A stretch of 64,000 nucleotides of DNA, taken from a virus. Taxonomy: Duplodnaviria; Caudoviricetes. The notes beneath the pieces are model-generated. The model had not been told where the DNA came from, did no database searches, and saw only the letters and a program-made list of their open reading frames with translations. The translations under genes and the position numbers were made by a program. The stretch lies in IMG/VR virus record IMGVR_UViG_3300044991_001466; one strand, given 5' to 3'. This document shows positions 1 through 64,000 of this stretch, piece after piece; position 1 is the first letter of the stretch; the number at the start of each line of letters is the position of its first letter.

Positions 1-71
1 TGATATGGTTGTTAGAAATAAAAATCAAAACGACGACACCCTTTTGTTTATGAGGGAAATTGAGGAGGCGG

Positions 72-461
72 TTATCGTTTCCTAATCTCTTTTAAACATA
101 TTTTGGTGTATTTGTCCTCATTACGTTTGGCTTGTCTTTCTAACGGATTATGGGAATAGTATCTTGATAACTCATATTCCCGATATTTTCTACGAACTTG
201 TAAATAATGCGTATATTCATGAATAACGGTTGCAACTAAATCGTAGATTGTGTTGTTATTGGGTAAGTAAATTATAATTTCATTTCGATAAAAACAATAG
301 TTACCAAAAATATCAAAGTTATCCGATTTTCGTTTTCTTTCACTAAATCTAAAGAGAAGTTTTCTCTTTTTTCTATGACACAACCCAAAATACAATTCAC
401 ACCATTTTAAGGCGGCAGTTGCATAACGTTTTTTGGATTCAGTGTCGATAGTTCTACTCAT
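72..461 (-). CDS. Small zincin-like (HExxH) metallopeptidase-domain protein
   Basis: ORF 129 aa with VIHEYTHYLQ motif followed by a distal E (NPLERQA). Confidence 0.6.
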   Translation of the reverse strand: MSRTIDTESKKRYATAALKWCELYFGLCHRKKRKLLFRFSERKRKSDNFDIFGNYCFYRNEIIIYLPNNNTIYDLVATVIHEYTHYLQVRRKYREYELSRYYSHNPLERQAKRNEDKYTKICLKEIRKR

Positions 462-813
462 CTTTATTTTTATCTGTTTTGATGGTCCTAATCTGTCTTT
501 TTATTGGTTTAATTGAATCATTAACTGCGTCAAAATTATTCGCAATGTCATTTAAAATTGCTGCAAACTCATAATTTTCAAGTTCTTCATTCTTTTTCCA
601 TAAAACCGACACAAAACTCCTCATTTCTAAATCGGTTAAAGTGGCTCGAATTGAGATGGATTTTTTCATCAGTTTAAAAACCATATACAAAACCCCCATT
701 TTTTTCTCGTGCGATAAACAAAAATAGTTGTCGATTGATATGTTACTTAAGATATTGTTACTTACATTATCTAAGAATGAAATAAAAGAGGGATGATTTA
801 GGTTTACTTTCAT
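454..813 (-). CDS. Hypothetical protein
   Basis: Track ORF 454..1005 overlaps the upstream gene; in-frame ATG at 813 (MKVNLNHPSF) is the likelier start. Confidence 0.55.
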   Translation of the reverse strand: MKVNLNHPSFISFLDNVSNNILSNISIDNYFCLSHEKKMGVLYMVFKLMKKSISIRATLTDLEMRSFVSVLWKKNEELENYEFAAILNDIANNFDAVNDSIKPIKRQIRTIKTDKNKDE

Positions 814-919
814 GGTTTCTTTGTCGTTTAAAATAAATACTGATATAAATGTTCTTGAAATAAAAACGGGATAAGTTTTTTTTAAACTCACCCCCTTTTT
901 ATTATTTAAATTGTTTAAA

Positions 920-1279
920 TTATTTGGCCCATTTACCTCTAATAACAATTTGAGCGATAATGTTATATACTGATAAATCTTGATATGTGTCCTCAATGGC
1001 TTCACCTACCGTATCTTCTTTACCTAATAACACTAATTGCTTCAATCTCTGTATCTTATCGTTCATTCTGAACCAAAGACCTGTTTGGGACAATTTAACC
1101 TCGTCAGGGGTCTCTAAACGAGTTCCAACCGATATGTTATCGGGTCCGTAGTTTAATTGTTTTCTACAAAAGATTTCATACTGTTCTTTTAAGATTTTTT
1201 TGAATTCTGCGGTTGTTTCGGGATACTTTTCCTCACATTGTTTAACCGGTGACTGGGGTACTGTTTTATCTTCTGACAT
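920..1279 (-). CDS. DUF1599 / nucleotide-modification-associated domain 1-like all-alpha protein
   Basis: Motifs F.RKQ.NYG, RMNDKIQRL, EDTYQDL..Y.IIA. Confidence 0.55.
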   Translation of the reverse strand: MSEDKTVPQSPVKQCEEKYPETTAEFKKILKEQYEIFCRKQLNYGPDNISVGTRLETPDEVKLSQTGLWFRMNDKIQRLKQLVLLGKEDTVGEAIEDTYQDLSVYNIIAQIVIRGKWAK

Positions 1280-1354
1280 ATATTTTGTGTTTTTTAATAA
1301 TATAATCGTTTTTATTTGTAATACAAAATATTTATATAAAAAAGATATTACACG

Positions 1355-1603
1355 ATGGACAATTTTAATGAAATCGAGGAGAAGGAATCGGGAGAAACCG
1401 CCTCAAAACCAAAACACAACCAATTTATCAAAATGTTAACATTTAGGGTTGTACCAGCATATTATAGAGAAATTGAAAAGGTTGCGAAACATAAGAAATC
1501 TTCAGTTTCTAAATTAATTAGAACATATATTAAAGAAGGTATGATTCGTGATAAAGAAATAACCACACAATCTGCGGACTTTGAAACAGAACCAACAGTA
1601 TAG
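1355..1603 (+). CDS. Ribbon-helix-helix-like small DNA-binding protein
   Basis: MLTFRV..AYYREIEKVA...SVSKLIR pattern; preceded by TATTTATA at 1329-1336. Confidence 0.5.
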   Translation: MDNFNEIEEKESGETASKPKHNQFIKMLTFRVVPAYYREIEKVAKHKKSSVSKLIRTYIKEGMIRDKEITTQSADFETEPTV

Positions 1604-1604
1604 T

Positions 1605-1931
1605 ATGAAAGATAACATATTGAACGAGGATACGATTAAAGAGGTGTTAGATAAGGTAATTTTAGAACATGTATCTAAAGTGTCTAGACAGGATTTTTCT
1701 AGAGTACAATTTAAGATTGAGGAATTACAAAATTCATTAAATGAAACCGTTAAAGAATTACGAAAATTAGAAGAATCGGTACCGTCAGGTTTAAAAAACA
1801 TGACAAATGGAAGAGTTAATGGGATGAGGATTGGATTAGCGAATTCACAAAAACTATTACAACAATTAAAAGACAAAATTAGACAATATAAAAAGAGTCT
1901 ATACTCTCAACCAATACAAGAAAAGAAATAA
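1605..1931 (+). CDS. Hypothetical coiled-coil protein
   Basis: ORF; ATG at 1605 immediately follows the upstream TAG; N-terminal ILNE motif. Confidence 0.6.
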   Translation: MKDNILNEDTIKEVLDKVILEHVSKVSRQDFSRVQFKIEELQNSLNETVKELRKLEESVPSGLKNMTNGRVNGMRIGLANSQKLLQQLKDKIRQYKKSLYSQPIQEKK

Positions 1932-1932
1932 A

Positions 1933-2292
1933 TTAACGGAGGTTAAAATCTCCGTCATTTTTTAACATTTTTTTTCCTTTTTGAGTTAGGAAAAACAACT
2001 CTTCAGTGTTGTCGTCCTCATATGAATTCACTAACCCCTTATGTTTAAGGTCAGTTAATATTGAACCTGCGATAATTTCTCTAAGAATTACATTAAATTC
2101 CTCTTCCTCAAATATATCATCACTTTCTTCATCTAATTCCCCTAATATAAATTTCTCAGTTAATTTATCGTTTAGGTATTTTATTGTGAAATCAAAATTT
2201 TCAATTTCGTAATCTTTAAAGAAATTGGTTTCTTCTAAAATACAAAGAATTTCAGTCGTTTTTTCTATTACAATAGGTTGATATTTCGCCAT
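1933..2292 (-). CDS. Hypothetical acidic protein
   Basis: Track ORF 1933..2424; likely start MAKYQP at 2292. Confidence 0.55.
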   Translation of the reverse strand: MAKYQPIVIEKTTEILCILEETNFFKDYEIENFDFTIKYLNDKLTEKFILGELDEESDDIFEEEEFNVILREIIAGSILTDLKHKGLVNSYEDDNTEELFFLTQKGKKMLKNDGDFNLR

Positions 2293-2401
2293 ATCTACAT
2301 GTTTAATGTTTATTAAATTATAAACTAAAAAATTCAAAAAAAGAAATTTAGAGTTTAATATTTTACCAATTTTTAATATATTATCATATAAAATATAAAT
2401 A

Positions 2402-3652
2402 ATGGGAAACGGAAAAATATTCATTCAAATCGCCTCTTACAGAGACCCTCAATTAATACCTACAATTAAAGACTGTATTGAAAAGGCTAAAAACCCTAAA
2501 AAGTTAGTTTTTTCTATTGCTTGGCAACATTCAAGTGAGGATGCTTGGGATAACTTAGATGAGTTTAAGGGAGATAAACGATTTAAAATTGTTGATATAA
2601 ATTACTTAGACTCAAAGGGTGCATGTTGGGCAAGAAATCAATTACAACAAAATTATGATGGTGAAGAGTATACATTACAATTAGATTCACACCATAGATT
2701 TGTTGAAAATTGGGACGTTGAGTTAATATCAATGATAAAACAATTACAAACCTTAGGTCATAAAAAACCTTTATTAACAGGGTATGTTTCGTCATTTGAC
2801 CCTGATAATGACCCGGCAGGCAGAATTCCACAACCTTGGAAAATGAATTTTGATAGATTTATTCCTGAAGGAGCTGTGTTCTTTTTACCCGCAACCATTG
2901 ACGATTATATGGAAAGAACTCAACCGATACCAGCGAGATTCTATTCCGCACACTTTTGTTTTACTTTAGGTTCTTTCGTTATCGACGTTCCTCATGACCC
3001 TGAATATTATTTTCATGGAGAAGAAATATCCATAGCTGTTAGAGCTTACACACATGGTTATGATTTATTTCACCCACATAAAACATTAATTTGGCATGAG
3101 TATACAAGAAAGGGTAGAACTAAACAATGGGACGATGATAAACAATGGGTAAGTAAGAATGTTCATTGTCATAAGAGAAATCGTAAGTTATTTGAAATGG
3201 ATGGTGAAATAAAAGATGTCGATTTTGGGATATATGATTTTGGTACTGAAAGAACATTAGAGGATTATGAAAGATATTCCGGATTGTCATTTAAAAAGAG
3301 AGCGGTTCAACAATTTACATTGGATAATAATTTAGCACCAAACCCTCCATTATATGGTGAGGAATTTGATAAATCGTTTTTAAGTATATTTAAACATTGT
3401 ATTGATATTGCTTTTGATAAAATACCATTAACCGATTATGAATTTTTTGTAGTCGCATTTCATGATAGTAATGACAATACGTTACATAGAAAAGATATGG
3501 ATGTTAGTGAAATTAATAATCTTAAAAACGACCCTGATGGGTACGGTAAAATTTGGAGAGAATTTCAAACAGATAAAAAACCAACGTATTGGGTGGTGTG
3601 GCCATTTAGTACGTCTCAGGGTTGGTGTGATAGAATAACGGGAGATTTATAA
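2402..3652 (+). CDS. GlcNAc-transferase of the GT60 (Skp1 hydroxyproline GlcNAc-T-like) family
   Basis: IFIQIASYRD, GACWAR, LQLDSHHRF, FHGEEI, LIWHEY motifs. Confidence 0.8.
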   Translation: MGNGKIFIQIASYRDPQLIPTIKDCIEKAKNPKKLVFSIAWQHSSEDAWDNLDEFKGDKRFKIVDINYLDSKGACWARNQLQQNYDGEEYTLQLDSHHRFVENWDVELISMIKQLQTLGHKKPLLTGYVSSFDPDNDPAGRIPQPWKMNFDRFIPEGAVFFLPATIDDYMERTQPIPARFYSAHFCFTLGSFVIDVPHDPEYYFHGEEISIAVRAYTHGYDLFHPHKTLIWHEYTRKGRTKQWDDDKQWVSKNVHCHKRNRKLFEMDGEIKDVDFGIYDFGTERTLEDYERYSGLSFKKRAVQQFTLDNNLAPNPPLYGEEFDKSFLSIFKHCIDIAFDKIPLTDYEFFVVAFHDSNDNTLHRKDMDVSEINNLKNDPDGYGKIWREFQTDKKPTYWVVWPFSTSQGWCDRITGDL

Positions 3653-3653
3653 C

Positions 3654-4184
3654 ATGAAATTACATTTAGGATGTGGGAATAAACATATTGAGGGATACGT
3701 TAATATTGATATTAGATATTTGCCGGGTGTTGATGAGGTTAACAATGTCGGTAGATTACGAAATTATAAAAACAATTCGGTAGATATAATTTATGCATCT
3801 CATATCTTAGAACATTTTGGTAGATGGGAATATCAATCGGTGTTAAAGAGATGGTATGATTTATTAAAAAATGGAGGAACATTAAGATTAGGGGTTCCGG
3901 ATTTTGGTGCAATCGTAGAATATTATAATAAGACAAAAGACTTAAGAGGGGTTTCCGGTATGTTATATGGTGGGCAAGACTATCCTGAAAATAATCATTA
4001 TTGGGTTTGGGATTTTGATGTGTTATCTAAAGAATTAAAAGAGATTGGGTTTACTGAAATAAATAAATATGATTGGAGAGATACTGAACATTCCAATCTT
4101 GATGATTATACACAATCATATCTCCCACATATGGATAAAGAAAACGGTGTTTTATTAAGTTTAAATGTTGAGGCAAAAAAATAA
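3654..4184 (+). CDS. Class I SAM-dependent methyltransferase
   Basis: KLHLGCG motif I, SHILEHF, LKNGGTLRLGVPD. Confidence 0.85.
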   Translation: MKLHLGCGNKHIEGYVNIDIRYLPGVDEVNNVGRLRNYKNNSVDIIYASHILEHFGRWEYQSVLKRWYDLLKNGGTLRLGVPDFGAIVEYYNKTKDLRGVSGMLYGGQDYPENNHYWVWDFDVLSKELKEIGFTEINKYDWRDTEHSNLDDYTQSYLPHMDKENGVLLSLNVEAKK

Positions 4185-4190
4185 GAAATT

Positions 4191-5075
4191 ATGGATGAGA
4201 ATAAATATTTTTTAGATTTATGGGGAGGATCTCATTATTATGATAAAACTAATGGAACTTATCAATTTTCAAGAGATTGTGGATTATTTTCTTGTTTAAC
4301 AGTATTAACATATGGTATAAAAAAATTCACTTTACACGGGTACATTCCAAAAAATATTTCATTAACATTATTAGAATATGATTACAATACGGATTATTAT
4401 AATGATTTATTTAAAATTGGTGATGGCGATTTTAAGTTAGATGATATTGACAATTTAACAATGGAACATCAAATGAAATATTGTGAACCGAGTTTTATAG
4501 GAATAGGTCGAGCTAAATCTCATTTAAATTTTAATATTTTAAAAAGAATTTATGATAAATATTTTATTTTATCTGACACCGTAAAAGAATATATAAAAGA
4601 GATTGAAGATAAACATATTTCAGATTATTCTAATACCGTTTTAATTTGGGCTAGAAAGACTGACAAAGATCTTGAAATATTAGTTCCGGATGTTGCCGAT
4701 TACATTAAATTAGTTGATGAATTAAATTTAAGAGGTAAAGACATAATATTACAAACCGACGATTTAAGGGTATATAACGATTTTAAATCATTAGGTTTAA
4801 AGTGTAGAACATTAGATGAAATACCATACGCAAAAGATAATTACAGTGGGTTTCATCGAAAATTATGTAACATTACTGATGAAGAATTTTTAATTGAATA
4901 TAACATGACTAAAAAATATTACTTACAAAGAATATTGGCATTAGTTCACGTCGCATCTAAATGTGATACGTTAATTATATATCCAGGTAATCTATCCACA
5001 TATATTCCATTAATAAGAGGTAATTGGGATAACGTATATTCCTACGAAAATAAACATAATTTAATTCCAGAATAA
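4191..5075 (+). CDS. Putative GT-B glycosyltransferase (fucosyltransferase-like)
   Basis: CGLFS N-terminal loop, IWARKTDK, ILQTDD; located in GT cluster. Confidence 0.5.
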   Translation: MDENKYFLDLWGGSHYYDKTNGTYQFSRDCGLFSCLTVLTYGIKKFTLHGYIPKNISLTLLEYDYNTDYYNDLFKIGDGDFKLDDIDNLTMEHQMKYCEPSFIGIGRAKSHLNFNILKRIYDKYFILSDTVKEYIKEIEDKHISDYSNTVLIWARKTDKDLEILVPDVADYIKLVDELNLRGKDIILQTDDLRVYNDFKSLGLKCRTLDEIPYAKDNYSGFHRKLCNITDEEFLIEYNMTKKYYLQRILALVHVASKCDTLIIYPGNLSTYIPLIRGNWDNVYSYENKHNLIPE

Positions 5076-5923
5076 TGAAAGTATTAGTACAACACACCTT
5101 TAACACAGGAATGGGAGATTTTTTAAATTGCATTTATGAATATTTCCACACTTGTGAAAATTTAAAAAAGATTGGATATAACGATTTTAGTATAAAATTT
5201 TCTTTAAATAAAAACGTTTACTTACACAAAGATTCGTTTTTTGATTTTTTTAAAAGAGAAACTTTTGAAACAATTTTTAATAGTATTGAGATTATCGACA
5301 ATCCAATCGTTTCGGTAAAATATGGAGATATGGAAAGAATAATCTCAATTGGAAACGCAGACCCTGGTGCACATTTATGGGATTTATTTGTTGAGGATGG
5401 ATATGATGAAAATGTTAAAAACGCATTTAAACAATATTCATATAAAAAACCTGAAATCCCATATATTGATTTTTTTAATGACAAAATTAATGAAAAATAT
5501 CAAAATTTAAAGAAAGAATATGGTTTAGATGATTACGTCTCAATTTATTATCGTACACACGATTTACAAGATAATGAAGACACATATGTTAATTTTGAGT
5601 CTGAATTTGATGAAATTATAAGAAATAATGATAAAATATATGTTTCATCTAACGCGTATTTATTTAAAGAGTATGTTAAAAAATATGGTGATAAAATAGT
5701 AATGTACGATATACCGGGAGAAGATGTTGCAGGAAACCATTATAATTACAACCGTGTTTTTTATGACAATAAAGACATGATACATTTGAGGACTGAGTTT
5801 GTTTTATTTGAAATGTTAACACTATCGGACTCAAAAGAGGTTAATTTTTTCACATTATGGGGAAGAGAATCTAACTTCTTATTATTAACAAAAGTTAAAG
5901 AAACCCCTATAATTACAAAATGA
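5075..5923 (+). CDS. Putative O-fucosyltransferase/NodZ-like glycosyltransferase
   Basis: TGMGDFLN, SIYYRTHD, IYVSSN, FEMLTLS motifs. Confidence 0.55.
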   Translation: MKVLVQHTFNTGMGDFLNCIYEYFHTCENLKKIGYNDFSIKFSLNKNVYLHKDSFFDFFKRETFETIFNSIEIIDNPIVSVKYGDMERIISIGNADPGAHLWDLFVEDGYDENVKNAFKQYSYKKPEIPYIDFFNDKINEKYQNLKKEYGLDDYVSIYYRTHDLQDNEDTYVNFESEFDEIIRNNDKIYVSSNAYLFKEYVKKYGDKIVMYDIPGEDVAGNHYNYNRVFYDNKDMIHLRTEFVLFEMLTLSDSKEVNFFTLWGRESNFLLLTKVKETPIITK

Positions 5924-6774
5924 AATTAAGTTTTACTTTTGAACCGTTAATGAGTTCGTGGGCACCACAAAGAATATTTAATGAATATTACAAATGGTTT
6001 AAAGAATCACATCAAAATGTTGACATTGAATATATTAACATCGACAATTTCAATAAAACACCATGTGGTCTTTATTCTCCACATAATATGACTATTAGAA
6101 ATGTGGAAAATAAAAAATATATGATTGTCACATATTGGGATAGACCTGATGATTTTACCACTGATTATAATGGTTGGGATATTGAAAATTGTGTAGAGAT
6201 ACTAACGTCGGCTGGTGTTTCAGATAAAGTTGTTGCAACCCCAACGTCGTATTGCACATATTCATTATCACACGAAAATATTGCAAATGATATTAGAACC
6301 ACGTTTGATAAAAAAACAAATAACGAATTACTTTTTAGGGGATTTTTATACTCAATAAGAAAAGAAATGGGTGACTTGGAACCCAATATGATAACAAATG
6401 AAAAATTGGGGACGTTTGAATATATGTCTGAAATAAACAATAATCAAATATCATTAAGTTTAAATGGAGCGGCGGAAATTTGTAATAGAGATATTGAAAT
6501 ATTATCTGTTGGGTCAGTATTATTTAGACCAAAATTAAAACAGAAGTTTTATAATCAATTAATTGATGGAGTACATTATGTTGGTTTTGATGAAGATGAA
6601 AATCCAAATAATCAAATTGAAATCATTAAAGAAAAGTTTGCAGAAATGAGAAACCAATACGATTTATTAAAATCAATTTCAGAAAATGGCCTTAAATGGT
6701 ATCATGAAAATGGTTCAATAAAAGGTAATGTTAATGTATTAAAAAAAGTAATAAAAATAGAAAATTTAAAATAA
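5920..6774 (+). CDS. Putative glycosyltransferase (GT-B, GT90/YkvP-like C-terminal domain)
   Basis: LLFRG, SLSLNG...CNRDIEILSVGSVL, LIDGVHYV. Confidence 0.55.
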   Translation: MKLSFTFEPLMSSWAPQRIFNEYYKWFKESHQNVDIEYINIDNFNKTPCGLYSPHNMTIRNVENKKYMIVTYWDRPDDFTTDYNGWDIENCVEILTSAGVSDKVVATPTSYCTYSLSHENIANDIRTTFDKKTNNELLFRGFLYSIRKEMGDLEPNMITNEKLGTFEYMSEINNNQISLSLNGAAEICNRDIEILSVGSVLFRPKLKQKFYNQLIDGVHYVGFDEDENPNNQIEIIKEKFAEMRNQYDLLKSISENGLKWYHENGSIKGNVNVLKKVIKIENLK

Positions 6775-7539
6775 ATGACAAATCAATCAACTAAAGTCAT
6801 TTTAACAATGACAACAATACCTAATAGATTGAATGACTCAACATTAGAAACGGGGATTGGACCCGTTATTGTTAGGATGACAACATTATCATATGATAAT
6901 TATGAATTACATTTAAACATACCATATATTAATGCTAAAATAAATCAAGAATACATTATACCTGATTGGTTACAAAATTATCAATCAGATAAATTAAAAA
7001 TTTTTAGAACCATTGATTATGGTTCAGTTACTAAAATCTTACCGACATTAGAAAGAATAAATGACCCTGAACAGATAATCATAACGGTAGACGATGATTT
7101 GGAATACATGGATGGATTTATTGAATATCATTTATTAAAAAGAAACGATTATCCCGATTTTGCTTTGGGGTTTGCTGGCGTTGGATCAATAGGTGGTGAT
7201 TGTCATTTTTGTACTACATTACCTAAAGACACTAGAGTTAAAATATTGGAAGGATATAAAACCGCGTCATATAAAAGAAGTTTTTTTAATGACGATTTTT
7301 ATGAATTTTCAAAAGGTAGTTGGAGTGATGATGTAATAATCTCAGCATACTTGGGTAAAAATAATATTCAAAAATATGTAATGAGTTATAATTTAGATGA
7401 AGACTTTAATCCAGTAGTTGAGTCTTTTCCTGTGGTTAGAATATTACCTAATGAAGCAGGTGGATGTCACGTGTTTAGAAATGAAAACATATACGATAAT
7501 AGTAGTTCGTACCATAAATTAGGATATCTTGAAAAATAG
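6775..7539 (+). CDS. GT-A (family 2-like) glycosyltransferase
   Basis: LTMTTIPNRL, DYGSVTKILP, IITVDDD, DDVIISAYL. Confidence 0.7.
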   Translation: MTNQSTKVILTMTTIPNRLNDSTLETGIGPVIVRMTTLSYDNYELHLNIPYINAKINQEYIIPDWLQNYQSDKLKIFRTIDYGSVTKILPTLERINDPEQIIITVDDDLEYMDGFIEYHLLKRNDYPDFALGFAGVGSIGGDCHFCTTLPKDTRVKILEGYKTASYKRSFFNDDFYEFSKGSWSDDVIISAYLGKNNIQKYVMSYNLDEDFNPVVESFPVVRILPNEAGGCHVFRNENIYDNSSSYHKLGYLEK

Positions 7540-7542
7540 TAT

Positions 7543-9219
7543 ATGAGTAAAGTAACAATAGTAACAGGTATTTGGGACATAAAAAGAAGTGAACTATCCG
7601 AAGGGTGGAATCGTTCTTTTAATCATTATTTAATTCATTTATCTAACTTAATGAAAGTTGATGACAACATGATAATTTATGTTGAGGAGAAATATAAGTC
7701 ATTTGTGGAAGAAAAAAGAAGTTCAAGCAATACATTGATTATTGTCAGAGAATTAGAATGGTTTAAATCAAACGAGTTAATTTTCAATAACATACAAAAA
7801 ATAAGACAATCGTCTGAATGGTACAATCAGTCTGGTTGGTTACCGGAAAGTACTCAGGCTAAATTAGAGATGTACAATCCGATTGTTATGTCTAAAATGT
7901 TTTTATTAAATGACGCATCTATTATGGACCCATTTAATTCTACACATATGGTTTGGGTTGATGGTGCGTTAACCAACACAGTACATGAGGGTTATTTTTG
8001 GAATGATAATGTTATTAAAAAATTAAACAAACATTTTAATAAATTTAGTTTTGTTTGTTTTCCATATGACGGTAAAGTTGAAATCCATGGTTTCAAGTAT
8101 GATGAGATGTGTAAATATGCAAACGATGAAGTTAATAAAGTTGCTAGAGGTGGTATTTTTGGTGGTCCTAAACATTTAATAAATCATATTAATCAAATAT
8201 ATTATGATTTATTAAGCGACACCTTATCAAAAGGATTGATGGGGACTGAGGAGAGTTTATTTACCATAATGACTTATAAACATCCCGATTTAATACAATA
8301 CTTTGAAATTGAATCAAATGGACTGTTGGGGTTATTTTTTGAAAATTTAAAAAATGATAATTTAACACCTAAGATTGAGGGTAAACAATTAAATAACATT
8401 AATTTACATGATAGAGAAAATGTTGCATTATATGTTTTAACGTACAATTCACCAAGACAATTTGAAAAATTATGTTTATCCTTTGAAACGTATGATAGGA
8501 ACTTCATAGATAGACCTAAAAAATTTCTATTAAATAATTCATTAGATAGGTCGACAGACTTGGCGTATGCTGAACTTTGTGATAGATATGGTTTTGAAGA
8601 AATTAAAAAAGACAATATAGGTATTTGCGGTGGTAGACAATTTATTGCGGAACATTCAGATGAACATGGTTTTGATTATTATTTCTTTTTTGAGGACGAT
8701 ATGTTTTTTTATATGGGTCCCGATGAATTTTGTAGAAATGGTTTTAGAAGAAAAATAAAAGATTTCTACAATGTTATGATGGACGTTATTTGGAAAGAAA
8801 ATTTTGATTATTTAAAATGGAATTTTAGTGAATTTTTTGGTGACAACACAAGACAATGGGCTTGGCACAACGTACCAGCAAATGTTAGGTCAGAATTATT
8901 CAAAGACGCACCAATCAAATTTAACGACGATTATAGTTTAGCTCCGTTTTTAAATTTTAAAAACATTAAATCACATAAAGGATTACCATACGCTACAGGT
9001 GAGATTTATTATTGTAATTGGCCACAAGTGGTTTCAAAAGAAGGTAATAAGAAAATGTTTTTAGATACAAAATGGGGTCACCCATACGAACAAACTTGGA
9101 TGTCTCACATATATCAAGAAACAATTAAAGGTAAGGTTAACACCGCAATACTTTTAGCGTCACCAACAGAACATGATAGATTTGATCATTATCCCGGAAA
9201 CGATAGAAGGGAAAATTAA
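7543..9219 (+). CDS. HtrL/YibB-like glycosyltransferase fused to a C-terminal GT-A domain
   Basis: VTIVTGIWDI, VWVDGA, GGIFGG, GTEESLF; second domain FFFEDDM. Confidence 0.7.
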   Translation: MSKVTIVTGIWDIKRSELSEGWNRSFNHYLIHLSNLMKVDDNMIIYVEEKYKSFVEEKRSSSNTLIIVRELEWFKSNELIFNNIQKIRQSSEWYNQSGWLPESTQAKLEMYNPIVMSKMFLLNDASIMDPFNSTHMVWVDGALTNTVHEGYFWNDNVIKKLNKHFNKFSFVCFPYDGKVEIHGFKYDEMCKYANDEVNKVARGGIFGGPKHLINHINQIYYDLLSDTLSKGLMGTEESLFTIMTYKHPDLIQYFEIESNGLLGLFFENLKNDNLTPKIEGKQLNNINLHDRENVALYVLTYNSPRQFEKLCLSFETYDRNFIDRPKKFLLNNSLDRSTDLAYAELCDRYGFEEIKKDNIGICGGRQFIAEHSDEHGFDYYFFFEDDMFFYMGPDEFCRNGFRRKIKDFYNVMMDVIWKENFDYLKWNFSEFFGDNTRQWAWHNVPANVRSELFKDAPIKFNDDYSLAPFLNFKNIKSHKGLPYATGEIYYCNWPQVVSKEGNKKMFLDTKWGHPYEQTWMSHIYQETIKGKVNTAILLASPTEHDRFDHYPGNDRREN

Positions 9220-9270
9220 TATATTTATCACAACACCATAATAGTTTAAACAATCGACAAATGACAGACG

Positions 9271-9516
9271 GTGATAGTAAAACACATAAAAAATTTAAAA
9301 AAACGAGAACACCGAATTCCGTTTCTAAAAGACATGTTTTTAATGTTGTCCCTATTCTTCAATCCTTTTGGGTTCGATGCCGTACAGTATTCCCTAATAT
9401 TACTAACAGGGAGTTTATGGAAAGCGAATTTCGTATTGTATTGTATTGCGGGATTATTTTTTGGTTTATATATCTACTATACCAAATTGTTACATAAAAA
9501 CAAAACCTCCGATTAG
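9271..9516 (+). CDS. Small membrane protein
   Basis: GTG-start ORF with two hydrophobic segments, followed by a terminator. Confidence 0.55.
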   Translation: MIVKHIKNLKKREHRIPFLKDMFLMLSLFFNPFGFDAVQYSLILLTGSLWKANFVLYCIAGLFFGLYIYYTKLLHKNKTSD

Positions 9517-9527
9517 GAGGTTTTTTT
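9502..9527 (+). terminator. Intrinsic terminator (probably bidirectional)
   Basis: aaaacctcc-gatta-ggaggttttttt hairpin plus T7. Confidence 0.75.
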
Positions 9528-9661
9528 AGTTTTATCTTTTTCAGGTTGTTTTAACCCTTTTTTTAAATCTTCTTTTTTATCTATATCAGATTTAATTGCT
9601 GTTTTGTGTTGGTTGGAAATTTTCTTTTTTTCCTCTTCCGACATTTCTATAATACTCATGA

Positions 9662-9976
9662 TTAAATTGTTTTACTTTCTTTTACTTTTATTGATTCTTC
9701 TTTTTTATTTTTTAATGTCACACACATTTCATATTCTTCTCTTTCTTCAAATATCAAAATTAATGAATCTAAAATTTCAACATAAAGTTGTAAGTCATTG
9801 TCATAAGAAAGTATGGTACATGTATTATTATAATCATTTAAAATTTCATTGTCAACAGCACACATAAAATTAGTTATCATAGACAATTCATCCTCATCAT
9901 ATGTATTATGATTTAATACTCTTGTTGCCTGTAATAAAAAATTCATTGGTAAACTCATATCATAAATACCACTCAT
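9662..9976 (-). CDS. Hypothetical protein
   Basis: ORF 104 aa, ATGA overlap with the upstream gene. Confidence 0.6.
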   Translation of the reverse strand: MSGIYDMSLPMNFLLQATRVLNHNTYDEDELSMITNFMCAVDNEILNDYNNTCTILSYDNDLQLYVEILDSLILIFEEREEYEMCVTLKNKKEESIKVKESKTI

Positions 9977-10296
9977 ACTTTCTCCTTTTTTATTTTATCT
10001 AATAATTTAAAACAATGAAAAAAACCATTAACCTCACATTCTTCTCTTGTTGTTGTGGAATCTTGGGTTGGGCCAAATACTATTCCGTTATGTAGTGAGA
10101 TGGTAAAAACCCATTGTTGTGGATTGTACATTTCCGTGGTTAGATACACACCTTCTTTATCAAAAAAATGATATAGTTTTTTTGTATCATACGTTTCTAA
10201 AGTAGAAATACTCAACACCCCCATATTTGGGAACATAATTTCTGAAAACCTTGTAAAGGCCGTCGGAAACAAATATTCAATTTCATACCAATTCAT
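9973..10296 (-). CDS. Hypothetical protein
   Basis: ORF 107 aa. Confidence 0.6.
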   Translation of the reverse strand: MNWYEIEYLFPTAFTRFSEIMFPNMGVLSISTLETYDTKKLYHFFDKEGVYLTTEMYNPQQWVFTISLHNGIVFGPTQDSTTTREECEVNGFFHCFKLLDKIKKEKV

Positions 10297-10391
10297 ATTA
10301 TTAATTATAAGAAAAAATAACTCATTTTGTATCTAAAATTTGAAAATATTTGGGATTATCAAAATTATTAATATAATTATGTTTATTTACA

Positions 10392-10631
10392 ATGAATATA
10401 ATCGAATATTATTACAACGACGATAACAGGATGTTATACGTCGAATTTTCAACAAAAGAAGACGGAGATAGTTATTATCGAGTGTTAAAACTCAATTATG
10501 ACGATATTGAATTCTATTCTCCCGAAATTATAGATGAGGAAGACATAGACGGAATAGATGAGGATTTCGTAATTGACCTAATTAATCAGTATTTATTAGA
10601 TAATGACTTACCAGAAGAAATAAGTCTCTGA
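10392..10631 (+). CDS. Hypothetical acidic protein
   Basis: ORF 79 aa. Confidence 0.6.
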   Translation: MNIIEYYYNDDNRMLYVEFSTKEDGDSYYRVLKLNYDDIEFYSPEIIDEEDIDGIDEDFVIDLINQYLLDNDLPEEISL

Positions 10632-10642
10632 TATTTATTACT

Positions 10643-11011
10643 ATGAGTTTTTTAACCGAAGATAAAAAAAAGGTGTTAGATAAGTTTGTCCTATTTGTAA
10701 AAAAACAATTAGAATTAAAGACAATCCCCACAATTAAAATCCAAAACGATAGAGAGGGATTAAAAACAACAGCAAATTACGACTACACCAAAGAAAACAA
10801 AATAATTAAGGTTTGTGCAATGAACAGAGCGTTAGTTGATGTGTGTAGAAGTATTGCACATGAAATGGTTCATCATAAACAATTTGAGGATGGTCGTTTA
10901 GAGGTTAAACCACCTGATATTGGAGGTGAAATTGAGGATGAGGCAAATGCTAAGGCCGGTCAATTCATCAAGATGTACTCCAAGGAAGACCCCACCATTT
11001 ACGACTTGTAA
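10643..11011 (+). CDS. Small zincin-like (HExxH) metallopeptidase-domain protein
   Basis: RSIAHEMVHHKQ and distal EDEANA. Confidence 0.6.
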   Translation: MSFLTEDKKKVLDKFVLFVKKQLELKTIPTIKIQNDREGLKTTANYDYTKENKIIKVCAMNRALVDVCRSIAHEMVHHKQFEDGRLEVKPPDIGGEIEDEANAKAGQFIKMYSKEDPTIYDL

Positions 11012-11012
11012 A

Positions 11013-11630
11013 TTAATTTCTCATAAACACTAATTGTAGTTTATAAGTTAATAATTTATCTGTTGACCTGTTACTTAATAAAACATCAGTTGTTACGTTT
11101 GGGGATGTTAAAATTAAGACTTCTTTTGGGGTTACCCCTAGTTTTTTTTCAGTATAATATGTCCATGACGTATACCCTATAGGTCTTTGGTCAAATTGTT
11201 TTATATCATGTACCGTTATTCTGGTACCACTATTAAAAGACACCCAACAATTTTTGGTTCCTTGATTACCATTAAAAAAGGTAGAAAGTTCATAAGTTTC
11301 AAATTCCCATTTTGTTGAATTTACCCCATCTCTATCTAAAATAAATAATCTAGATAATGGAGTTTTAGAAAAGTCTTGGGTTAATGTTAATGTTGTATCA
11401 GTCTGTTGTTTGAATCTAAATGATTGTAAACCAACACTATCGGTTTTAATTACTTCTATTTTGCTTATGTCGGATGCCTTGTCACAACCTTGGCAACTCA
11501 CCAATTTTATTTCATAATCGGATAGAAACCATTGACCCCCATTTAACGTTAGTGGGACGTAGCTTTCTAACTCATATTTCTCACAGCTAAGTAAGGTCAA
11601 TGATATTATAAAAAAGATTAATCTCTTCAT
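11013..11630 (-). CDS. Lipoprotein, unknown function
   Basis: Signal peptide with lipobox LLSC. Confidence 0.65.
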   Translation of the reverse strand: MKRLIFFIISLTLLSCEKYELESYVPLTLNGGQWFLSDYEIKLVSCQGCDKASDISKIEVIKTDSVGLQSFRFKQQTDTTLTLTQDFSKTPLSRLFILDRDGVNSTKWEFETYELSTFFNGNQGTKNCWVSFNSGTRITVHDIKQFDQRPIGYTSWTYYTEKKLGVTPKEVLILTSPNVTTDVLLSNRSTDKLLTYKLQLVFMRN

Positions 11631-11709
11631 GTCTTTATGTTTTCACCAAAATTACGTATTTTTTATGATATACATACAAATATCTCACTTTTTTTTGTAT
11701 TTATACTAT

Positions 11710-11985
11710 ATGAAGATGTTTATCAGTGAAAAACAATTAGAGTTAATATACTCAGAACGTAATGGTAATCAAGAGATTGATGAAGAAGACGCTGGAACGG
11801 ACCCTGAGGCAGCAAAACCAACTGCGGGTACGTCATCAACACAAACGGGTGGTCAAGGGTATCCTGAGGTCGGTAAATGGGAAAGTGGGGTAACAAGAGG
11901 TCCTGGTAATCAAGTTGGTATAACGAAGTGGGCGGATGTTGTCGGAGCTAATCTTAAACGAGGTAAGGATAATCCATTAAAATAA
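11710..11985 (+). CDS. Probable virion (internal head) protein
   Basis: ATG at 11710 after TATTTATA (11698-11705); N-terminal FISEKQL motif. Confidence 0.55.
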   Translation: MKMFISEKQLELIYSERNGNQEIDEEDAGTDPEAAKPTAGTSSTQTGGQGYPEVGKWESGVTRGPGNQVGITKWADVVGANLKRGKDNPLK

Positions 11986-12018
11986 TATTCTTAGATATTT
12001 ATATACGTAAAAATAAAC

Positions 12019-13185
12019 ATGGTATACCAAAGAAGACAAATTATTACAGAATCTGAAAGAAATCATATTAGAAAAATATATGGTTTAACTCCACAAAAGG
12101 AGTTTGTTTTTGATTTGGTTATTACCGAAAATGAGAAATATCTAATTTTTTTAGATAATGTTTTTGTTAAAAACGGTGACGGAAAATCAATCGGTACAAT
12201 ATGGGAAAACACCTATATTTTTAACGAAATTTTAATGGATTCGGTTAAACATTTAAATGAGTCAGTTCAATCTTCTGTAAATGAACTTATATCAACAATT
12301 AAATGGTCTAAAGAATTGATAACTGAATGGATTAAAGATAAGGGTGTTATATCGGAAGAAGAAGGTAGTTGGTGGGATAACATTAAAAGTGGAGCAATAA
12401 ATTTAGGCCAAAAAGTAAGTTCATCTTTTTTAAGTTCAATGGAATCTATTTTTAAGGGAGCAATTCTACCCGCACTAAGATGGATTAGACGACAATTATA
12501 CACAATTGAAGGTATTATTATAGATATTCTTATGTCATTTTTTTTAGTTAAAAGTAATGCAATTTTATGGGGTATTATAGTTTTATTAGATATTGGTGAA
12601 ATTGCATTTAATGATTTTGACCCACAAGACCCTGCGAGGTCACAATTACCGTATTTCTTTTTAATTGCAGATACCATTGGCGCACTATTCTCTGGATTAG
12701 CCGCAAAAGCTGCAGCAAAAGAAGTTCAAATCATTTCAAAATCTGGTTTATCAAAAGGGTCACCAACATTAGTGAAAATGATAAACACATTAGCGGAAAA
12801 AATACCATCATTAAAAAATATTTTAAAAACGGCAGCCGATGCCATTTCTAAAAAACTTACTAACGGTAAAGGGGTTATTTCAAAAATATTAGGGTTTGTA
12901 GATACAATATTATCTAATTTTTCAGTGTTTTTATCAAAATTAACTGGTAAAACAAACGGTAAACTTAACATATTAAATCCCGCAAAAACAGCCGCGGTAG
13001 CTCTCGGTGTTGGTAAGTCGGCCGAATATGGTATTGAACATTTAGATAAAAATAACAAGGTTGGCGGATTTATTGTTGGAACAAATGATAAGGTTAAAAA
13101 TTTGGTCGGAGTTAGAACACCGGTTTTTAATCCTGAAACATCTTCAGCAGTTTTAAGAGCAAGACAATTAGGACTATTAAAATAA
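12019..13185 (+). CDS. Probable virion/ejected protein with membrane-inserting helices
   Basis: Late motif at 11996; IITESE N-terminus; central hydrophobic stretches. Confidence 0.6.
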   Translation: MVYQRRQIITESERNHIRKIYGLTPQKEFVFDLVITENEKYLIFLDNVFVKNGDGKSIGTIWENTYIFNEILMDSVKHLNESVQSSVNELISTIKWSKELITEWIKDKGVISEEEGSWWDNIKSGAINLGQKVSSSFLSSMESIFKGAILPALRWIRRQLYTIEGIIIDILMSFFLVKSNAILWGIIVLLDIGEIAFNDFDPQDPARSQLPYFFLIADTIGALFSGLAAKAAAKEVQIISKSGLSKGSPTLVKMINTLAEKIPSLKNILKTAADAISKKLTNGKGVISKILGFVDTILSNFSVFLSKLTGKTNGKLNILNPAKTAAVALGVGKSAEYGIEHLDKNNKVGGFIVGTNDKVKNLVGVRTPVFNPETSSAVLRARQLGLLK

Positions 13186-13193
13186 AAAAAAAC

Positions 13194-15347
13194 ATGAAAA
13201 CATTTGACATTGCAAAAGAAATTATGGGATACCATAATTTTGTTAAAAAAGAAATAAACGAAGGTACTCTCACAAAGATAATCACAAATGCCACAGTAAA
13301 ATCTGCAGTTCAAGCGATTGAAAAGGACGTTGCAAATTTAATCACACAACTAATACAAAAAGCTGGTTCTGCAAAAAAAATAACTGTTAATGCAATTAAA
13401 AACGATATAACTTATTTAAAAAGTTTAGAAAGTTTAGCGGAAATAGCCGCAAAATTAGAAAAAAACCCTTCAACGGGAATAAATTACAAATCTTTCAAGG
13501 AATATCAAACAGCTAATAGAGATGGGGCAGATGCTTTATTAAAAAAGGTATCTGAGGGGATGAATCAAGAAATATTAAACACCACCAAATCAATGGGAGC
13601 AACTATTGAAGGTGCCGAAAGTTTAGCCAAAGGTGAATTAAATGCTGCAACAAAAAAAGTTGGTAAAGATGGTGCGGTTATTGACCCGTTATTTAAAAAC
13701 GTTGAATCTAGTACAAATTTATCCACTAAATTGTCAAAGGGTCGAGCAGAAGCATCAAAACTTGGTCCAACTACTTTGAAAAATTTTGAAAAAGAAATGA
13801 ATAAGTTGGCACAATTAAGAGCACAGGGTCCAGGAGCCACAGTTTGGAAGAAGGTTAGGACTAAAAACAATAAAGTAAATGTTGTGAAAGGTGGAAAAGG
13901 TTATTCAATGACTGTGGACCAACTTAAAATTTATGGCGGTAATGTAAAAAACTTTGTGTTTAGTAAAAAAGGACTGGGTGTTTTAGCCGGTTTAGCTACA
14001 ATTGGGGTTATCTATTATTTACTACAACAACAAAATCCAAATGATCTTCTTATTATATCAGATGAGGATGGAAATGATTTAAGTGATATTGGAGGATGGG
14101 CACCATGTATTCAAGAATTATTAAAATCGGGAGAGGCTAAGGTGATAAAAAATGTGAGTGGTCAAATTAGTGTTAGACTTATACCAACGGAGTATCCTGG
14201 TGGATTACAATTTTACCCCAATGGTAAAGTTATGGATGTTGCAAGTAAAAAAATGGGTACTTGGAAATGTAAAGATGGTAAAACGGTAATTGCTGAAACT
14301 CAAAAAATATCATTAATTGGTTTATTAAATGAACAAGGTGGTCAAGTAACAGATGAACAAATGGATTCTTATGTTGACACCGCAGTAGATGATTTAGACG
14401 GATATGTTGCAGAATATAATTTAAAAAGTCTTTTAAATATTTTAACTGCATTAAAAGGTAAAACAAATAATGGTGAGGATGCAATTAAAAAATTCTTACA
14501 ATATTATAAAGAAGATGAGGGTGTTGATTTTGTGTCTGATGTGAATAGTGTTGGAGTTGCAAATCTAAGTGTGATGGCAAAAAATATGAAGCCACAAATC
14601 ATTGCTTTAGCGAAAGGTGGGGGGGTACCAACCGCAACTAAAACACCACCAACGGGAGGTAATAAAGGTTTAGGTGGTATCGATATTATTTGGGATGGTC
14701 AAAAGAAAACAGGAGAAAAAGAACCTATAGTAACGACACCAAAAAAATCAAAATATCACGATTGTTCAGGAAAAGATACATTTGAATTTGGATGTAAATC
14801 ACCAAAAATTAAAGAGATACAAACATGTTTAGGAATGGAAGAAAGATATCAAACGGGTAATTTCGGTCCATTAACAAAAAAGGCATTAGAAGACATGAGT
14901 TATGATACAAGTAAAGGTATTACTGTTGAGATGTATAACAGAATTAAATCAACGTGTACAGACAACTCTGATGATGGTGAGGGTGTTGGTGTGACAAAAT
15001 TAGACGGTTCTGTAGAACCTTTAAAAACAGATTCAATACCTAAAGTTGCATCGGTTAACGCTGATAATTTAAATAACGTACCAAACTTACAACCAATATC
15101 CCAAGGTAATAAAGGAGAAAAAATTTACAACCTATTAAAAGGTAATTTTGATACAAGAAATGACGAGGGTAATGAAGGTGATTCTTACATATTCCAAGAA
15201 GGAAATAGAATAAAATATAAGGGTAACGCATTATCTCAAGAGAATTTAGATATGTTAACTAGTTATATTTCAAGTTTAGGTTATGATTTTATGAAAGCAA
15301 AACCTAAAGATGATTATGAATTTAAATATGTTTGGTTAAAAAGATAA
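13194..15347 (+). CDS. Large probable virion/ejected protein with one TM helix and a peptidoglycan-binding-like motif
   Basis: LGVLAGLATIGVIYYLL TM; KIKEIQTCLG...GNFGPLTKKAL resembles PG_binding_1. Confidence 0.6.
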   Translation: MKTFDIAKEIMGYHNFVKKEINEGTLTKIITNATVKSAVQAIEKDVANLITQLIQKAGSAKKITVNAIKNDITYLKSLESLAEIAAKLEKNPSTGINYKSFKEYQTANRDGADALLKKVSEGMNQEILNTTKSMGATIEGAESLAKGELNAATKKVGKDGAVIDPLFKNVESSTNLSTKLSKGRAEASKLGPTTLKNFEKEMNKLAQLRAQGPGATVWKKVRTKNNKVNVVKGGKGYSMTVDQLKIYGGNVKNFVFSKKGLGVLAGLATIGVIYYLLQQQNPNDLLIISDEDGNDLSDIGGWAPCIQELLKSGEAKVIKNVSGQISVRLIPTEYPGGLQFYPNGKVMDVASKKMGTWKCKDGKTVIAETQKISLIGLLNEQGGQVTDEQMDSYVDTAVDDLDGYVAEYNLKSLLNILTALKGKTNNGEDAIKKFLQYYKEDEGVDFVSDVNSVGVANLSVMAKNMKPQIIALAKGGGVPTATKTPPTGGNKGLGGIDIIWDGQKKTGEKEPIVTTPKKSKYHDCSGKDTFEFGCKSPKIKEIQTCLGMEERYQTGNFGPLTKKALEDMSYDTSKGITVEMYNRIKSTCTDNSDDGEGVGVTKLDGSVEPLKTDSIPKVASVNADNLNNVPNLQPISQGNKGEKIYNLLKGNFDTRNDEGNEGDSYIFQEGNRIKYKGNALSQENLDMLTSYISSLGYDFMKAKPKDDYEFKYVWLKR

Positions 15348-15350
15348 GAT

Positions 15351-15956
15351 ATGAATAATATAAAATTAGATATTAAGAAAATTGTAAGTGAGAACTTACA
15401 AAAGACAAGAAAACAACGTCTTGAAGAATCTTTTAATCACATCAAAGATATTAAAGATATTGAAACCCTATACAGTCAAATACTATATACCTCATCAAAT
15501 TTAATTGAGGAGGGATATGAAATTGGGGAAGTTGAATCCGTTGTTAATGGTTTAACCAAAGAAGGTATTATGGATAGTGCATTAGGTGGAATGGAAGACT
15601 TAAAAAATAGAGATTGGGCTGGTGACGTTAAAACAGGTTTGTGGTCTGCGGCTAAGGAATATGTTATAAAGTATTTTGTAAGTGCTTTAGGTGTGAATGA
15701 ATTTTGGAGTAAAGAACTTTCGGTAATATTTGCAAACATGTCACCAATAGAGATATTGAAGCCATTTAAAAATGCACAATATTGTACTCAGTATATGCCG
15801 AAATTAGCGGGAACAATTATTGAAGCAACTGTAGCTGGATATATGGGAAAAGACAATGCCGTAAAAAACATTACTAGAAATATATTAACCGAAGCTTTTA
15901 ATGAATCAAATATTAACCAAGTATTAGCAAACAAATTATGTAAAATAATACATTAA
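15351..15956 (+). CDS. Probable virion protein
   Basis: ORF 201 aa in the late operon; IVSE/LEE motifs. Confidence 0.6.
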   Translation: MNNIKLDIKKIVSENLQKTRKQRLEESFNHIKDIKDIETLYSQILYTSSNLIEEGYEIGEVESVVNGLTKEGIMDSALGGMEDLKNRDWAGDVKTGLWSAAKEYVIKYFVSALGVNEFWSKELSVIFANMSPIEILKPFKNAQYCTQYMPKLAGTIIEATVAGYMGKDNAVKNITRNILTEAFNESNINQVLANKLCKIIH

Positions 15957-15958
15957 TC

Positions 15959-16900
15959 ATGGAAAAAAAATATTATACAAAACAACAAATATTGGAAGAT
16001 AAACAACCGTTAAATGAAGAAGGTTGGTTTACATTAGAAAACACGTTAATGGCTTTAGGATTTGTTCCTGTTATTGGTGAGATTGCCGACTTTGCACTTA
16101 TTATTTATTATTTAAAAAAAGGTCAGAACTTATATGCCGCATTGATGTGTATAGCACTATTTCCCGTTGTAGGTGATTTAATTGCTAAACCATTTATTAA
16201 ATTATTAAAATTAGGTAAAGAAGGTAATTTAGCACTTAAAGGTGGTGTTGAAATGACTGAGTATCTTGCTAAAAATCCACAAATGGCGGCTAAGGCTGCT
16301 GAAATGGCAAAATACGCTACGTCACCAACCGCAGGAAAGGTTGTTGCTAGTGTCGCAAATGTCAATAAAGGTTGGGGGTTAGGTTTAAAGGGAGCTCTTG
16401 CGGAATTAGGTAGTATATTTGCTAAAGTAAAACCTGTTGGTGCAATTAGTGCTGGTGTTGGTGCTAAAGTTGCAGGGTCAACATTTAAAACAGGATTTAA
16501 AGGATATTATCAAGGTGAAAGAATTGCACAATATGCGGTTAAAAATGGTATGAAACCAGAAGGGTTTATAAAAAATTGGTATATACCATACATGTCGAGA
16601 TTGGATAGGAAAAATTCATTTAGAAAATTTATAATTGCTAATAATTTATTAGCAGTATTTGGAATACCGTCATTAACAACATTTGAAGAAAAAGTTATGA
16701 ATGATGAGAAATTTAGGGAAAAATTGGCTAATAACCCAGCAATGAGTGAATACATTGCATCAAACACAACACCCGATGTTGCGGCACAAGTAACAAACAA
16801 ACCTGCAGGTTCAGAAGGTGTTGGTGATAAAGCGGCAAATTTAGTTGGAGGTACAATAGGATTAGGAATTATTAAGAGAATTGCTTCAACTATTGTCTAA
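15959..16900 (+). CDS. Probable virion/ejected protein with pre-toxin TG-like helical hairpin
   Basis: LGFVPVIGEIAD ... IALFPVVGD repeat; Gly/Ala-rich amphipathic helices. Confidence 0.55.
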   Translation: MEKKYYTKQQILEDKQPLNEEGWFTLENTLMALGFVPVIGEIADFALIIYYLKKGQNLYAALMCIALFPVVGDLIAKPFIKLLKLGKEGNLALKGGVEMTEYLAKNPQMAAKAAEMAKYATSPTAGKVVASVANVNKGWGLGLKGALAELGSIFAKVKPVGAISAGVGAKVAGSTFKTGFKGYYQGERIAQYAVKNGMKPEGFIKNWYIPYMSRLDRKNSFRKFIIANNLLAVFGIPSLTTFEEKVMNDEKFREKLANNPAMSEYIASNTTPDVAAQVTNKPAGSEGVGDKAANLVGGTIGLGIIKRIASTIV

Positions 16901-16918
16901 AACAAGATATTTATATTC

Positions 16919-17020
16919 AGAGTTTGATTGGTTTGGTCGCCATTAAACGATAATACTTATAAACGAAAAGGAGGTGTTTTAAATCTCGACAAAGGAGCTC
17001 TAAAGGCTCTTTTGTTCGTT
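16919..17020 (+). ncRNA. Candidate small RNA E1 containing a 12-nt complement of the Bacteroidota anti-Shine-Dalgarno
   Basis: Follows late motif ATATTTATATTC (16907-16918); AAAGGAGGTGTT at 16967-16978; 10-bp hairpin acaaaggagc/gctcttttgt; no ATG; shares three blocks with 45171-45205. Confidence 0.45.
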
Positions 17021-17045
17021 AATAGACTTTCCATATTAAAAATAT

Positions 17046-17074
17046 AAAAAAAGGTCCTTAAAAAGGACCTTTTG
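17046..17074 (-). terminator. Intrinsic terminator of tmRNA (bidirectional)
   Basis: aaggtcct/aggacctt inverted repeat flanked by A and T tracts. Confidence 0.75.
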
Positions 17075-17468
17075 TGGAGATGACGGGACTCGAACCCGTG
17101 TCTTTCCGGTTCAACAATAAATGACTACACGTTTATTCAATTAGTTCTTAATTGACAAATAGAAGGTTAATATCAGGAAACCTACAATACTGTTCCTAAC
17201 CGGATTTTCAAGAGCCGTCAAGTTTGCTCCAACACTCTGGGGTTATGTTCCACCGAAGGGACTTCTGTTCCTAGGTTATATGTCCATCGACCCGATTGTA
17301 GTTTCGCCTTAGGCTACTGCTACGTTAGAAGTTGCAAGTAAACCTGCAATTTCCATGTTTGTGTAAACGTTTCCGTTTGAAATTTTCCACCGTAGATTTA
17401 AGTCATAGATGAAGTCTGACTACGTGCCATTTATCCCTGATACCTGAAATCAATTCCATGGCATCCCC
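17075..17468 (-). ncRNA. ssrA: tmRNA
   Basis: 5' GGGGATG pairs with 3' CATCTCC-A (G3:U70 alanine determinant); T-arm CGGG-TTCGAGT-CCCG; internal tag ORF. Confidence 0.93.
17309..17374 (-). other. tmRNA tag reading frame GNVYTNMEIAGLLATSNVAVA*
   Basis: Open 21-codon frame ending in VAVA-TAA after tttcaaac; resume codon inferred. Confidence 0.7.
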
Positions 17469-17548
17469 AAATGGTATTTAACAAAAATAGATAAAAAAGG
17501 GTTAAAAAACTAATTTTAACCCTGAATAAATCTATGTAAAGAAAAAAA

Positions 17549-17749
17549 TTACTTAGTAGTAGTTTTCTTTGGTGCCTTTTGAGTTGCGTCTTTTACTTTT
17601 TTAACCTTAGCTTTAACTTCAGTTACAACCGCTTTAACAACTTCAACTTCTTTAACAACCTCACTTTCTAATTGTTGTAATTGTACTGCTTTCTCAGCTG
17701 TAGTTCCACTACTCAAAAGTTTCTTAATCAAATCAATAATTTTTTTCAT
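17549..17749 (-). CDS. Small basic protein
   Basis: Likely start MKKIIDL at 17749; Lys-rich tail. Confidence 0.55.
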   Translation of the reverse strand: MKKIIDLIKKLLSSGTTAEKAVQLQQLESEVVKEVEVVKAVVTEVKAKVKKVKDATQKAPKKTTTK

Positions 17750-17795
17750 AAAAGTTTTTTTATAATAATAAATATATACAAATTTGGTTAAATTA

Positions 17796-18485
17796 TCAAG
17801 AGGTAAGTGGGAGATTTTTATCAAATAATGCCTCAAAGTATAATTTATTCTTTTCCCACTTCTTATTTGTCATTCCGATTGAAAGGTGAGTTACCCCAAA
17901 TTTGGTTGTTAACCCAATTTTAACCCCCTCTAAAAAATTCTCAACACAGAAGGGAATGTCATAAAAATGAAACCCTTCAAATTGTTCGTTAAATTCCTTC
18001 TTTATACGTCCCTTATGAACCGCAAAGAATAAACCGTCTACTATTACCACATCCTTAAGAACGTCGTTGTATGACCCCTTAGAATACTTGTTAACGTGTC
18101 GTTTACCTTCATGTATATGACCAACAACACCAAACATATTTTCCCTATTCTCCCACCAACATCCACTTGTTAATTTATCGGTTCCTGCAATGCCAATTAT
18201 ACCATATTCGGAATGCTTTTCAAACATTTTCACAACCTTAGGAGTCATATTTGGAGTTTCTAAAATAAGATCGTCGTGCATAAACACGACTATATCATTT
18301 TCAGATTCCTTTAGACCAATATTATAAATTTGAGTTAACGATTTTTCACCATCATTCTCATAAATAAGAATTTGAGTTTTTGGGTGTGAAAACATCTTTT
18401 TAACGTGATTAACGTAAGTCTCATCTATTTTACGTGTTGATATAACAACACTCACTATTTCATTATTCTTCGACATAGGTTGCAA
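17796..18485 (-). CDS. GT-A glycosyltransferase (Glyco_tranf_2_5-like)
   Basis: SLTQIYN, VFMHDD, GIIGIAG, VDGLFFA, FHFYD. Confidence 0.75.
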   Translation of the reverse strand: MQPMSKNNEIVSVVISTRKIDETYVNHVKKMFSHPKTQILIYENDGEKSLTQIYNIGLKESENDIVVFMHDDLILETPNMTPKVVKMFEKHSEYGIIGIAGTDKLTSGCWWENRENMFGVVGHIHEGKRHVNKYSKGSYNDVLKDVVIVDGLFFAVHKGRIKKEFNEQFEGFHFYDIPFCVENFLEGVKIGLTTKFGVTHLSIGMTNKKWEKNKLYFEALFDKNLPLTS

Positions 18486-19215
18486 TTATTTTACCTTCAA
18501 CTTCTTCTAAGTCAACTATGATTGGTTTATTTGATGGTTCATATCTTTCCGTACAAATTGATGCATTAACATAAAGAGTTTCTCTATTATAAACCGCACC
18601 ATAAGCTCCGTGGATATGTCCAAATACATGTAATAATGGTTTTAATCTATTTTCTAATTGATGTCTTAATAATTCACAACCCACGTTCATATCCCCTTGT
18701 CTCCAATTACTTACAAAATCTCTAATCTCATTTGGTGGTCCGTGTGTAATTAGTACATCAGTATCATCAGGAATCATATCCCATTTAGTTTTAAGTTCAT
18801 CACCCATTCTTGGTAAGTTAAAAGCCCAATCATAAAAATTTGGTTGCCAAGGACTTCCGTAGATTTTAATTGGTCTTGAGAATTCAGGACTATTTATTAC
18901 AATAAATTCATCCTGTAAGTAAAATACATTCGATTCTACTAAATTATCAAAACTCATTAAATCATTTAACCAATCATAATCACCTCTATGATGAGGTTCA
19001 TCGACTTTTTCAAAACAAAAATCGTGATTACCTGCAATGAATATTTTATATTGAAAATCATCAATATTTTGAAACCAATGTACAAAATTGGTAACATCTT
19101 TCTCACCTCCTTTATTTGAAATGTCCCCTGAATGTATCAACACATCACCTTTGGGGATTGGGTGGGACATTAGGTCCTGAAGACTATGCGTGTCTGATAA
19201 GCAGATTATTCTCAT
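18463..19215 (-). CDS. Calcineurin-like metallophosphoesterase
   Basis: SDTH, HSGD, AGNHD, THGPP, FGHIH motifs. Confidence 0.9.
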   Translation of the reverse strand: MRIICLSDTHSLQDLMSHPIPKGDVLIHSGDISNKGGEKDVTNFVHWFQNIDDFQYKIFIAGNHDFCFEKVDEPHHRGDYDWLNDLMSFDNLVESNVFYLQDEFIVINSPEFSRPIKIYGSPWQPNFYDWAFNLPRMGDELKTKWDMIPDDTDVLITHGPPNEIRDFVSNWRQGDMNVGCELLRHQLENRLKPLLHVFGHIHGAYGAVYNRETLYVNASICTERYEPSNKPIIVDLEEVEGKIIATYVEE

Positions 19216-19255
19216 AAAACAAATATAAGAAATTAAACGTGAAATATCAAATTAC

Positions 19256-19846
19256 TTAAGGGGTTACTTCAAAAACTAAATTTACCCTAACTTTATTTGA
19301 TGCATTAATGAAGGTATGTAGGGAATTTCCAATCGAATAGACTGAACCTGATTTTAAATTATGAATAGAATTTAATTCACTATCATTTAAAAAAAACTCA
19401 TTAAACTCATCAAAATTTTCAGGGAAATCTTTTCTCATTTTATTATAGATTTCACCTTTTTCATGTAGTTTTTGTTCAAGTAAACATTCATAATTATAAA
19501 ACTTAACGTCATCATTTAATGGTAAAATATACCTGTTTAATCCTCTATCAATGTGAAAATTAATCTCACCCTTTTGTGCGTACTCTAAATAAAATAAGAT
19601 GTTAATATTAAATAATTTTTTTAAACTATCAATAAAGTTAGTTAAATCATCTTTTACTCGATAACTAATTTCATGAATAGAATCTAAACTATATACTTTC
19701 TTAAAATTTGGGTCTCTATTATAAATGATGTAATTAACATTATGATTTAAAAAATGTTTTAAGTGAAAAGAATCGGAATTATAAAAATCAATGACTTTTG
19801 TCAAATAAACATCATCTATTTCCGTTATCTTTTTTAATCCTTCCAT
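19256..19846 (-). CDS. Putative 2OG-Fe(II) dioxygenase (Asp/Asn hydroxylase-like cupin)
   Basis: FHID...LH..N...RVNLVF (HxD...H...R) pattern. Confidence 0.5.
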   Translation of the reverse strand: MEGLKKITEIDDVYLTKVIDFYNSDSFHLKHFLNHNVNYIIYNRDPNFKKVYSLDSIHEISYRVKDDLTNFIDSLKKLFNINILFYLEYAQKGEINFHIDRGLNRYILPLNDDVKFYNYECLLEQKLHEKGEIYNKMRKDFPENFDEFNEFFLNDSELNSIHNLKSGSVYSIGNSLHTFINASNKVRVNLVFEVTP

Positions 19847-19863
19847 TTATATAATTATATGGC

Positions 19864-19892
19864 AAAAAAAAAAGTCAGAATTTCTTCTGACT
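19864..19892 (-). terminator. Intrinsic terminator closing the large ncRNA
   Basis: Minus strand agtcagaa-gaaa-ttctgact followed by a U tract of about 10. Confidence 0.8.
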
Positions 19893-20815
19893 GGTTTTTC
19901 TTTAGGCCGAACGGTTTTAAAACGTTCCGATTCCACCACTTTGTTTTACTAAACAAAGAAAATAAAACACTGAGAATACATGTCTTAATGAGAATCTTTT
20001 AAACGGATTATTGTTTCCCGTTTGTTTCCACTACCTTTTGAGTAGTAACCCTCAGCGGCGGTCAATTAGATTAACCAATCCTAAAGTCATCAGATACTCT
20101 TTTAATACTCATTACTCTTCGAGATTGCCATCCCAATTAAACCTTATGAGTTTAGAGAACTTTTTTAAAAATCATATTGGGATTGAGTCCCTTTATGGCC
20201 GTGAACCCCTCACGACTAAGTAGCCACCTGTCTCCAATGACTGACGAACACTTTTTCTTTTATTTTTTTAGTTTTCACCATTGAAAGTAAAAGTTTGGTT
20301 TGCAGATTAGGAAAGTAGCGGTTCGTCGACCAGCCAAGCCACCTTTTGAGCGACTCGATACTAAACTACTCTCTAAGACATCCCTGCCTTCATATTTTTG
20401 GTTTCCTTCAGAATTAAACCCTTGGTAGAGTTTAATTAAGGATGATAACAGCACCACCTGTTTTCCACCATACCTTTCGGTTTTAAAGATACCATTATAT
20501 TGAACAACACAATTATAAGGTTGGAGACCTTATTTCTTGTAATAGTTCTACAAGTTATTCTTATTGTTCTTCCGAACTCAGTCAAACGACCTGCATCGCT
20601 TGACCACCAAACCACTTTCCCTACAGTGTTACCCTCAGTACTTAAGGTTCGATGATACCTTGCTTGCCTACTCGAGTTCTATTTCTAAAACCGCAATCTC
20701 ATTCAACCAAATGAAATTACTTTATCCCACTTTCATGGTTTATTTTGTTGACCATAGGCGGCCAATATTTTTAATTCAAAGAACTTTTTCTTTCGATAAA
20801 ACCACCTTTGTGATT
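19865..20815 (-). ncRNA. Large (~950 nt) structured non-coding RNA, GOLLD-like candidate
   Basis: No credible ORF, GC-richer than flanks, many hairpins, two identical UCAAAAG loops, TATATTTG promoter at 20823-20830, terminator at 3' end; family assignment not verified. Confidence 0.7.
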
Positions 20816-20822
20816 TCTTTTA

Positions 20823-20830
20823 CAAATATA
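20823..20830 (-). promoter_or_regulatory. Bacteroidota sigma-A -7 element TAnnTTTG (representative)
   Basis: TATATTTG at 20823-30(-), 19220-27(-), 57375-82(-), 61774-81(+); TATCTTTG at 29895-902(-). Confidence 0.7.
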
Positions 20831-20854
20831 CAACTTATATTTGGTAATAAAAAA

Positions 20855-21088
20855 TTATTTAGAAACTTTTTTATTATTTTTTTTCTTTTCAACCTTAACT
20901 TCGTAAGTTCCACCCATATCGTGTTGAGTTTCAACAACTTGTGTTTTTTTATTACCCTTCCAATCTGATTTAGGGATAAATTTCCAAACACCGCTAGCCA
21001 CTTTTTGGTCTGCATCAATATCGTCAGTTCTACGAATTTCTCCTAATGTATAGGATTTTGTTTCTTTAATTGCTTTAATACATTTCAT
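20855..21088 (-). CDS. Small basic hypothetical protein
   Basis: ORF 77 aa. Confidence 0.55.
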   Translation of the reverse strand: MKCIKAIKETKSYTLGEIRRTDDIDADQKVASGVWKFIPKSDWKGNKKTQVVETQHDMGGTYEVKVEKKKNNKKVSK

Positions 21089-21141
21089 ATGTCCATGTTT
21101 TAATTATAATAAAATATACAAAAAAATATTGATAAAAAAAA

Positions 21142-21495
21142 CTATTTCCAAAATAATGATATAACAATTATTGTAAATGCCAATAATAATTGTGTAACAG
21201 TTTTCATAGTAAAAGGTTGATCAAAATGATAAGGATATAACACCGCTGCGATAATAATTCCAGTCACAAAAAATAAAAATCGATTACTCCACATTTCACC
21301 ATTGAAAGCTTTTACCCCATAATGTGACGCCATTATCCATAAAAAAGTACATACAATAGAAATTAAATATGGCCAAGGTGTTTTAACCCAATTAGGTAAT
21401 TTAAATTGCCAATACATAATATACCAATGTCCAATGGAACCCAATAGAAATAATAGTATTGAGTATAAAAGATTTATTAATTGTGACTTAATCAT
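21142..21495 (-). CDS. Four-helix membrane protein
   Basis: Four hydrophobic segments. Confidence 0.65.
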   Translation of the reverse strand: MIKSQLINLLYSILLFLLGSIGHWYIMYWQFKLPNWVKTPWPYLISIVCTFLWIMASHYGVKAFNGEMWSNRFLFFVTGIIIAAVLYPYHFDQPFTMKTVTQLLLAFTIIVISLFWK

Positions 21496-22265
21496 GTTAA
21501 TTTAATATTTGTGTCATATCCGTAATATTCCAATTCAGGTAAAAAATATTTATATAGTTGTTTCATGTTGTTTAAAGTGGCTTCTTCAGAATAATCCCAC
21601 CTCAAATGATGTTTTTGATTGAAATATACTTTATAATATGAATATAACATTATAAAATCGAATGTTAATTCTTTATCAAAAAAACTTAAAAAATCAAAAC
21701 TTTTAAGTAACGAATCAACATTTTGTGTGGTGTAATCTAATTTAGAATCATATAATACACCATTATTAACATTGTATTTATTTGCTAAATCCTCAATTCT
21801 GTAAAAATTAAACGTTGAGTGTTTAAATTTCTTTGCAAAATCAGATTCTAAATTTTTATACTTGGTAAATTCGTATCCATTAGTAAATTCTTCTAATAGA
21901 TATGTTGATTGTGGTAGGAAATGTGGGTCACCATAACTTTTAATAAAATTAGGATATTCCTTAACAAAGGTATCTAACGAGTTTATGTTCAATTCAGATA
22001 CCAAATTCCTTAACTTATCGTTTTCACGATTTTCTTCATCATATTTTAATCTATTTTGTAACCAACTATAACATGAAAAAAATCTATCGACTGGATTTCT
22101 AACAAAAATATTACAACATTCTTGAATACCGCTTAAATCTTCTCTAATAAAATGATTTATATCATGTATCCTAAATAAATGAGATAATGTCGTCCCAATT
22201 AAATTTTTTCCTGATTTAAATGGGATAATATACGAAACGGAACAATCCGGTAGACTTAAAACCAT
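21492..22265 (-). CDS. Sulfotransferase family 2-like protein
   Basis: PFKSG (5'-PSB-like), FVRNPVDRFFSCY (3'-PB), DPHFLPQ. Confidence 0.7.
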   Translation of the reverse strand: MVLSLPDCSVSYIIPFKSGKNLIGTTLSHLFRIHDINHFIREDLSGIQECCNIFVRNPVDRFFSCYSWLQNRLKYDEENRENDKLRNLVSELNINSLDTFVKEYPNFIKSYGDPHFLPQSTYLLEEFTNGYEFTKYKNLESDFAKKFKHSTFNFYRIEDLANKYNVNNGVLYDSKLDYTTQNVDSLLKSFDFLSFFDKELTFDFIMLYSYYKVYFNQKHHLRWDYSEEATLNNMKQLYKYFLPELEYYGYDTNIKLT

Positions 22266-22301
22266 ATAAACTAATATACAAAAATTTTGTGATAATACAA
22301 A

Positions 22302-22646
22302 TTATTTAATAAATTCAGAAAAACAAACCGCTTTGTCGTCAATTAAATAATCATAGTGTAATTTACCCATTATTAAACCGTGGTGTTTAATCCCCCACTC
22401 TTCCAAACTATTTAATGTTAAAACATACAAAGAATTGTAAACCTTAACTAAATCACCATTAAATTGACCCATACCTCTTGCGGTATAAATGTAAATGGTG
22501 TTACCTTCATCGTAAAGTTTATTTAATTTTTCAATCATTGCTGGAATGGGATGACAATGTTTGTATTTGTCAGGACCTAAATGTTCAACTCCTTCTTCTC
22601 TTGTACATAACGTATCATCCAAATCAAACGCGTAAATTTTAGACAT
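22302..22646 (-). CDS. HAD phosphatase, capsule-biosynthesis (BcbF-like) type
   Basis: FDLDDTLC, YTARG, GKLHYDYLIDDKA. Confidence 0.8.
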   Translation of the reverse strand: MSKIYAFDLDDTLCTREEGVEHLGPDKYKHCHPIPAMIEKLNKLYDEGNTIYIYTARGMGQFNGDLVKVYNSLYVLTLNSLEEWGIKHHGLIMGKLHYDYLIDDKAVCFSEFIK

Positions 22647-23601
22647 AACTTAACAATTCATTTAACTTATTCATTATCATAGATTTAACTTCAGTTGTTA
22701 TTTTAATATCACTTGCAATAGAATTAGGTAAGTTATCAAAATTATAGTGACCACAAACCATTATTAACTTTTTCTTATCTAAAATATCAAAATCATCGTT
22801 AACCCATTTTTTCCATTTTTCAGATTTAAAACATTTTAAATAAAAATTATCAATTTCAGATTGATTCATGTGTTTTAAATAAATTTCAGTTTCAATTTGT
22901 GCAATTTCAGGACCAATATTAATAGAACTTAAACCACTATCAAACCTAATTCGAAAATCGGTTTCTTTTAAGTAATCACCATTATGTTCTTTTGTTTGTT
23001 TACCAAAAAAAGTAGATAATGTAATCATTTGTTTTAGTTTATCAATATTAAAAATACCGGTGTTTATTTGGTTAACTAAATCGAGACCAACTCCTGATTG
23101 AACACACACATAAGTTATGTTCTTAAACATTTCGGGAGTTAATCGAATATGTAATTCGTCAATGTATCTGTCTAATTCATCTATTGAGAATGGACGAATT
23201 GCCTCTTCGGTACCCACCTCAAATTTAATGCTTTTATTATGTTGGTGGATGTATTCAATATTTTTTATTGTTTCGTTTATCCCATCAAATAATAATTTAT
23301 GTTTCATCCATGGGTCTAAATGGATTAAATCAAAATATTCCAAATCTTCCTCAAATGATACATATTCATCACCATCTTTTTTTCCTTGTTTACCCCCCGA
23401 ATGATCTCTTTGAATTATTATGTTAGATTTTGTTTTTACATAATCGGTAAAACTTTTAGTATTCCATTCATTAACATATCCACCATCGTAATCAATTTGG
23501 CGACGACTTGGTAGTAGTCCTAATTTTTCTGAATTAATCTCTATAACCGAATCAACAATGTTTTTAGACATTGGGCATATGAAGAATTTAACTTTAGACA
23601 T
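22639..23601 (-). CDS. Tagatose-bisphosphate aldolase (GatZ/KbaZ)-like TIM-barrel protein
   Basis: CPMSKNIVD, SRRQID..GGY, QRDHSG, HLDPW, FEVGTEE, KEHNGDY. Confidence 0.6.
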   Translation of the reverse strand: MSKVKFFICPMSKNIVDSVIEINSEKLGLLPSRRQIDYDGGYVNEWNTKSFTDYVKTKSNIIIQRDHSGGKQGKKDGDEYVSFEEDLEYFDLIHLDPWMKHKLLFDGINETIKNIEYIHQHNKSIKFEVGTEEAIRPFSIDELDRYIDELHIRLTPEMFKNITYVCVQSGVGLDLVNQINTGIFNIDKLKQMITLSTFFGKQTKEHNGDYLKETDFRIRFDSGLSSINIGPEIAQIETEIYLKHMNQSEIDNFYLKCFKSEKWKKWVNDDFDILDKKKLIMVCGHYNFDNLPNSIASDIKITTEVKSMIMNKLNELLSYV

Positions 23602-24223
23602 AATCTTTTCCTGTGTATAATTTAAACTGTTCCAAAGCTTGGAGTTTGAATATTTCCTTACCAGTCTTTGTAAATGGTCTACCGTCGATTATTGTATTTC
23701 TTTTTGATTTGATGTCTGCTGGCGTTGCATTAATGAAATATTGATTAACAACCTCATCTATATGTTCAACATCTTCTCTATTATATATGACATATCCTAT
23801 TTTCAATAAATCAAATGCATATTGAATTGATTTACTAAACCCACCGTTACCTATTATACTCACAAATTTTAAATTTTTATCTTTAAAATATTCATATGCA
23901 CCAATGTAATCCGTGTTATATCCCCACAATAAACTATCTTTAATTAAAACGGTATTTGCAGCACCAATAGATTTAACCGATTCGGAAATGACATCAAGAT
24001 ATGGTACAACTTCAATTTTTAACGGCATACTTAATGCAAAACCTGAAAAATTAAGATGTTTAACCGAACCTATTGTTTTTTTAATATCAGTGGAATAAAA
24101 TGATTTATAGATTGCATCAATTTTATGTTTCTTAAATCCTTTATTAAAAAATATACAACCATTATTACCTGGTTTATCAGAAAACGAACCGTATAATTGA
24201 GTATCTTTATTTATCATAGTCAT
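23594..24223 (-). CDS. Shikimate dehydrogenase-like oxidoreductase
   Basis: SMPLK, GAANT, GYNTD, IIGNGG, INATP motifs. Confidence 0.75.
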   Translation of the reverse strand: MTMINKDTQLYGSFSDKPGNNGCIFFNKGFKKHKIDAIYKSFYSTDIKKTIGSVKHLNFSGFALSMPLKIEVVPYLDVISESVKSIGAANTVLIKDSLLWGYNTDYIGAYEYFKDKNLKFVSIIGNGGFSKSIQYAFDLLKIGYVIYNREDVEHIDEVVNQYFINATPADIKSKRNTIIDGRPFTKTGKEIFKLQALEQFKLYTGKDYV

Positions 24224-26114
24224 CTATCATTTCAATACCTTTAAACCATAACATTTTACCAAATTTTTCGTCATGTAATGGTGACATATTAAGAAAGATT
24301 AATCCTGTAATTAATTTTATTTTTTGTAAATCATATCCATTAAGAATTAACCAATTTTCATATATTAACTTAAATCTAACTAAATTTTCAGATATTGGGT
24401 AGTCATATTTTATTGAATACAAACCTTCGGTATAGTTTAGGTTATCATTATTTTTCATGGTGTTATATGGAATTAATAATCCACCATATAATTTAGATAA
24501 GTCATAATAAATGTCACCACTATCTACCGATTCACCAAACGAGTCTCTCCAATCAATGTAGTAATATCTACTTTCCTCAGAGTTGTAGATAACATTATCA
24601 AACTGTAAATCACCGTGAAATAATACATAGAAATCATTTGATAATTCAAATGTCGGTTTACTATGTAGTAAACTACTAAGTGATGGTCTTTTAATACCAT
24701 TAACCTCATGTTCTAATTCTAAATAATTAAACCCGTTTTTTTGAACAAATGAGTCAATCCGTTTCTTTGTTTTTGTAACGTAAAACTCTTGAATGTCATT
24801 GTCATTACCGGCAACTTTACTTTTAAGATTATACTCAAGCAATTCTAAGAAATTTGTAAAAACATCTAAATTATCAATTTCATATAGGGTATTACCCTTA
24901 ACCCAATCATAATGAATGAATTTACTTGTTGAACCAAAATTAGGAGGTATTAACGAATCTAAAAGTTTCGCTCTTTTACTACGGTTATTTAAAATTGTGA
25001 TATCAGGAACAAATTTTAAAAATTTATCATTATCACAATATGTAATTTCGTTAGTATTTTTTTGTAATGATAATGGTTTGTCTTTAAAATACTCTCTGGT
25101 TTTTTGTAAGTCATCTAAATTACCTGTATCAAACCACTTTAGTTTTTTTACCTTAAATGTTGGGTAATTTTTTGGGTTAATAAATGCCGATACTATTTCA
25201 CCATTTAATATGTTTTTAGAAAGTTCATTCCAAAAAATTTGATAGTCCAAAATTGAACCTAATCCAATAAATGCATTATCGTGACCGTGAATGTCTTTAT
25301 CTGAAAATGATTGGATGTTGTCAAATTCGTCAATGTTAATTGTTGAATATTTTTCAGGGTATGACGTAGGATAACATCCTAACCAATTACCATCTAAATA
25401 CGGTAATGGAGAATCAATTACACAATCACCCGTTATAAAATAAAATGGCCTTTGTAAATGTTCTGAACACATTAATGCGCTATAACCAGGACCACTATTT
25501 TCAGAATCAAACACATCCACATCTACAAAAATAAAATTACAATTTTGATGTGTAATTTTACAATATTCCTTTATTGATTCACTTTCATATCCTAATGCAA
25601 TTACAATATCATAGTTTATTGGGAACATATCGATGATATGTGATATAATCGCTTTGTTATTAATTGGTAATAATACTTTATTAATATTATTTGTAAGATT
25701 TTTTAATCTAGTTCCATAACCGGCAGCTAAAATTAAAACTGCTGGTGTTTGATGTTCACCATCTATCTTACCGTCCATTCGATTTGTATCATCTTCAATT
25801 CTAATAACATCATCAACCTCGGGTGTGGACACTTCTTGCAATATTATGTCAGTTAACGCAATGACCCTATGTTTTTTAGGTGGTGTTACATTAAAATATT
25901 CACCAGGACCCATTATTTTTTTCTCAACAATACCTTCATCATTTTCTAACCATATTTCCGCTTGACCTGAAATAATGAAATTTGTTTCTCGTTTAAAATT
26001 ATGATATTGGTATGATGTTTTATATCCCGCGTTTATATAAATTCTTTTATAGCAATAGGAATCATTTAATTCTAACCACTCTTCTCTACCCCAAGGTTTG
26101 TGTATTGTTTTCAT
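24207..26114 (-). CDS. Trifunctional cupin / NTP-transferase / APH-like kinase
   Basis: KPWGREE and TSYQYH (cupin); ILAAGYGTRL (NTase); FHGDLQFDNV and IDWR (kinase). Confidence 0.8.
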   Translation of the reverse strand: MKTIHKPWGREEWLELNDSYCYKRIYINAGYKTSYQYHNFKRETNFIISGQAEIWLENDEGIVEKKIMGPGEYFNVTPPKKHRVIALTDIILQEVSTPEVDDVIRIEDDTNRMDGKIDGEHQTPAVLILAAGYGTRLKNLTNNINKVLLPINNKAIISHIIDMFPINYDIVIALGYESESIKEYCKITHQNCNFIFVDVDVFDSENSGPGYSALMCSEHLQRPFYFITGDCVIDSPLPYLDGNWLGCYPTSYPEKYSTINIDEFDNIQSFSDKDIHGHDNAFIGLGSILDYQIFWNELSKNILNGEIVSAFINPKNYPTFKVKKLKWFDTGNLDDLQKTREYFKDKPLSLQKNTNEITYCDNDKFLKFVPDITILNNRSKRAKLLDSLIPPNFGSTSKFIHYDWVKGNTLYEIDNLDVFTNFLELLEYNLKSKVAGNDNDIQEFYVTKTKKRIDSFVQKNGFNYLELEHEVNGIKRPSLSSLLHSKPTFELSNDFYVLFHGDLQFDNVIYNSEESRYYYIDWRDSFGESVDSGDIYYDLSKLYGGLLIPYNTMKNNDNLNYTEGLYSIKYDYPISENLVRFKLIYENWLILNGYDLQKIKLITGLIFLNMSPLHDEKFGKMLWFKGIEMIDDYDK

Positions 26115-26843
26115 TTATTTTATATTATTTTTATCCCAAATTCTTAGACATTTTAAAAGTACTTCTAAATTTAATACATCACTTTTTTCAAACTCTCTAA
26201 CATTAGGTCTTACAACTACACTATTAAATTCTGAAACCGCATCTACATATAACCCTAACGATAAAATGTGTTTAGCTAATTCGGTATGTATATTAAATGT
26301 AATTTTATTTGGTAATGTATCGATTAATTTTGAGATGTTATGAAATGTACCACAAAAAAATGTATCGACTAAAAAATAATGTTTTAACCCCGTTATATGT
26401 ATAAAATTACAACCATAAATTCTATCATCTAAAGAACATTCTTTTAATTTTTTAATCCCATCATCATTTAACATCATATAGGAATCAGGTCTCATTAAAA
26501 CAATTAAATCATACTCTTTCCCGCTTTCTTTTATTAATTTTAAACCATTTTTCCAATGGTAAATCATTTTAGTACTATTAATTAAACCGGGTCCTAACCC
26601 ATTAAAATCAAATTCAACATTATCTTCATTAACAACATCAATAACTGCATTTGGTATGTGTTTTGATATCATTTCGGATGTTATATCTTCATTTAAATCG
26701 TATCCCAATGATTCACATTTTTGAATTGATTTACTCCATGTCGAGAAGTAAAAATCAAAATCGGAATCATTAAGAAATTTCCATGATTTGACTGCAATAT
26801 CAAATTCTCTATACATTCCATATACAATTATAGCAATTTTCAT
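26115..26843 (-). CDS. Putative glycosyltransferase/capsule-type protein (paralog A)
   Basis: KIAIIVYGMYREF, FYFSTW, YDLIVLMRPD. Confidence 0.55.
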   Translation of the reverse strand: MKIAIIVYGMYREFDIAVKSWKFLNDSDFDFYFSTWSKSIQKCESLGYDLNEDITSEMISKHIPNAVIDVVNEDNVEFDFNGLGPGLINSTKMIYHWKNGLKLIKESGKEYDLIVLMRPDSYMMLNDDGIKKLKECSLDDRIYGCNFIHITGLKHYFLVDTFFCGTFHNISKLIDTLPNKITFNIHTELAKHILSLGLYVDAVSEFNSVVVRPNVREFEKSDVLNLEVLLKCLRIWDKNNIK

Positions 26844-26845
26844 AG

Positions 26846-27523
26846 TTATAGTGTGTTATTCCATTCATTTCTTTTACTATGAATAGTTTCGTGGTTAATT
26901 TTGATGTCATCAATTTCAATAACATTTGGTCTAATTACATTTATATGTAAAAATTCAATCATTTCAACATTTAAATTCAAATCATGAACATGTTTACCTA
27001 AAAAATGATGAATATCACTATGTATTGTTGGTACTGTGTCAATTAATTTCTTCATCATGTCATATGACCCTAATAAAAAAATATCACTTAAAAAAAATCT
27101 ATCATTATTGTATTTTAAAATACTTGTTGAATAAAGAATGTTAGGTTTAATCAAATTTGGTAACATTTCAGATGGGACACTTAATTCAAAATAATCGTCA
27201 AATCTAAGTAATAAAATATAATCGTAATTTTTATTTAAAAGCGATAAACAATTTTTCCAATGAAAAATCATTTTTTCAGAATTACTTAACCCAATGTAAT
27301 TTATTTCATCTAAAATATCTACGGTTGCATTTGGATAATATTTTAATATCATATTTTCATTGACATTAAATTCACGTCTATATCCAAGGTTTTCATTCAC
27401 TTGTTTTGATTTGTTCCACGTCGAAAAATAAAAATCACAATCAAAGTTATTTAATACTTCCCAAGATTTAACCGCTATGTCAAATTCTCTATATTGTCCA
27501 TAAACTAAAACCGCTATTTTCAT
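26846..27523 (-). CDS. Putative glycosyltransferase/capsule-type protein (paralog B)
   Basis: Start MKIAVLVYGQYREF at 27523; tandem paralog of 26115..26843. Confidence 0.55.
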   Translation of the reverse strand: MKIAVLVYGQYREFDIAVKSWEVLNNFDCDFYFSTWNKSKQVNENLGYRREFNVNENMILKYYPNATVDILDEINYIGLSNSEKMIFHWKNCLSLLNKNYDYILLLRFDDYFELSVPSEMLPNLIKPNILYSTSILKYNNDRFFLSDIFLLGSYDMMKKLIDTVPTIHSDIHHFLGKHVHDLNLNVEMIEFLHINVIRPNVIEIDDIKINHETIHSKRNEWNNTL

Positions 27524-27537
27524 AATAACATATATTG

Positions 27538-27685
27538 CTGTAGTGGATGGATTCGAACCACCAAGATGAGATTCAGTAAGTAACACTATGCCGGCCGGCT
27601 GGTGGTCTACCCCATATTACTTACCTATTTCTTTGTCACCACCCCCGAGACAGGAGGGCACGTTTGCCAATTTCGTCACACTACA
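27538..27685 (-). tRNA. tRNA-Asp(GTC)-like RNA with a 79-nt extra arm (148 nt)
   Basis: Acceptor TGTAGTG/CACTACA plus G73; D-loop AATTGGCAAA; anticodon stem CCCTC/GGGGG with loop CTGTCTC; T arm GGTGG-TTCGAAT-CCATC. Confidence 0.7.
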
Positions 27686-27870
27686 AAATAACACCCTTTT
27701 ATCAGCCTAAGCCTCACATAACCTTAGTGTGGAACCACCGGTAGATGTCATGAATGAAGTTATCACGGAGAATGTAGATTTTCACTAACTCGATTTAGCG
27801 GTCTCTATGATAACAATGATGGATGAAAAACTTCTGCCTTTCTTGTGGACTTCCATCGGAGTCCCATAAC

Positions 27871-28101
27871 TTACAAGATTTGTTTGTCTTGTCTTCTTCT
27901 TGCTTCTTCTGCGTCTTTATACCAACGAATCCATGTTAATGAAATATCAACAGGAGCTAAAACCCATGCCATTACTATTACCATTATAACATCCAATTCT
28001 GGAGAACCTCCAGTTGGGTCGTTACTATATCTCTTACTTAAATTTTTAAATAATTGATAGAAGCAATAAATAATACAAATAACATAATAACCTATAAACA
28101 T
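27871..28101 (-). CDS. Small membrane protein
   Basis: ORF 76 aa with two hydrophobic segments. Confidence 0.55.
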   Translation of the reverse strand: MFIGYYVICIIYCFYQLFKNLSKRYSNDPTGGSPELDVIMVIVMAWVLAPVDISLTWIRWYKDAEEARRRQDKQIL

Positions 28102-28117
28102 AATTTTTAATTTTACT

Positions 28118-28170
28118 GTGGACCAAATAAGAATAGTACTTAGTGATTTACAAATCCATAACGTTCAATT
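28118..28170 (-). pseudogene. Degenerate tRNA remnant / duplicated tRNA 3' end
   Basis: gtggaccaaataagaat matches the 3' end of the CAT tRNA (gtggaccagataggaat) at 15/17; residual GTA anticodon-like hairpin at 28145-28156. Confidence 0.4.
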
Positions 28171-28861
28171 AAACCCATCCTAAAGACACTAATTTAGGAT
28201 AAATTATTTTTTCTGAAAAAATTTCTCCCGAAACTGGTGCCGGATGTTTATCATCTAACATTTCCAAATTATTTTTAATTGCATATTCTAAATATGGGTC
28301 ATCAATATAATTAATCTGATGTTCATGTAACTGTTTTTTAAATATCCTCATTGTTGAGTTTGGCATTACATTTTCCCATCCAAACACAACAATAATTCGA
28401 GGTGTAAAATGTGATGCCAAAATTATGGTGGACAACAATTTTTGTAGTTCTTGATTTACATCAAAATCTATTGGTTCTTGATTTACATCATATTCTATTT
28501 TTATATCGGGAGAATTTGATAATAAATCTATTCTATTTTTCCTATCAAATATATTGACGCTATCACAAACATAGTGATGGAAAACCCCCGCAAATTGTTC
28601 TTTCTGAATTTTATCAATTTCTTCAAATTTATTCATTTGCAATCGTTTATACGGTCGATAGCATCCTGTCACTTGCCAATAAATTATATCTGTTTTATCA
28701 ATTTGTTTATTAAGTGTCGCCTCGTGAAAACGATTAATTTGTAGTTGATTTGATCCCGCTGAGTGTGCTAAATTTAACAAATCAACATTCATTAGATTTG
28801 ATAACTTTTTAACAAGACCGTAATGATGAGTTAAACTACAACCAAATGTTACTAATTTCAT
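28169..28861 (-). CDS. SGNH/GDSL-like hydrolase or acyltransferase
   Basis: Start MKLVTFGCSLT; NLAHSAGSN; DKHP. Confidence 0.5.
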   Translation of the reverse strand: MKLVTFGCSLTHHYGLVKKLSNLMNVDLLNLAHSAGSNQLQINRFHEATLNKQIDKTDIIYWQVTGCYRPYKRLQMNKFEEIDKIQKEQFAGVFHHYVCDSVNIFDRKNRIDLLSNSPDIKIEYDVNQEPIDFDVNQELQKLLSTIILASHFTPRIIVVFGWENVMPNSTMRIFKKQLHEHQINYIDDPYLEYAIKNNLEMLDDKHPAPVSGEIFSEKIIYPKLVSLGWV

Positions 28862-28878
28862 AATTCTTATTTTTAGAG

Positions 28879-28952
28879 TGGACCAGATAGGAATCGAACC
28901 TATTACCTTCACATTATGAGTGTGCCGCTCTAACCTAGTGAGCTACAAGTCC
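28879..28952 (-). tRNA. tRNA with CAT anticodon (Ile2 or elongator Met)
   Basis: Full cloverleaf; loop CTCATAA; A73; CCA not encoded. Confidence 0.9.
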
Positions 28953-28962
28953 AAAATTTACG

Positions 28963-29036
28963 TAATCCCGTTTGGATTCGAACCAAAGACCCACATCTTA
29001 GAAGGATGTTGCTCTATCCAACTGAGCTACGGAACC
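28963..29036 (-). tRNA. tRNA-Arg(TCT)
   Basis: Cloverleaf; ACATC-CTTCTAA-GATGT. Confidence 0.92.
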
Positions 29037-29076
29037 AAAATTAACACTATCGTCTTTGAAAGTTTTTATTTAATCG

Positions 29077-29325
29077 TTATGCCTTACGGCTTATTGTTAT
29101 TTTACTCTCAAGTTTATCTAAACGTGAATCCAATACACGATAAACATCGTTCATTGCATTTTCACGTTCTCTGTTTTGATTTTCAATCTCTCTTCCGAGA
29201 CATTGTTCTACTTCTCTAATTTCTTTGTTTAGTTTATTAACCTTAACAAAGGCAATAACCGCAACTACCGCAACTGCGATAACCACAACTATTGACATTC
29301 CTAAAATAAATGATAATATATCCAT
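29077..29325 (-). CDS. Small TM plus coiled-coil protein
   Basis: Likely start MDILSF at 29325. Confidence 0.55.
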   Translation of the reverse strand: MDILSFILGMSIVVVIAVAVVAVIAFVKVNKLNKEIREVEQCLGREIENQNRERENAMNDVYRVLDSRLDKLESKITISRKA

Positions 29326-29381
29326 ATTAATTTTCTCCTTTATTTTCAAAGAACGATAGTGTTGTAATAAAATATAACAAA

Positions 29382-29411
29382 AAAAACCCGAATAAAAAAA
29401 TTCGGGTTTTT
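29382..29411. terminator. Bidirectional intrinsic terminator downstream of tRNA-Ser
   Basis: aaaaacccgaa/ttcgggttttt inverted repeat. Confidence 0.7.
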
Positions 29412-29416
29412 CTGTT

Positions 29417-29507
29417 TGGCGGAGAGAGTAGGATTCGAACCCACGGGCCAGTTTCCCGGCCTCCTGATTTCAAGTCAGGTGCAATAGACCAACTCTACCA
29501 TCTCTCC
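29417..29507 (-). tRNA. tRNA-Ser(TGA)
   Basis: Cloverleaf with long variable arm; CCTGA-CTTGAAA-TCAGG; G73 and encoded CCA. Confidence 0.95.
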
Positions 29508-29626
29508 AATTTTCCCGTTTTTTCCTCACATTTAGCCCAATCAACAGTGAGACATTGATTGGATTTTGATCATAGAAGCTTATAAGGTTTCCCCATTAAG
29601 CCGTTACCACGGGCAAACTAAATCAG

Positions 29627-29700
29627 CGGACTAGACGAGACTCGAACTCGCGACCTTCGGCGTGACAAGCCGACATTCTAACCAACTGAACTACCAATCC
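29627..29700 (-). tRNA. tRNA-Asp(GTC), canonical
   Basis: TCGGC-TTGTCAC-GCCGA; G73. Confidence 0.94.
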
Positions 29701-29707
29701 AAAAATT

Positions 29708-29890
29708 ACAGGTTTTTTGTACCCTTCCGTACATCATAACAAATACATTCCTATATCTGTGGTTACATTTTCGCCATTGGGTAATTACTCCCGACTTATA
29801 GTAACTCTACCCTCACCGCTTTGATATCTAGAATCAAGACAGCTCTTTGGGATTTATATACCGTGGGGTTACACCACAGTCGTCACCTGT
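29708..29890 (-). ncRNA. Candidate ~183-nt structured ncRNA heading the tRNA cluster
   Basis: TATCTTTG promoter at 29895-29902; closing stem ACAGGT/ACCTGT; CTGTGGT/ACCACAG; two internal hairpins; no ORF. Confidence 0.5.
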
Positions 29891-29936
29891 TTTACAAAGA
29901 TAAGAAATAATTAATGATATACAAAATTATTTCAAA

Positions 29937-30719
29937 TTATTTTGACCAATGTTTATCTCTTAATTCATAAACGTCAATAGGTTCACGTTTCATATGACTT
30001 CCTTGATTATAAAAGGCTCCTTTTTTCAAAAATCCACCTAAGAAGTTTCTTCTCATTCTATTTGAGTTGTTAGCCTCTGAACCGTGTACACAATGTGAGT
30101 GTAATAAAACCACCTGTCCTTTTTTAAGAACTCCTTCTATTTTACGGAAATCATGTCCTTCTGGCATAATACAAGGCTTACCACGTTCGTTCCTCCAAAA
30201 AGATGGATTTGTTTTGGCTCTCTCTTCATCAACCTCAATAGGTAATGTTGGTAGTCTGTGAGAACCTTCATAATTCCAAACTGACCCGTTACCATCATCG
30301 TGATTGTCTAATGCTAATGCTGTGTTGATAATTTCATTATGACCACACCCTGTGTAAAATGCGTTTTGATGCATATCTCTACCTAATTGTCCAGGTGGTT
30401 TAAAATACGCCCAACTTTGCATCCCAACAATGTCACCTTCCATTAGAAACTGACAAGCTTCAATTAATTTAGGGTGAACATATAGTTTTGCCAGTTTATC
30501 GGATAATTTATGTGGATATGCAAATGGATCCCATTCACCCCACTCCTTACCATCGTCTGTTAACGTTCCTTTTCTCTCCTGACGTAAACGTTCAAGTTCG
30601 TCATTGATTTCATCACATTCTTCTTCGGTTAAGAGTTCTAATGCAGTAAATCCTCGGTACCTCCAGTCAAATGTCATTTGTTGGATTTCCAATTCTGTTA
30701 AATGTTTAAAATTTCCCAT
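29937..30719 (-). CDS. Phytanoyl-CoA dioxygenase (PhyH)-family 2OG-Fe(II) oxygenase
   Basis: MHQNA, ALDNHD..NG, GSH, LHS..VHGSEAN...RR. Confidence 0.85.
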   Translation of the reverse strand: MGNFKHLTELEIQQMTFDWRYRGFTALELLTEEECDEINDELERLRQERKGTLTDDGKEWGEWDPFAYPHKLSDKLAKLYVHPKLIEACQFLMEGDIVGMQSWAYFKPPGQLGRDMHQNAFYTGCGHNEIINTALALDNHDDGNGSVWNYEGSHRLPTLPIEVDEERAKTNPSFWRNERGKPCIMPEGHDFRKIEGVLKKGQVVLLHSHCVHGSEANNSNRMRRNFLGGFLKKGAFYNQGSHMKREPIDVYELRDKHWSK

Positions 30720-30831
30720 AATACTTAGTTTAATACATTAATATAACCATATTTTTTAAGAAAACAAAACATTTGTTAAAAAATAACATATGAGTTTTAT
30801 CAGTAGTTCATTTTAGCAGTATTTATAGACA

Positions 30832-30864
30832 GACAAAAAATAAATGTATCTCTCTCATACATTA
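30832..30864. repeat. R1: ~33-bp repeat copy with inverted arms AATGTAT-N7-ATACATT
   Basis: gacaaaaaata-a-atgtatctctc-tc-atacatta; second copy at 42195-42228. Confidence 0.8.
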
Positions 30865-30925
30865 CGTATTATATTAATATTATATTAATATGTGGTTCTG
30901 AGCGGGTATATAAACTTAGAACCTT

Positions 30926-31576
30926 ATGGAAAAAATCAAATCACTCACTATTAACATTAGCGACAAACTTGTAACGATATTATTATCGTTAGTTGGAGTT
31001 TGGATTGCGTTCGCACTATGTTTTCAATTATTCTTCGTTTATTTAGAACTTTCTGGTAAAGATGAATTGCAAAGAAATGTAATAAATTGGATTGAATGGA
31101 GAATCGACGGTACATTCAAAAATTCACCTGAAAACATTTGGTATAATGCTGACGACCACATGTGGGTTGAAAGTGTAACCAACGAGGTTAAAATCGGTAA
31201 ATTGGCCGGTAATAGAAATTTAGCTTTTGGGGTTAAAAATGTTTTAGAAGAATTACTACAAGAAAAGGGGTATGATTTATCTGAGTCATCACCATACAAA
31301 ATAAAAGTACAAATTGTTTATTTAGATGTTCTTACAACAAAAAAGAACATATCTGTTTTCCATTCTGGTGTGGAGGAAGTGGTTATTAGACTGAAGGGAA
31401 CGTTAACAAAAGACGGTAAAAAAGAAAAAGAATTAGTTGTTGAAGAATCATCATCTGAGGTTTCTATGTCTACACTAATTGTTGATGAAGGAGGTTCATT
31501 TAACCAAACTTCTTTAAGTAACGCACTCAAAAAAGCAAGTGAAAAACTAATAAATAAATTAATAGACAAAAAATGA
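30926..31576 (+). CDS. CsgG/TolB-N-like fold protein with N-terminal TM
   Basis: GVKNVLEELL, FNQTSLSNALKKA resembles the C-terminus of 38543..39265. Confidence 0.45.
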   Translation: MEKIKSLTINISDKLVTILLSLVGVWIAFALCFQLFFVYLELSGKDELQRNVINWIEWRIDGTFKNSPENIWYNADDHMWVESVTNEVKIGKLAGNRNLAFGVKNVLEELLQEKGYDLSESSPYKIKVQIVYLDVLTTKKNISVFHSGVEEVVIRLKGTLTKDGKKEKELVVEESSSEVSMSTLIVDEGGSFNQTSLSNALKKASEKLINKLIDKK

Positions 31577-33234
31577 AAAAACTAATCTCCATCATTGGGT
31601 TGTTCTTAATAACCTACACGTCATTTGGTCAACTGACCATTAATCAATCGTTCACTCCGACTTCAAATTTAAAAGTTGGTGACACTCTTTCGATAAAATA
31701 TACCGTTGATAGAGGTACAACAACACCAAGATATTTTTGGTTAAGGTATCAATTTAATAATAAGGCATTATCTTACGTTTCAACCGTATTTTCACAAGGA
31801 ACTTCGGTACAAACATTTTATACTGGTTGGACTGGATATAAATTTACACCAAGTACTGCAAATAGTATTACCGCCACAAGTTTATATGCACAATATTTAG
31901 TAAGTCCTTGGGGTTATGCGGCAAACGTAGATTGGAACGTTGGTCAATTAACAGTACAAAGAACTGACGCATCAATCAACGGAGATATTGCAACTCAAAA
32001 ATATGTAATCAAAGATTTAGTTGATTACACAAATATTCATAAATTAGATTTATCATATTCAATCGATGCAACAAGTGCAAGTATTACACCAATTACCACA
32101 AATCCCGGTACAATATCATTAGGTTCAGTAAAAGGTGGTACTTCTTCATTTAAGGTGAGAGTGTTGTTTCCACAAGGATATACGATTGCTGACCACGGGA
32201 TTTCGTTATTACAATTAAACGCGACTAAAACTGATGTTGATTGGACTAAAGCCCCATTAGCATTTAAACAATTAGATGCAAGTGGTGAAGCGACATTTAC
32301 AACCGAAGTTAAAGTAGGAGATACGATTGGATTAATGGTGAGTCCGCCAAATGGTAAAACATGGATGAACAATGTTATAACAGTGTCTGACGCATATAAA
32401 GCATTTTTAGGTATTGCTCAAACTGACATTAATGGCACAAAAAACTTTTTCCAATATAATCGAGAAAGAATAATGGCTAATGTATCTAAAGATGATGGTA
32501 CGGGTACAGAGATTTATAATGAGACAGATGCATATTATTTATTTTCACATGTAATGGGTATAGATGTGAGTACAAAGGCATTTATTCCGTCATCTACCGC
32601 CACAACACTTCGTTATGGTAGTTCATTATTAAATCAAGGATGGTTAGATGGTACAAATAAGTATATAACAACCGTAACATCAGCAACACAAGCGGTGGAT
32701 ATGGTTTTTGCTTGGAATGGTGATTTAGATTTTTCTCACTCATCTTCATTAACTGAAATTGCAAGTAGAATATCAACTGGTAATTACGCAAATTCAATTA
32801 AAGGTAATGATGAAGTTGGAGTTAATAAATCAATGTCAGTTCAATCAATGTCATATAATCAAGTATTTGAAACTGCTAAATTAAGTTTAACCTCTACAAT
32901 AGTTAACGGTAAGGTAGTATTGACTGGTAATTTAACAAAAGAAGGTTTAGCTGGTTTAGAGGTTATATTACAATATGATAATTCTAAATTAACTTTTGAT
33001 AACATTTCATTTGATGCGGGTCCAAGTGTAACTAACTTTTCAACAAATGCAGATGGTAGATTAACATTTGGTTCTATGGATCAAACAAAAACCGCAAGAA
33101 TTAAGACAGGTACACCATATAAATTAACATTTACACCAAAAGAAACCATAACAAACACCTCAGGTTTATTCTATACAGTTTTAGCTGATGCTGTTGATGG
33201 AAACGGAAACAAAATTAATTTGACAGTGGAGTAA
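31573..33234 (+). CDS. Secreted protein with dockerin-like and cohesin-like modules
   Basis: Signal peptide; ITVSDAY...ANV...NETDAY (dockerin-like); GLEVILQYDNSKLTFD (cohesin-like). Confidence 0.6.
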   Translation: MKKLISIIGLFLITYTSFGQLTINQSFTPTSNLKVGDTLSIKYTVDRGTTTPRYFWLRYQFNNKALSYVSTVFSQGTSVQTFYTGWTGYKFTPSTANSITATSLYAQYLVSPWGYAANVDWNVGQLTVQRTDASINGDIATQKYVIKDLVDYTNIHKLDLSYSIDATSASITPITTNPGTISLGSVKGGTSSFKVRVLFPQGYTIADHGISLLQLNATKTDVDWTKAPLAFKQLDASGEATFTTEVKVGDTIGLMVSPPNGKTWMNNVITVSDAYKAFLGIAQTDINGTKNFFQYNRERIMANVSKDDGTGTEIYNETDAYYLFSHVMGIDVSTKAFIPSSTATTLRYGSSLLNQGWLDGTNKYITTVTSATQAVDMVFAWNGDLDFSHSSSLTEIASRISTGNYANSIKGNDEVGVNKSMSVQSMSYNQVFETAKLSLTSTIVNGKVVLTGNLTKEGLAGLEVILQYDNSKLTFDNISFDAGPSVTNFSTNADGRLTFGSMDQTKTARIKTGTPYKLTFTPKETITNTSGLFYTVLADAVDGNGNKINLTVE

Positions 33235-33237
33235 TCT

Positions 33238-35532
33238 ATGAATAAATTATTTTTAATATTATTTTTATTTACATCATTCTTAGGGTTCGGACAGAGTGTA
33301 TCTGCTCCGGACTCTAAATCTTTTTTACCATCCACAAATGGACAAGATGCAAGTGGGTTTATATTAAGTGGATTCAGTTCTACGGCAACTCTATTAGCAT
33401 CAATCAGTTTAGTAGAATTCCCAACAGGTACAACATTTGTATTAAATACAACAACGGGCCTAACTGCTGCAAGTGGATTTACTTTAAGTGGTAATAAAAC
33501 TCGTTTAGTAATAACGGGTACAATGACAAGTATCAATACGGCATTGACATCCCTAAAAATAAACACAGGTTCGGTAGTTGGTAATGTAAAATTATCGGTT
33601 GCTGCAACAATTAATCCAACAGGATTTTATTACAATGGTGTAAATGGTCATTTTTATAAACCCGTAACGGCAGGTACAACTTATACTGGTGCTAGAGCAG
33701 CATCGTTATTAACAACATTCAAAGGGCAGACGGGGTATTTGGTAACAATAACATCGGCATCTGAAAATGCTTTTATATTTGCTAATGTACCACAAGCTAA
33801 CATATGGTTTGCAGCAACGGATGAAGTTACCGATGGTAGATGGGTAATTGATGCGGGACCTGAAAAGGGGACGGTAATGAAAACCCAAAACGGACAACTT
33901 AATGGAAACATTGCCGGCGTATATAACAACTGGGCACAAGGTGAACCAAATGGTGGTAATCATACTGAGGATTATGCAGTAACAAATTGGAACGGACAAT
34001 CAACATGGAATGACTTATCAAACAATTGGACTAATCCATACATAATTGAATATGGAACTTGGACTAATCCTGATGATGCAACATTTACGGAGTTTTACAC
34101 CAATAGTGTATCTCATTCAAATGGTGAAGTCCTAACTGCTAAATTTAATTTTGACTTTGGTGGTAATGTGGATGAAACTAAATTTTCAACAAAGGCAAAT
34201 AGATATGTAAATAATCTATGGAGTACCACTACCAACACATCAAGAGCAATAAGTGGATTGGGTAAGGTTGATATTACAAATGATTTGGATACCGCAAAGG
34301 TAAGTGGGGTTGGTACTAAAGCAACAACATCCGCCGGACAAGTTGAATGGGCAATAATAAATCCATATGATGCAAATTTAGGTGGACATCAATTGTTAAT
34401 AGATGAAAGAGAATTTGATGGAACTGGAGTATCTCCAAGTAATGTAACATCAATTAAATTATTTGATATATACGATGGACCGGTTAGTGTTCATAGTGTA
34501 AGTGGTTTTTGGAAAACTTATATAATGCCGGGTAATTTGACAACCAAAATAACTTCATCTACATTTCAAGCTCAATTAAGATTACAAGATGGTTGGTATG
34601 GAACGAGAGCTGAATTTACTTTCTCACCAATTCAAAGTTATAAACAACACGGGATTGAATTAACATATACCAATCAAACGGATTTAAACACTTTATACAA
34701 TAGTGTTGTGACCGTATCGGATGTGTTTATTGCATTCAAAGAATTATCAAATGGTGGGATATTTGGAAATGAAAGTGGAAATGAATTCACATCAGGTATT
34801 CAATTTTTGAACGCGGATGTAGATGGTAATGGTATATTCAACGAAGCGGATACATACAAACTATTACAACATTTGACAGGAGTTCAACCACTTACACAAA
34901 ATCCACTATTAACTTTTCTGATGAAACTTTATAGTAAATCAGATTATGATTCAATTACTAAATCTAATTGGAATACAAAATTCAATTCAACAAGAAGTTT
35001 ATATCCGTTTAGTTTAAATACGGGTACACTTAATAACACATACAATGTTAATGTTACTTGGAAAGGTGATGTAAACCTATCTCATTCTGCACAACAAAGT
35101 GCAACTGGTGTCTCCGGTAATTCTATTAGAACTATGAGTTTGAGTACTAATTCAGTTTCAAATGAAGTAAACGCTTTAATTATGGGCGAAACCGTAGGTA
35201 ATAAAGTTATAGTTACAATATCAATAGACCCATTACAACAAGAAGTGGTGGGAACACAATTTCAATTAAACTATGATAATACCTCATTAAGTTTTGAGAA
35301 GGTGGAGTTTACAACTAAGGGAAACCCAACCAATTTTGGAAGTGATAGAGGTAATTATATTACATTGGGTTCATTAATAACTGATGGGTCAACTCTATTA
35401 GATAAAACAACAGAATATAAAATAACATTTGTACCAAAAATTGAATTGGGTGGAATATTGGGATTGACTTCAATATCAACAACCGATGCCGTTAATAAAG
35501 ATGGTAAACAATTAAAAATTAAATTGAACTAA
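33238..35532 (+). CDS. Secreted C-type lectin / dockerin-like / cohesin-like protein
   Basis: Signal peptide; NGHFY...GYLVTITS..EN, YNNWAQGEPN, WNDL (CTL with EPN motif); ADVDGNGIFNEAD; GTQFQLNYD. Confidence 0.75.
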   Translation: MNKLFLILFLFTSFLGFGQSVSAPDSKSFLPSTNGQDASGFILSGFSSTATLLASISLVEFPTGTTFVLNTTTGLTAASGFTLSGNKTRLVITGTMTSINTALTSLKINTGSVVGNVKLSVAATINPTGFYYNGVNGHFYKPVTAGTTYTGARAASLLTTFKGQTGYLVTITSASENAFIFANVPQANIWFAATDEVTDGRWVIDAGPEKGTVMKTQNGQLNGNIAGVYNNWAQGEPNGGNHTEDYAVTNWNGQSTWNDLSNNWTNPYIIEYGTWTNPDDATFTEFYTNSVSHSNGEVLTAKFNFDFGGNVDETKFSTKANRYVNNLWSTTTNTSRAISGLGKVDITNDLDTAKVSGVGTKATTSAGQVEWAIINPYDANLGGHQLLIDEREFDGTGVSPSNVTSIKLFDIYDGPVSVHSVSGFWKTYIMPGNLTTKITSSTFQAQLRLQDGWYGTRAEFTFSPIQSYKQHGIELTYTNQTDLNTLYNSVVTVSDVFIAFKELSNGGIFGNESGNEFTSGIQFLNADVDGNGIFNEADTYKLLQHLTGVQPLTQNPLLTFLMKLYSKSDYDSITKSNWNTKFNSTRSLYPFSLNTGTLNNTYNVNVTWKGDVNLSHSAQQSATGVSGNSIRTMSLSTNSVSNEVNALIMGETVGNKVIVTISIDPLQQEVVGTQFQLNYDNTSLSFEKVEFTTKGNPTNFGSDRGNYITLGSLITDGSTLLDKTTEYKITFVPKIELGGILGLTSISTTDAVNKDGKQLKIKLN

Positions 35533-36425
35533 TGAAAAAACTAATAATAATTCTGTTACTAATTTCGATTACATTTGTTACAAAAGCCCAAATTGTAAAA
35601 CCCGATACATTACAATTATCACCAAAGGAATTATTTGGTGAAAGTGATGATTGGAACGATGTGGGTGTATTACAATCCTATGTTAATTTTTCAAAAGATG
35701 TGCTTTCATCCTCAAACTTATCAGTTGGTATAATCGGAAAGCAAGTATCCACTACTCTTAATTTGGGTTACAATAAATCATCTATGAATGGGCAATGGGG
35801 TCACACATTCGCAGCATCAATAAATCCTATATGGAACTATTATGGTGTGGGATATGGTCTTAGTAAAAATACCGAAAAGAGAACAACCACATTACAATCA
35901 TTTTATTCAACCGATTTTGATTTTCAAAAAGATATTACACTATCATTCATCGATGTATTCAGAACTAAAAAGTTTGGAACATTTGGATATAGTTTAATTG
36001 CATCAAAATCTTTTTGGGGAACATATGAAGGTCAATGGGAAGGAAAATATACGGTAGATGAAAATGGTGATTTTAAAGATTTAATATACCCAATGATACC
36101 GGCATCAAGTGAAATAAGTTATAGAGGTATGGTGATGTACACATATACATTGAAAACAAAGAGAGTAAACATATCACCACAAATATTTGCAATGAGTGAT
36201 GTATATAAAGTATTTAAAGATGGTACTACATCGGATTTATCGTATTTTGATGATTTCAATTTGGACTTATATTATGGTACATCTATCGATTGGAAGGTAA
36301 CTAAAAGATTTGTATTAAATACTAATATTAGATATAACACAACTTTTGATAAATTAAGTGAATCAGTTGGTTATAAAAAGAGTAACCCAATAATGTTTAT
36401 GATAGGAACAAACTTTCAATTTTAA
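35532..36425 (+). CDS. Outer-membrane beta-barrel protein
   Basis: Signal peptide, alternating beta pattern, C-terminal ...GTNFQF. Confidence 0.65.
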   Translation: MKKLIIILLLISITFVTKAQIVKPDTLQLSPKELFGESDDWNDVGVLQSYVNFSKDVLSSSNLSVGIIGKQVSTTLNLGYNKSSMNGQWGHTFAASINPIWNYYGVGYGLSKNTEKRTTTLQSFYSTDFDFQKDITLSFIDVFRTKKFGTFGYSLIASKSFWGTYEGQWEGKYTVDENGDFKDLIYPMIPASSEISYRGMVMYTYTLKTKRVNISPQIFAMSDVYKVFKDGTTSDLSYFDDFNLDLYYGTSIDWKVTKRFVLNTNIRYNTTFDKLSESVGYKKSNPIMFMIGTNFQF

Positions 36426-36766
36426 TGAAAAAGACATTACTCATATTTGTAATTTTATTGGTGGGATGTGTTAAACCAGACCTGCCTGTTCCAATACCAC
36501 AAATTACCTATGTATTTGATGTAAAGGAAAGTGAAGTAACAAATGGACAGGATATATATTTTAAACTGCCATCCGATGGTATACATACTTTAACTTTAAT
36601 TGATAAAGAAAGTGGGCAAGTGGTTAGTAGAGAAAAATTTAATGGTAAATCGGGTGAAAATGTGAAAAAAATTTACACCAATTCCCTACTTAAGGGATAT
36701 TTACTATTAGTGTTGGAAGACAATAATAAGAATCAATTAGGTAAAACAATAATAATAAATAAATAA
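36425..36766 (+). CDS. Lipoprotein with T9SS C-terminal-domain-like Ig fold
   Basis: Lipobox LVGC; TLTLID..GQVV...SLLKGYLLLVL...TIIINK. Confidence 0.5.
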   Translation: MKKTLLIFVILLVGCVKPDLPVPIPQITYVFDVKESEVTNGQDIYFKLPSDGIHTLTLIDKESGQVVSREKFNGKSGENVKKIYTNSLLKGYLLLVLEDNNKNQLGKTIIINK

Positions 36767-36782
36767 AAGAAACCCAAGTCAA

Positions 36783-37157
36783 ATGAAAAAGCTATTTATA
36801 GTGGTATTAAGTTTAATGATTCTTACAGGTTGTAGAAAAGAACAGGATTTTCTTCCAACTATTCAACAAGCACCCGAAGATTTGAAAATATCTAGTTCTT
36901 TAGGTATTAAATTACAATCACCATTTGTCACTTCAGAGGTTGCAATGAATGTTAAAAGTGAAATTGTGGGATCTGTAACAATTAAGATATTTGACATCTC
37001 AAATAGAGTTGTTTCAAAAGAGACCGTTAACGTAATTGTTGGAGATAATATACTTAAAGTATATACGTCATCATTACCAAATTCAGCATATAGAATTGGT
37101 TTTTTTGATTCAAAAAATAATATGTTAGGAATAACAGATTTTAATAAAATAAACTAA
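36783..37157 (+). CDS. Lipoprotein with T9SS C-terminal-domain-like Ig fold
   Basis: Lipobox LTGC; IKIFDISNRVV...SSLPNSAYRI. Confidence 0.5.
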   Translation: MKKLFIVVLSLMILTGCRKEQDFLPTIQQAPEDLKISSSLGIKLQSPFVTSEVAMNVKSEIVGSVTIKIFDISNRVVSKETVNVIVGDNILKVYTSSLPNSAYRIGFFDSKNNMLGITDFNKIN

Positions 37158-37175
37158 AAATTAAACACAAATAAA

Positions 37176-37493
37176 ATGGCAGAAGAAACACAAGAACAAG
37201 AAGGAACATGGTCAAGTCTTAAAAAGACAATAATTGGAATTGCAGGAACAGTAGTAACCGCTGGCGGCGTATGGTTAACAACATTGTTAGGTGGTGGTGA
37301 CAAAGCCGAACCCGCACCAGTACAAGCCGCACCAGTAATTAACATTACAACTAATCAAACTCAACAACAAGCTGCTGGTGGTAATAAAACTGTAATCATC
37401 AATAAAGGTGGTGATGGTAAAACAACCCAACCAGTTGCAAAACCTAAGAAAAAAGAAGGTGATGAGTTTAAAGAAGAGGCACCTAAATGGTAA
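37176..37493 (+). CDS. Single-pass membrane protein
   Basis: TM IIGIAGTVVTAGGVWLTTLL. Confidence 0.6.
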   Translation: MAEETQEQEGTWSSLKKTIIGIAGTVVTAGGVWLTTLLGGGDKAEPAPVQAAPVINITTNQTQQQAAGGNKTVIINKGGDGKTTQPVAKPKKKEGDEFKEEAPKW

Positions 37494-37615
37494 TTATGCT
37501 TTCTATGATAAACCAACTATTTTATTTAATATCAGGATTATTGATAACAGTCGGAATTGTATGTGGCGTTATGTACACAGCAATTAAGTTAAATGAAAAA
37601 TTAAATTAAAAAAAA

Positions 37616-38209
37616 ATGAGTAAACAACAATCACCAAGTGGTTTTAAAGATTTATTAAGTAACATGATGGCCAGAAGATGGTATATCACAGCATTGGTGT
37701 TAGGTGGGTTTATGTTAATAATTGGTGGTATGTTTGTTGCCATTATTAATAAAAATGAAATTGCCGGAGAATGGAAAGAACTTCTTTTATTATTATTGGG
37801 AGCTTTCATCGGTTCTTATGGTAAAATCATTGACTATTGGTTTAGTGATACCGATAAGGATAAGATGTTAGTCCAAAAAATGGATGAAGAAGATGGTACC
37901 TCATTAAGTAACACTGCCGATTTACCAAACAACCCAATTGTACCTATGTCGACCGCACCATTGGTTTTACCAACAAGTGAAGAAGTTGAAGTACCCAAAC
38001 CACAACCCCGTACAGGTGTTGAAGTAGATGAAGATGGGGATGGCATAATGGACGGTATTGATTTTGATGGTGATGGTAAAATTGATATGTACTTTGCACA
38101 TAGACAATGTGAGCACGTATGGGGAGATTTAGATGGTGACGGTATCGAGGAGTGTTTGAAATGTGGTAAAATAAAAGATGAAAATGCAGAAATGCACACG
38201 GAAGGATAA
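37616..38209 (+). CDS. Holin-like 2-TM protein with C-terminal DxDGDG calcium-binding-like repeats
   Basis: Two TMs, IIDYWFS; DEDGDG, DFDGDG, DLDGDG. Confidence 0.5.
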   Translation: MSKQQSPSGFKDLLSNMMARRWYITALVLGGFMLIIGGMFVAIINKNEIAGEWKELLLLLLGAFIGSYGKIIDYWFSDTDKDKMLVQKMDEEDGTSLSNTADLPNNPIVPMSTAPLVLPTSEEVEVPKPQPRTGVEVDEDGDGIMDGIDFDGDGKIDMYFAHRQCEHVWGDLDGDGIEECLKCGKIKDENAEMHTEG

Positions 38210-38238
38210 AATAAACAAAAGACAAAAAATAAAAAACT

Positions 38239-38487
38239 ATGAAATTTAAAGAATGGGCTATTGAACTCTTCAAAGACGAAAGAGGTTCAATTTCAGTAAA
38301 ACCAGTTATCGCATTTGTGGGAGCAATGTTCCTATGTGTAACTATGATCTTAAATTCGTTCTCTCACGCCGAATTTGCACCATCACCTGAATTGGTGAAT
38401 GCTGTGATGATTATTACAGGAATCGGAATGGGCGCGGATACAATGGATAAATTCTCTCATAAAAAGAAAGAAGAAACGGAAGGTTAA
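38239..38487 (+). CDS. Small holin-like 2-TM protein
   Basis: DERGSIS.K motif followed by two TMs. Confidence 0.5.
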   Translation: MKFKEWAIELFKDERGSISVKPVIAFVGAMFLCVTMILNSFSHAEFAPSPELVNAVMIITGIGMGADTMDKFSHKKKEETEG

Positions 38488-38490
38488 TAT

Positions 38491-38517
38491 AAAGGGAGTT
38501 AAAAACTCCCTTTTTTT
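38491..38517 (+). terminator. Intrinsic terminator
   Basis: aaagggagtt/aactccc plus T7. Confidence 0.75.
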
Positions 38518-38542
38518 ATGTATTTATATTAAAATAAGATGT

Positions 38543-39265
38543 ATGAAAAAATTATTAATATTATTAAGCGTTTTTTTACTAAGCGCTGTTGTCGTTGACG
38601 GACAAACAATAGGTAAAACTAAGACAGAGGACTACAAGGCGGACTTTGAAAAAAAAAGAGATATAAGTGCGTACATGGATTACGATGGTCCTCAAATTCC
38701 AATTCAAATATTAAAGGCAGGAATTTCTGACGAGATGTATGAAATGTATCCTGAACTAAAAGAAAAACGTGTTGGTTTAGGTGTTGCAAATATATCTATG
38801 GAATACCTTGAAAACTTAAACAGATTTAAATTTACTGAAGACAAGACAGAAATTAAGAATAGGATGGTAAAACAATTTCAAGCATCTGCGGCAGGTATTT
38901 CTGAGAATAAATTAGATGGTCGTGGTAAAATCAATTTGGCAAAGTATTTTGTGACGATTGAGTGTTATGACTACTCAGTGTCAGAAGATGAAACCATCAA
39001 CCTTAAAAATGGTATACAAGACAATATGGTAACTCGTATAGGTCTTCAGGTTAGGTTTACAGATGCGGAGACAGGTGTCTTATTTGGTGGGTCAGGTTTA
39101 GGTGAAGCAACAACAAAAAGAGAATTAACTCTTTTATCTGATGCATCTATTGACCCAATTAAATTCAACCAATCAACAATTAGTATTGCAACTAAAAAGG
39201 CGTTAGATATTGCCTGTGCTAACATTCTTGATAGAATGATTAAAAAGGGAATATTTGCAAAATAA
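38543..39265 (+). CDS. CsgG/HfaB-like curli-assembly/secretion protein
   Basis: Signal peptide; GLGVANI..EYL...RF...E; YFVTIECYDY; IGLQVRFTDAETG..FGGSG. Confidence 0.65.
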   Translation: MKKLLILLSVFLLSAVVVDGQTIGKTKTEDYKADFEKKRDISAYMDYDGPQIPIQILKAGISDEMYEMYPELKEKRVGLGVANISMEYLENLNRFKFTEDKTEIKNRMVKQFQASAAGISENKLDGRGKINLAKYFVTIECYDYSVSEDETINLKNGIQDNMVTRIGLQVRFTDAETGVLFGGSGLGEATTKRELTLLSDASIDPIKFNQSTISIATKKALDIACANILDRMIKKGIFAK

Positions 39266-39292
39266 CTATATTTTAAAGATTTAATAAAAAAT

Positions 39293-39317
39293 AAGGGGTG
39301 TAATAACCCCTTTTTTT
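39293..39317 (+). terminator. Intrinsic terminator
   Basis: aaggggt/acccc plus T7. Confidence 0.65.
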
Positions 39318-39329
39318 ATATTTATAAGT

Positions 39330-39566
39330 ATGAGAGTGTGTGAAGTAATTGATGTACCACAAAAAGTTGATTGTGAAAACTGTGTCCCTTGTTTAAGATT
39401 AAAAATGATGGAGATGGGGTTTATATGTGGACAACAAATTGAAATAAGTGAAAAAAAGTTAGGATTATATTTGGTTAATGTTTTATCCGGTAGTGGCCAC
39501 GTAGAATCAACTTTAGCGTTAAGACCTGAAGAATTAGATAGAGTTATTTTAAAAGATATATTATGA
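39330..39566 (+). CDS. FeoA-domain (SH3-like) protein
   Basis: RLKMMEMGFICGQQIEI, LALRPEE. Confidence 0.7.
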   Translation: MRVCEVIDVPQKVDCENCVPCLRLKMMEMGFICGQQIEISEKKLGLYLVNVLSGSGHVESTLALRPEELDRVILKDIL

Positions 39567-39742
39567 AAAAATTTATAAGAATTCACGACGACAAAGTTTT
39601 TTTTGGTGTATGTAGTGGTTTAAGTCACCGTACTAATGTTGATCCATTGGTTTGGAGGTTGTTGTTCTTTTTTTTAATATTTTCACCATTCCCAATAATA
39701 ACCGGTTATTTACTAACCACAATTTTAACTGAAACAGTATGA
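39563..39742 (+). CDS. PspC-domain membrane protein (59 aa, absent from the ORF track)
   Basis: Hand-translated MKKFIRIHDDKVFFGVCSGLSHRTNVDPLVWRLLFFFLIF...; ATGA overlaps at both ends. Confidence 0.8.
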   Translation: MKKFIRIHDDKVFFGVCSGLSHRTNVDPLVWRLLFFFLIFSPFPIITGYLLTTILTETV

Positions 39743-40581
39743 AAAAGGTTTTATTAGTTACAGGTTTAATATTAATATTAATATTATTCTGCACAATAAT
39801 GTTGAATGCTCAAGTATCAACTTGGAGGCAAACTGGTGGAAGCGTTCCATCACAAACATCACAATCAACTCAAACAAGAGTTCAACCATCTGTACCACAA
39901 CAACAAAATGTGAGTAGTTGGAGAAACAACCCACCACAACAATCACAACCATTACCACCACGTGGTAGGGGAGGTATTCAAAATTGGGGTCGAGTTAATC
40001 AGTTTGGTTACTATTGGGGTAATTGGGGATGGTATCAACCTTATCCTTATACTTGGTATGATGATTATGGATGGAGACAAAGAAGTGTAATTCATGTATA
40101 CGAAAATGGAAAGAGAGATACTATTAGAAAAGAACGAGTTCATACCGCATTTGGATTTGGGTATACTAATAATAAACAAGCAACTTATTGGGGAATGGTT
40201 GGTGGTAAGAAAGGATATTTTATTATGGATTATGTAATGACTTATGCAAAAGACCAAAACCAATACTTTCCGTATGGACAAATTAACAATGTTGATTTTT
40301 CACTTAGTAAAGAAGATTGGAAAAAAGAATCAACTTTTTATATTGGTGCTGGTAAAAGAATTAATAATATAGGAATACATGGTATGATAGGGTTTGGTAG
40401 TGAAGTTATTAGATGGCAAGGTAAAGATGACTTAGGTGGTATATCATTTCCAAAATCAAATTCAACATTTACAACATTTAAAATTGGAATAATAAAAGAT
40501 TTCAAATTCTTTACTTTAAAATTAGATAACGATCCAATAAGGGGGTACACACAAATAGGAATAGGATTGAATAATAAGTAA
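39739..40581 (+). CDS. Outer-membrane beta-barrel protein with Q/P-rich and W/G/Y-rich N-terminal region
   Basis: Signal peptide; low-complexity linker; beta pattern ending GYTQIGIGLNNK. Confidence 0.6.
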   Translation: MKKVLLVTGLILILILFCTIMLNAQVSTWRQTGGSVPSQTSQSTQTRVQPSVPQQQNVSSWRNNPPQQSQPLPPRGRGGIQNWGRVNQFGYYWGNWGWYQPYPYTWYDDYGWRQRSVIHVYENGKRDTIRKERVHTAFGFGYTNNKQATYWGMVGGKKGYFIMDYVMTYAKDQNQYFPYGQINNVDFSLSKEDWKKESTFYIGAGKRINNIGIHGMIGFGSEVIRWQGKDDLGGISFPKSNSTFTTFKIGIIKDFKFFTLKLDNDPIRGYTQIGIGLNNK

Positions 40582-42161
40582 TGAAAAAAATAATAATATC
40601 TCTCCTAATATTATTTTTTTGTAGTAAGTCTTTTGGACAAAGTACAATAACACAAACGTACATAGACCCGTGTGATAATAAAGTCTATGTTGTTGTAATT
40701 CCATTCGGACAAAATCAAACTGTTGCTGTTATTAGGGGTAAATCTAAAATTGTAACATTAGCCGACATTAGTAGTGGTACTTTTCAAACATGGGTGAATA
40801 GTATATTTGCAACACCTTGTCCACAAAACGATAATATCAGATTAGCACAAGAAGCCGCAGCAAGGGCGGCAGCAGATGCCGCAGCTAGAGCCGCCGCGGA
40901 TGCTGCGGCAAAAGCGGCTGCGGATGCTGCGGCAAAGGCCGCATCAGATGCTGCAGCAAAGGCGGCGGCAGATGCTGCAGCTGCAAGTGCATCGTCAGCC
41001 GCAAGTAATTCAGCATCATCGGCAGCAAGTTCATCGGCAAGTGCCGCCGCAAGTTCTGCAGCTGCAAATGCTGCAACACCTCCACCAATAAACATTGCAC
41101 CTCCACCACCCGCTCCGGTAGTTACTGCACCTCCACCAACGGCAGCACCTCCACCGGCATCAAGTAGTTCATCACCACCTCCCGCAAGTGGTGGTTCATC
41201 TTCTTCTTCATCAAGTAGTTCATCATCAACTGAAGCAAAACCAGCAGAAAGTAAACCAGCGGAAACTAAATCAGATAAACCAGCTGAACAAAAAACCGAA
41301 GAAAAGAAAACTGAAGCTAAGACAGAAGAAAAGAAAGAGGAAACAAAAACAGAAGAAAAGAAATCAGAAGAAAAAAAGACTGAGGAGAAAAAGGAAGAAG
41401 CTAAAAAAGAAGAAGAAAAGAAAGAGGAAACTAAAAAGGAGGAAGAAAAAAAGAAAGAGGAAGAAAAGAAAAAAGAAGAAGAAAAAAAGAAAAAACAAGA
41501 AGTAACAAATCCAACGTTACTTGCGTCAGATATAACCGGTGCAGAACAACCAGACGGAACTTATTTAGCCTCAATTTCAATGGGACTTAGTAAATCATCT
41601 TTGGCGGGTGATGTAAGTTATAGTACAGGATTGGTTGTGAATAGTAATTTAAGTTCTATTGTAATGACGGGTGGAATTACTAAAATGGGATTAACAAAAG
41701 ATGGACAGTTAGATGCAATACATTCATACGGAACCGCATTTGCATATTTAGGTGGGAATTACATGAATTTGTTAGGTTACACTTGGATTAAACCTACACC
41801 AAAAAAAGGTACATATGGTTATAACGTAGGTATTATTAATTTATTTCTTAAAAATGATAGTGGTGGATTTGATTATAATATGGCCAGTTCGGCAATTGTA
41901 TTTTGGACTAAACCTTATCAATATTCAAAAAAATTAACGGTTTCTCCACAAGTGTTTACAATGTTCTCACCCATATCATGGAATAGTTCAAATGGTGAAA
42001 CAAACGTGAATAGACATATGGGATTTTTATTGGGGGCGGCTTTTGATTATAAAATAACAAAAAGATTTGGGTTTAGTTTTAATTACAAAATGAGTGGGAA
42101 TACTAATCCAGGTTCTCCATTTTTAAGTAATTTCTTAATTGGCTCAAGAATGATGCTTTAA
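40581..42161 (+). CDS. Envelope protein with TolA-like Ala-rich, Pro/Ser-rich and Lys/Glu-rich stalk and C-terminal beta-barrel
   Basis: Signal peptide; (AAADAAAK)n; PPPP; (KKEEE)n; beta-rich C-terminus. Confidence 0.65.
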   Translation: MKKIIISLLILFFCSKSFGQSTITQTYIDPCDNKVYVVVIPFGQNQTVAVIRGKSKIVTLADISSGTFQTWVNSIFATPCPQNDNIRLAQEAAARAAADAAARAAADAAAKAAADAAAKAASDAAAKAAADAAAASASSAASNSASSAASSSASAAASSAAANAATPPPINIAPPPPAPVVTAPPPTAAPPPASSSSSPPPASGGSSSSSSSSSSSTEAKPAESKPAETKSDKPAEQKTEEKKTEAKTEEKKEETKTEEKKSEEKKTEEKKEEAKKEEEKKEETKKEEEKKKEEEKKKEEEKKKKQEVTNPTLLASDITGAEQPDGTYLASISMGLSKSSLAGDVSYSTGLVVNSNLSSIVMTGGITKMGLTKDGQLDAIHSYGTAFAYLGGNYMNLLGYTWIKPTPKKGTYGYNVGIINLFLKNDSGGFDYNMASSAIVFWTKPYQYSKKLTVSPQVFTMFSPISWNSSNGETNVNRHMGFLLGAAFDYKITKRFGFSFNYKMSGNTNPGSPFLSNFLIGSRMML

Positions 42162-42191
42162 AAAAAATCCTCGAAGTAAAAACTCCGAGGA
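42160..42191 (-). terminator. Intrinsic terminator for minus-strand transcription
   Basis: Minus strand gtcctcggag/cttcgaggat followed by a U tract. Confidence 0.7.
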
Positions 42192-42194
42192 CAT

Positions 42195-42228
42195 GACAAA
42201 AAATAGATGTATCTCTCCAAATACATTA
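42195..42228. repeat. R2: second copy of the ~33-bp repeat (ATGTAT-N8-ATACAT)
   Basis: gacaaaaaata-g-atgtatctctc-caa-atacatta. Confidence 0.8.
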
Positions 42229-42243
42229 ATAAAATATAAAAAA

Positions 42244-42573
42244 TTAATTTTTATTTGTCAACTCTTGATAAAGATTTTTTATTTCACAACATTTTTCATA
42301 ATCTTCAATCATTTCAAAATAAGGGATTAAATCTCTTTTTAATACTATAGATTCTTCTTTATGAAATATGAATTCAGTTTCCCAATCTACGTTCATAATT
42401 TTTGCAGACACAAAAAGGACTAATGATTTTTTTCTTGTATTCTTAAATTCTTTAAATATATTTAAAATATTTTCATATATAACGTCTTTATTTTCATCAT
42501 AAAAATCGGTAAAATCTTTATATTTTCCATTAATTTGTAAAGAGATGAACGGTGCAGATTTTCTAGTTCCCAT
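42244..42573 (-). CDS. Hypothetical protein
   Basis: ORF 109 aa. Confidence 0.6.
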   Translation of the reverse strand: MGTRKSAPFISLQINGKYKDFTDFYDENKDVIYENILNIFKEFKNTRKKSLVLFVSAKIMNVDWETEFIFHKEESIVLKRDLIPYFEMIEDYEKCCEIKNLYQELTNKN

Positions 42574-42642
42574 TAAGTTTAGTTTAGTTAGTTAGTAAAT
42601 GTTAGAACATAAAATTACAAATAATATTTTAATTAAAAAAAA

Positions 42643-43134
42643 TTATTTTTCCCCCTTTGTTCTGTCCCATTTAGCCGCTCTTGCTTCTGGTGACAAATGA
42701 AGTTTTTCGTCTATAGTGTGTTCAATTTTAACCCTAATACAGGTCTGAGGTGTCCTACAGTTCATAAAGTAGTTATTTATATAACCCATCATGTTTGCAC
42801 TACCAATAGGATTGGCTGAATGGACATAAATTTGAGGTAAGGGTATTTTAGTATTCATACTTTCACTTACCAAATATCTACAACAATCCATACCGGTTTT
42901 TTCATCAATGTTATTATAATTTAATTCATAATTATTTTTAACATTTGTATAATATTCAATCATAGCACCATCACCTAAATCGTGATCAAGTGATATAACA
43001 TCAAAATTTTCTAATCCATGTAATTTAATTTTTGCAACAAATTCATCGTAATTACGAACAATTATCCAATCATTATCCAAAGGCGTACGAACGTCATCCA
43101 AATACAATCTCAATTTATTATTAATTTTCATCAT
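42643..43134 (-). CDS. Cyclic-phosphate-processing receiver-like domain protein
   Basis: LYLDDVR.P, ISLDHDLG, KTGMDC, HSANPIG; adjacent to RNA ligase. Confidence 0.7.
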   Translation of the reverse strand: MMKINNKLRLYLDDVRTPLDNDWIIVRNYDEFVAKIKLHGLENFDVISLDHDLGDGAMIEYYTNVKNNYELNYNNIDEKTGMDCCRYLVSESMNTKIPLPQIYVHSANPIGSANMMGYINNYFMNCRTPQTCIRVKIEHTIDEKLHLSPEARAAKWDRTKGEK

Positions 43135-44158
43135 TTTTAAATGGCTTTGAATAATTTGGATATATAATTTTCCAAATATTTTTTTTATGTTCTTTTCCGT
43201 CTAACATGTTAAATAAAATGTTAGAGTGTCTATATTCTTTTGCTCTAATCGCAAACTCTTTTCTATCTAAATTTCGTGATTTTAAATTCTCATAAATCTC
43301 AATATAGTCCTTATTAATATTATCAAATCTAATAGTAAAATCCCTAATAGTTTCTTTAACCCAACCGTTAAATTCGTCTGGAACTCTTTCAAGTAATTCA
43401 TCGAACGGTTTATTGTCTTTCAAATATTCCCATATATCACGATTAGATATGTTAGTTAAAATTTTGTGAAGTCTAACATATTCTTCTCCTTTGATTTTCA
43501 TACGAAAACCATTCTTAAATTTAATTACATATCCCTCTCTGTCTTTACTAATTTCTTCTTTAAGTAAATCATATCCTTCTCCCCAAGTCTTATATGTCAT
43601 TACAACTTCAAATCCCGAATCCTGCGTCCAAAACAAACTACTATCAGGTATTTCTTCACCTGTTTCTGTATGAAAACCACCAATAACAACTAATTTTTCT
43701 TCACCTTTATAATCAACAACAATTCTATTTTCAGGATAAATAATTTCAAACAAATATGTATTGTCTTTTCTCCATGCACTGATGTCGTGTCTATCAAGAA
43801 TTTCTTTACCCTTAATTGCCTGTGGTGATGTGAATGATCCGCGTGTTGCCATTATCCACTCATTTTCATAATTAAAAAGAATACCTAATGAACCATCCAT
43901 CTTTTCATATACGACATAATCTTCATTTGGAATATCTTCTGGTTTATGTTCTTCGTAGTTGAAAAATTTCTTAAATGGTCGAGCAACAATATCACCTTTT
44001 GAATTTGTAACCAATCCACGACATTGCAAAGTAATCTCATCCCATAATCTTTCGTACTGAACTTTTGGACTATAATTCCAAATAGTTAAATCAAGGGTTG
44101 GATGGGTTTGTTTATGTAACAAACCATCTTTGTGGTATCTTTCTAATGTTTCTAACAT
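43121..44158 (-). CDS. T4 Rnl1-like RNA ligase
   Basis: CRGLV, KKFFNY, EKMDGSL (motif I), FEII, EGYVI, KIKG..Y. Confidence 0.9.
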   Translation of the reverse strand: MLETLERYHKDGLLHKQTHPTLDLTIWNYSPKVQYERLWDEITLQCRGLVTNSKGDIVARPFKKFFNYEEHKPEDIPNEDYVVYEKMDGSLGILFNYENEWIMATRGSFTSPQAIKGKEILDRHDISAWRKDNTYLFEIIYPENRIVVDYKGEEKLVVIGGFHTETGEEIPDSSLFWTQDSGFEVVMTYKTWGEGYDLLKEEISKDREGYVIKFKNGFRMKIKGEEYVRLHKILTNISNRDIWEYLKDNKPFDELLERVPDEFNGWVKETIRDFTIRFDNINKDYIEIYENLKSRNLDRKEFAIRAKEYRHSNILFNMLDGKEHKKNIWKIIYPNYSKPFKNDEN

Positions 44159-44403
44159 TACTTGATGGGTTTATAAAATCCAATATTGTAAGTCCATTTC
44201 AACCAATTAAATGACAAGTATATACCACATAATTTATTATCTAATAATGTTCTATGTGATTCTGGTTCACATGTTTCAAAATAAAAATATACAAAGGGTA
44301 ATGGGTATACAGCCCATTGATTTTTAAATAAACTTGAATGAAATTTCATATTTCGTTGTTTTGGTAATGTTGTTTTAAAATAAGATTCAATAAATTGACT
44401 CAT
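44158..44403 (-). CDS. Hypothetical protein
   Basis: ORF 81 aa, translationally coupled. Confidence 0.55.
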   Translation of the reverse strand: MSQFIESYFKTTLPKQRNMKFHSSLFKNQWAVYPLPFVYFYFETCEPESHRTLLDNKLCGIYLSFNWLKWTYNIGFYKPIK

Positions 44404-44832
44404 CTATAACTTTATTTCAAACCTATCCTTCATTTGTTGGAGTTTATTTTCGGGTACTCCGTGAATATTTTCATTACCATGTCTGTTTTCAACAACCACA
44501 CAATGTACTCGGTAATTATACCTTTCAGCCATTTCAAAATAAGTTTTCATTTCCCATTCTTGGGTAAAAGTATTTGCAACAACTATACGAGCAATTCCCT
44601 GTCTCATTCTTTCTGAACATCTAAATTGACAATAGTTATGTGCTTCTTTTATTTTGGTGCCATCAAAAATATAATCACCATCATCGTTAACAAAAAAATC
44701 ATCCGCAGATAAAACTTCTTGCGGATTATTATTTGGTTGTAATAATATAATATTTGCTATTGTTGATTTTCCTGAACCAGGAATTCCTCTTAAAAGTATT
44801 AAATCACCATTTATTTCATTTACATTATCCAT
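44404..44832 (-). CDS. P-loop polynucleotide kinase-like (AAA_33) protein
   Basis: LLRGIPGSGKST, SADDFF, VVANTF..WE, HGVP. Confidence 0.85.
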   Translation of the reverse strand: MDNVNEINGDLILLRGIPGSGKSTIANIILLQPNNNPQEVLSADDFFVNDDGDYIFDGTKIKEAHNYCQFRCSERMRQGIARIVVANTFTQEWEMKTYFEMAERYNYRVHCVVVENRHGNENIHGVPENKLQQMKDRFEIKL

Positions 44833-44886
44833 AGGAGAGATTTAGAATTAAAAAATAGGGGAAGGAATAACCCAACCCCCAATTTC

Positions 44887-45069
44887 TTATTTTACAACTG
44901 CGCTGTCTGCTGGAATTTCCCCAGCATTTCCTGTTTCGGGAAGTGAAGTAGAAGTTGTATCGGCTTGAACCGAAGTTGAGTCAGTTGTTTGAGTTGCGGT
45001 TGACTCTGAACCACAAGCTGATAGTGTAAGTGCTACACCAAGAGCCAAAATAAATGTTACTTTTTTCAT
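44887..45069 (-). CDS. Small lipoprotein
   Basis: Start MKKVTF at 45069; lipobox LSAC; Ser/Thr-rich. Confidence 0.7.
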   Translation of the reverse strand: MKKVTFILALGVALTLSACGSESTATQTTDSTSVQADTTSTSLPETGNAGEIPADSAVVK

Positions 45070-45114
45070 ATATAGTAAATATACGATTTTTAAATCACAA
45101 AACAAAATTTCAAT

Positions 45115-45216
45115 AAAAAACCCCAACGAGATGTCGGGGTTTAAGGTCTTTGGGTGGGTTCAACCCCACTTACTTATTAAAAAAACGAAAAGGTAATCGA
45201 CAAAGAGAACCTTCAA
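45115..45216 (-). ncRNA. Candidate small RNA E2, complementary to E1
   Basis: Late motif ATATTTATATTC on the minus strand at 45217-45228; outer stem aaggt..ctttg/caaagacctt; inner gtggg/cccac; terminator hairpin 45118-45142 with U tract. Confidence 0.55.
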
Positions 45217-45251
45217 GAATATAAATATATATGTTTTTACAAAAAAACAAA

Positions 45252-47273
45252 CTATTTATCAATCTTTTTCGTGATTATTAATTTTTGATCTTTGGATTTT
45301 AAAGTGATTTGTTCATTTTCAACAATGTTACCTTTCAATATTTCTTCACTTAAAAAATCTTCACAAAGATTTTGGATAATTCTTTTAATAGGTCTCGCAC
45401 CATATTCTTCTTGTGAATTTAATTCAAATACTCTTAAGGTTACTGATTTGTCAAAAGTTACCTTGTAGTTTTTATCTTTTAAACGATTATTCAATTTACC
45501 AATTTCAATATTGATAATTTTCTTTAAGGTTTCATCATTTAATGAATTGAATAGAACAACATCGTCAATACGATTTAAAAATTCAGGATTAAATTGTTGT
45601 TTTAATGCCTTTTGAATCATTGTCTTTCTAACTTCATATTTTTGAACTTCAGAAGATGATGTTGAGAACCCAACTCCACCACCAAACTCTGAAACTTTTT
45701 TGGCTCCGATGTTTGATGTCATGATAATTAAACAATTCGTAAAATTAACTTTTCTACCAAATGAATCTGTTAAATGTCCTTCATCTAAAATTTGTAATAG
45801 TAAATTGAAAACATCCTTATGAGCCTTCTCAATTTCATCAAATAAAATGACAGAGAATGGGTTATTTTTAACTTTCTCAGTTAATTGACCCCCTTCATCA
45901 TAACCAACGAAACCTGGAGGAGAACCGATTAATTTTGAAACGTTATGTCTATCCATATATTCGCTCATATCAATACGAATAATTTTTTCAGGGTCACCAA
46001 ATAAAAATTCAGCTAATGTCTTCGCCAAATATGTTTTACCAACACCGGTGGAACCTAAGAAAATAAACGAACCTATTGGTTTATTAGCGTCTTTTATTCC
46101 AACACGATTTCTTCGTATTGATTTAGATATTGTCATTACAGCCTCTTCTTGACCAATTACTTTTTCCCCAAGTAATGTTTCAAAATTTAATAACTTTTGA
46201 GTTTCTTTAGAATCTAATTTTGAAATTGGTACTCCAGTCATTTCGGAAATAATCACATAAACGTCATCAACTGATACGGGTATTTTATTATCTTTTTGTT
46301 TTTCAGACCATTTTATTTTTTCGTCTTCAAGTTTATCCATTATTTTTCGTTCATCATCTCTTAATTTGGCTGCTTGCTCATAATTTTGAGATTTCACTAC
46401 TTGGATTTTTCTTTCTTTAATTTCGTCCGCCTGTTTCTTTAATTTTTCAATGGATTCAGGAATTCTAGTTGAAATCCTTTTTTCAGAACCAAGTTCATCT
46501 AAAACATCAATCGCTTTATCAGGAAATTGTCTATCAGTGATATAACGACCTGCAAGTTTAACGATAGTTTCAATCACTCCATCTTCATACGTTACTTTAT
46601 GAAATTCTTGATATGAATTTTTTAGATTTTTTAAAATCTCAATCGTTTCTAATGATGTGGGTTCTTTTAAAATAACTTTTTGAAAACGACGAACTAATGC
46701 CCCGTCTTTTTCAATGTGTTTTTTAAATTCATCAAAGGTCGTCGCACCAATACATTGTAATTCTCCACGAGCCAATGCTGGTTTAAGAATATTTGCGGCG
46801 TCCATTGCACCACTCGCATTACCCGCACCAACCATAGTATGTAATTCATCAATGAATATGATAACATTTGGGGCTTCTTGTAATTCATTAATAATTGCTT
46901 TTATCCTTTCCTCAAACTGTCCACGATATTTAGTTCCAGCAACTAATGACGTTAAATCTAAAGACATAATTCGTTTATCCAATAAATTTGTTGGACAATC
47001 ACCTTTAAGAATCATTAATGCTAGTTTTTCAACTAATGCAGATTTACCCACACCAGGATCACCCACAATAACGGCGTTGTTTTTCTTTTTACGAGAAAGA
47101 ATTTGAGCAATTCTTTTCACTTCCTTGTCCCTACCAACAACAGGGTCAATCTTACCTTCTTCTGCAAGTTTTATTAAATCTCGAGAAAAATTATCCAAAA
47201 TCGGGGTATTCGAACCTTTCCTTACTTTCTTAGGGTTAACTGTTGGTCCATCTTCAAAAAAATCTACTGCCAT
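45252..47273 (-). CDS. clpC: ClpC-like AAA+ ATPase lacking the N-terminal repeat domain
   Basis: GDPGVGKS, FIDELH, GATT..E, UVR coil, GSTGVGKT, RIDMSEY, FDEIEKAH, GARP. Confidence 0.9.
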   Translation of the reverse strand: MAVDFFEDGPTVNPKKVRKGSNTPILDNFSRDLIKLAEEGKIDPVVGRDKEVKRIAQILSRKKKNNAVIVGDPGVGKSALVEKLALMILKGDCPTNLLDKRIMSLDLTSLVAGTKYRGQFEERIKAIINELQEAPNVIIFIDELHTMVGAGNASGAMDAANILKPALARGELQCIGATTFDEFKKHIEKDGALVRRFQKVILKEPTSLETIEILKNLKNSYQEFHKVTYEDGVIETIVKLAGRYITDRQFPDKAIDVLDELGSEKRISTRIPESIEKLKKQADEIKERKIQVVKSQNYEQAAKLRDDERKIMDKLEDEKIKWSEKQKDNKIPVSVDDVYVIISEMTGVPISKLDSKETQKLLNFETLLGEKVIGQEEAVMTISKSIRRNRVGIKDANKPIGSFIFLGSTGVGKTYLAKTLAEFLFGDPEKIIRIDMSEYMDRHNVSKLIGSPPGFVGYDEGGQLTEKVKNNPFSVILFDEIEKAHKDVFNLLLQILDEGHLTDSFGRKVNFTNCLIIMTSNIGAKKVSEFGGGVGFSTSSSEVQKYEVRKTMIQKALKQQFNPEFLNRIDDVVLFNSLNDETLKKIINIEIGKLNNRLKDKNYKVTFDKSVTLRVFELNSQEEYGARPIKRIIQNLCEDFLSEEILKGNIVENEQITLKSKDQKLIITKKIDK

Positions 47274-47400
47274 ATTTAATAAGTTTTATGTATACAAACA
47301 TAACACATTCTATACAAAAAACCAAATAATAGACAAAATGTCAAAAATTTTTTTTTATCGATTATTTTTTGTATTATTGTTAATATAAAACTATAAAATC

Positions 47401-47646
47401 ATGTCAATAAAAAAAGAAAAAATCAGTGGGGAAATGATTGATGTAACAATCAAATCTTCAAGTCTTAAGTCAGCATCTTATGACTCATTATCAGAAAGAT
47501 TAACAATTACATTCAATTCGGGGGCTTCTTACGAATACCGTAAAATCCCAATGTTATTGTTTACTAAATTTAGACTGGCAAAGTCTCAAGGGACGTACTT
47601 TAACAAGTTCATCTCTAAAGAGTTTAAATTTAAAAAATTAGATTAA
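47401..47646 (+). CDS. KTSC-domain protein
   Basis: KSSSLKSASYD..L.ITFNSG..YEY...A.SQG.YFN. Confidence 0.8.
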   Translation: MSIKKEKISGEMIDVTIKSSSLKSASYDSLSERLTITFNSGASYEYRKIPMLLFTKFRLAKSQGTYFNKFISKEFKFKKLD

Positions 47647-47649
47647 AAC

Positions 47650-47679
47650 GAAACCCCGAGAAATCGGGGTTTTCTTTTT
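47650..47679 (+). terminator. Intrinsic terminator
   Basis: gaaaccccga/tcggggttttc plus T tract. Confidence 0.75.
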
Positions 47680-47704
47680 GATATTTATTACATATATTAA
47701 TGAT

Positions 47705-47950
47705 ATGGGAATAACATCAGAAAGAATCGAGGGTAAGATGATACACGTTATCATCAACTCATCAAATTTAAAAGAGGCATCTTATAACACAGAGAGCGAG
47801 GACTTAACTGTCACTTTTAATAATGGAACTATTTATGAATACAATAAAGTTCCTTGGACAAAATTCACTAAGTTTAGACTTGCTGAATCACAAGGAAAAC
47901 ACTTTAACGAAAATATCGCTAAAGGACATAAGTATAAAAAAATAGGATGA
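47705..47950 (+). CDS. KTSC-domain protein (paralog)
   Basis: Start MGITSE at 47705; NSSNLKEASYN...AESQGKHFN. Confidence 0.8.
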   Translation: MGITSERIEGKMIHVIINSSNLKEASYNTESEDLTVTFNNGTIYEYNKVPWTKFTKFRLAESQGKHFNENIAKGHKYKKIG

Positions 47951-48705
47951 GTTTATTTGAAGAATTAATTGAGGATAAGGTTGGGGATGAGAAAATCGTA
48001 AAGTCATTTAAGACTAAGGATTCATTATCTGACAATATTTTTGAGGAATCAAAGGGTAAATTCACTATGCGTGACGACATCAGAAAGGCGTTAATTAAAA
48101 TTTCTGAGGATTTCATATCAACCTTAGGTGTCGAATTTTTCATACACGACATCGTATTAACAGGATCATTATCAAATTATAACTGGTCAAATTATTCAGA
48201 CGTAGATTTACATATCATTATTGATTTTAAAGAATCGAAATATAATTCAGATATTTTAAAAGAATTCTTTGACGCCAAGAAAAATGTGTGGAACGAAAAA
48301 CACAACATCATTATTAAAGGATTTGACGTCGAATTATATGTTCAAGATGTTAATGAAGAACATATATCTTCCGGTGTATATTCAATTTTAAACAATAAGT
48401 GGATTGTTTCACCAAAAAAAGACAATCCTAAGATTGACGATAAAATGATTTTACAAAAAGCTGAGGATTACATGAAGAAAATCGACCTAATTATTGATAA
48501 GAGTAAAAAAGGTGTTGATACTATTGATGAAATTGAAAACATGAGAAAAAAGTTAAAATCATTCAGACAGAGTGGATTAGATGAAGGAGGAGAGTATTCT
48601 TATGAGAACTTAACTTTCAAATTATTAAGAAGAAATGGATACATTCATAAACTTTTAGACCTTAAAACTAAACTTACAGACAAGAAATTGTCGGTGACAC
48701 AATAA
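47947..48705 (+). CDS. Pol-beta-superfamily nucleotidyltransferase
   Basis: LTGSLSNYNWS..SDVDLH, VELYVQD. Confidence 0.75.
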   Translation: MSLFEELIEDKVGDEKIVKSFKTKDSLSDNIFEESKGKFTMRDDIRKALIKISEDFISTLGVEFFIHDIVLTGSLSNYNWSNYSDVDLHIIIDFKESKYNSDILKEFFDAKKNVWNEKHNIIIKGFDVELYVQDVNEEHISSGVYSILNNKWIVSPKKDNPKIDDKMILQKAEDYMKKIDLIIDKSKKGVDTIDEIENMRKKLKSFRQSGLDEGGEYSYENLTFKLLRRNGYIHKLLDLKTKLTDKKLSVTQ

Positions 48706-48775
48706 AGAACCTTATTTTTTCCCTATATGTATGTATTTATAGGATAAGAATAAGTATATCTAACAATCAAAAAAA

Positions 48776-49828
48776 ATGGCAGAGATAAAACCCCTAGGCA
48801 GTGAAAAACTTAACACAGAAGACAAATTAAAAAGAATTCTTGAGTTAACGTATTTCAACGAAAATAAAAAATCAAATTCATCTACTAAACCTGAACTGGT
48901 TAAAGAATCAAAAACAGGTGGAATATTTGGTATTGTCAAAGAAAAAGACGGTTACTACGTAAAAAGAGGTTTGAACGAATCATCATTGGATTACATTGGT
49001 GGTATGTTTATGAAAAACAAAAATAGATTTAATTCGTATGCTGACGCATATAAAAGATTAAATCTTTTAAACGGACAGGAAAATATACAGGAAGCAACAA
49101 AGTATGTTTTAAAACAAAACAAACCACAAGAAGAAGCTCCAATGGCTGAACCAGCAATGAACGCAGCACCTGCTCCAAGTATGGAACCTGCTCCAAGTAT
49201 GGAACCTGCTCCAAGTATGGAACCTGCACCTGACGCATCGGCAGCACCATCTAGTGAATTTCCTCCAGCTGATGGTGTGGATATGACTGGATTAGAAGGT
49301 GGTGAATCTTCTAAACGTTCAGACTATATGGCTGAAGCTCAAAAATTTGCAGGAAAGTTAGGTCAAGAATTGAGAGATTTACATGATAGAATGGAAAGTG
49401 ATGATATAAAGTATATTTTAAATATGATTATATCTGCGGTTGATTTAGACAAATTAGACGATGATGATATTGAAGACATCGCAAAGAAATTTGAACGTGA
49501 GGAGGAAGAAGGTGGGGAAATGGGTTCAGAAGAACCAGCAATGGAACCATCACCTGAAGCTGCTGCAGAACCAACATCAGATGAAGATTTGGGAGAGAAC
49601 ACAATGTCAGCATTAGATGAGTTTATTAATAACCCAGCACCGGGAGAACAAATGGAAATATCTTTAGATGATTTTGTTGATGGTGGTGACGATTTATCAA
49701 AAAGTGCCGATTTAGAGATGGGAAATGATAAAAAACAAACTGATGTTGAAAAGGAGATAGATTTGGATGAAATTAAAAATGAAATTCATAGAAGTATCGG
49801 TGAAACTTTAAGTAAATATTTCAACTAA
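48776..49828 (+). CDS. Acidic head-assembly-region protein
   Basis: Late motif at 48734; MEPAPS repeats. Confidence 0.65.
   Translation: MAEIKPLGSEKLNTEDKLKRILELTYFNENKKSNSSTKPELVKESKTGGIFGIVKEKDGYYVKRGLNESSLDYIGGMFMKNKNRFNSYADAYKRLNLLNGQENIQEATKYVLKQNKPQEEAPMAEPAMNAAPAPSMEPAPSMEPAPSMEPAPDASAAPSSEFPPADGVDMTGLEGGESSKRSDYMAEAQKFAGKLGQELRDLHDRMESDDIKYILNMIISAVDLDKLDDDDIEDIAKKFEREEEEGGEMGSEEPAMEPSPEAAAEPTSDEDLGENTMSALDEFINNPAPGEQMEISLDDFVDGGDDLSKSADLEMGNDKKQTDVEKEIDLDEIKNEIHRSIGETLSKYFN
49169..49227 (+). repeat. Coding VNTR, 18 bp x3 (PAPSME)
   Basis: cctgctccaagtatggaa x3 plus a partial unit. Confidence 0.95.
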
Positions 49829-49829
49829 A

Positions 49830-50231
49830 ATGCATCTAATATATGTCAATGAGATTGGTTCAGATTACAAAGGTCAAAAACAGTATGAATTTGTTTTTAG
49901 TGAAAGTACTGAGATTGATATGGGGGAGTGGTTTATCATTCCTGCTTCGGCTAACCAACAATCTAAATCTCCTGACATCGAATATGTTGATGTAGTTGGG
50001 TTATTAAAGAACACAGATTTACAATTAGAACTTATTCAAAACTCCGATTATTTCGGAGTTATTGATGCTGTAGATGGTGTTATATCGTTAGCTTGGGAAA
50101 AATTTGATTTTGATTCAGAAAATGAAAGATTATCATTTAAATTTGCGGAATCTTTAGAAAATGTTACAAAAAAATTAAAACAAAGAGGTTATATTCTATT
50201 AAACGAAAACATTAAAATAAATAATATATGA
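49830..50231 (+). CDS. Hypothetical protein
   Basis: ORF 133 aa in the late operon. Confidence 0.65.
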   Translation: MHLIYVNEIGSDYKGQKQYEFVFSESTEIDMGEWFIIPASANQQSKSPDIEYVDVVGLLKNTDLQLELIQNSDYFGVIDAVDGVISLAWEKFDFDSENERLSFKFAESLENVTKKLKQRGYILLNENIKINNI

Positions 50232-51181
50232 AAAGAGACGTAATTGTTGGACAACTAGTTAAAGAAGGGTTTTCTCAAAAAACATTGGTTAATTTCAATG
50301 ATAAACAACTTTCTGATTTACATGAAAGAATTGTCGTTGATGCCGATAAATTAAAAACAGACCCAAAATTACAGGCGTTAGCTAAAGACCCAAATACTGA
50401 GGTTGAGGTTAAAGAAGAATTGAAAGGTGGACAAAAGAAATTAGATAAGAACCACAACGGAAAAATTGATGGTCAAAAGAAAGACGTTAATGAAGTGGAT
50501 ATGGGATTAACTGTAAAAGGTTCAAAATCAAGTGGTTCAAATTTGTTTGGCAGTAAATCTACAACACCTAAAAAGAAAACTACACCTAAGAAAAAAGAAG
50601 AAGGTGAAACTGAAGAGGGAGAAGTGGACGAATCAATACATGGTATTGTGATAGGAGCAACAAAAGAAAAATTAAAAAAAGATTTAGGTAGAGATCCTGA
50701 AGACCATGAGGTTGAAAGTGAACTTACTAAATTTTATAATATTTGGAAAAAAGATAAAGAAGATAAAGAAGGTAATGAACCAAAAGAAAAAAAGAAAAAA
50801 GGATTCGTAGTAGGGAAACAACCTTCACCAAATTTTAACGGTCACAAAAAGAAAGAGGAAGATGTTAAAGAATGGGTTGAGGCGTTAGCTGAAAATAATT
50901 TTCATAGTTTTACATCAAAAAATGAAATTATGGAACTTATTAAAAGTAAACTTACCGAATCTGAGGTTATGGAACCACAACACGGTGCTAATGTAAAAAA
51001 AGGACACAATGGTATTCCTGAATTTATGACTTATGATGCTATTACATCTTCAGCACCAGCAGTTGCTCCGAGTAAACCAAAAGTTGTTCCCGGAACTAAA
51101 CCGGCTAGACCAAAAAGAGACCCATTTAATCCAGGTCCAAAACCAAGTCCAAGACCTAAGGCGTTACAGGAAAAAAAATAA
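50228..51181 (+). CDS. Low-complexity head-region protein
   Basis: ORF 317 aa; LDKNHNGKID motif; many x-x-E motifs. Confidence 0.65.
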   Translation: MKRDVIVGQLVKEGFSQKTLVNFNDKQLSDLHERIVVDADKLKTDPKLQALAKDPNTEVEVKEELKGGQKKLDKNHNGKIDGQKKDVNEVDMGLTVKGSKSSGSNLFGSKSTTPKKKTTPKKKEEGETEEGEVDESIHGIVIGATKEKLKKDLGRDPEDHEVESELTKFYNIWKKDKEDKEGNEPKEKKKKGFVVGKQPSPNFNGHKKKEEDVKEWVEALAENNFHSFTSKNEIMELIKSKLTESEVMEPQHGANVKKGHNGIPEFMTYDAITSSAPAVAPSKPKVVPGTKPARPKRDPFNPGPKPSPRPKALQEKK

Positions 51182-51192
51182 TTTATAAAATT

Positions 51193-52734
51193 ATGAAATT
51201 ATCTAAGAAAAAATTGTTATCTTTAATCAAAGAAAATTTGAACGAAATGGCAATGACATTTGATGGTGAAGATAGACCAGATCAATCTATACAACAAAAA
51301 TTAGCAACAGGTGATACCCCACTTAAAAAGGTACCTTTTCCAAAAACGGGAAATCCAAATCAAAATTTTCAAGAATTATTAGCGTCGGAGAGATATAGAG
51401 ATGTGGTTGCTAAAGTAAGAGAATTTTCAAATTTTAGTGGTAACATACAAGATGCATCTTTATCCGGTATTATGTTGGATGCATTGAGGAAGACGACAAC
51501 GATTGAATCTCAATATAAAAGAGAATTAGAACAACTTGCAATTCAAATTGTTTTGAAAGAGTATTCAGTACCTGAAGGTAAACTTAACATAACCGCCACC
51601 ATCACAGGGGGAATTAGTTCTACTGAAGGGATGCAACAACAAAGAGGTCCAGAAGTAAATGAACCTGAAGTTGATGTTGATTCAGATGACAATGAAGATG
51701 GTGATGAATCACAACCACAACAACCAGAAGATAATGACTTTATACATGATGAGACATTATTAGCTAAAGCATTACAAGATTTAAATTTAGAAAAAGCTAA
51801 AAGACGATTAACAAACGCGTTAATACAAGGTGCATCAAAAGAGGGTCATTGGTTACACACTGGATCAATAAAAACAGGTGAAGGTGAATTGGATTTTACT
51901 CGTGTTTCTACTTTAATTAAACAAATAGTGGGTAACGCTAATGGAGAAGAACTTATTAGATGTTACGGATTGATGATGTCAATAAATGATAGTTTTTATT
52001 GGCAAATGAGTAATGATGCAATTAAAAATCTTAGTAGTAGTGTTGCTGGTAGAGTTCAAGTTATATTTCAAAGTCCAGAATCGGAAGGTGGTGATGAAGA
52101 ACAACCTGGCATGGATGGTGAAGATGAGGGAGGTGAAGATGAGGGAGGTGAAGAAGATAATAAAGTAAAAATTATTGCTGAAGGTATAAATTTTGTAGTA
52201 TTAGTACATGAACTTACTAAAGGTATATTTGAAGTAATCGCAGGTGCTGGTATACCTGATGATCAAGAAACTTGGAATAAAATTGACGAAACTGAAGATA
52301 TTTTACAAAAAGAAGTTTGGGATTTAAGATTAGGTCCAGCAATTTGGAATAGATTGAGGTCTCAAATACCTGACAAATATAGTGAAGAGGATTCAAAAAG
52401 TATTAAGAATTTCTTATTAGAGGAAATATTTAAATTACCAGCTAAACAATTTTTAGTATTTTTAAGAGAGGTAATTTCAGGTTCACAAAGGGGAGCTCAA
52501 TTAATTCAAAAAGTAATTGATAGTATTGTAAAAGATTTAAATGACGAAGAATATGAAGATGCGATGAATCAATTTGACGTTGAATTAGAGAATTTATCTG
52601 ATGAAACTCCTGATAATAATTTGAAAGATTGGATAATGACTATTCCGGGTATTTCGTTATCCAATGACGACGACGACGATGAAGATGATGATGACATTTA
52701 TAAAGAATTAGGATTAGACAGACCTAAAAGATAA
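51193..52734 (+). CDS. Acidic head-region protein
   Basis: ORF 513 aa; LIKENLNEM N-terminus. Confidence 0.7.
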   Translation: MKLSKKKLLSLIKENLNEMAMTFDGEDRPDQSIQQKLATGDTPLKKVPFPKTGNPNQNFQELLASERYRDVVAKVREFSNFSGNIQDASLSGIMLDALRKTTTIESQYKRELEQLAIQIVLKEYSVPEGKLNITATITGGISSTEGMQQQRGPEVNEPEVDVDSDDNEDGDESQPQQPEDNDFIHDETLLAKALQDLNLEKAKRRLTNALIQGASKEGHWLHTGSIKTGEGELDFTRVSTLIKQIVGNANGEELIRCYGLMMSINDSFYWQMSNDAIKNLSSSVAGRVQVIFQSPESEGGDEEQPGMDGEDEGGEDEGGEEDNKVKIIAEGINFVVLVHELTKGIFEVIAGAGIPDDQETWNKIDETEDILQKEVWDLRLGPAIWNRLRSQIPDKYSEEDSKSIKNFLLEEIFKLPAKQFLVFLREVISGSQRGAQLIQKVIDSIVKDLNDEEYEDAMNQFDVELENLSDETPDNNLKDWIMTIPGISLSNDDDDDEDDDDIYKELGLDRPKR

Positions 52735-52739
52735 TACAA

Positions 52740-52763
52740 GGGAGGTTTAACCTCCCTTTTTTT
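52740..52763 (+). terminator. Intrinsic terminator
   Basis: gggagg-ttta-acctccc plus T7. Confidence 0.75.
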
Positions 52764-52764
52764 G

Positions 52765-52772
52765 TATTTATA
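52765..52772 (+). promoter_or_regulatory. Representative late-promoter-like motif TATTTATA
   Basis: Same octamer upstream of late genes at 1329, 11698, 11996, 16908, 30820, 38521, 39319, 48734, 52765, 54594, 57901, 58663. Confidence 0.75.
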
Positions 52773-52775
52773 TAT

Positions 52776-54551
52776 ATGAATTCCAAATTAGAACAATTAA
52801 AAGAATATGCAAAGATTATTAAAGATGCCCCATATGCGTTAAAAACATATCTGCAGACTTATGATAATACTCAAAAAAAATATGTTCCATTAGAGTTATT
52901 TCCTGACCAAATTCAATTAATTCAGGATTATGAAAATTATAATGAAAACATCACTAGAAAATATAGACAGGCAGGTGTAACAACAGTAACCGCAGCTTGG
53001 ATTTCAAAAAAATTACAAACAGCAAAAGAAAGTGAACCTGAAAGAGTTCTTCTTATTGCAAACAAAAGAGACACCGCAGTGGAGATGGCTAATAAGGTTA
53101 GACACTTTATTGAACAATGGCCTGAATGGATTAATGTTGGGTTTTCACCCGATAAAAACTCAGAAAGTAGATTTAGATTAAACAATGGTTGTGAGGTTAA
53201 GGCGGTAGCAACATCTGCGGATGCGTTACGTGGTTATACACCAACGATACTTGTATTTGATGAGGCAGCATACATTGAAGCGGGTGATGATTTTTGGGCG
53301 GCATCTATGGCGTCCCTATCAACGGGTGGTAAGATTATTCTTATCTCCACACCAAATGGTTATGACCCCATCTATTACGGTGTTTACGACCAAGCGTTAC
53401 GTGGAATCAATGATTTCCATATAACCGATTTAAGGTGGTTTAAAGACCCACGTTACACTAAAGACTTATCTTGGGTAAAATGTTCTGACATATGTCATTA
53501 CATGTTAAATAGAGAACAATATGACGACAATGAAGTTGTTTTACATGACTTTGATATTGAAAAATACCAAGAACTGGTGGAACAAGGATATAAACCATTT
53601 TCATCTTGGTTTGAATCTATGTCTAAGAAATTTAAATATGATAGACGTAAGATTGCACAGGAATTGGAATGTGACTTCTTAGGTTCAGGAGATGGAGTTA
53701 TTCCTGGTGATATTCAAGAGAATATCGCTAAGAATATGATACGAGTTCCTAAAGAAAAGTATATGCAAGGAACGTTTTGGCAGTGGAAAGAGCCGGTTGA
53801 AGGTCATAGGTATATTATGGGTGTCGATGTTAGTAGAGGAGATAGTGAGGATTTTTCTTCAATTAATATTGTTGATTTTGACGATAGAGAACAAGTTGTT
53901 GAATACATAGGAAAAATACCACCAGATGATTTGGCTAATATTGCATACAAATGGGGTATATTATACGATTGTTTTATTGTGATTGATATTACTGGTGGTA
54001 TGGGTGTTGCAACATCAAGAAAGTTACAAGAAATGAATTACAAAAACCTTTTCATTGATGGGATTAACACTCAGAATATTTGGGAATATAATAGAAAGGC
54101 TTTAGATAAAATTCCTGGTATAAATTTTAACAATAAAAGAACTCAAATTGTTGCAGCATTTGAAGAACAACTTAGAAAAGGATTTTTAGTTAGGTCAAGT
54201 CGACTATTAAATGAATTAAACACTTTTGTTTATATGAATGGAAGACCTGACCACATGAAGGGGGCTCATGACGACTCAATTATGAGTATGTCGATGGCTC
54301 TTTATGCTGGTGATATGTGTTTCAATCAATTACAAAGGAACGATTCTAAAAATAAGGCGGTAATTGAATCATGGGCATTATCCGAAAGAACTTATGAACC
54401 CTCTAAAACACATTACTCATATGGTTCATCTTTTGACCAAATAGGTGCAATGGGTATGGATACTAACAATATTTACCATAAAGATAATCCAACAAACATA
54501 CCTAAAGACGTTTATAGAGAACATATGTGGTTATTTGGGAAATCTAAATAA
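52776..54551 (+). CDS. terL: Terminase large subunit (T4 gp17-like)
   Basis: KYRQAGVT (Walker A), LVFDEAA, ISTPNG, GVDVSRG, HDDSIM. Confidence 0.95.
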   Translation: MNSKLEQLKEYAKIIKDAPYALKTYLQTYDNTQKKYVPLELFPDQIQLIQDYENYNENITRKYRQAGVTTVTAAWISKKLQTAKESEPERVLLIANKRDTAVEMANKVRHFIEQWPEWINVGFSPDKNSESRFRLNNGCEVKAVATSADALRGYTPTILVFDEAAYIEAGDDFWAASMASLSTGGKIILISTPNGYDPIYYGVYDQALRGINDFHITDLRWFKDPRYTKDLSWVKCSDICHYMLNREQYDDNEVVLHDFDIEKYQELVEQGYKPFSSWFESMSKKFKYDRRKIAQELECDFLGSGDGVIPGDIQENIAKNMIRVPKEKYMQGTFWQWKEPVEGHRYIMGVDVSRGDSEDFSSINIVDFDDREQVVEYIGKIPPDDLANIAYKWGILYDCFIVIDITGGMGVATSRKLQEMNYKNLFIDGINTQNIWEYNRKALDKIPGINFNNKRTQIVAAFEEQLRKGFLVRSSRLLNELNTFVYMNGRPDHMKGAHDDSIMSMSMALYAGDMCFNQLQRNDSKNKAVIESWALSERTYEPSKTHYSYGSSFDQIGAMGMDTNNIYHKDNPTNIPKDVYREHMWLFGKSK

Positions 54552-54605
54552 TCTTCCTATTATCAAAATTATAGTTTATATTATAAAGAAAAGTATTTAT
54601 ATAGA

Positions 54606-56423
54606 ATGGCAAATCAAAACTCCACCGTATTTCAGAAGTTAACTAGAATGTTTGGTTTCCCTGGTCAACAGGCTCAACAAACACCATCTTTTAATTTTAA
54701 CAAAGACGAATTATTAAAAACAGATAGTAGAGAAGACTACGAGAAAGCAATGTTACAGGCTCAACAGAGTCAATATATTGCAGACAAATGGTCAAAATTG
54801 GACCAATCATTATACAACCAATCGGTTTACTATGAACCAACAAGAATGGCTGCGTATTATGATTATGAATCAATGGAATTTACTCCTGAGGTATCCGCAG
54901 CATTAGACATATACGCTGAGGAATCTACCACTATGTCAGAAAAGGGTGAAATATTAACAATATACTCGGAATCAGATAGAATTAAAACAATACTTGAGGA
55001 TTTATTTCAAAACAAATTGGACATTAACACAAACCTACAAATGTGGGCTAGAGGTATGGCGAAATATGGTGATGATTTTGTTTATTTAAAAATTGATCCA
55101 GAAAAAGGTATTATTGGTGTACAACAATTACCAAATATTGAAATTGAAAGAATTGAAGGTGCGTCAACTAAGAAAGCAATTAATACAGATAGTAAAGTAC
55201 CATCAAGAGAATTAAGATTTCAATGGAAAAATAAAGATTTAGAATTTCAAGCTTGGGAAGTTGCACATTTTAGATTGTTAGGTGACGATAGAAAGTTACC
55301 ATATGGTACTTCAATGTTAGATAAGATTAGAAGAATTTGGAAACAACTTTTACTTGCTGAAGATGCAATGTTAATTTACAGAACATCTAGAGCACCTGAA
55401 AGACGTGTATTTAAAATATTTGTGGGTAACATGGACGATAAAGATATCGAACCATATGTACAAAAAGTTGCAAATAAATTTAAACGTCAACCAGTGTCTG
55501 ACCCTCGTAATGGTCAAGTTGATATGAGATATAATCAAATGGCTGTAGACCAAGATTATTTTGTACCTGTTCGTGATCCAGGTCAAACTATGCCGATTGA
55601 AACATTACCAGGGGCACAAAATTTAGGTGAAATTGCCGACATTGAATATATTCAAAAGAAAATGTTGGCAGCACTTCGTATTCCTAAAGCATTTTTAGGT
55701 TTTGAAGAAGTTGTTGGTGACGGAAAAAATCTTGCATTAATGGATATACGTTTTGCAAGAACAATTAATAAAATACAAAAATCATTAATACAAGAATTAA
55801 ATAAAGTTGCTTTAATCCATCTATATCTTTTAGGTATGGAGGATGAATTAAATAATTTTACACTTTCATTAACTAATCCATCATCTCAATCCGATTTATT
55901 AAAAATTGAAATGTGGAAAGAGAAGATAACACTTTATAAAGATGCAACATCAGACCAATCACAAATTGGTATATTACCTGTATCTCACACATGGGCTAAG
56001 AAAAATATTCTTGGATTTAGTGATAATGAAGTTGTTTTAGATTTACAACAACAACGTCTTGAAAGAGCAATGGGATTTGAATTAAACAATACACAGAATG
56101 TAATTAAACGTTCAGGTGTGTTTGATGATGTGGATGCAAAGTATGGTATTTCGGAAGAAGATAGAGAAAAGGCGATGGATGCTGCAGGTGGTGAAGCACC
56201 GGGTGGTGGTGATATGTTAGGTGGAGGAATGCCATCAACGCCAGAACCACCAGCGGCTGGAGGAGACGCACCACTAAGTGAATCTACTAAATCAAAGAAA
56301 TCAAAAATATTAGGTATGCTAGGTGAAGAAAAAGAAGATTTCAACTCTTTATTTGATATGAAAAGAGCACAACAGAATATTTATGAAATAGAAACTAAAT
56401 TGAACGATATTTTAAACGATTAA
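54606..56423 (+). CDS. gp20: Portal protein (T4 gp20-like)
   Basis: PEVSAALDIYAEE, YGTSMLD, EDAMLIYR..RAPERRVF, IETLPG..N. Confidence 0.95.
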   Translation: MANQNSTVFQKLTRMFGFPGQQAQQTPSFNFNKDELLKTDSREDYEKAMLQAQQSQYIADKWSKLDQSLYNQSVYYEPTRMAAYYDYESMEFTPEVSAALDIYAEESTTMSEKGEILTIYSESDRIKTILEDLFQNKLDINTNLQMWARGMAKYGDDFVYLKIDPEKGIIGVQQLPNIEIERIEGASTKKAINTDSKVPSRELRFQWKNKDLEFQAWEVAHFRLLGDDRKLPYGTSMLDKIRRIWKQLLLAEDAMLIYRTSRAPERRVFKIFVGNMDDKDIEPYVQKVANKFKRQPVSDPRNGQVDMRYNQMAVDQDYFVPVRDPGQTMPIETLPGAQNLGEIADIEYIQKKMLAALRIPKAFLGFEEVVGDGKNLALMDIRFARTINKIQKSLIQELNKVALIHLYLLGMEDELNNFTLSLTNPSSQSDLLKIEMWKEKITLYKDATSDQSQIGILPVSHTWAKKNILGFSDNEVVLDLQQQRLERAMGFELNNTQNVIKRSGVFDDVDAKYGISEEDREKAMDAAGGEAPGGGDMLGGGMPSTPEPPAAGGDAPLSESTKSKKSKILGMLGEEKEDFNSLFDMKRAQQNIYEIETKLNDILND

Positions 56424-56425
56424 AA

Positions 56426-57172
56426 ATGAACAAATTCGGAACGATAAAATCAAAAATGTTAACTAAAATAACTGAATCTTATTCTAAACAAAATAAGAAT
56501 GAAGTTAAAGATATGTTAAACACAATTAAAGAAAACAAAGCATTTAAAGAAATGTATTTGTTTTATGAAGAAATTGAGAATAAATATTTCGAGGATAAAG
56601 AGATTGCAAAATTATATGTTGAGGGATTAAATACATATTTTGGTCAACCAATGGGTAATTGGAATGATTTAAATGTATTTTGTGAATCTCTACATGATAA
56701 ATTGGGTAATATTGAAATTGAAACAAATGAATTATATGAGTCTTTAGATATATTATCCGAAAAAGATTCATTATCAAATATTGAAAAAAAGGTTATTGCA
56801 AAAAAGAAATTAGTAGAACATTTAACAACTAAAAAAGAAATTAACGAGTCTCAAGAGACTAAATTTGTCGCAAACGAAAATTTATTACACGCTGTTTTAG
56901 CAAACAATTTTAATGTACTTTATACTAACACACTTTCTGAAGAACAAAAAGTTGAATTAAAAACAATACTTGATTTATCAAGTGAAGATTTAGAAAACAA
57001 AACGTCTGAATTAAAAGAATCAATTTTAAATCAAATTGGTAATATTATAAATGAATCTAAAGATTCTGAAATGGTAACCAAATTATCTAAAGTAAAAGAT
57101 GAGGTACTAAAAAAGGAAACCTCCAAAATTAATTATTACAGATTAACTGAATTAAAAAATGGTCTTAACTAA
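56426..57172 (+). CDS. Head-region hypothetical protein
   Basis: ORF 248 aa between portal and bS21. Confidence 0.65.
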   Translation: MNKFGTIKSKMLTKITESYSKQNKNEVKDMLNTIKENKAFKEMYLFYEEIENKYFEDKEIAKLYVEGLNTYFGQPMGNWNDLNVFCESLHDKLGNIEIETNELYESLDILSEKDSLSNIEKKVIAKKKLVEHLTTKKEINESQETKFVANENLLHAVLANNFNVLYTNTLSEEQKVELKTILDLSSEDLENKTSELKESILNQIGNIINESKDSEMVTKLSKVKDEVLKKETSKINYYRLTELKNGLN

Positions 57173-57356
57173 GACCATTTTTCTTTTGTTGGACATATAT
57201 CGCCTTCAAAACCTCTTTTCTTTTATTCACTGAAGGTTTAACAAACTCCTGTCTTGCTCTTAATTTTTGAACTTGTTTAATTTTTTGAACTTTTTGTTTG
57301 TAAGTTCTTAAAGCACTTTCGAGGCTTTTTTCTTTTGTTACGTCAATTATTATCAT
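57165..57356 (-). CDS. rpsU: Ribosomal protein bS21
   Basis: SLESALRTYKQK...LRARQEFVKPSVNKR; TATATTTG promoter at 57375-57382. Confidence 0.9.
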   Translation of the reverse strand: MIIIDVTKEKSLESALRTYKQKVQKIKQVQKLRARQEFVKPSVNKRKEVLKAIYVQQKKNGLS

Positions 57357-57460
57357 ATTAATATAAGTATATCACAAATATATGAAAATATTTTTGGAAT
57401 TGTAAGATATTTTCTTTATAATTTATTAACACCATAAATAATATATAATGAAAAACCTTA

Positions 57461-57886
57461 ATGAAAATTGGAAAATACATCCCACTAGGGGCGTACAACG
57501 ACGTGAAAATCGGTTATGGTACCGTAGATTTTAAAAATCTTAAAACCATTTATTTAAAATTAAATTCGTGGACACAACCAGAAAATGAAACTGACGACTT
57601 TAATAATACAATTAATAAAACAAGAAGAAAAATAAAAGAAATAGTATACAATCTCAAGTGTCCAAATTTTAAACAACAATCAATAGTTGATTTAGACATT
57701 AGAACTAAAGGTATAAAACTTGAAAAGAGGTCTTTTATGAATTTAGAAATCACATTATACGTTGACACTCAATTCGATGTTAAATCTAAAGAGATTAAAA
57801 AGACCATTAAAGAATTGTTAGAAAATATCATAGATAATGGTTTATCTGATAAAAAATTATTCAATTTCAACGTAAATAAGAAATAA
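57461..57886 (+). CDS. Hypothetical protein
   Basis: ORF 141 aa. Confidence 0.65.
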   Translation: MKIGKYIPLGAYNDVKIGYGTVDFKNLKTIYLKLNSWTQPENETDDFNNTINKTRRKIKEIVYNLKCPNFKQQSIVDLDIRTKGIKLEKRSFMNLEITLYVDTQFDVKSKEIKKTIKELLENIIDNGLSDKKLFNFNVNKK

Positions 57887-57924
57887 GTAAGATATTGATG
57901 TATTTATAGTTATAAAAACTATAA

Positions 57925-58608
57925 ATGAAGGTATTAGGACCAAAAGAAACCGGTAGAGGAATTTTAATTGAGTATGACGCCGGTCACGTATCTCCTGAAG
58001 ATAATAAAAAAATAATTTCAGAAATGAAGAACATGGACTTTTCACAAGACCTTGTTCTTTATGCTGTTTTGCAAAAATACGATACCCCAAACAAAAACGG
58101 GAGAATCTATCCCGAAGCAATTCTCAAAAGAGAAAACGAAAAATATCAAACTCTTATTAAAAAAGGTGGAGCTCTAAATGAGTTAAATCACCCTTCATCC
58201 TCACTTATCGATTTAGATAGAGTATCACACTCTATTGTTGAAACTTGGTGGGATGGTAGAATGTTAATGGGAAAAATTAAATTATTCACATCACCAGGAT
58301 GGAAGAAAATGGGTATTGTCTCCACTAAAGGAGACCAAGCGGCCATGTTAATAATGAATGGTGCAGTTTTAGGTATTTCATCTAGAGGGGTGGGGTCACT
58401 TAAAAATGTTAAAGGGGATAATATAGTCCAAGAAGATTTTGAATTGGTGTGTTTTGATTTGGTGTCATCACCGTCAACACCTGGAGCTTACATATTTTCA
58501 GATCCATCTGAAAGAGATCAATATCAAGAATCAATAGAAGAAAAACCAATAGTTGACGATAAAATGAAAAGATTGATGGGTAAATTAGATACTTTTTTAT
58601 CTAAATAA
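57925..58608 (+). CDS. gp21: Prohead core protease (T4 gp21-like)
   Basis: NKNGRIYP, ELNHP, GISSRGVGS, FDLVSSPS..GAY. Confidence 0.95.
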   Translation: MKVLGPKETGRGILIEYDAGHVSPEDNKKIISEMKNMDFSQDLVLYAVLQKYDTPNKNGRIYPEAILKRENEKYQTLIKKGGALNELNHPSSSLIDLDRVSHSIVETWWDGRMLMGKIKLFTSPGWKKMGIVSTKGDQAAMLIMNGAVLGISSRGVGSLKNVKGDNIVQEDFELVCFDLVSSPSTPGAYIFSDPSERDQYQESIEEKPIVDDKMKRLMGKLDTFLSK

Positions 58609-58694
58609 TCAATTTTATAGGTGCAGTTATATTAAAAAATAGAATTTTTCATAAAACTACACTATTTATAAGATAATAAAAACAAAATTTCAAA

Positions 58695-59915
58695 ATGACT
58701 GAGAAATCAATTTTAGAACAAGCGTTACTTCAAGTGCAAAATCTTGAAGAAGCTGTTAAGCAAAATGCAAAAGGTATACTTGCTTCAACCATGAAACAAG
58801 AACTAAGCGACTTGCTTAAAGAATCATTAGAAGAAGAGGAAAAGATGGATCCAATGGACGAACAACCTGAGGACGAACCTAAACCTGATGAAGAGGACGA
58901 CGATATGTCAGACGATGACGCAACTGCAGATGATGCAGAAGCTGATGACGCTGAAAATGATACTGACCTCGATAACGAACCAAGTAAAGGAATCGATGAT
59001 TTAGATTCTGACGCAATGGGTGACGATTCATCAATTGATGAGCCTGAACTTGAATTACCTGCGGCAGGAGAAGGTATCGATGACGAAGATGTTATGGACA
59101 TGACAGGTGCTTCAGATGATGAGGTACTTAAAGTTTTCAAAGCTATGAAACCAGAAGATGGTATTGTAGTTAAGAAAGATGGTAATAACGTTGAATTTGG
59201 TGACGGAGAAAACGAATACATTATCAAACTTGATGGTGATGGTGACGATTCAATGGGTGCTGTACCGGAAATGGAACCAGAAATGGAACCAGAAATGGAA
59301 CCAGAAATGGAACCAGAAATGGGAGCAGAATCTGATATGGATGAAGAACCAATTTACGAAATCGAGTTTTCTGAGGAAGATGAAACTTCTGAAGAAGGTG
59401 ATGTAAAAGAAGTTGAAGCTACTGAAGCGGCAAGAACTCAAGGAAACGATGTTAGAGGTGAAGGACCACGTCAAGGTAAAAAATACAAGGCGGGTCGTCA
59501 TGAAATGAATGAAAATGTTAAATCTTTAAATGAAGAGATTGAAACATTGAAAAAGCAAAACGGTGAATACAAGAAGGCTTTAGTTCTTTTCAAAGACAAA
59601 CTTAACGAAGTTGCCGTGTTTAATGCAAACTTAGCTTACGCTACACGTTTATTCACTGAACATTCTACAACAAAACAAGAGAAAATGAATATTCTTAAGA
59701 GATTTGATTCAGTTTCTTCATTAAATGAGTCTAAGGGCTTATATAATACAATTAAAACTGAACTTGGTGTAAAAACAACAGTTACCGAGTCAGTGGTTGA
59801 AAAAATCTCTAACACTCCATCATCATCTACATCAACTGAAGTATTGGCGGAAGCGAAAGCTTACGAAAATCCACAATTCAGAAGAATGAAAGATTTGATG
59901 GGAAAAATAAAATAA
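58695..59915 (+). CDS. Prohead scaffold protein (T4 gp22-like)
   Basis: Acidic, coiled-coil, lies between protease and MCP. Confidence 0.75.
   Translation: MTEKSILEQALLQVQNLEEAVKQNAKGILASTMKQELSDLLKESLEEEEKMDPMDEQPEDEPKPDEEDDDMSDDDATADDAEADDAENDTDLDNEPSKGIDDLDSDAMGDDSSIDEPELELPAAGEGIDDEDVMDMTGASDDEVLKVFKAMKPEDGIVVKKDGNNVEFGDGENEYIIKLDGDGDDSMGAVPEMEPEMEPEMEPEMEPEMGAESDMDEEPIYEIEFSEEDETSEEGDVKEVEATEAARTQGNDVRGEGPRQGKKYKAGRHEMNENVKSLNEEIETLKKQNGEYKKALVLFKDKLNEVAVFNANLAYATRLFTEHSTTKQEKMNILKRFDSVSSLNESKGLYNTIKTELGVKTTVTESVVEKISNTPSSSTSTEVLAEAKAYENPQFRRMKDLMGKIK
59265..59324 (+). repeat. Coding VNTR, 12 bp x5 (PEME)
   Basis: ccagaaatggaa tandem array. Confidence 0.95.
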
Positions 59916-59942
59916 TAAATTAAAAAACAAAATACTCAAAAC

Positions 59943-61694
59943 ATGGGAGCATTATTAGATTCAGGTATGGTAGGTAACATCGGGTTAAAACACCTTAGAG
60001 TTATCAAAGAAGATACCATCAAAAAATGGGATGACTTAGGATTCTTAGAAGGTCTTAACGGTCACCAAAAAGATAACATCGCACAATTATATGAAAACCA
60101 AGCGTCTTATTTAATCAACGAAGCTGCAATTGCAGATGCGTCTGGTTCTTTCGAGACTGTAGTTTTCCCTATCATTCGTCGTGTATTCTCAAAATTATTA
60201 GCTAACGACATCGTGTCTGTACAAGCTATGAACTTACCAATCGGTAAATTATTCTATTTCGTACCAAAAATTCAAGAAAGAAATGATACCGCACATTATA
60301 AACCATACGGTTATCCTGATGCTGCTTCAGCTCCTTCTGCAACTGCTGGTTATCCTGCAACTGCGAAACCTCTTTACGATCGTTTCTACGAAAACAGTGA
60401 TGCTGCAGACCAAGGTCTTTTTGATTACTCAAAGGGTTCTTTCACAGTAGCTTCTTTAACAGGTACATCTATTGTAACTTTCTCAAATGGTGTTGAAAGT
60501 TCTCCAGTAACTATCGCTACAGGAGCAACTCAAACATACGATTCAGTTATCTTAAAGTTAACAGGATTTTCTAAATTAGGTCAAGGTAAATTAGCTGGTC
60601 CAGACGGTAACGAAATGGATACAGAAGAGTTCTTAGCTTCATTAACAGTAACTGCACCTCGTTCACAATCGTTAAGTGGTTCAACTTACTTACCGTTCAA
60701 CGTTGTAACTCAAAAATATGGTAAAGGTATCGTATCTTACGGACAAAAGTCTTCAGGTACTAACGGTAACTTATTTAGAGACATTTGTGATGAAGATGGT
60801 ACAATTTACTTAAGTGTTGATTTACAATCATATTCAGCAACTTCTGGTTTTGCTGGAGCAATAATCACAGGTTCTACATTAGATGGTACTGACTTCACAG
60901 CCACTTACCGTCAATATGCAACTTTAGAGTTTGAAGATGAAATCGGTGAAGTATCTTTTGATTTAGAGTCAGTAACAGTTTCTGTGACTGAAAGAAAATT
61001 AAGAGCTAGCTGGTCTCCTGAATTGGCTCAAGACGTTAGTGCATTCCACAACATCGATGCTGAGGCAGAATTGACTGCATTGTTATCTGAGCAAATCGCT
61101 GCTGAGGTTGACCGTGAAATCTTACGTGACTTACGTAAAGGTGCTGCTTGGACCGCTAAATGGGATTACAATGGTTGGAAATACGGTGGAACTGGTGGAG
61201 CAACTCTACAAGGTTACACTCAAAAAGATTGGAACCAAACTTTGGTTACAAAAATCAACCAAATTTCAGCTCAAATCCATAAGACTACTTTAAGAGGTGG
61301 TGCTAACTGGGTTGTTGTTTCTTCTGAAGTTTCTGCAGTATTTGATGATTTGGAATATTTCCACGTATCAAACGCAGAACCTGAGCAAGATCAATACAAC
61401 ATGGGTATCGAGAAAATCGGTTCAGTAGCAGGTCGTTACCAAGTGTATCGTGACCCTTACTTCCCAGCTGGAAAAATCTTGATTGGTCATAAAGGAAAAT
61501 CATTATTGGACGCAGGATATGTATACGCACCATACGTGCCATTACAATTAACTCCAACAATGTACAATCCATTTACAATGACTCCTATCAAAGGAATCAT
61601 GACACGTTACGCAAAGAAAATGGTGAACAACCGTTACTTCGGTGTAATCAATGTAAGTGGTATCCAAACATTTGACATGGATAGTTTAAGATAA
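59943..61694 (+). CDS. gp23: Major capsid protein (T4 gp23-like)
   Basis: VSVQAMNLPIG, RKLRASWSPELAQD, EAELT.LLSE.I..EVDRE, YAPYVPL. Confidence 0.97.
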   Translation: MGALLDSGMVGNIGLKHLRVIKEDTIKKWDDLGFLEGLNGHQKDNIAQLYENQASYLINEAAIADASGSFETVVFPIIRRVFSKLLANDIVSVQAMNLPIGKLFYFVPKIQERNDTAHYKPYGYPDAASAPSATAGYPATAKPLYDRFYENSDAADQGLFDYSKGSFTVASLTGTSIVTFSNGVESSPVTIATGATQTYDSVILKLTGFSKLGQGKLAGPDGNEMDTEEFLASLTVTAPRSQSLSGSTYLPFNVVTQKYGKGIVSYGQKSSGTNGNLFRDICDEDGTIYLSVDLQSYSATSGFAGAIITGSTLDGTDFTATYRQYATLEFEDEIGEVSFDLESVTVSVTERKLRASWSPELAQDVSAFHNIDAEAELTALLSEQIAAEVDREILRDLRKGAAWTAKWDYNGWKYGGTGGATLQGYTQKDWNQTLVTKINQISAQIHKTTLRGGANWVVVSSEVSAVFDDLEYFHVSNAEPEQDQYNMGIEKIGSVAGRYQVYRDPYFPAGKILIGHKGKSLLDAGYVYAPYVPLQLTPTMYNPFTMTPIKGIMTRYAKKMVNNRYFGVINVSGIQTFDMDSLR

Positions 61695-61713
61695 TCTTAG
61701 GATTTATCATATT

Positions 61714-61750
61714 AAAAAACCCCCTCAGAAATGTGGGGGTTTTTTATTTT
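61714..61750 (+). terminator. Intrinsic terminator after MCP
   Basis: aaaaccccc/gggggtttttt. Confidence 0.8.
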
Positions 61751-61785
61751 TTGGTATATTCCAGAATATTACGTATATTTGCTTT

Positions 61786-62100
61786 ATGTCCGAAGTAGAT
61801 TACAATAAATTAAGATTAGACGTCTTAGAGAAATTAATCCAATCAAGAGGTATTGATTGTAAGTTGAATAAAACTGAAATGATTAGAACATTGAAGCTAG
61901 ACGATGAGGGGAAATATCAAACACCAATGGTTAATACCACATATGAAAAATCGGAAAGTGGTTTTAATGTGGGAATAGATATAAAAAATCATTCGGACTT
62001 AGTACAGATTGGTAAATTAGTGGAAAAAAAAGACGCAAAATCATTATATAGGTATTCAGATAATAGAGTGTGGTTTTGGTCAAAACAAAGATTAATATAA
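61786..62100 (+). CDS. Hypothetical protein
   Basis: ORF 104 aa; TATATTTG 4 nt upstream of ATG. Confidence 0.65.
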   Translation: MSEVDYNKLRLDVLEKLIQSRGIDCKLNKTEMIRTLKLDDEGKYQTPMVNTTYEKSESGFNVGIDIKNHSDLVQIGKLVEKKDAKSLYRYSDNRVWFWSKQRLI

Positions 62101-62540
62101 TGAATTGGGTAGAGTATTTTTTACAGATTGCTGAGGTGGTAAAACTCAAATCTAAGGACCAATCTACACAGATAGGTGCCGTCGTAGTCGGTGAGGGTAA
62201 TAACGTCCTTTCTACGGGTTATAATTCGTTTCCAAGGGGTTTGGACGATTCATTAGAAGAACGTCAAGAGAGACCTGAGAAATACTTCTGGATGGAACAT
62301 GCAGAACGTAACGCAATATACAATGCCGCATTAGAAGGGGTGTCCCTTAAAAACTCAACAATTTATTTAACATCGGGACTACCTTGTATGGATTGTGCCA
62401 GAGGAATTGTTAATTCGGGTATAAAGACGGTGTATTGTAAAGAAGTCTGTACCACTAAAAATAAAGAAAAGTGGGATGAGTCCCAAAGTAAGGCTAAACA
62501 ACTTTTAAGTGAGTGTGGGGTTAATATTATTTATTATTGA
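62100..62540 (+). CDS. dCMP deaminase
   Basis: Start MNWVEYF at 62100; HAERNA, PCMDC. Confidence 0.9.
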   Translation: MNWVEYFLQIAEVVKLKSKDQSTQIGAVVVGEGNNVLSTGYNSFPRGLDDSLEERQERPEKYFWMEHAERNAIYNAALEGVSLKNSTIYLTSGLPCMDCARGIVNSGIKTVYCKEVCTTKNKEKWDESQSKAKQLLSECGVNIIYY

Positions 62541-63307
62541 GTATCAGGTATTTTAGTATCCTTTATAAATTTTATATGTGAATTTTTATATGATTTTAAT
62601 GATTCATCATTTACATCTTTAGTATATTGCCAATTCCAATACAAATCATCATTTATTTTAAAACCATAAAATTCATGAACTTTCTTTTGTAAATCATTAA
62701 CATTTACACCATTAAAGTTTTGTCCCGTACAAATAAATCCAGTTTCAATATCTTTAACTAAATTAGATTCACCTAACGCTGTGTGTCTATTTTCTATCCA
62801 AGTTAGACGTTCGATTAGATTTTGATAAAACATATTTGTTTGTCCCCATCTAACGGAACTGAGAAATATCACAGCGTCAGATTCAAACAACTCCTTACTT
62901 ATTTTCCAAAGTTCATCTTTGGGATTGTTAATACTAGCCCAACATCTGTGATGACCGGTCGGATTTTTGTCTTTATCCTTAAGTTTTGCTTTTAATAAAC
63001 CACAACTGTTACCGTCTTTCCTTGATACATTACCTTCACAAGGAACTATATTTAGTTCTGATACATCTATTAATGTTGATTTTTTACCTAATTCTTCATT
63101 AAGATACATTGCAATCATTTTTGATTTTGGTATATCAATATCATTCTTGTCCCAATTATGTCTATTAGAACAACTTAATAGTAAAACTTTTTTCTTATTT
63201 TCAAGAACACCCAACGTTTTCTTAATTGACTTCCAAGCATCAGATTGTACCATCTCCTCAGAAATCATCATTTGTCTAATCCTTTGTATATTCTCTTGTA
63301 AGTTCAT
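62534..63307 (-). CDS. Flavodoxin-fold (NADPH-dependent FMN reductase-like) protein with N-terminal virion-type extension
   Basis: LLLSCSNR, PCEG, SDAVIFLSSVRWG, LIERL; N-terminal MNLQENIQRIRQMMISEE. Confidence 0.7.
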   Translation of the reverse strand: MNLQENIQRIRQMMISEEMVQSDAWKSIKKTLGVLENKKKVLLLSCSNRHNWDKNDIDIPKSKMIAMYLNEELGKKSTLIDVSELNIVPCEGNVSRKDGNSCGLLKAKLKDKDKNPTGHHRCWASINNPKDELWKISKELFESDAVIFLSSVRWGQTNMFYQNLIERLTWIENRHTALGESNLVKDIETGFICTGQNFNGVNVNDLQKKVHEFYGFKINDDLYWNWQYTKDVNDESLKSYKNSHIKFIKDTKIPDTQ

Positions 63308-63316
63308 ATTAAATTT

Positions 63317-64000
63317 TTACCAGGTACGACAAGCCCAATAACGTGGTTTCCATCTTGGACCTGGATTATCACAATTCATACGTGCTCTAAACGATTTACG
63401 TCTTGCAGGATTATTCTTTTTAATTACCATTCTTTTACCTTTAGCGGATTTACCACCAAAACCAAAGTTTACTTTAACAACTTTACCTTGACCATTCTTA
63501 ACGTAAACTTTAAACTTTTTAATATCACCTTGCATAATTTTACCAAGTTGTACTTTACGACCTTGGTATTCAGCCTCGTTTAACAGATTGGTAGATTCTA
63601 AGTTTGTCTTTTCTATTGAACCAAACTCATCTTCATATATTAAAACTGGTGTTTCTTCATTAAATTCAAACAATCTTTCAAATTGTTCTTCACTAATTTG
63701 TATAATTAATTTTTTTTCCATTGACTCATCAAATTTTGTCATTGTAGGTTTATTACCCTTACCAACTTTAGGGTCTTTCTTTTCCGCTCGTCTTTTTTGA
63801 GACGTCATCGATTTTTTATCTTCCTTACTATAAGAGGACGCAACTTTTGGGGTTTCTTTAGATACTTTTTTAGATGGTCTACATTTTGGATAGGACTTTC
63901 CGTCGGCGTCTTTTCTACCACATGGTGGGTGTTTTCCGTCAACCTTTTTACTTACGTCAACCCACTTTTCTTTAAACCATCTTCTAAGGTCTTCTTGTAA
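63317..64000 (-). CDS. Multi-domain basic phage protein, 5'-truncated by the window edge
   Basis: Frame is open to 64000 (LQEDLRRWFKEKWVDV...CGR...YPKCRP, DUF5872-like); C-terminal RRKSFRARMNC...YWAC domain. Confidence 0.75.
   Translation of the reverse strand, partial: LQEDLRRWFKEKWVDVSKKVDGKHPPCGRKDADGKSYPKCRPSKKVSKETPKVASSYSKEDKKSMTSQKRRAEKKDPKVGKGNKPTMTKFDESMEKKLIIQISEEQFERLFEFNEETPVLIYEDEFGSIEKTNLESTNLLNEAEYQGRKVQLGKIMQGDIKKFKVYVKNGQGKVVKVNFGFGGKSAKGKRMVIKKNNPARRKSFRARMNCDNPGPRWKPRYWACRTW

Follow-up and report, generated by a model that had tools for sequence, protein, structure and literature searches.

Positions 45108-45251 of the window hold a predicted small RNA gene, E2, and its upstream elements, all on the minus strand, between a ClpB-like gene (45252-47273, minus strand) and a small lipoprotein-like ORF (ATG at 45072, minus strand). 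The window is the whole stretch of DNA analysed, 64,000 nucleotides long; within a 129.7-kb viral record, itself ~39% complete, it occupies bases 16866-80865. Besides the ClpB-like ATPase, the window encodes an RNA-repair cluster and the terminase, portal and prohead protease, and it contains a GOLLD RNA, a tmRNA and four tRNAs. The parts of the E2 locus, in window coordinates, are as follows:

45236-45251, minus strand: T-rich element upstream of E2, consisting of TTGAC and a T-run in relatives and degenerate here
45217-45228, minus strand: E2 promoter motif ATATTTATATTC, with the late-type core TATTTATA at 45227-45220
45212 to 45108, minus strand: body of the E2 small RNA, ~105 nt, with ends predicted from the motif and the terminator
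45189-45214, minus strand: hairpin P1 (AGGU/ACCU stem, 14-nt loop), from covariation and the minimum-energy fold
45197-45205, minus strand: block 3, CUUUGUCGA, part of the P1 loop and the complement of E1 16986-16994
45183-45193, minus strand: block 2, CCUUUUCGUUU, in the P1 3' strand and linker, nearly invariant, complementary to E1 16961-16971
45171-45177, minus strand: block 1 (AUAAGUA), in a linker that varies among relatives
45154-45169, minus strand: hairpin P2 with conserved loop GUUGAA, of which UUGAA is invariant
45115-45142, minus strand: E2 terminator, a 10-bp stem and U-run, from the fold and covariation (45142-45118, followed by the T-run)

Other landmarks of the window, which also holds a second small RNA locus, E1, are these:

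17072-17468, minus strand: phage tmRNA with tag ATSNVAVA, convergent with E1
19967-20373, minus strand: full-length GOLLD RNA (Rfam RF02032, 298.8 bits), with the tmRNA and E1 2.5 kb away
42643-44832, minus strand: RNA-repair-like operon downstream of E2, with an AAA_33 kinase, an 81-aa ORF and two further genes
57165-57356, minus strand: gene for ribosomal protein bS21 (Pfam PF01165, E 6e-10), lying between those for the portal and the protease

The RNA-repair-like operon also encodes a T4 Rnl1-type RNA ligase and a protein with a cREC_REC (cyclic-phosphate processing) domain. Relatives of the phage are 270-334 kb in size. Huge phages of Bacteroidetes that encode bS21 have been described (PMC9723584), and the gene layout and the sizes of the relatives fit that group. 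The carriers of E1 and E2 are a group of huge freshwater phages with their own ribosomal protein S21. A scan of cellular genomes returned full-length E2 on three contigs (L258, L260 and L262), two of them <3 kb and all in Bacteroidota-labelled bins (Flavobacteriaceae, Chitinophagaceae and Flectobacillus MAGs); the remaining hits were chance partial E2 matches, with no E1 match in those stretches. The three are taken as phage contigs binned with their hosts and, if so, are consistent with Bacteroidota hosts.

The motif upstream of E2 shares its core with the structural genes. Because TATTTATA precedes the terminase, portal and prohead protease genes, it is regarded as a late-type promoter. Of its 47 copies, 31 are intergenic in a record that is itself 6% intergenic, and an ATG follows 3-38 nt downstream of 27 sense-oriented copies versus 6 in the opposite orientation. 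A sense-oriented TATTTATA likewise stands just upstream of E2, marking a late transcription unit whose timing is read from the genes that share the motif. Within the E2 motif, ATTTAT is invariant in 58 aligned relatives. Upstream of the bS21 gene, which has no Shine-Dalgarno (SD) sequence, TATATTTG resembles a host-type -7 box rather than the late motif.

The T-rich element is a second conserved part of the E2 upstream region. T7-T10 and TTGAC are nearly invariant in columns 1-20 of alignment A1, and the upstream region of E1 has no equivalent. The element is possibly a -35/-33-like box. The spacing at E2, with TTGAC and the T-run ~16 nt upstream of TATATT, makes a sigma-70-like arrangement, which could start E2 earlier than E1. 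Another box, the conserved TCGTATATTTAC at 45076-45090 (minus strand), lies ~8 nt before the ATG of the lipoprotein-like ORF and resembles a second promoter with an almost leaderless message.

E2 is conserved in 66 of 80 loci of relatives, a set later extended to 155 loci. Conservation begins at the upstream T-rich element, takes in the motif and ends with the terminator, and the spacer beyond varies freely. Where some relatives have a gene inserted after ClpB, E2 remains with the downstream gene. The consensus fold comprises three hairpins (P1, P2 and the terminator), with compensatory changes at 14 of 21 predicted pairs, and the single-sequence fold agrees with it (z = -3.0). In P1, a UA pair is replaced by AU and by CG, and a GC pair by AU; in P2, one pair shows a double compensatory change in up to 12 sequences. 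The P1 loop UCUUUGYCGA is nearly invariant among relatives. An 18-codon TTG frame within E2 was considered as a peptide of 18 aa and rejected, its start being unconserved and the frame broken by indels that are not multiples of 3.

Known families do not account for the locus. An Rfam 15 scan of the window at gathering thresholds returned GOLLD, tmRNA and tRNAs only, with no family at E2 or E1, and E-value scans of the E1 and E2 loci gave best matches of <=21 bits against thresholds of 34-285 bits. In a phage collection, BLAST gave no match for either locus. Metatranscriptome contigs cover the neighbouring genes in relatives and not E2; such contigs are uninformative for small RNAs, strand or ends. 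E2 is a new conserved small RNA family and, as the original prediction held, a stand-alone unit with its own terminator; its transcription is presumed.

The second locus, E1, lies on the opposite strand near the start of the window:

16907-16918, plus strand: E1 promoter motif ATATTTATATTC, with TATTTAT invariant in 22 sequences
16919-17016, plus strand: body of the E1 small RNA, a conserved family (fold z = -3.1)
16922-16948, plus strand: 5' hairpin, covarying, with invariant loop UUGGUCG, from the alignment of relatives
16961-16971, plus strand: block 2 (AAACGAAAAGG), single-stranded in the fold, overlapping the 5' part of the SD-like box
16967-16976, plus strand: SD-like box AAAGGAGGUG, its 5' part overlapped by block 2
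16986-16994, plus strand: block 3 (UCGACAAAG), mostly in the 5' strand of E1's own terminal hairpin
16988-17016, plus strand: terminal hairpin, whose 5' strand includes block 3

The middle of E1 is single-stranded in the fold and holds AAACGAAAAGGAGGUR. The family was assembled from 59 loci at first and 12 more later. About 40 homologues came from a DNA pattern and further ones from profile searches; about a third of the 64 pattern matches were unrelated sequences without the E1 blocks. Homology to distant relatives begins at about 16905-16906, just before the E1 motif; for the 313-aa gene that precedes E1, no relatives were found. A hairpin and the tmRNA 3' end follow E1 in many relatives, and a late gene does so in others. 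Several long records that carry E2 (G046, G043, G044 and G004) yielded no E1 among 108 candidates scored; its expected place lies beyond the contig end in each, and the result does not indicate that E1 is absent.

No conserved ORF was found in E1, with neither a start, an AUG nor a stop conserved among relatives. A type I toxin-antitoxin system was rejected, as a conserved small hydrophobic ORF is absent from both E1 and E2. Relatives do not conserve the E1 segment AGAGTTTGAT, and its likeness to the start of 16S is probably due to chance.

The two loci share short sequences in this genome. On the plus strand, TACTTAT occurs at 16954 and 45171, the 11-mer AAACGAAAAGG at 16961 and 45183, and the 9-mer TCGACAAAG at 16986 and 45197; ATATTTATATTC has a single plus-strand copy at 16907 and a single minus-strand copy at 45228-45217. 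The original prediction had located all three blocks correctly, as well as the 12-mer common to both loci and the terminator on the minus strand. Its reading of the orientation also holds, since the motif points to genes in sense and therefore on the plus strand into E1 and on the minus strand into E2. The 'similar outer stems' that it described are not found, the hairpins of E1 and E2 differing in both sequence and layout. The 11-mer and 9-mer have no third site on either strand of the 129.7-kb record, occurring in E1 and E2 only, and an nhmmer search of the window returned one E1, one E2 and no further copies. With one copy of each unit in the window and the blocks only twice in the record, a dispersed DNA repeat or mobile element was rejected.

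Within this one genome, the similarity of E1 and E2 is at chance level. Their gapped local alignment scores 32, which equals the mean best non-self match of 400 random 71-mers, and 49% of such 71-mers reach >=32 in their best non-self alignment. The genome holds ~600 collinear 11+9 chains. The similarity becomes notable only when the comparison is restricted to orphan promoter-to-terminator units, of which there are few, and the within-genome alignment and block-chain statistics are not counted as support for a relationship. That chains of this size are common genome-wide instead favours a different account, in which E1 and E2 are unrelated functional small RNAs whose chance complementarity is kept by separate purifying selection on both blocks, acting through each RNA's own structure, a protein or a host target. 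Against this account, E1 is the top predicted E2 target in the record: when the E2 5' part was scored with RNAduplex over 17,290 windows, E1 ranked first among the non-self partners. A stronger similarity than that of E1 and E2 joins R1 and R2 (30832-30856 and 42195-42219, plus strand), a 23-nt repeat GACAAAAAATA[A/G]ATGTATCTCTC with one mismatch.

Relatives provide the comparison that a single genome cannot. Same-genome pairs of E1 and E2 number 42, of which 32 are distinct; 23 distinct pairs were tabulated for the extent of pairing. The distance between the loci is 28 kb here and 4-24 kb in relatives, and a cis-antisense pair, which would need transcripts that overlap at one locus, was rejected accordingly. 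They are always in opposite directions, and on opposite strands in relatives with both in one locus. E1 and E2 are thus two separate units on opposite strands, with transcripts predicted to be complementary over 11 + 9(10) nt. Of the 23 tabulated pairs, 22 (all but one lineage) allow 9-16 bp of pairing in block 2, and 21 allow 8-12 bp in block 3. The original prediction had counted 7+11+9 complementary nucleotides; the 11-nt and 9-nt blocks stand, and the 7-nt block falls away, as block 1 is not conserved and its E1 partner is retained in the closest relatives only.

Changes in the two RNAs are partly matched. One position alone varies in the E2 loop (Y), and it lies opposite the main variable position of E1 block 3 (R); among the 32 distinct pairs the two states combine as A-U in 11, G.U in 6, G-C in 13 and A.C in 2 (Fisher p = 0.0046, an association to which joint AT-to-GC drift could add). 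Most changes lie along the path from A-U through G.U to G-C. In block 2, E1 of L167 has AGAA opposite UUUU in E2, a G.U pair, and in L164/L150, a 97%-identical relative, E2 reads UUCU, an exact compensation to G-C. A C-to-U change in E1 of L251 yields a U.G pair. In the L225 and L212 clades one nucleotide of the A/U run is lost in both RNAs, and in L050, of an L212-like clade, U is again opposite the A of E1.

Cognate partners also fit each other better than partners drawn from other genomes. The cognate duplex energy is -29.5 kcal/mol versus -26.0 kcal/mol for permuted pairs, with 0 of 50,000 permutations as good, and block 2 alone and block 3 alone are each significant. Cognate pairs are still better with permutation within clades only, the clades being set by the 3' part of E2 that does not pair (P = 0.0006-0.004); neither form of permutation fully removes shared ancestry. 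Compensatory covariation between E1 and E2, which the original prediction had proposed as a check, is therefore found in relatives: complementarity is kept, and partly compensated, across 32 distinct genomes, with exceptions in two clades. In L212/L237, block 3 pairing drops to 6 bp, and in L148/L249 block 2 contains an uncompensated A.C.

On this evidence, E1 and E2 probably pair, given complementarity kept across 32 distinct phage genomes, and the favoured reading, with a probability of roughly 60%, is that they pair in trans as co-inherited late small RNAs of a huge Bacteroidota phage. The matched changes speak against unrelated RNAs: variable positions of the two fall opposite each other in the pairing register, their states favour A-U, G.U and G-C, block 2 has an exact compensatory change, and cognate pairs do better than permuted ones, even within clades. 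The account of chance complementarity nevertheless draws on the exceptions in L212/L237 and L148/L249, on conserved parts of E2 that have no E1 match, and on two structural points. First, block 3 of E1 is constrained by E1's own hairpin; because it forms the 5' strand of that stem, it is not freely available. The E1 terminal stem covaries internally in alignment A3 (G84/C113 of the first sequence becomes A/T in L212/L237), coinciding with the clade where E2 pairing drops. Second, the cofold gain is no better than in controls: with intramolecular structure allowed, the heterodimer gains -6.9 kcal/mol, a value equalled by 19.5% of shuffled controls, and the minimum-energy dimer uses blocks 1 and 2 while block 3 stays in E1's own stem. 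The duplex-only energy of E1 and E2 is better than that of shuffles. Overall, selection acting separately on two unrelated RNAs is judged a rather unlikely explanation.

The shared blocks could also be a DNA-level element, such as two direct copies of the sites of one DNA-binding protein or of a recombination repeat. The blocks are indeed direct repeats on one strand, and two DNA sites that changed together would leave the same pattern. However, there are two copies only, they sit inside two different structured transcription units with covarying stems, and the mismatches between them are mostly of the G.U type, which is relevant to RNA only. Blocks of 9-11 bp are, moreover, too short for gene conversion. 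A DNA-level origin therefore appears very improbable.

Pairing in trans suggests a mechanism. E2 would be transcribed on the minus strand from the late-type TATTTATA promoter and end at an intrinsic terminator of its own. Pairing with E1 would involve the exposed parts of E2 that are conserved best, namely the P1 loop UCUUUGYCGA and, directly after it, CCUUUUCGUUU. The first contact most likely joins the single-stranded A-rich AAACGAAAA of E1 to the U-rich UUUUCGUUU of E2 (block 2), and the duplex may then extend into the 5' half of E1's Shine-Dalgarno-like box; in agreement with the original prediction, the predicted duplex spans this half. A second contact is predicted between the E2 loop and the 5' strand of the E1 terminal hairpin, where the E2 loop could replace the 3' strand of that hairpin because the two sequences are nearly identical. 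The outcome may be that E2 masks E1, or alters its stability or 3'-end formation, or the reverse, in the manner of an sRNA and its anti-sRNA.

Pairing with E1 does not account for all of E2. Conservation of the P2 loop and of the GAAAGACCUUAAA linker equals that of the blocks and is not explained by E1, so E2 very likely has another partner. A stronger form of this idea places the main target elsewhere, in a host or phage mRNA, the 16S 3' tail or the ribosome, with E1 as a mimic or side target, or makes E2 a protein-binding RNA. The invariant yet unexplained P2 loop GUUGAA and linker lend it some weight, as does the resemblance of E2 block 2 (ACCUUUUCG) to the F. johnsoniae 16S tail ACCUCCUUUCU without its central CC (oligo: PMC7797042). 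Against it, the blocks have no other perfect complement in the 129.7-kb record, and the presence of full-length E2 in cellular assemblies is confined to the three contigs in Bacteroidota-labelled bins. A main target other than E1 is accordingly considered quite unlikely, and it would in any case be compatible with E1 pairing.

Known antisense RNAs offer partial parallels to pairing between E2 and E1. To our knowledge, phage small RNAs have been studied mostly in temperate enterobacterial phages, and we know of no Hfq-type sRNA biology in the host phylum Bacteroidota. The c4 antisense RNA reportedly acts through two sites. It belongs to phages P1 and P7 and acts on the icd-ant mRNA (PMC12197685). 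Like E2, c4 is phage-encoded and ~77-100 nt long. It acts in trans via two short, separate complementary stretches of a structured RNA, with one stretch lying over a ribosome-binding site; the same is predicted for E2. In contrast, c4 and its target share one operon of a temperate phage, whereas the E1 and E2 loci lie 4-28 kb apart and each has its own late promoter and terminator. Whereas c4 targets an mRNA, E1 lacks a conserved ORF; the E2 phage is a huge T4-like phage, and E2 has no sequence or Rfam similarity to c4. The OxyS-fhlA complex, said to be a two-site kissing complex, also resembles E2-E1 in using two short pairings (7-9 bp) between sRNA loops and two sites that flank or cover the SD. 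It is bacterial, has an mRNA target and is experimentally verified, whereas E1-E2 pairing is predicted.

A closer match in the kind of target comes from the EHEC prophage anti-sRNAs AgvB and AsxR, which target the host sRNAs GcvB and FnrS (PMC12197685, on Tree et al. 2014). These, like E2 as predicted, are phage-encoded small RNAs that target another small RNA. AsxR binds the FnrS terminator stem-loop (PMC12197685), much as block 3 of E2 is predicted to bind the 5' strand of the E1 terminal hairpin; the predicted effect on E1, a change in stability or in 3'-end formation, would resemble that of AsxR on FnrS. Unlike these Hfq-dependent RNAs with host sRNA targets, E1 and E2 are both phage-encoded and co-inherited, with a Bacteroidota host and no known chaperone. 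A widespread group of huge freshwater phages carries two co-inherited small RNA genes that are apparently co-evolving as a pair; if true, this would be an sRNA/anti-sRNA circuit encoded wholly by a large phage of virulent type.

The SD-like box of E1 raises the question of what E1 itself might do. In Bacteroidia, bS21 hides the 16S tail. An extended SD is read only by ribosomes lacking bS21 and serves the host in restoring its supply of the protein (rpsU of Flavobacteriales, in bS21 autoregulation) (PMC9976891). An SD oligo has been used against the F. johnsoniae 16S tail (PMC7797042), and AAAGGAGGU of E1 is the same 9 nt. Unlike Flavobacteriales rpsU with its extended SD, E1 has no conserved ORF or AUG. 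E1 thus has a perfect extended SD box, of a kind that these hosts normally ignore, and bS21 is among the proteins of the phage; the pair of E1 and E2 therefore gives a testable handle on phage takeover of translation. Conceivably, the pair forms a switch on the host's free anti-SD tail, with the gene-less, extended-SD E1 as a decoy and E2 controlling E1, an idea that is unlikely as it stands. E1 would then occupy bS21-free 30S subunits, or keep host rpsU from being translated, as the phage puts its own bS21 in place, and E2, by covering the 5' half of E1's SD, would set when or how much E1 acts. Any link of E1 and E2 with the anti-SD or bS21 is, at this stage, a hypothesis.

Members of a distant clade (L149:1444-1561, L150:1502-1622, L167, L169, L170, L173 and L178) carry a tandem duplication of the AAACGAAAA block in E1, which would therefore offer two alternative landing sites for E2. 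Which of the duplicated copies matches E2 differs among the genomes of the clade.
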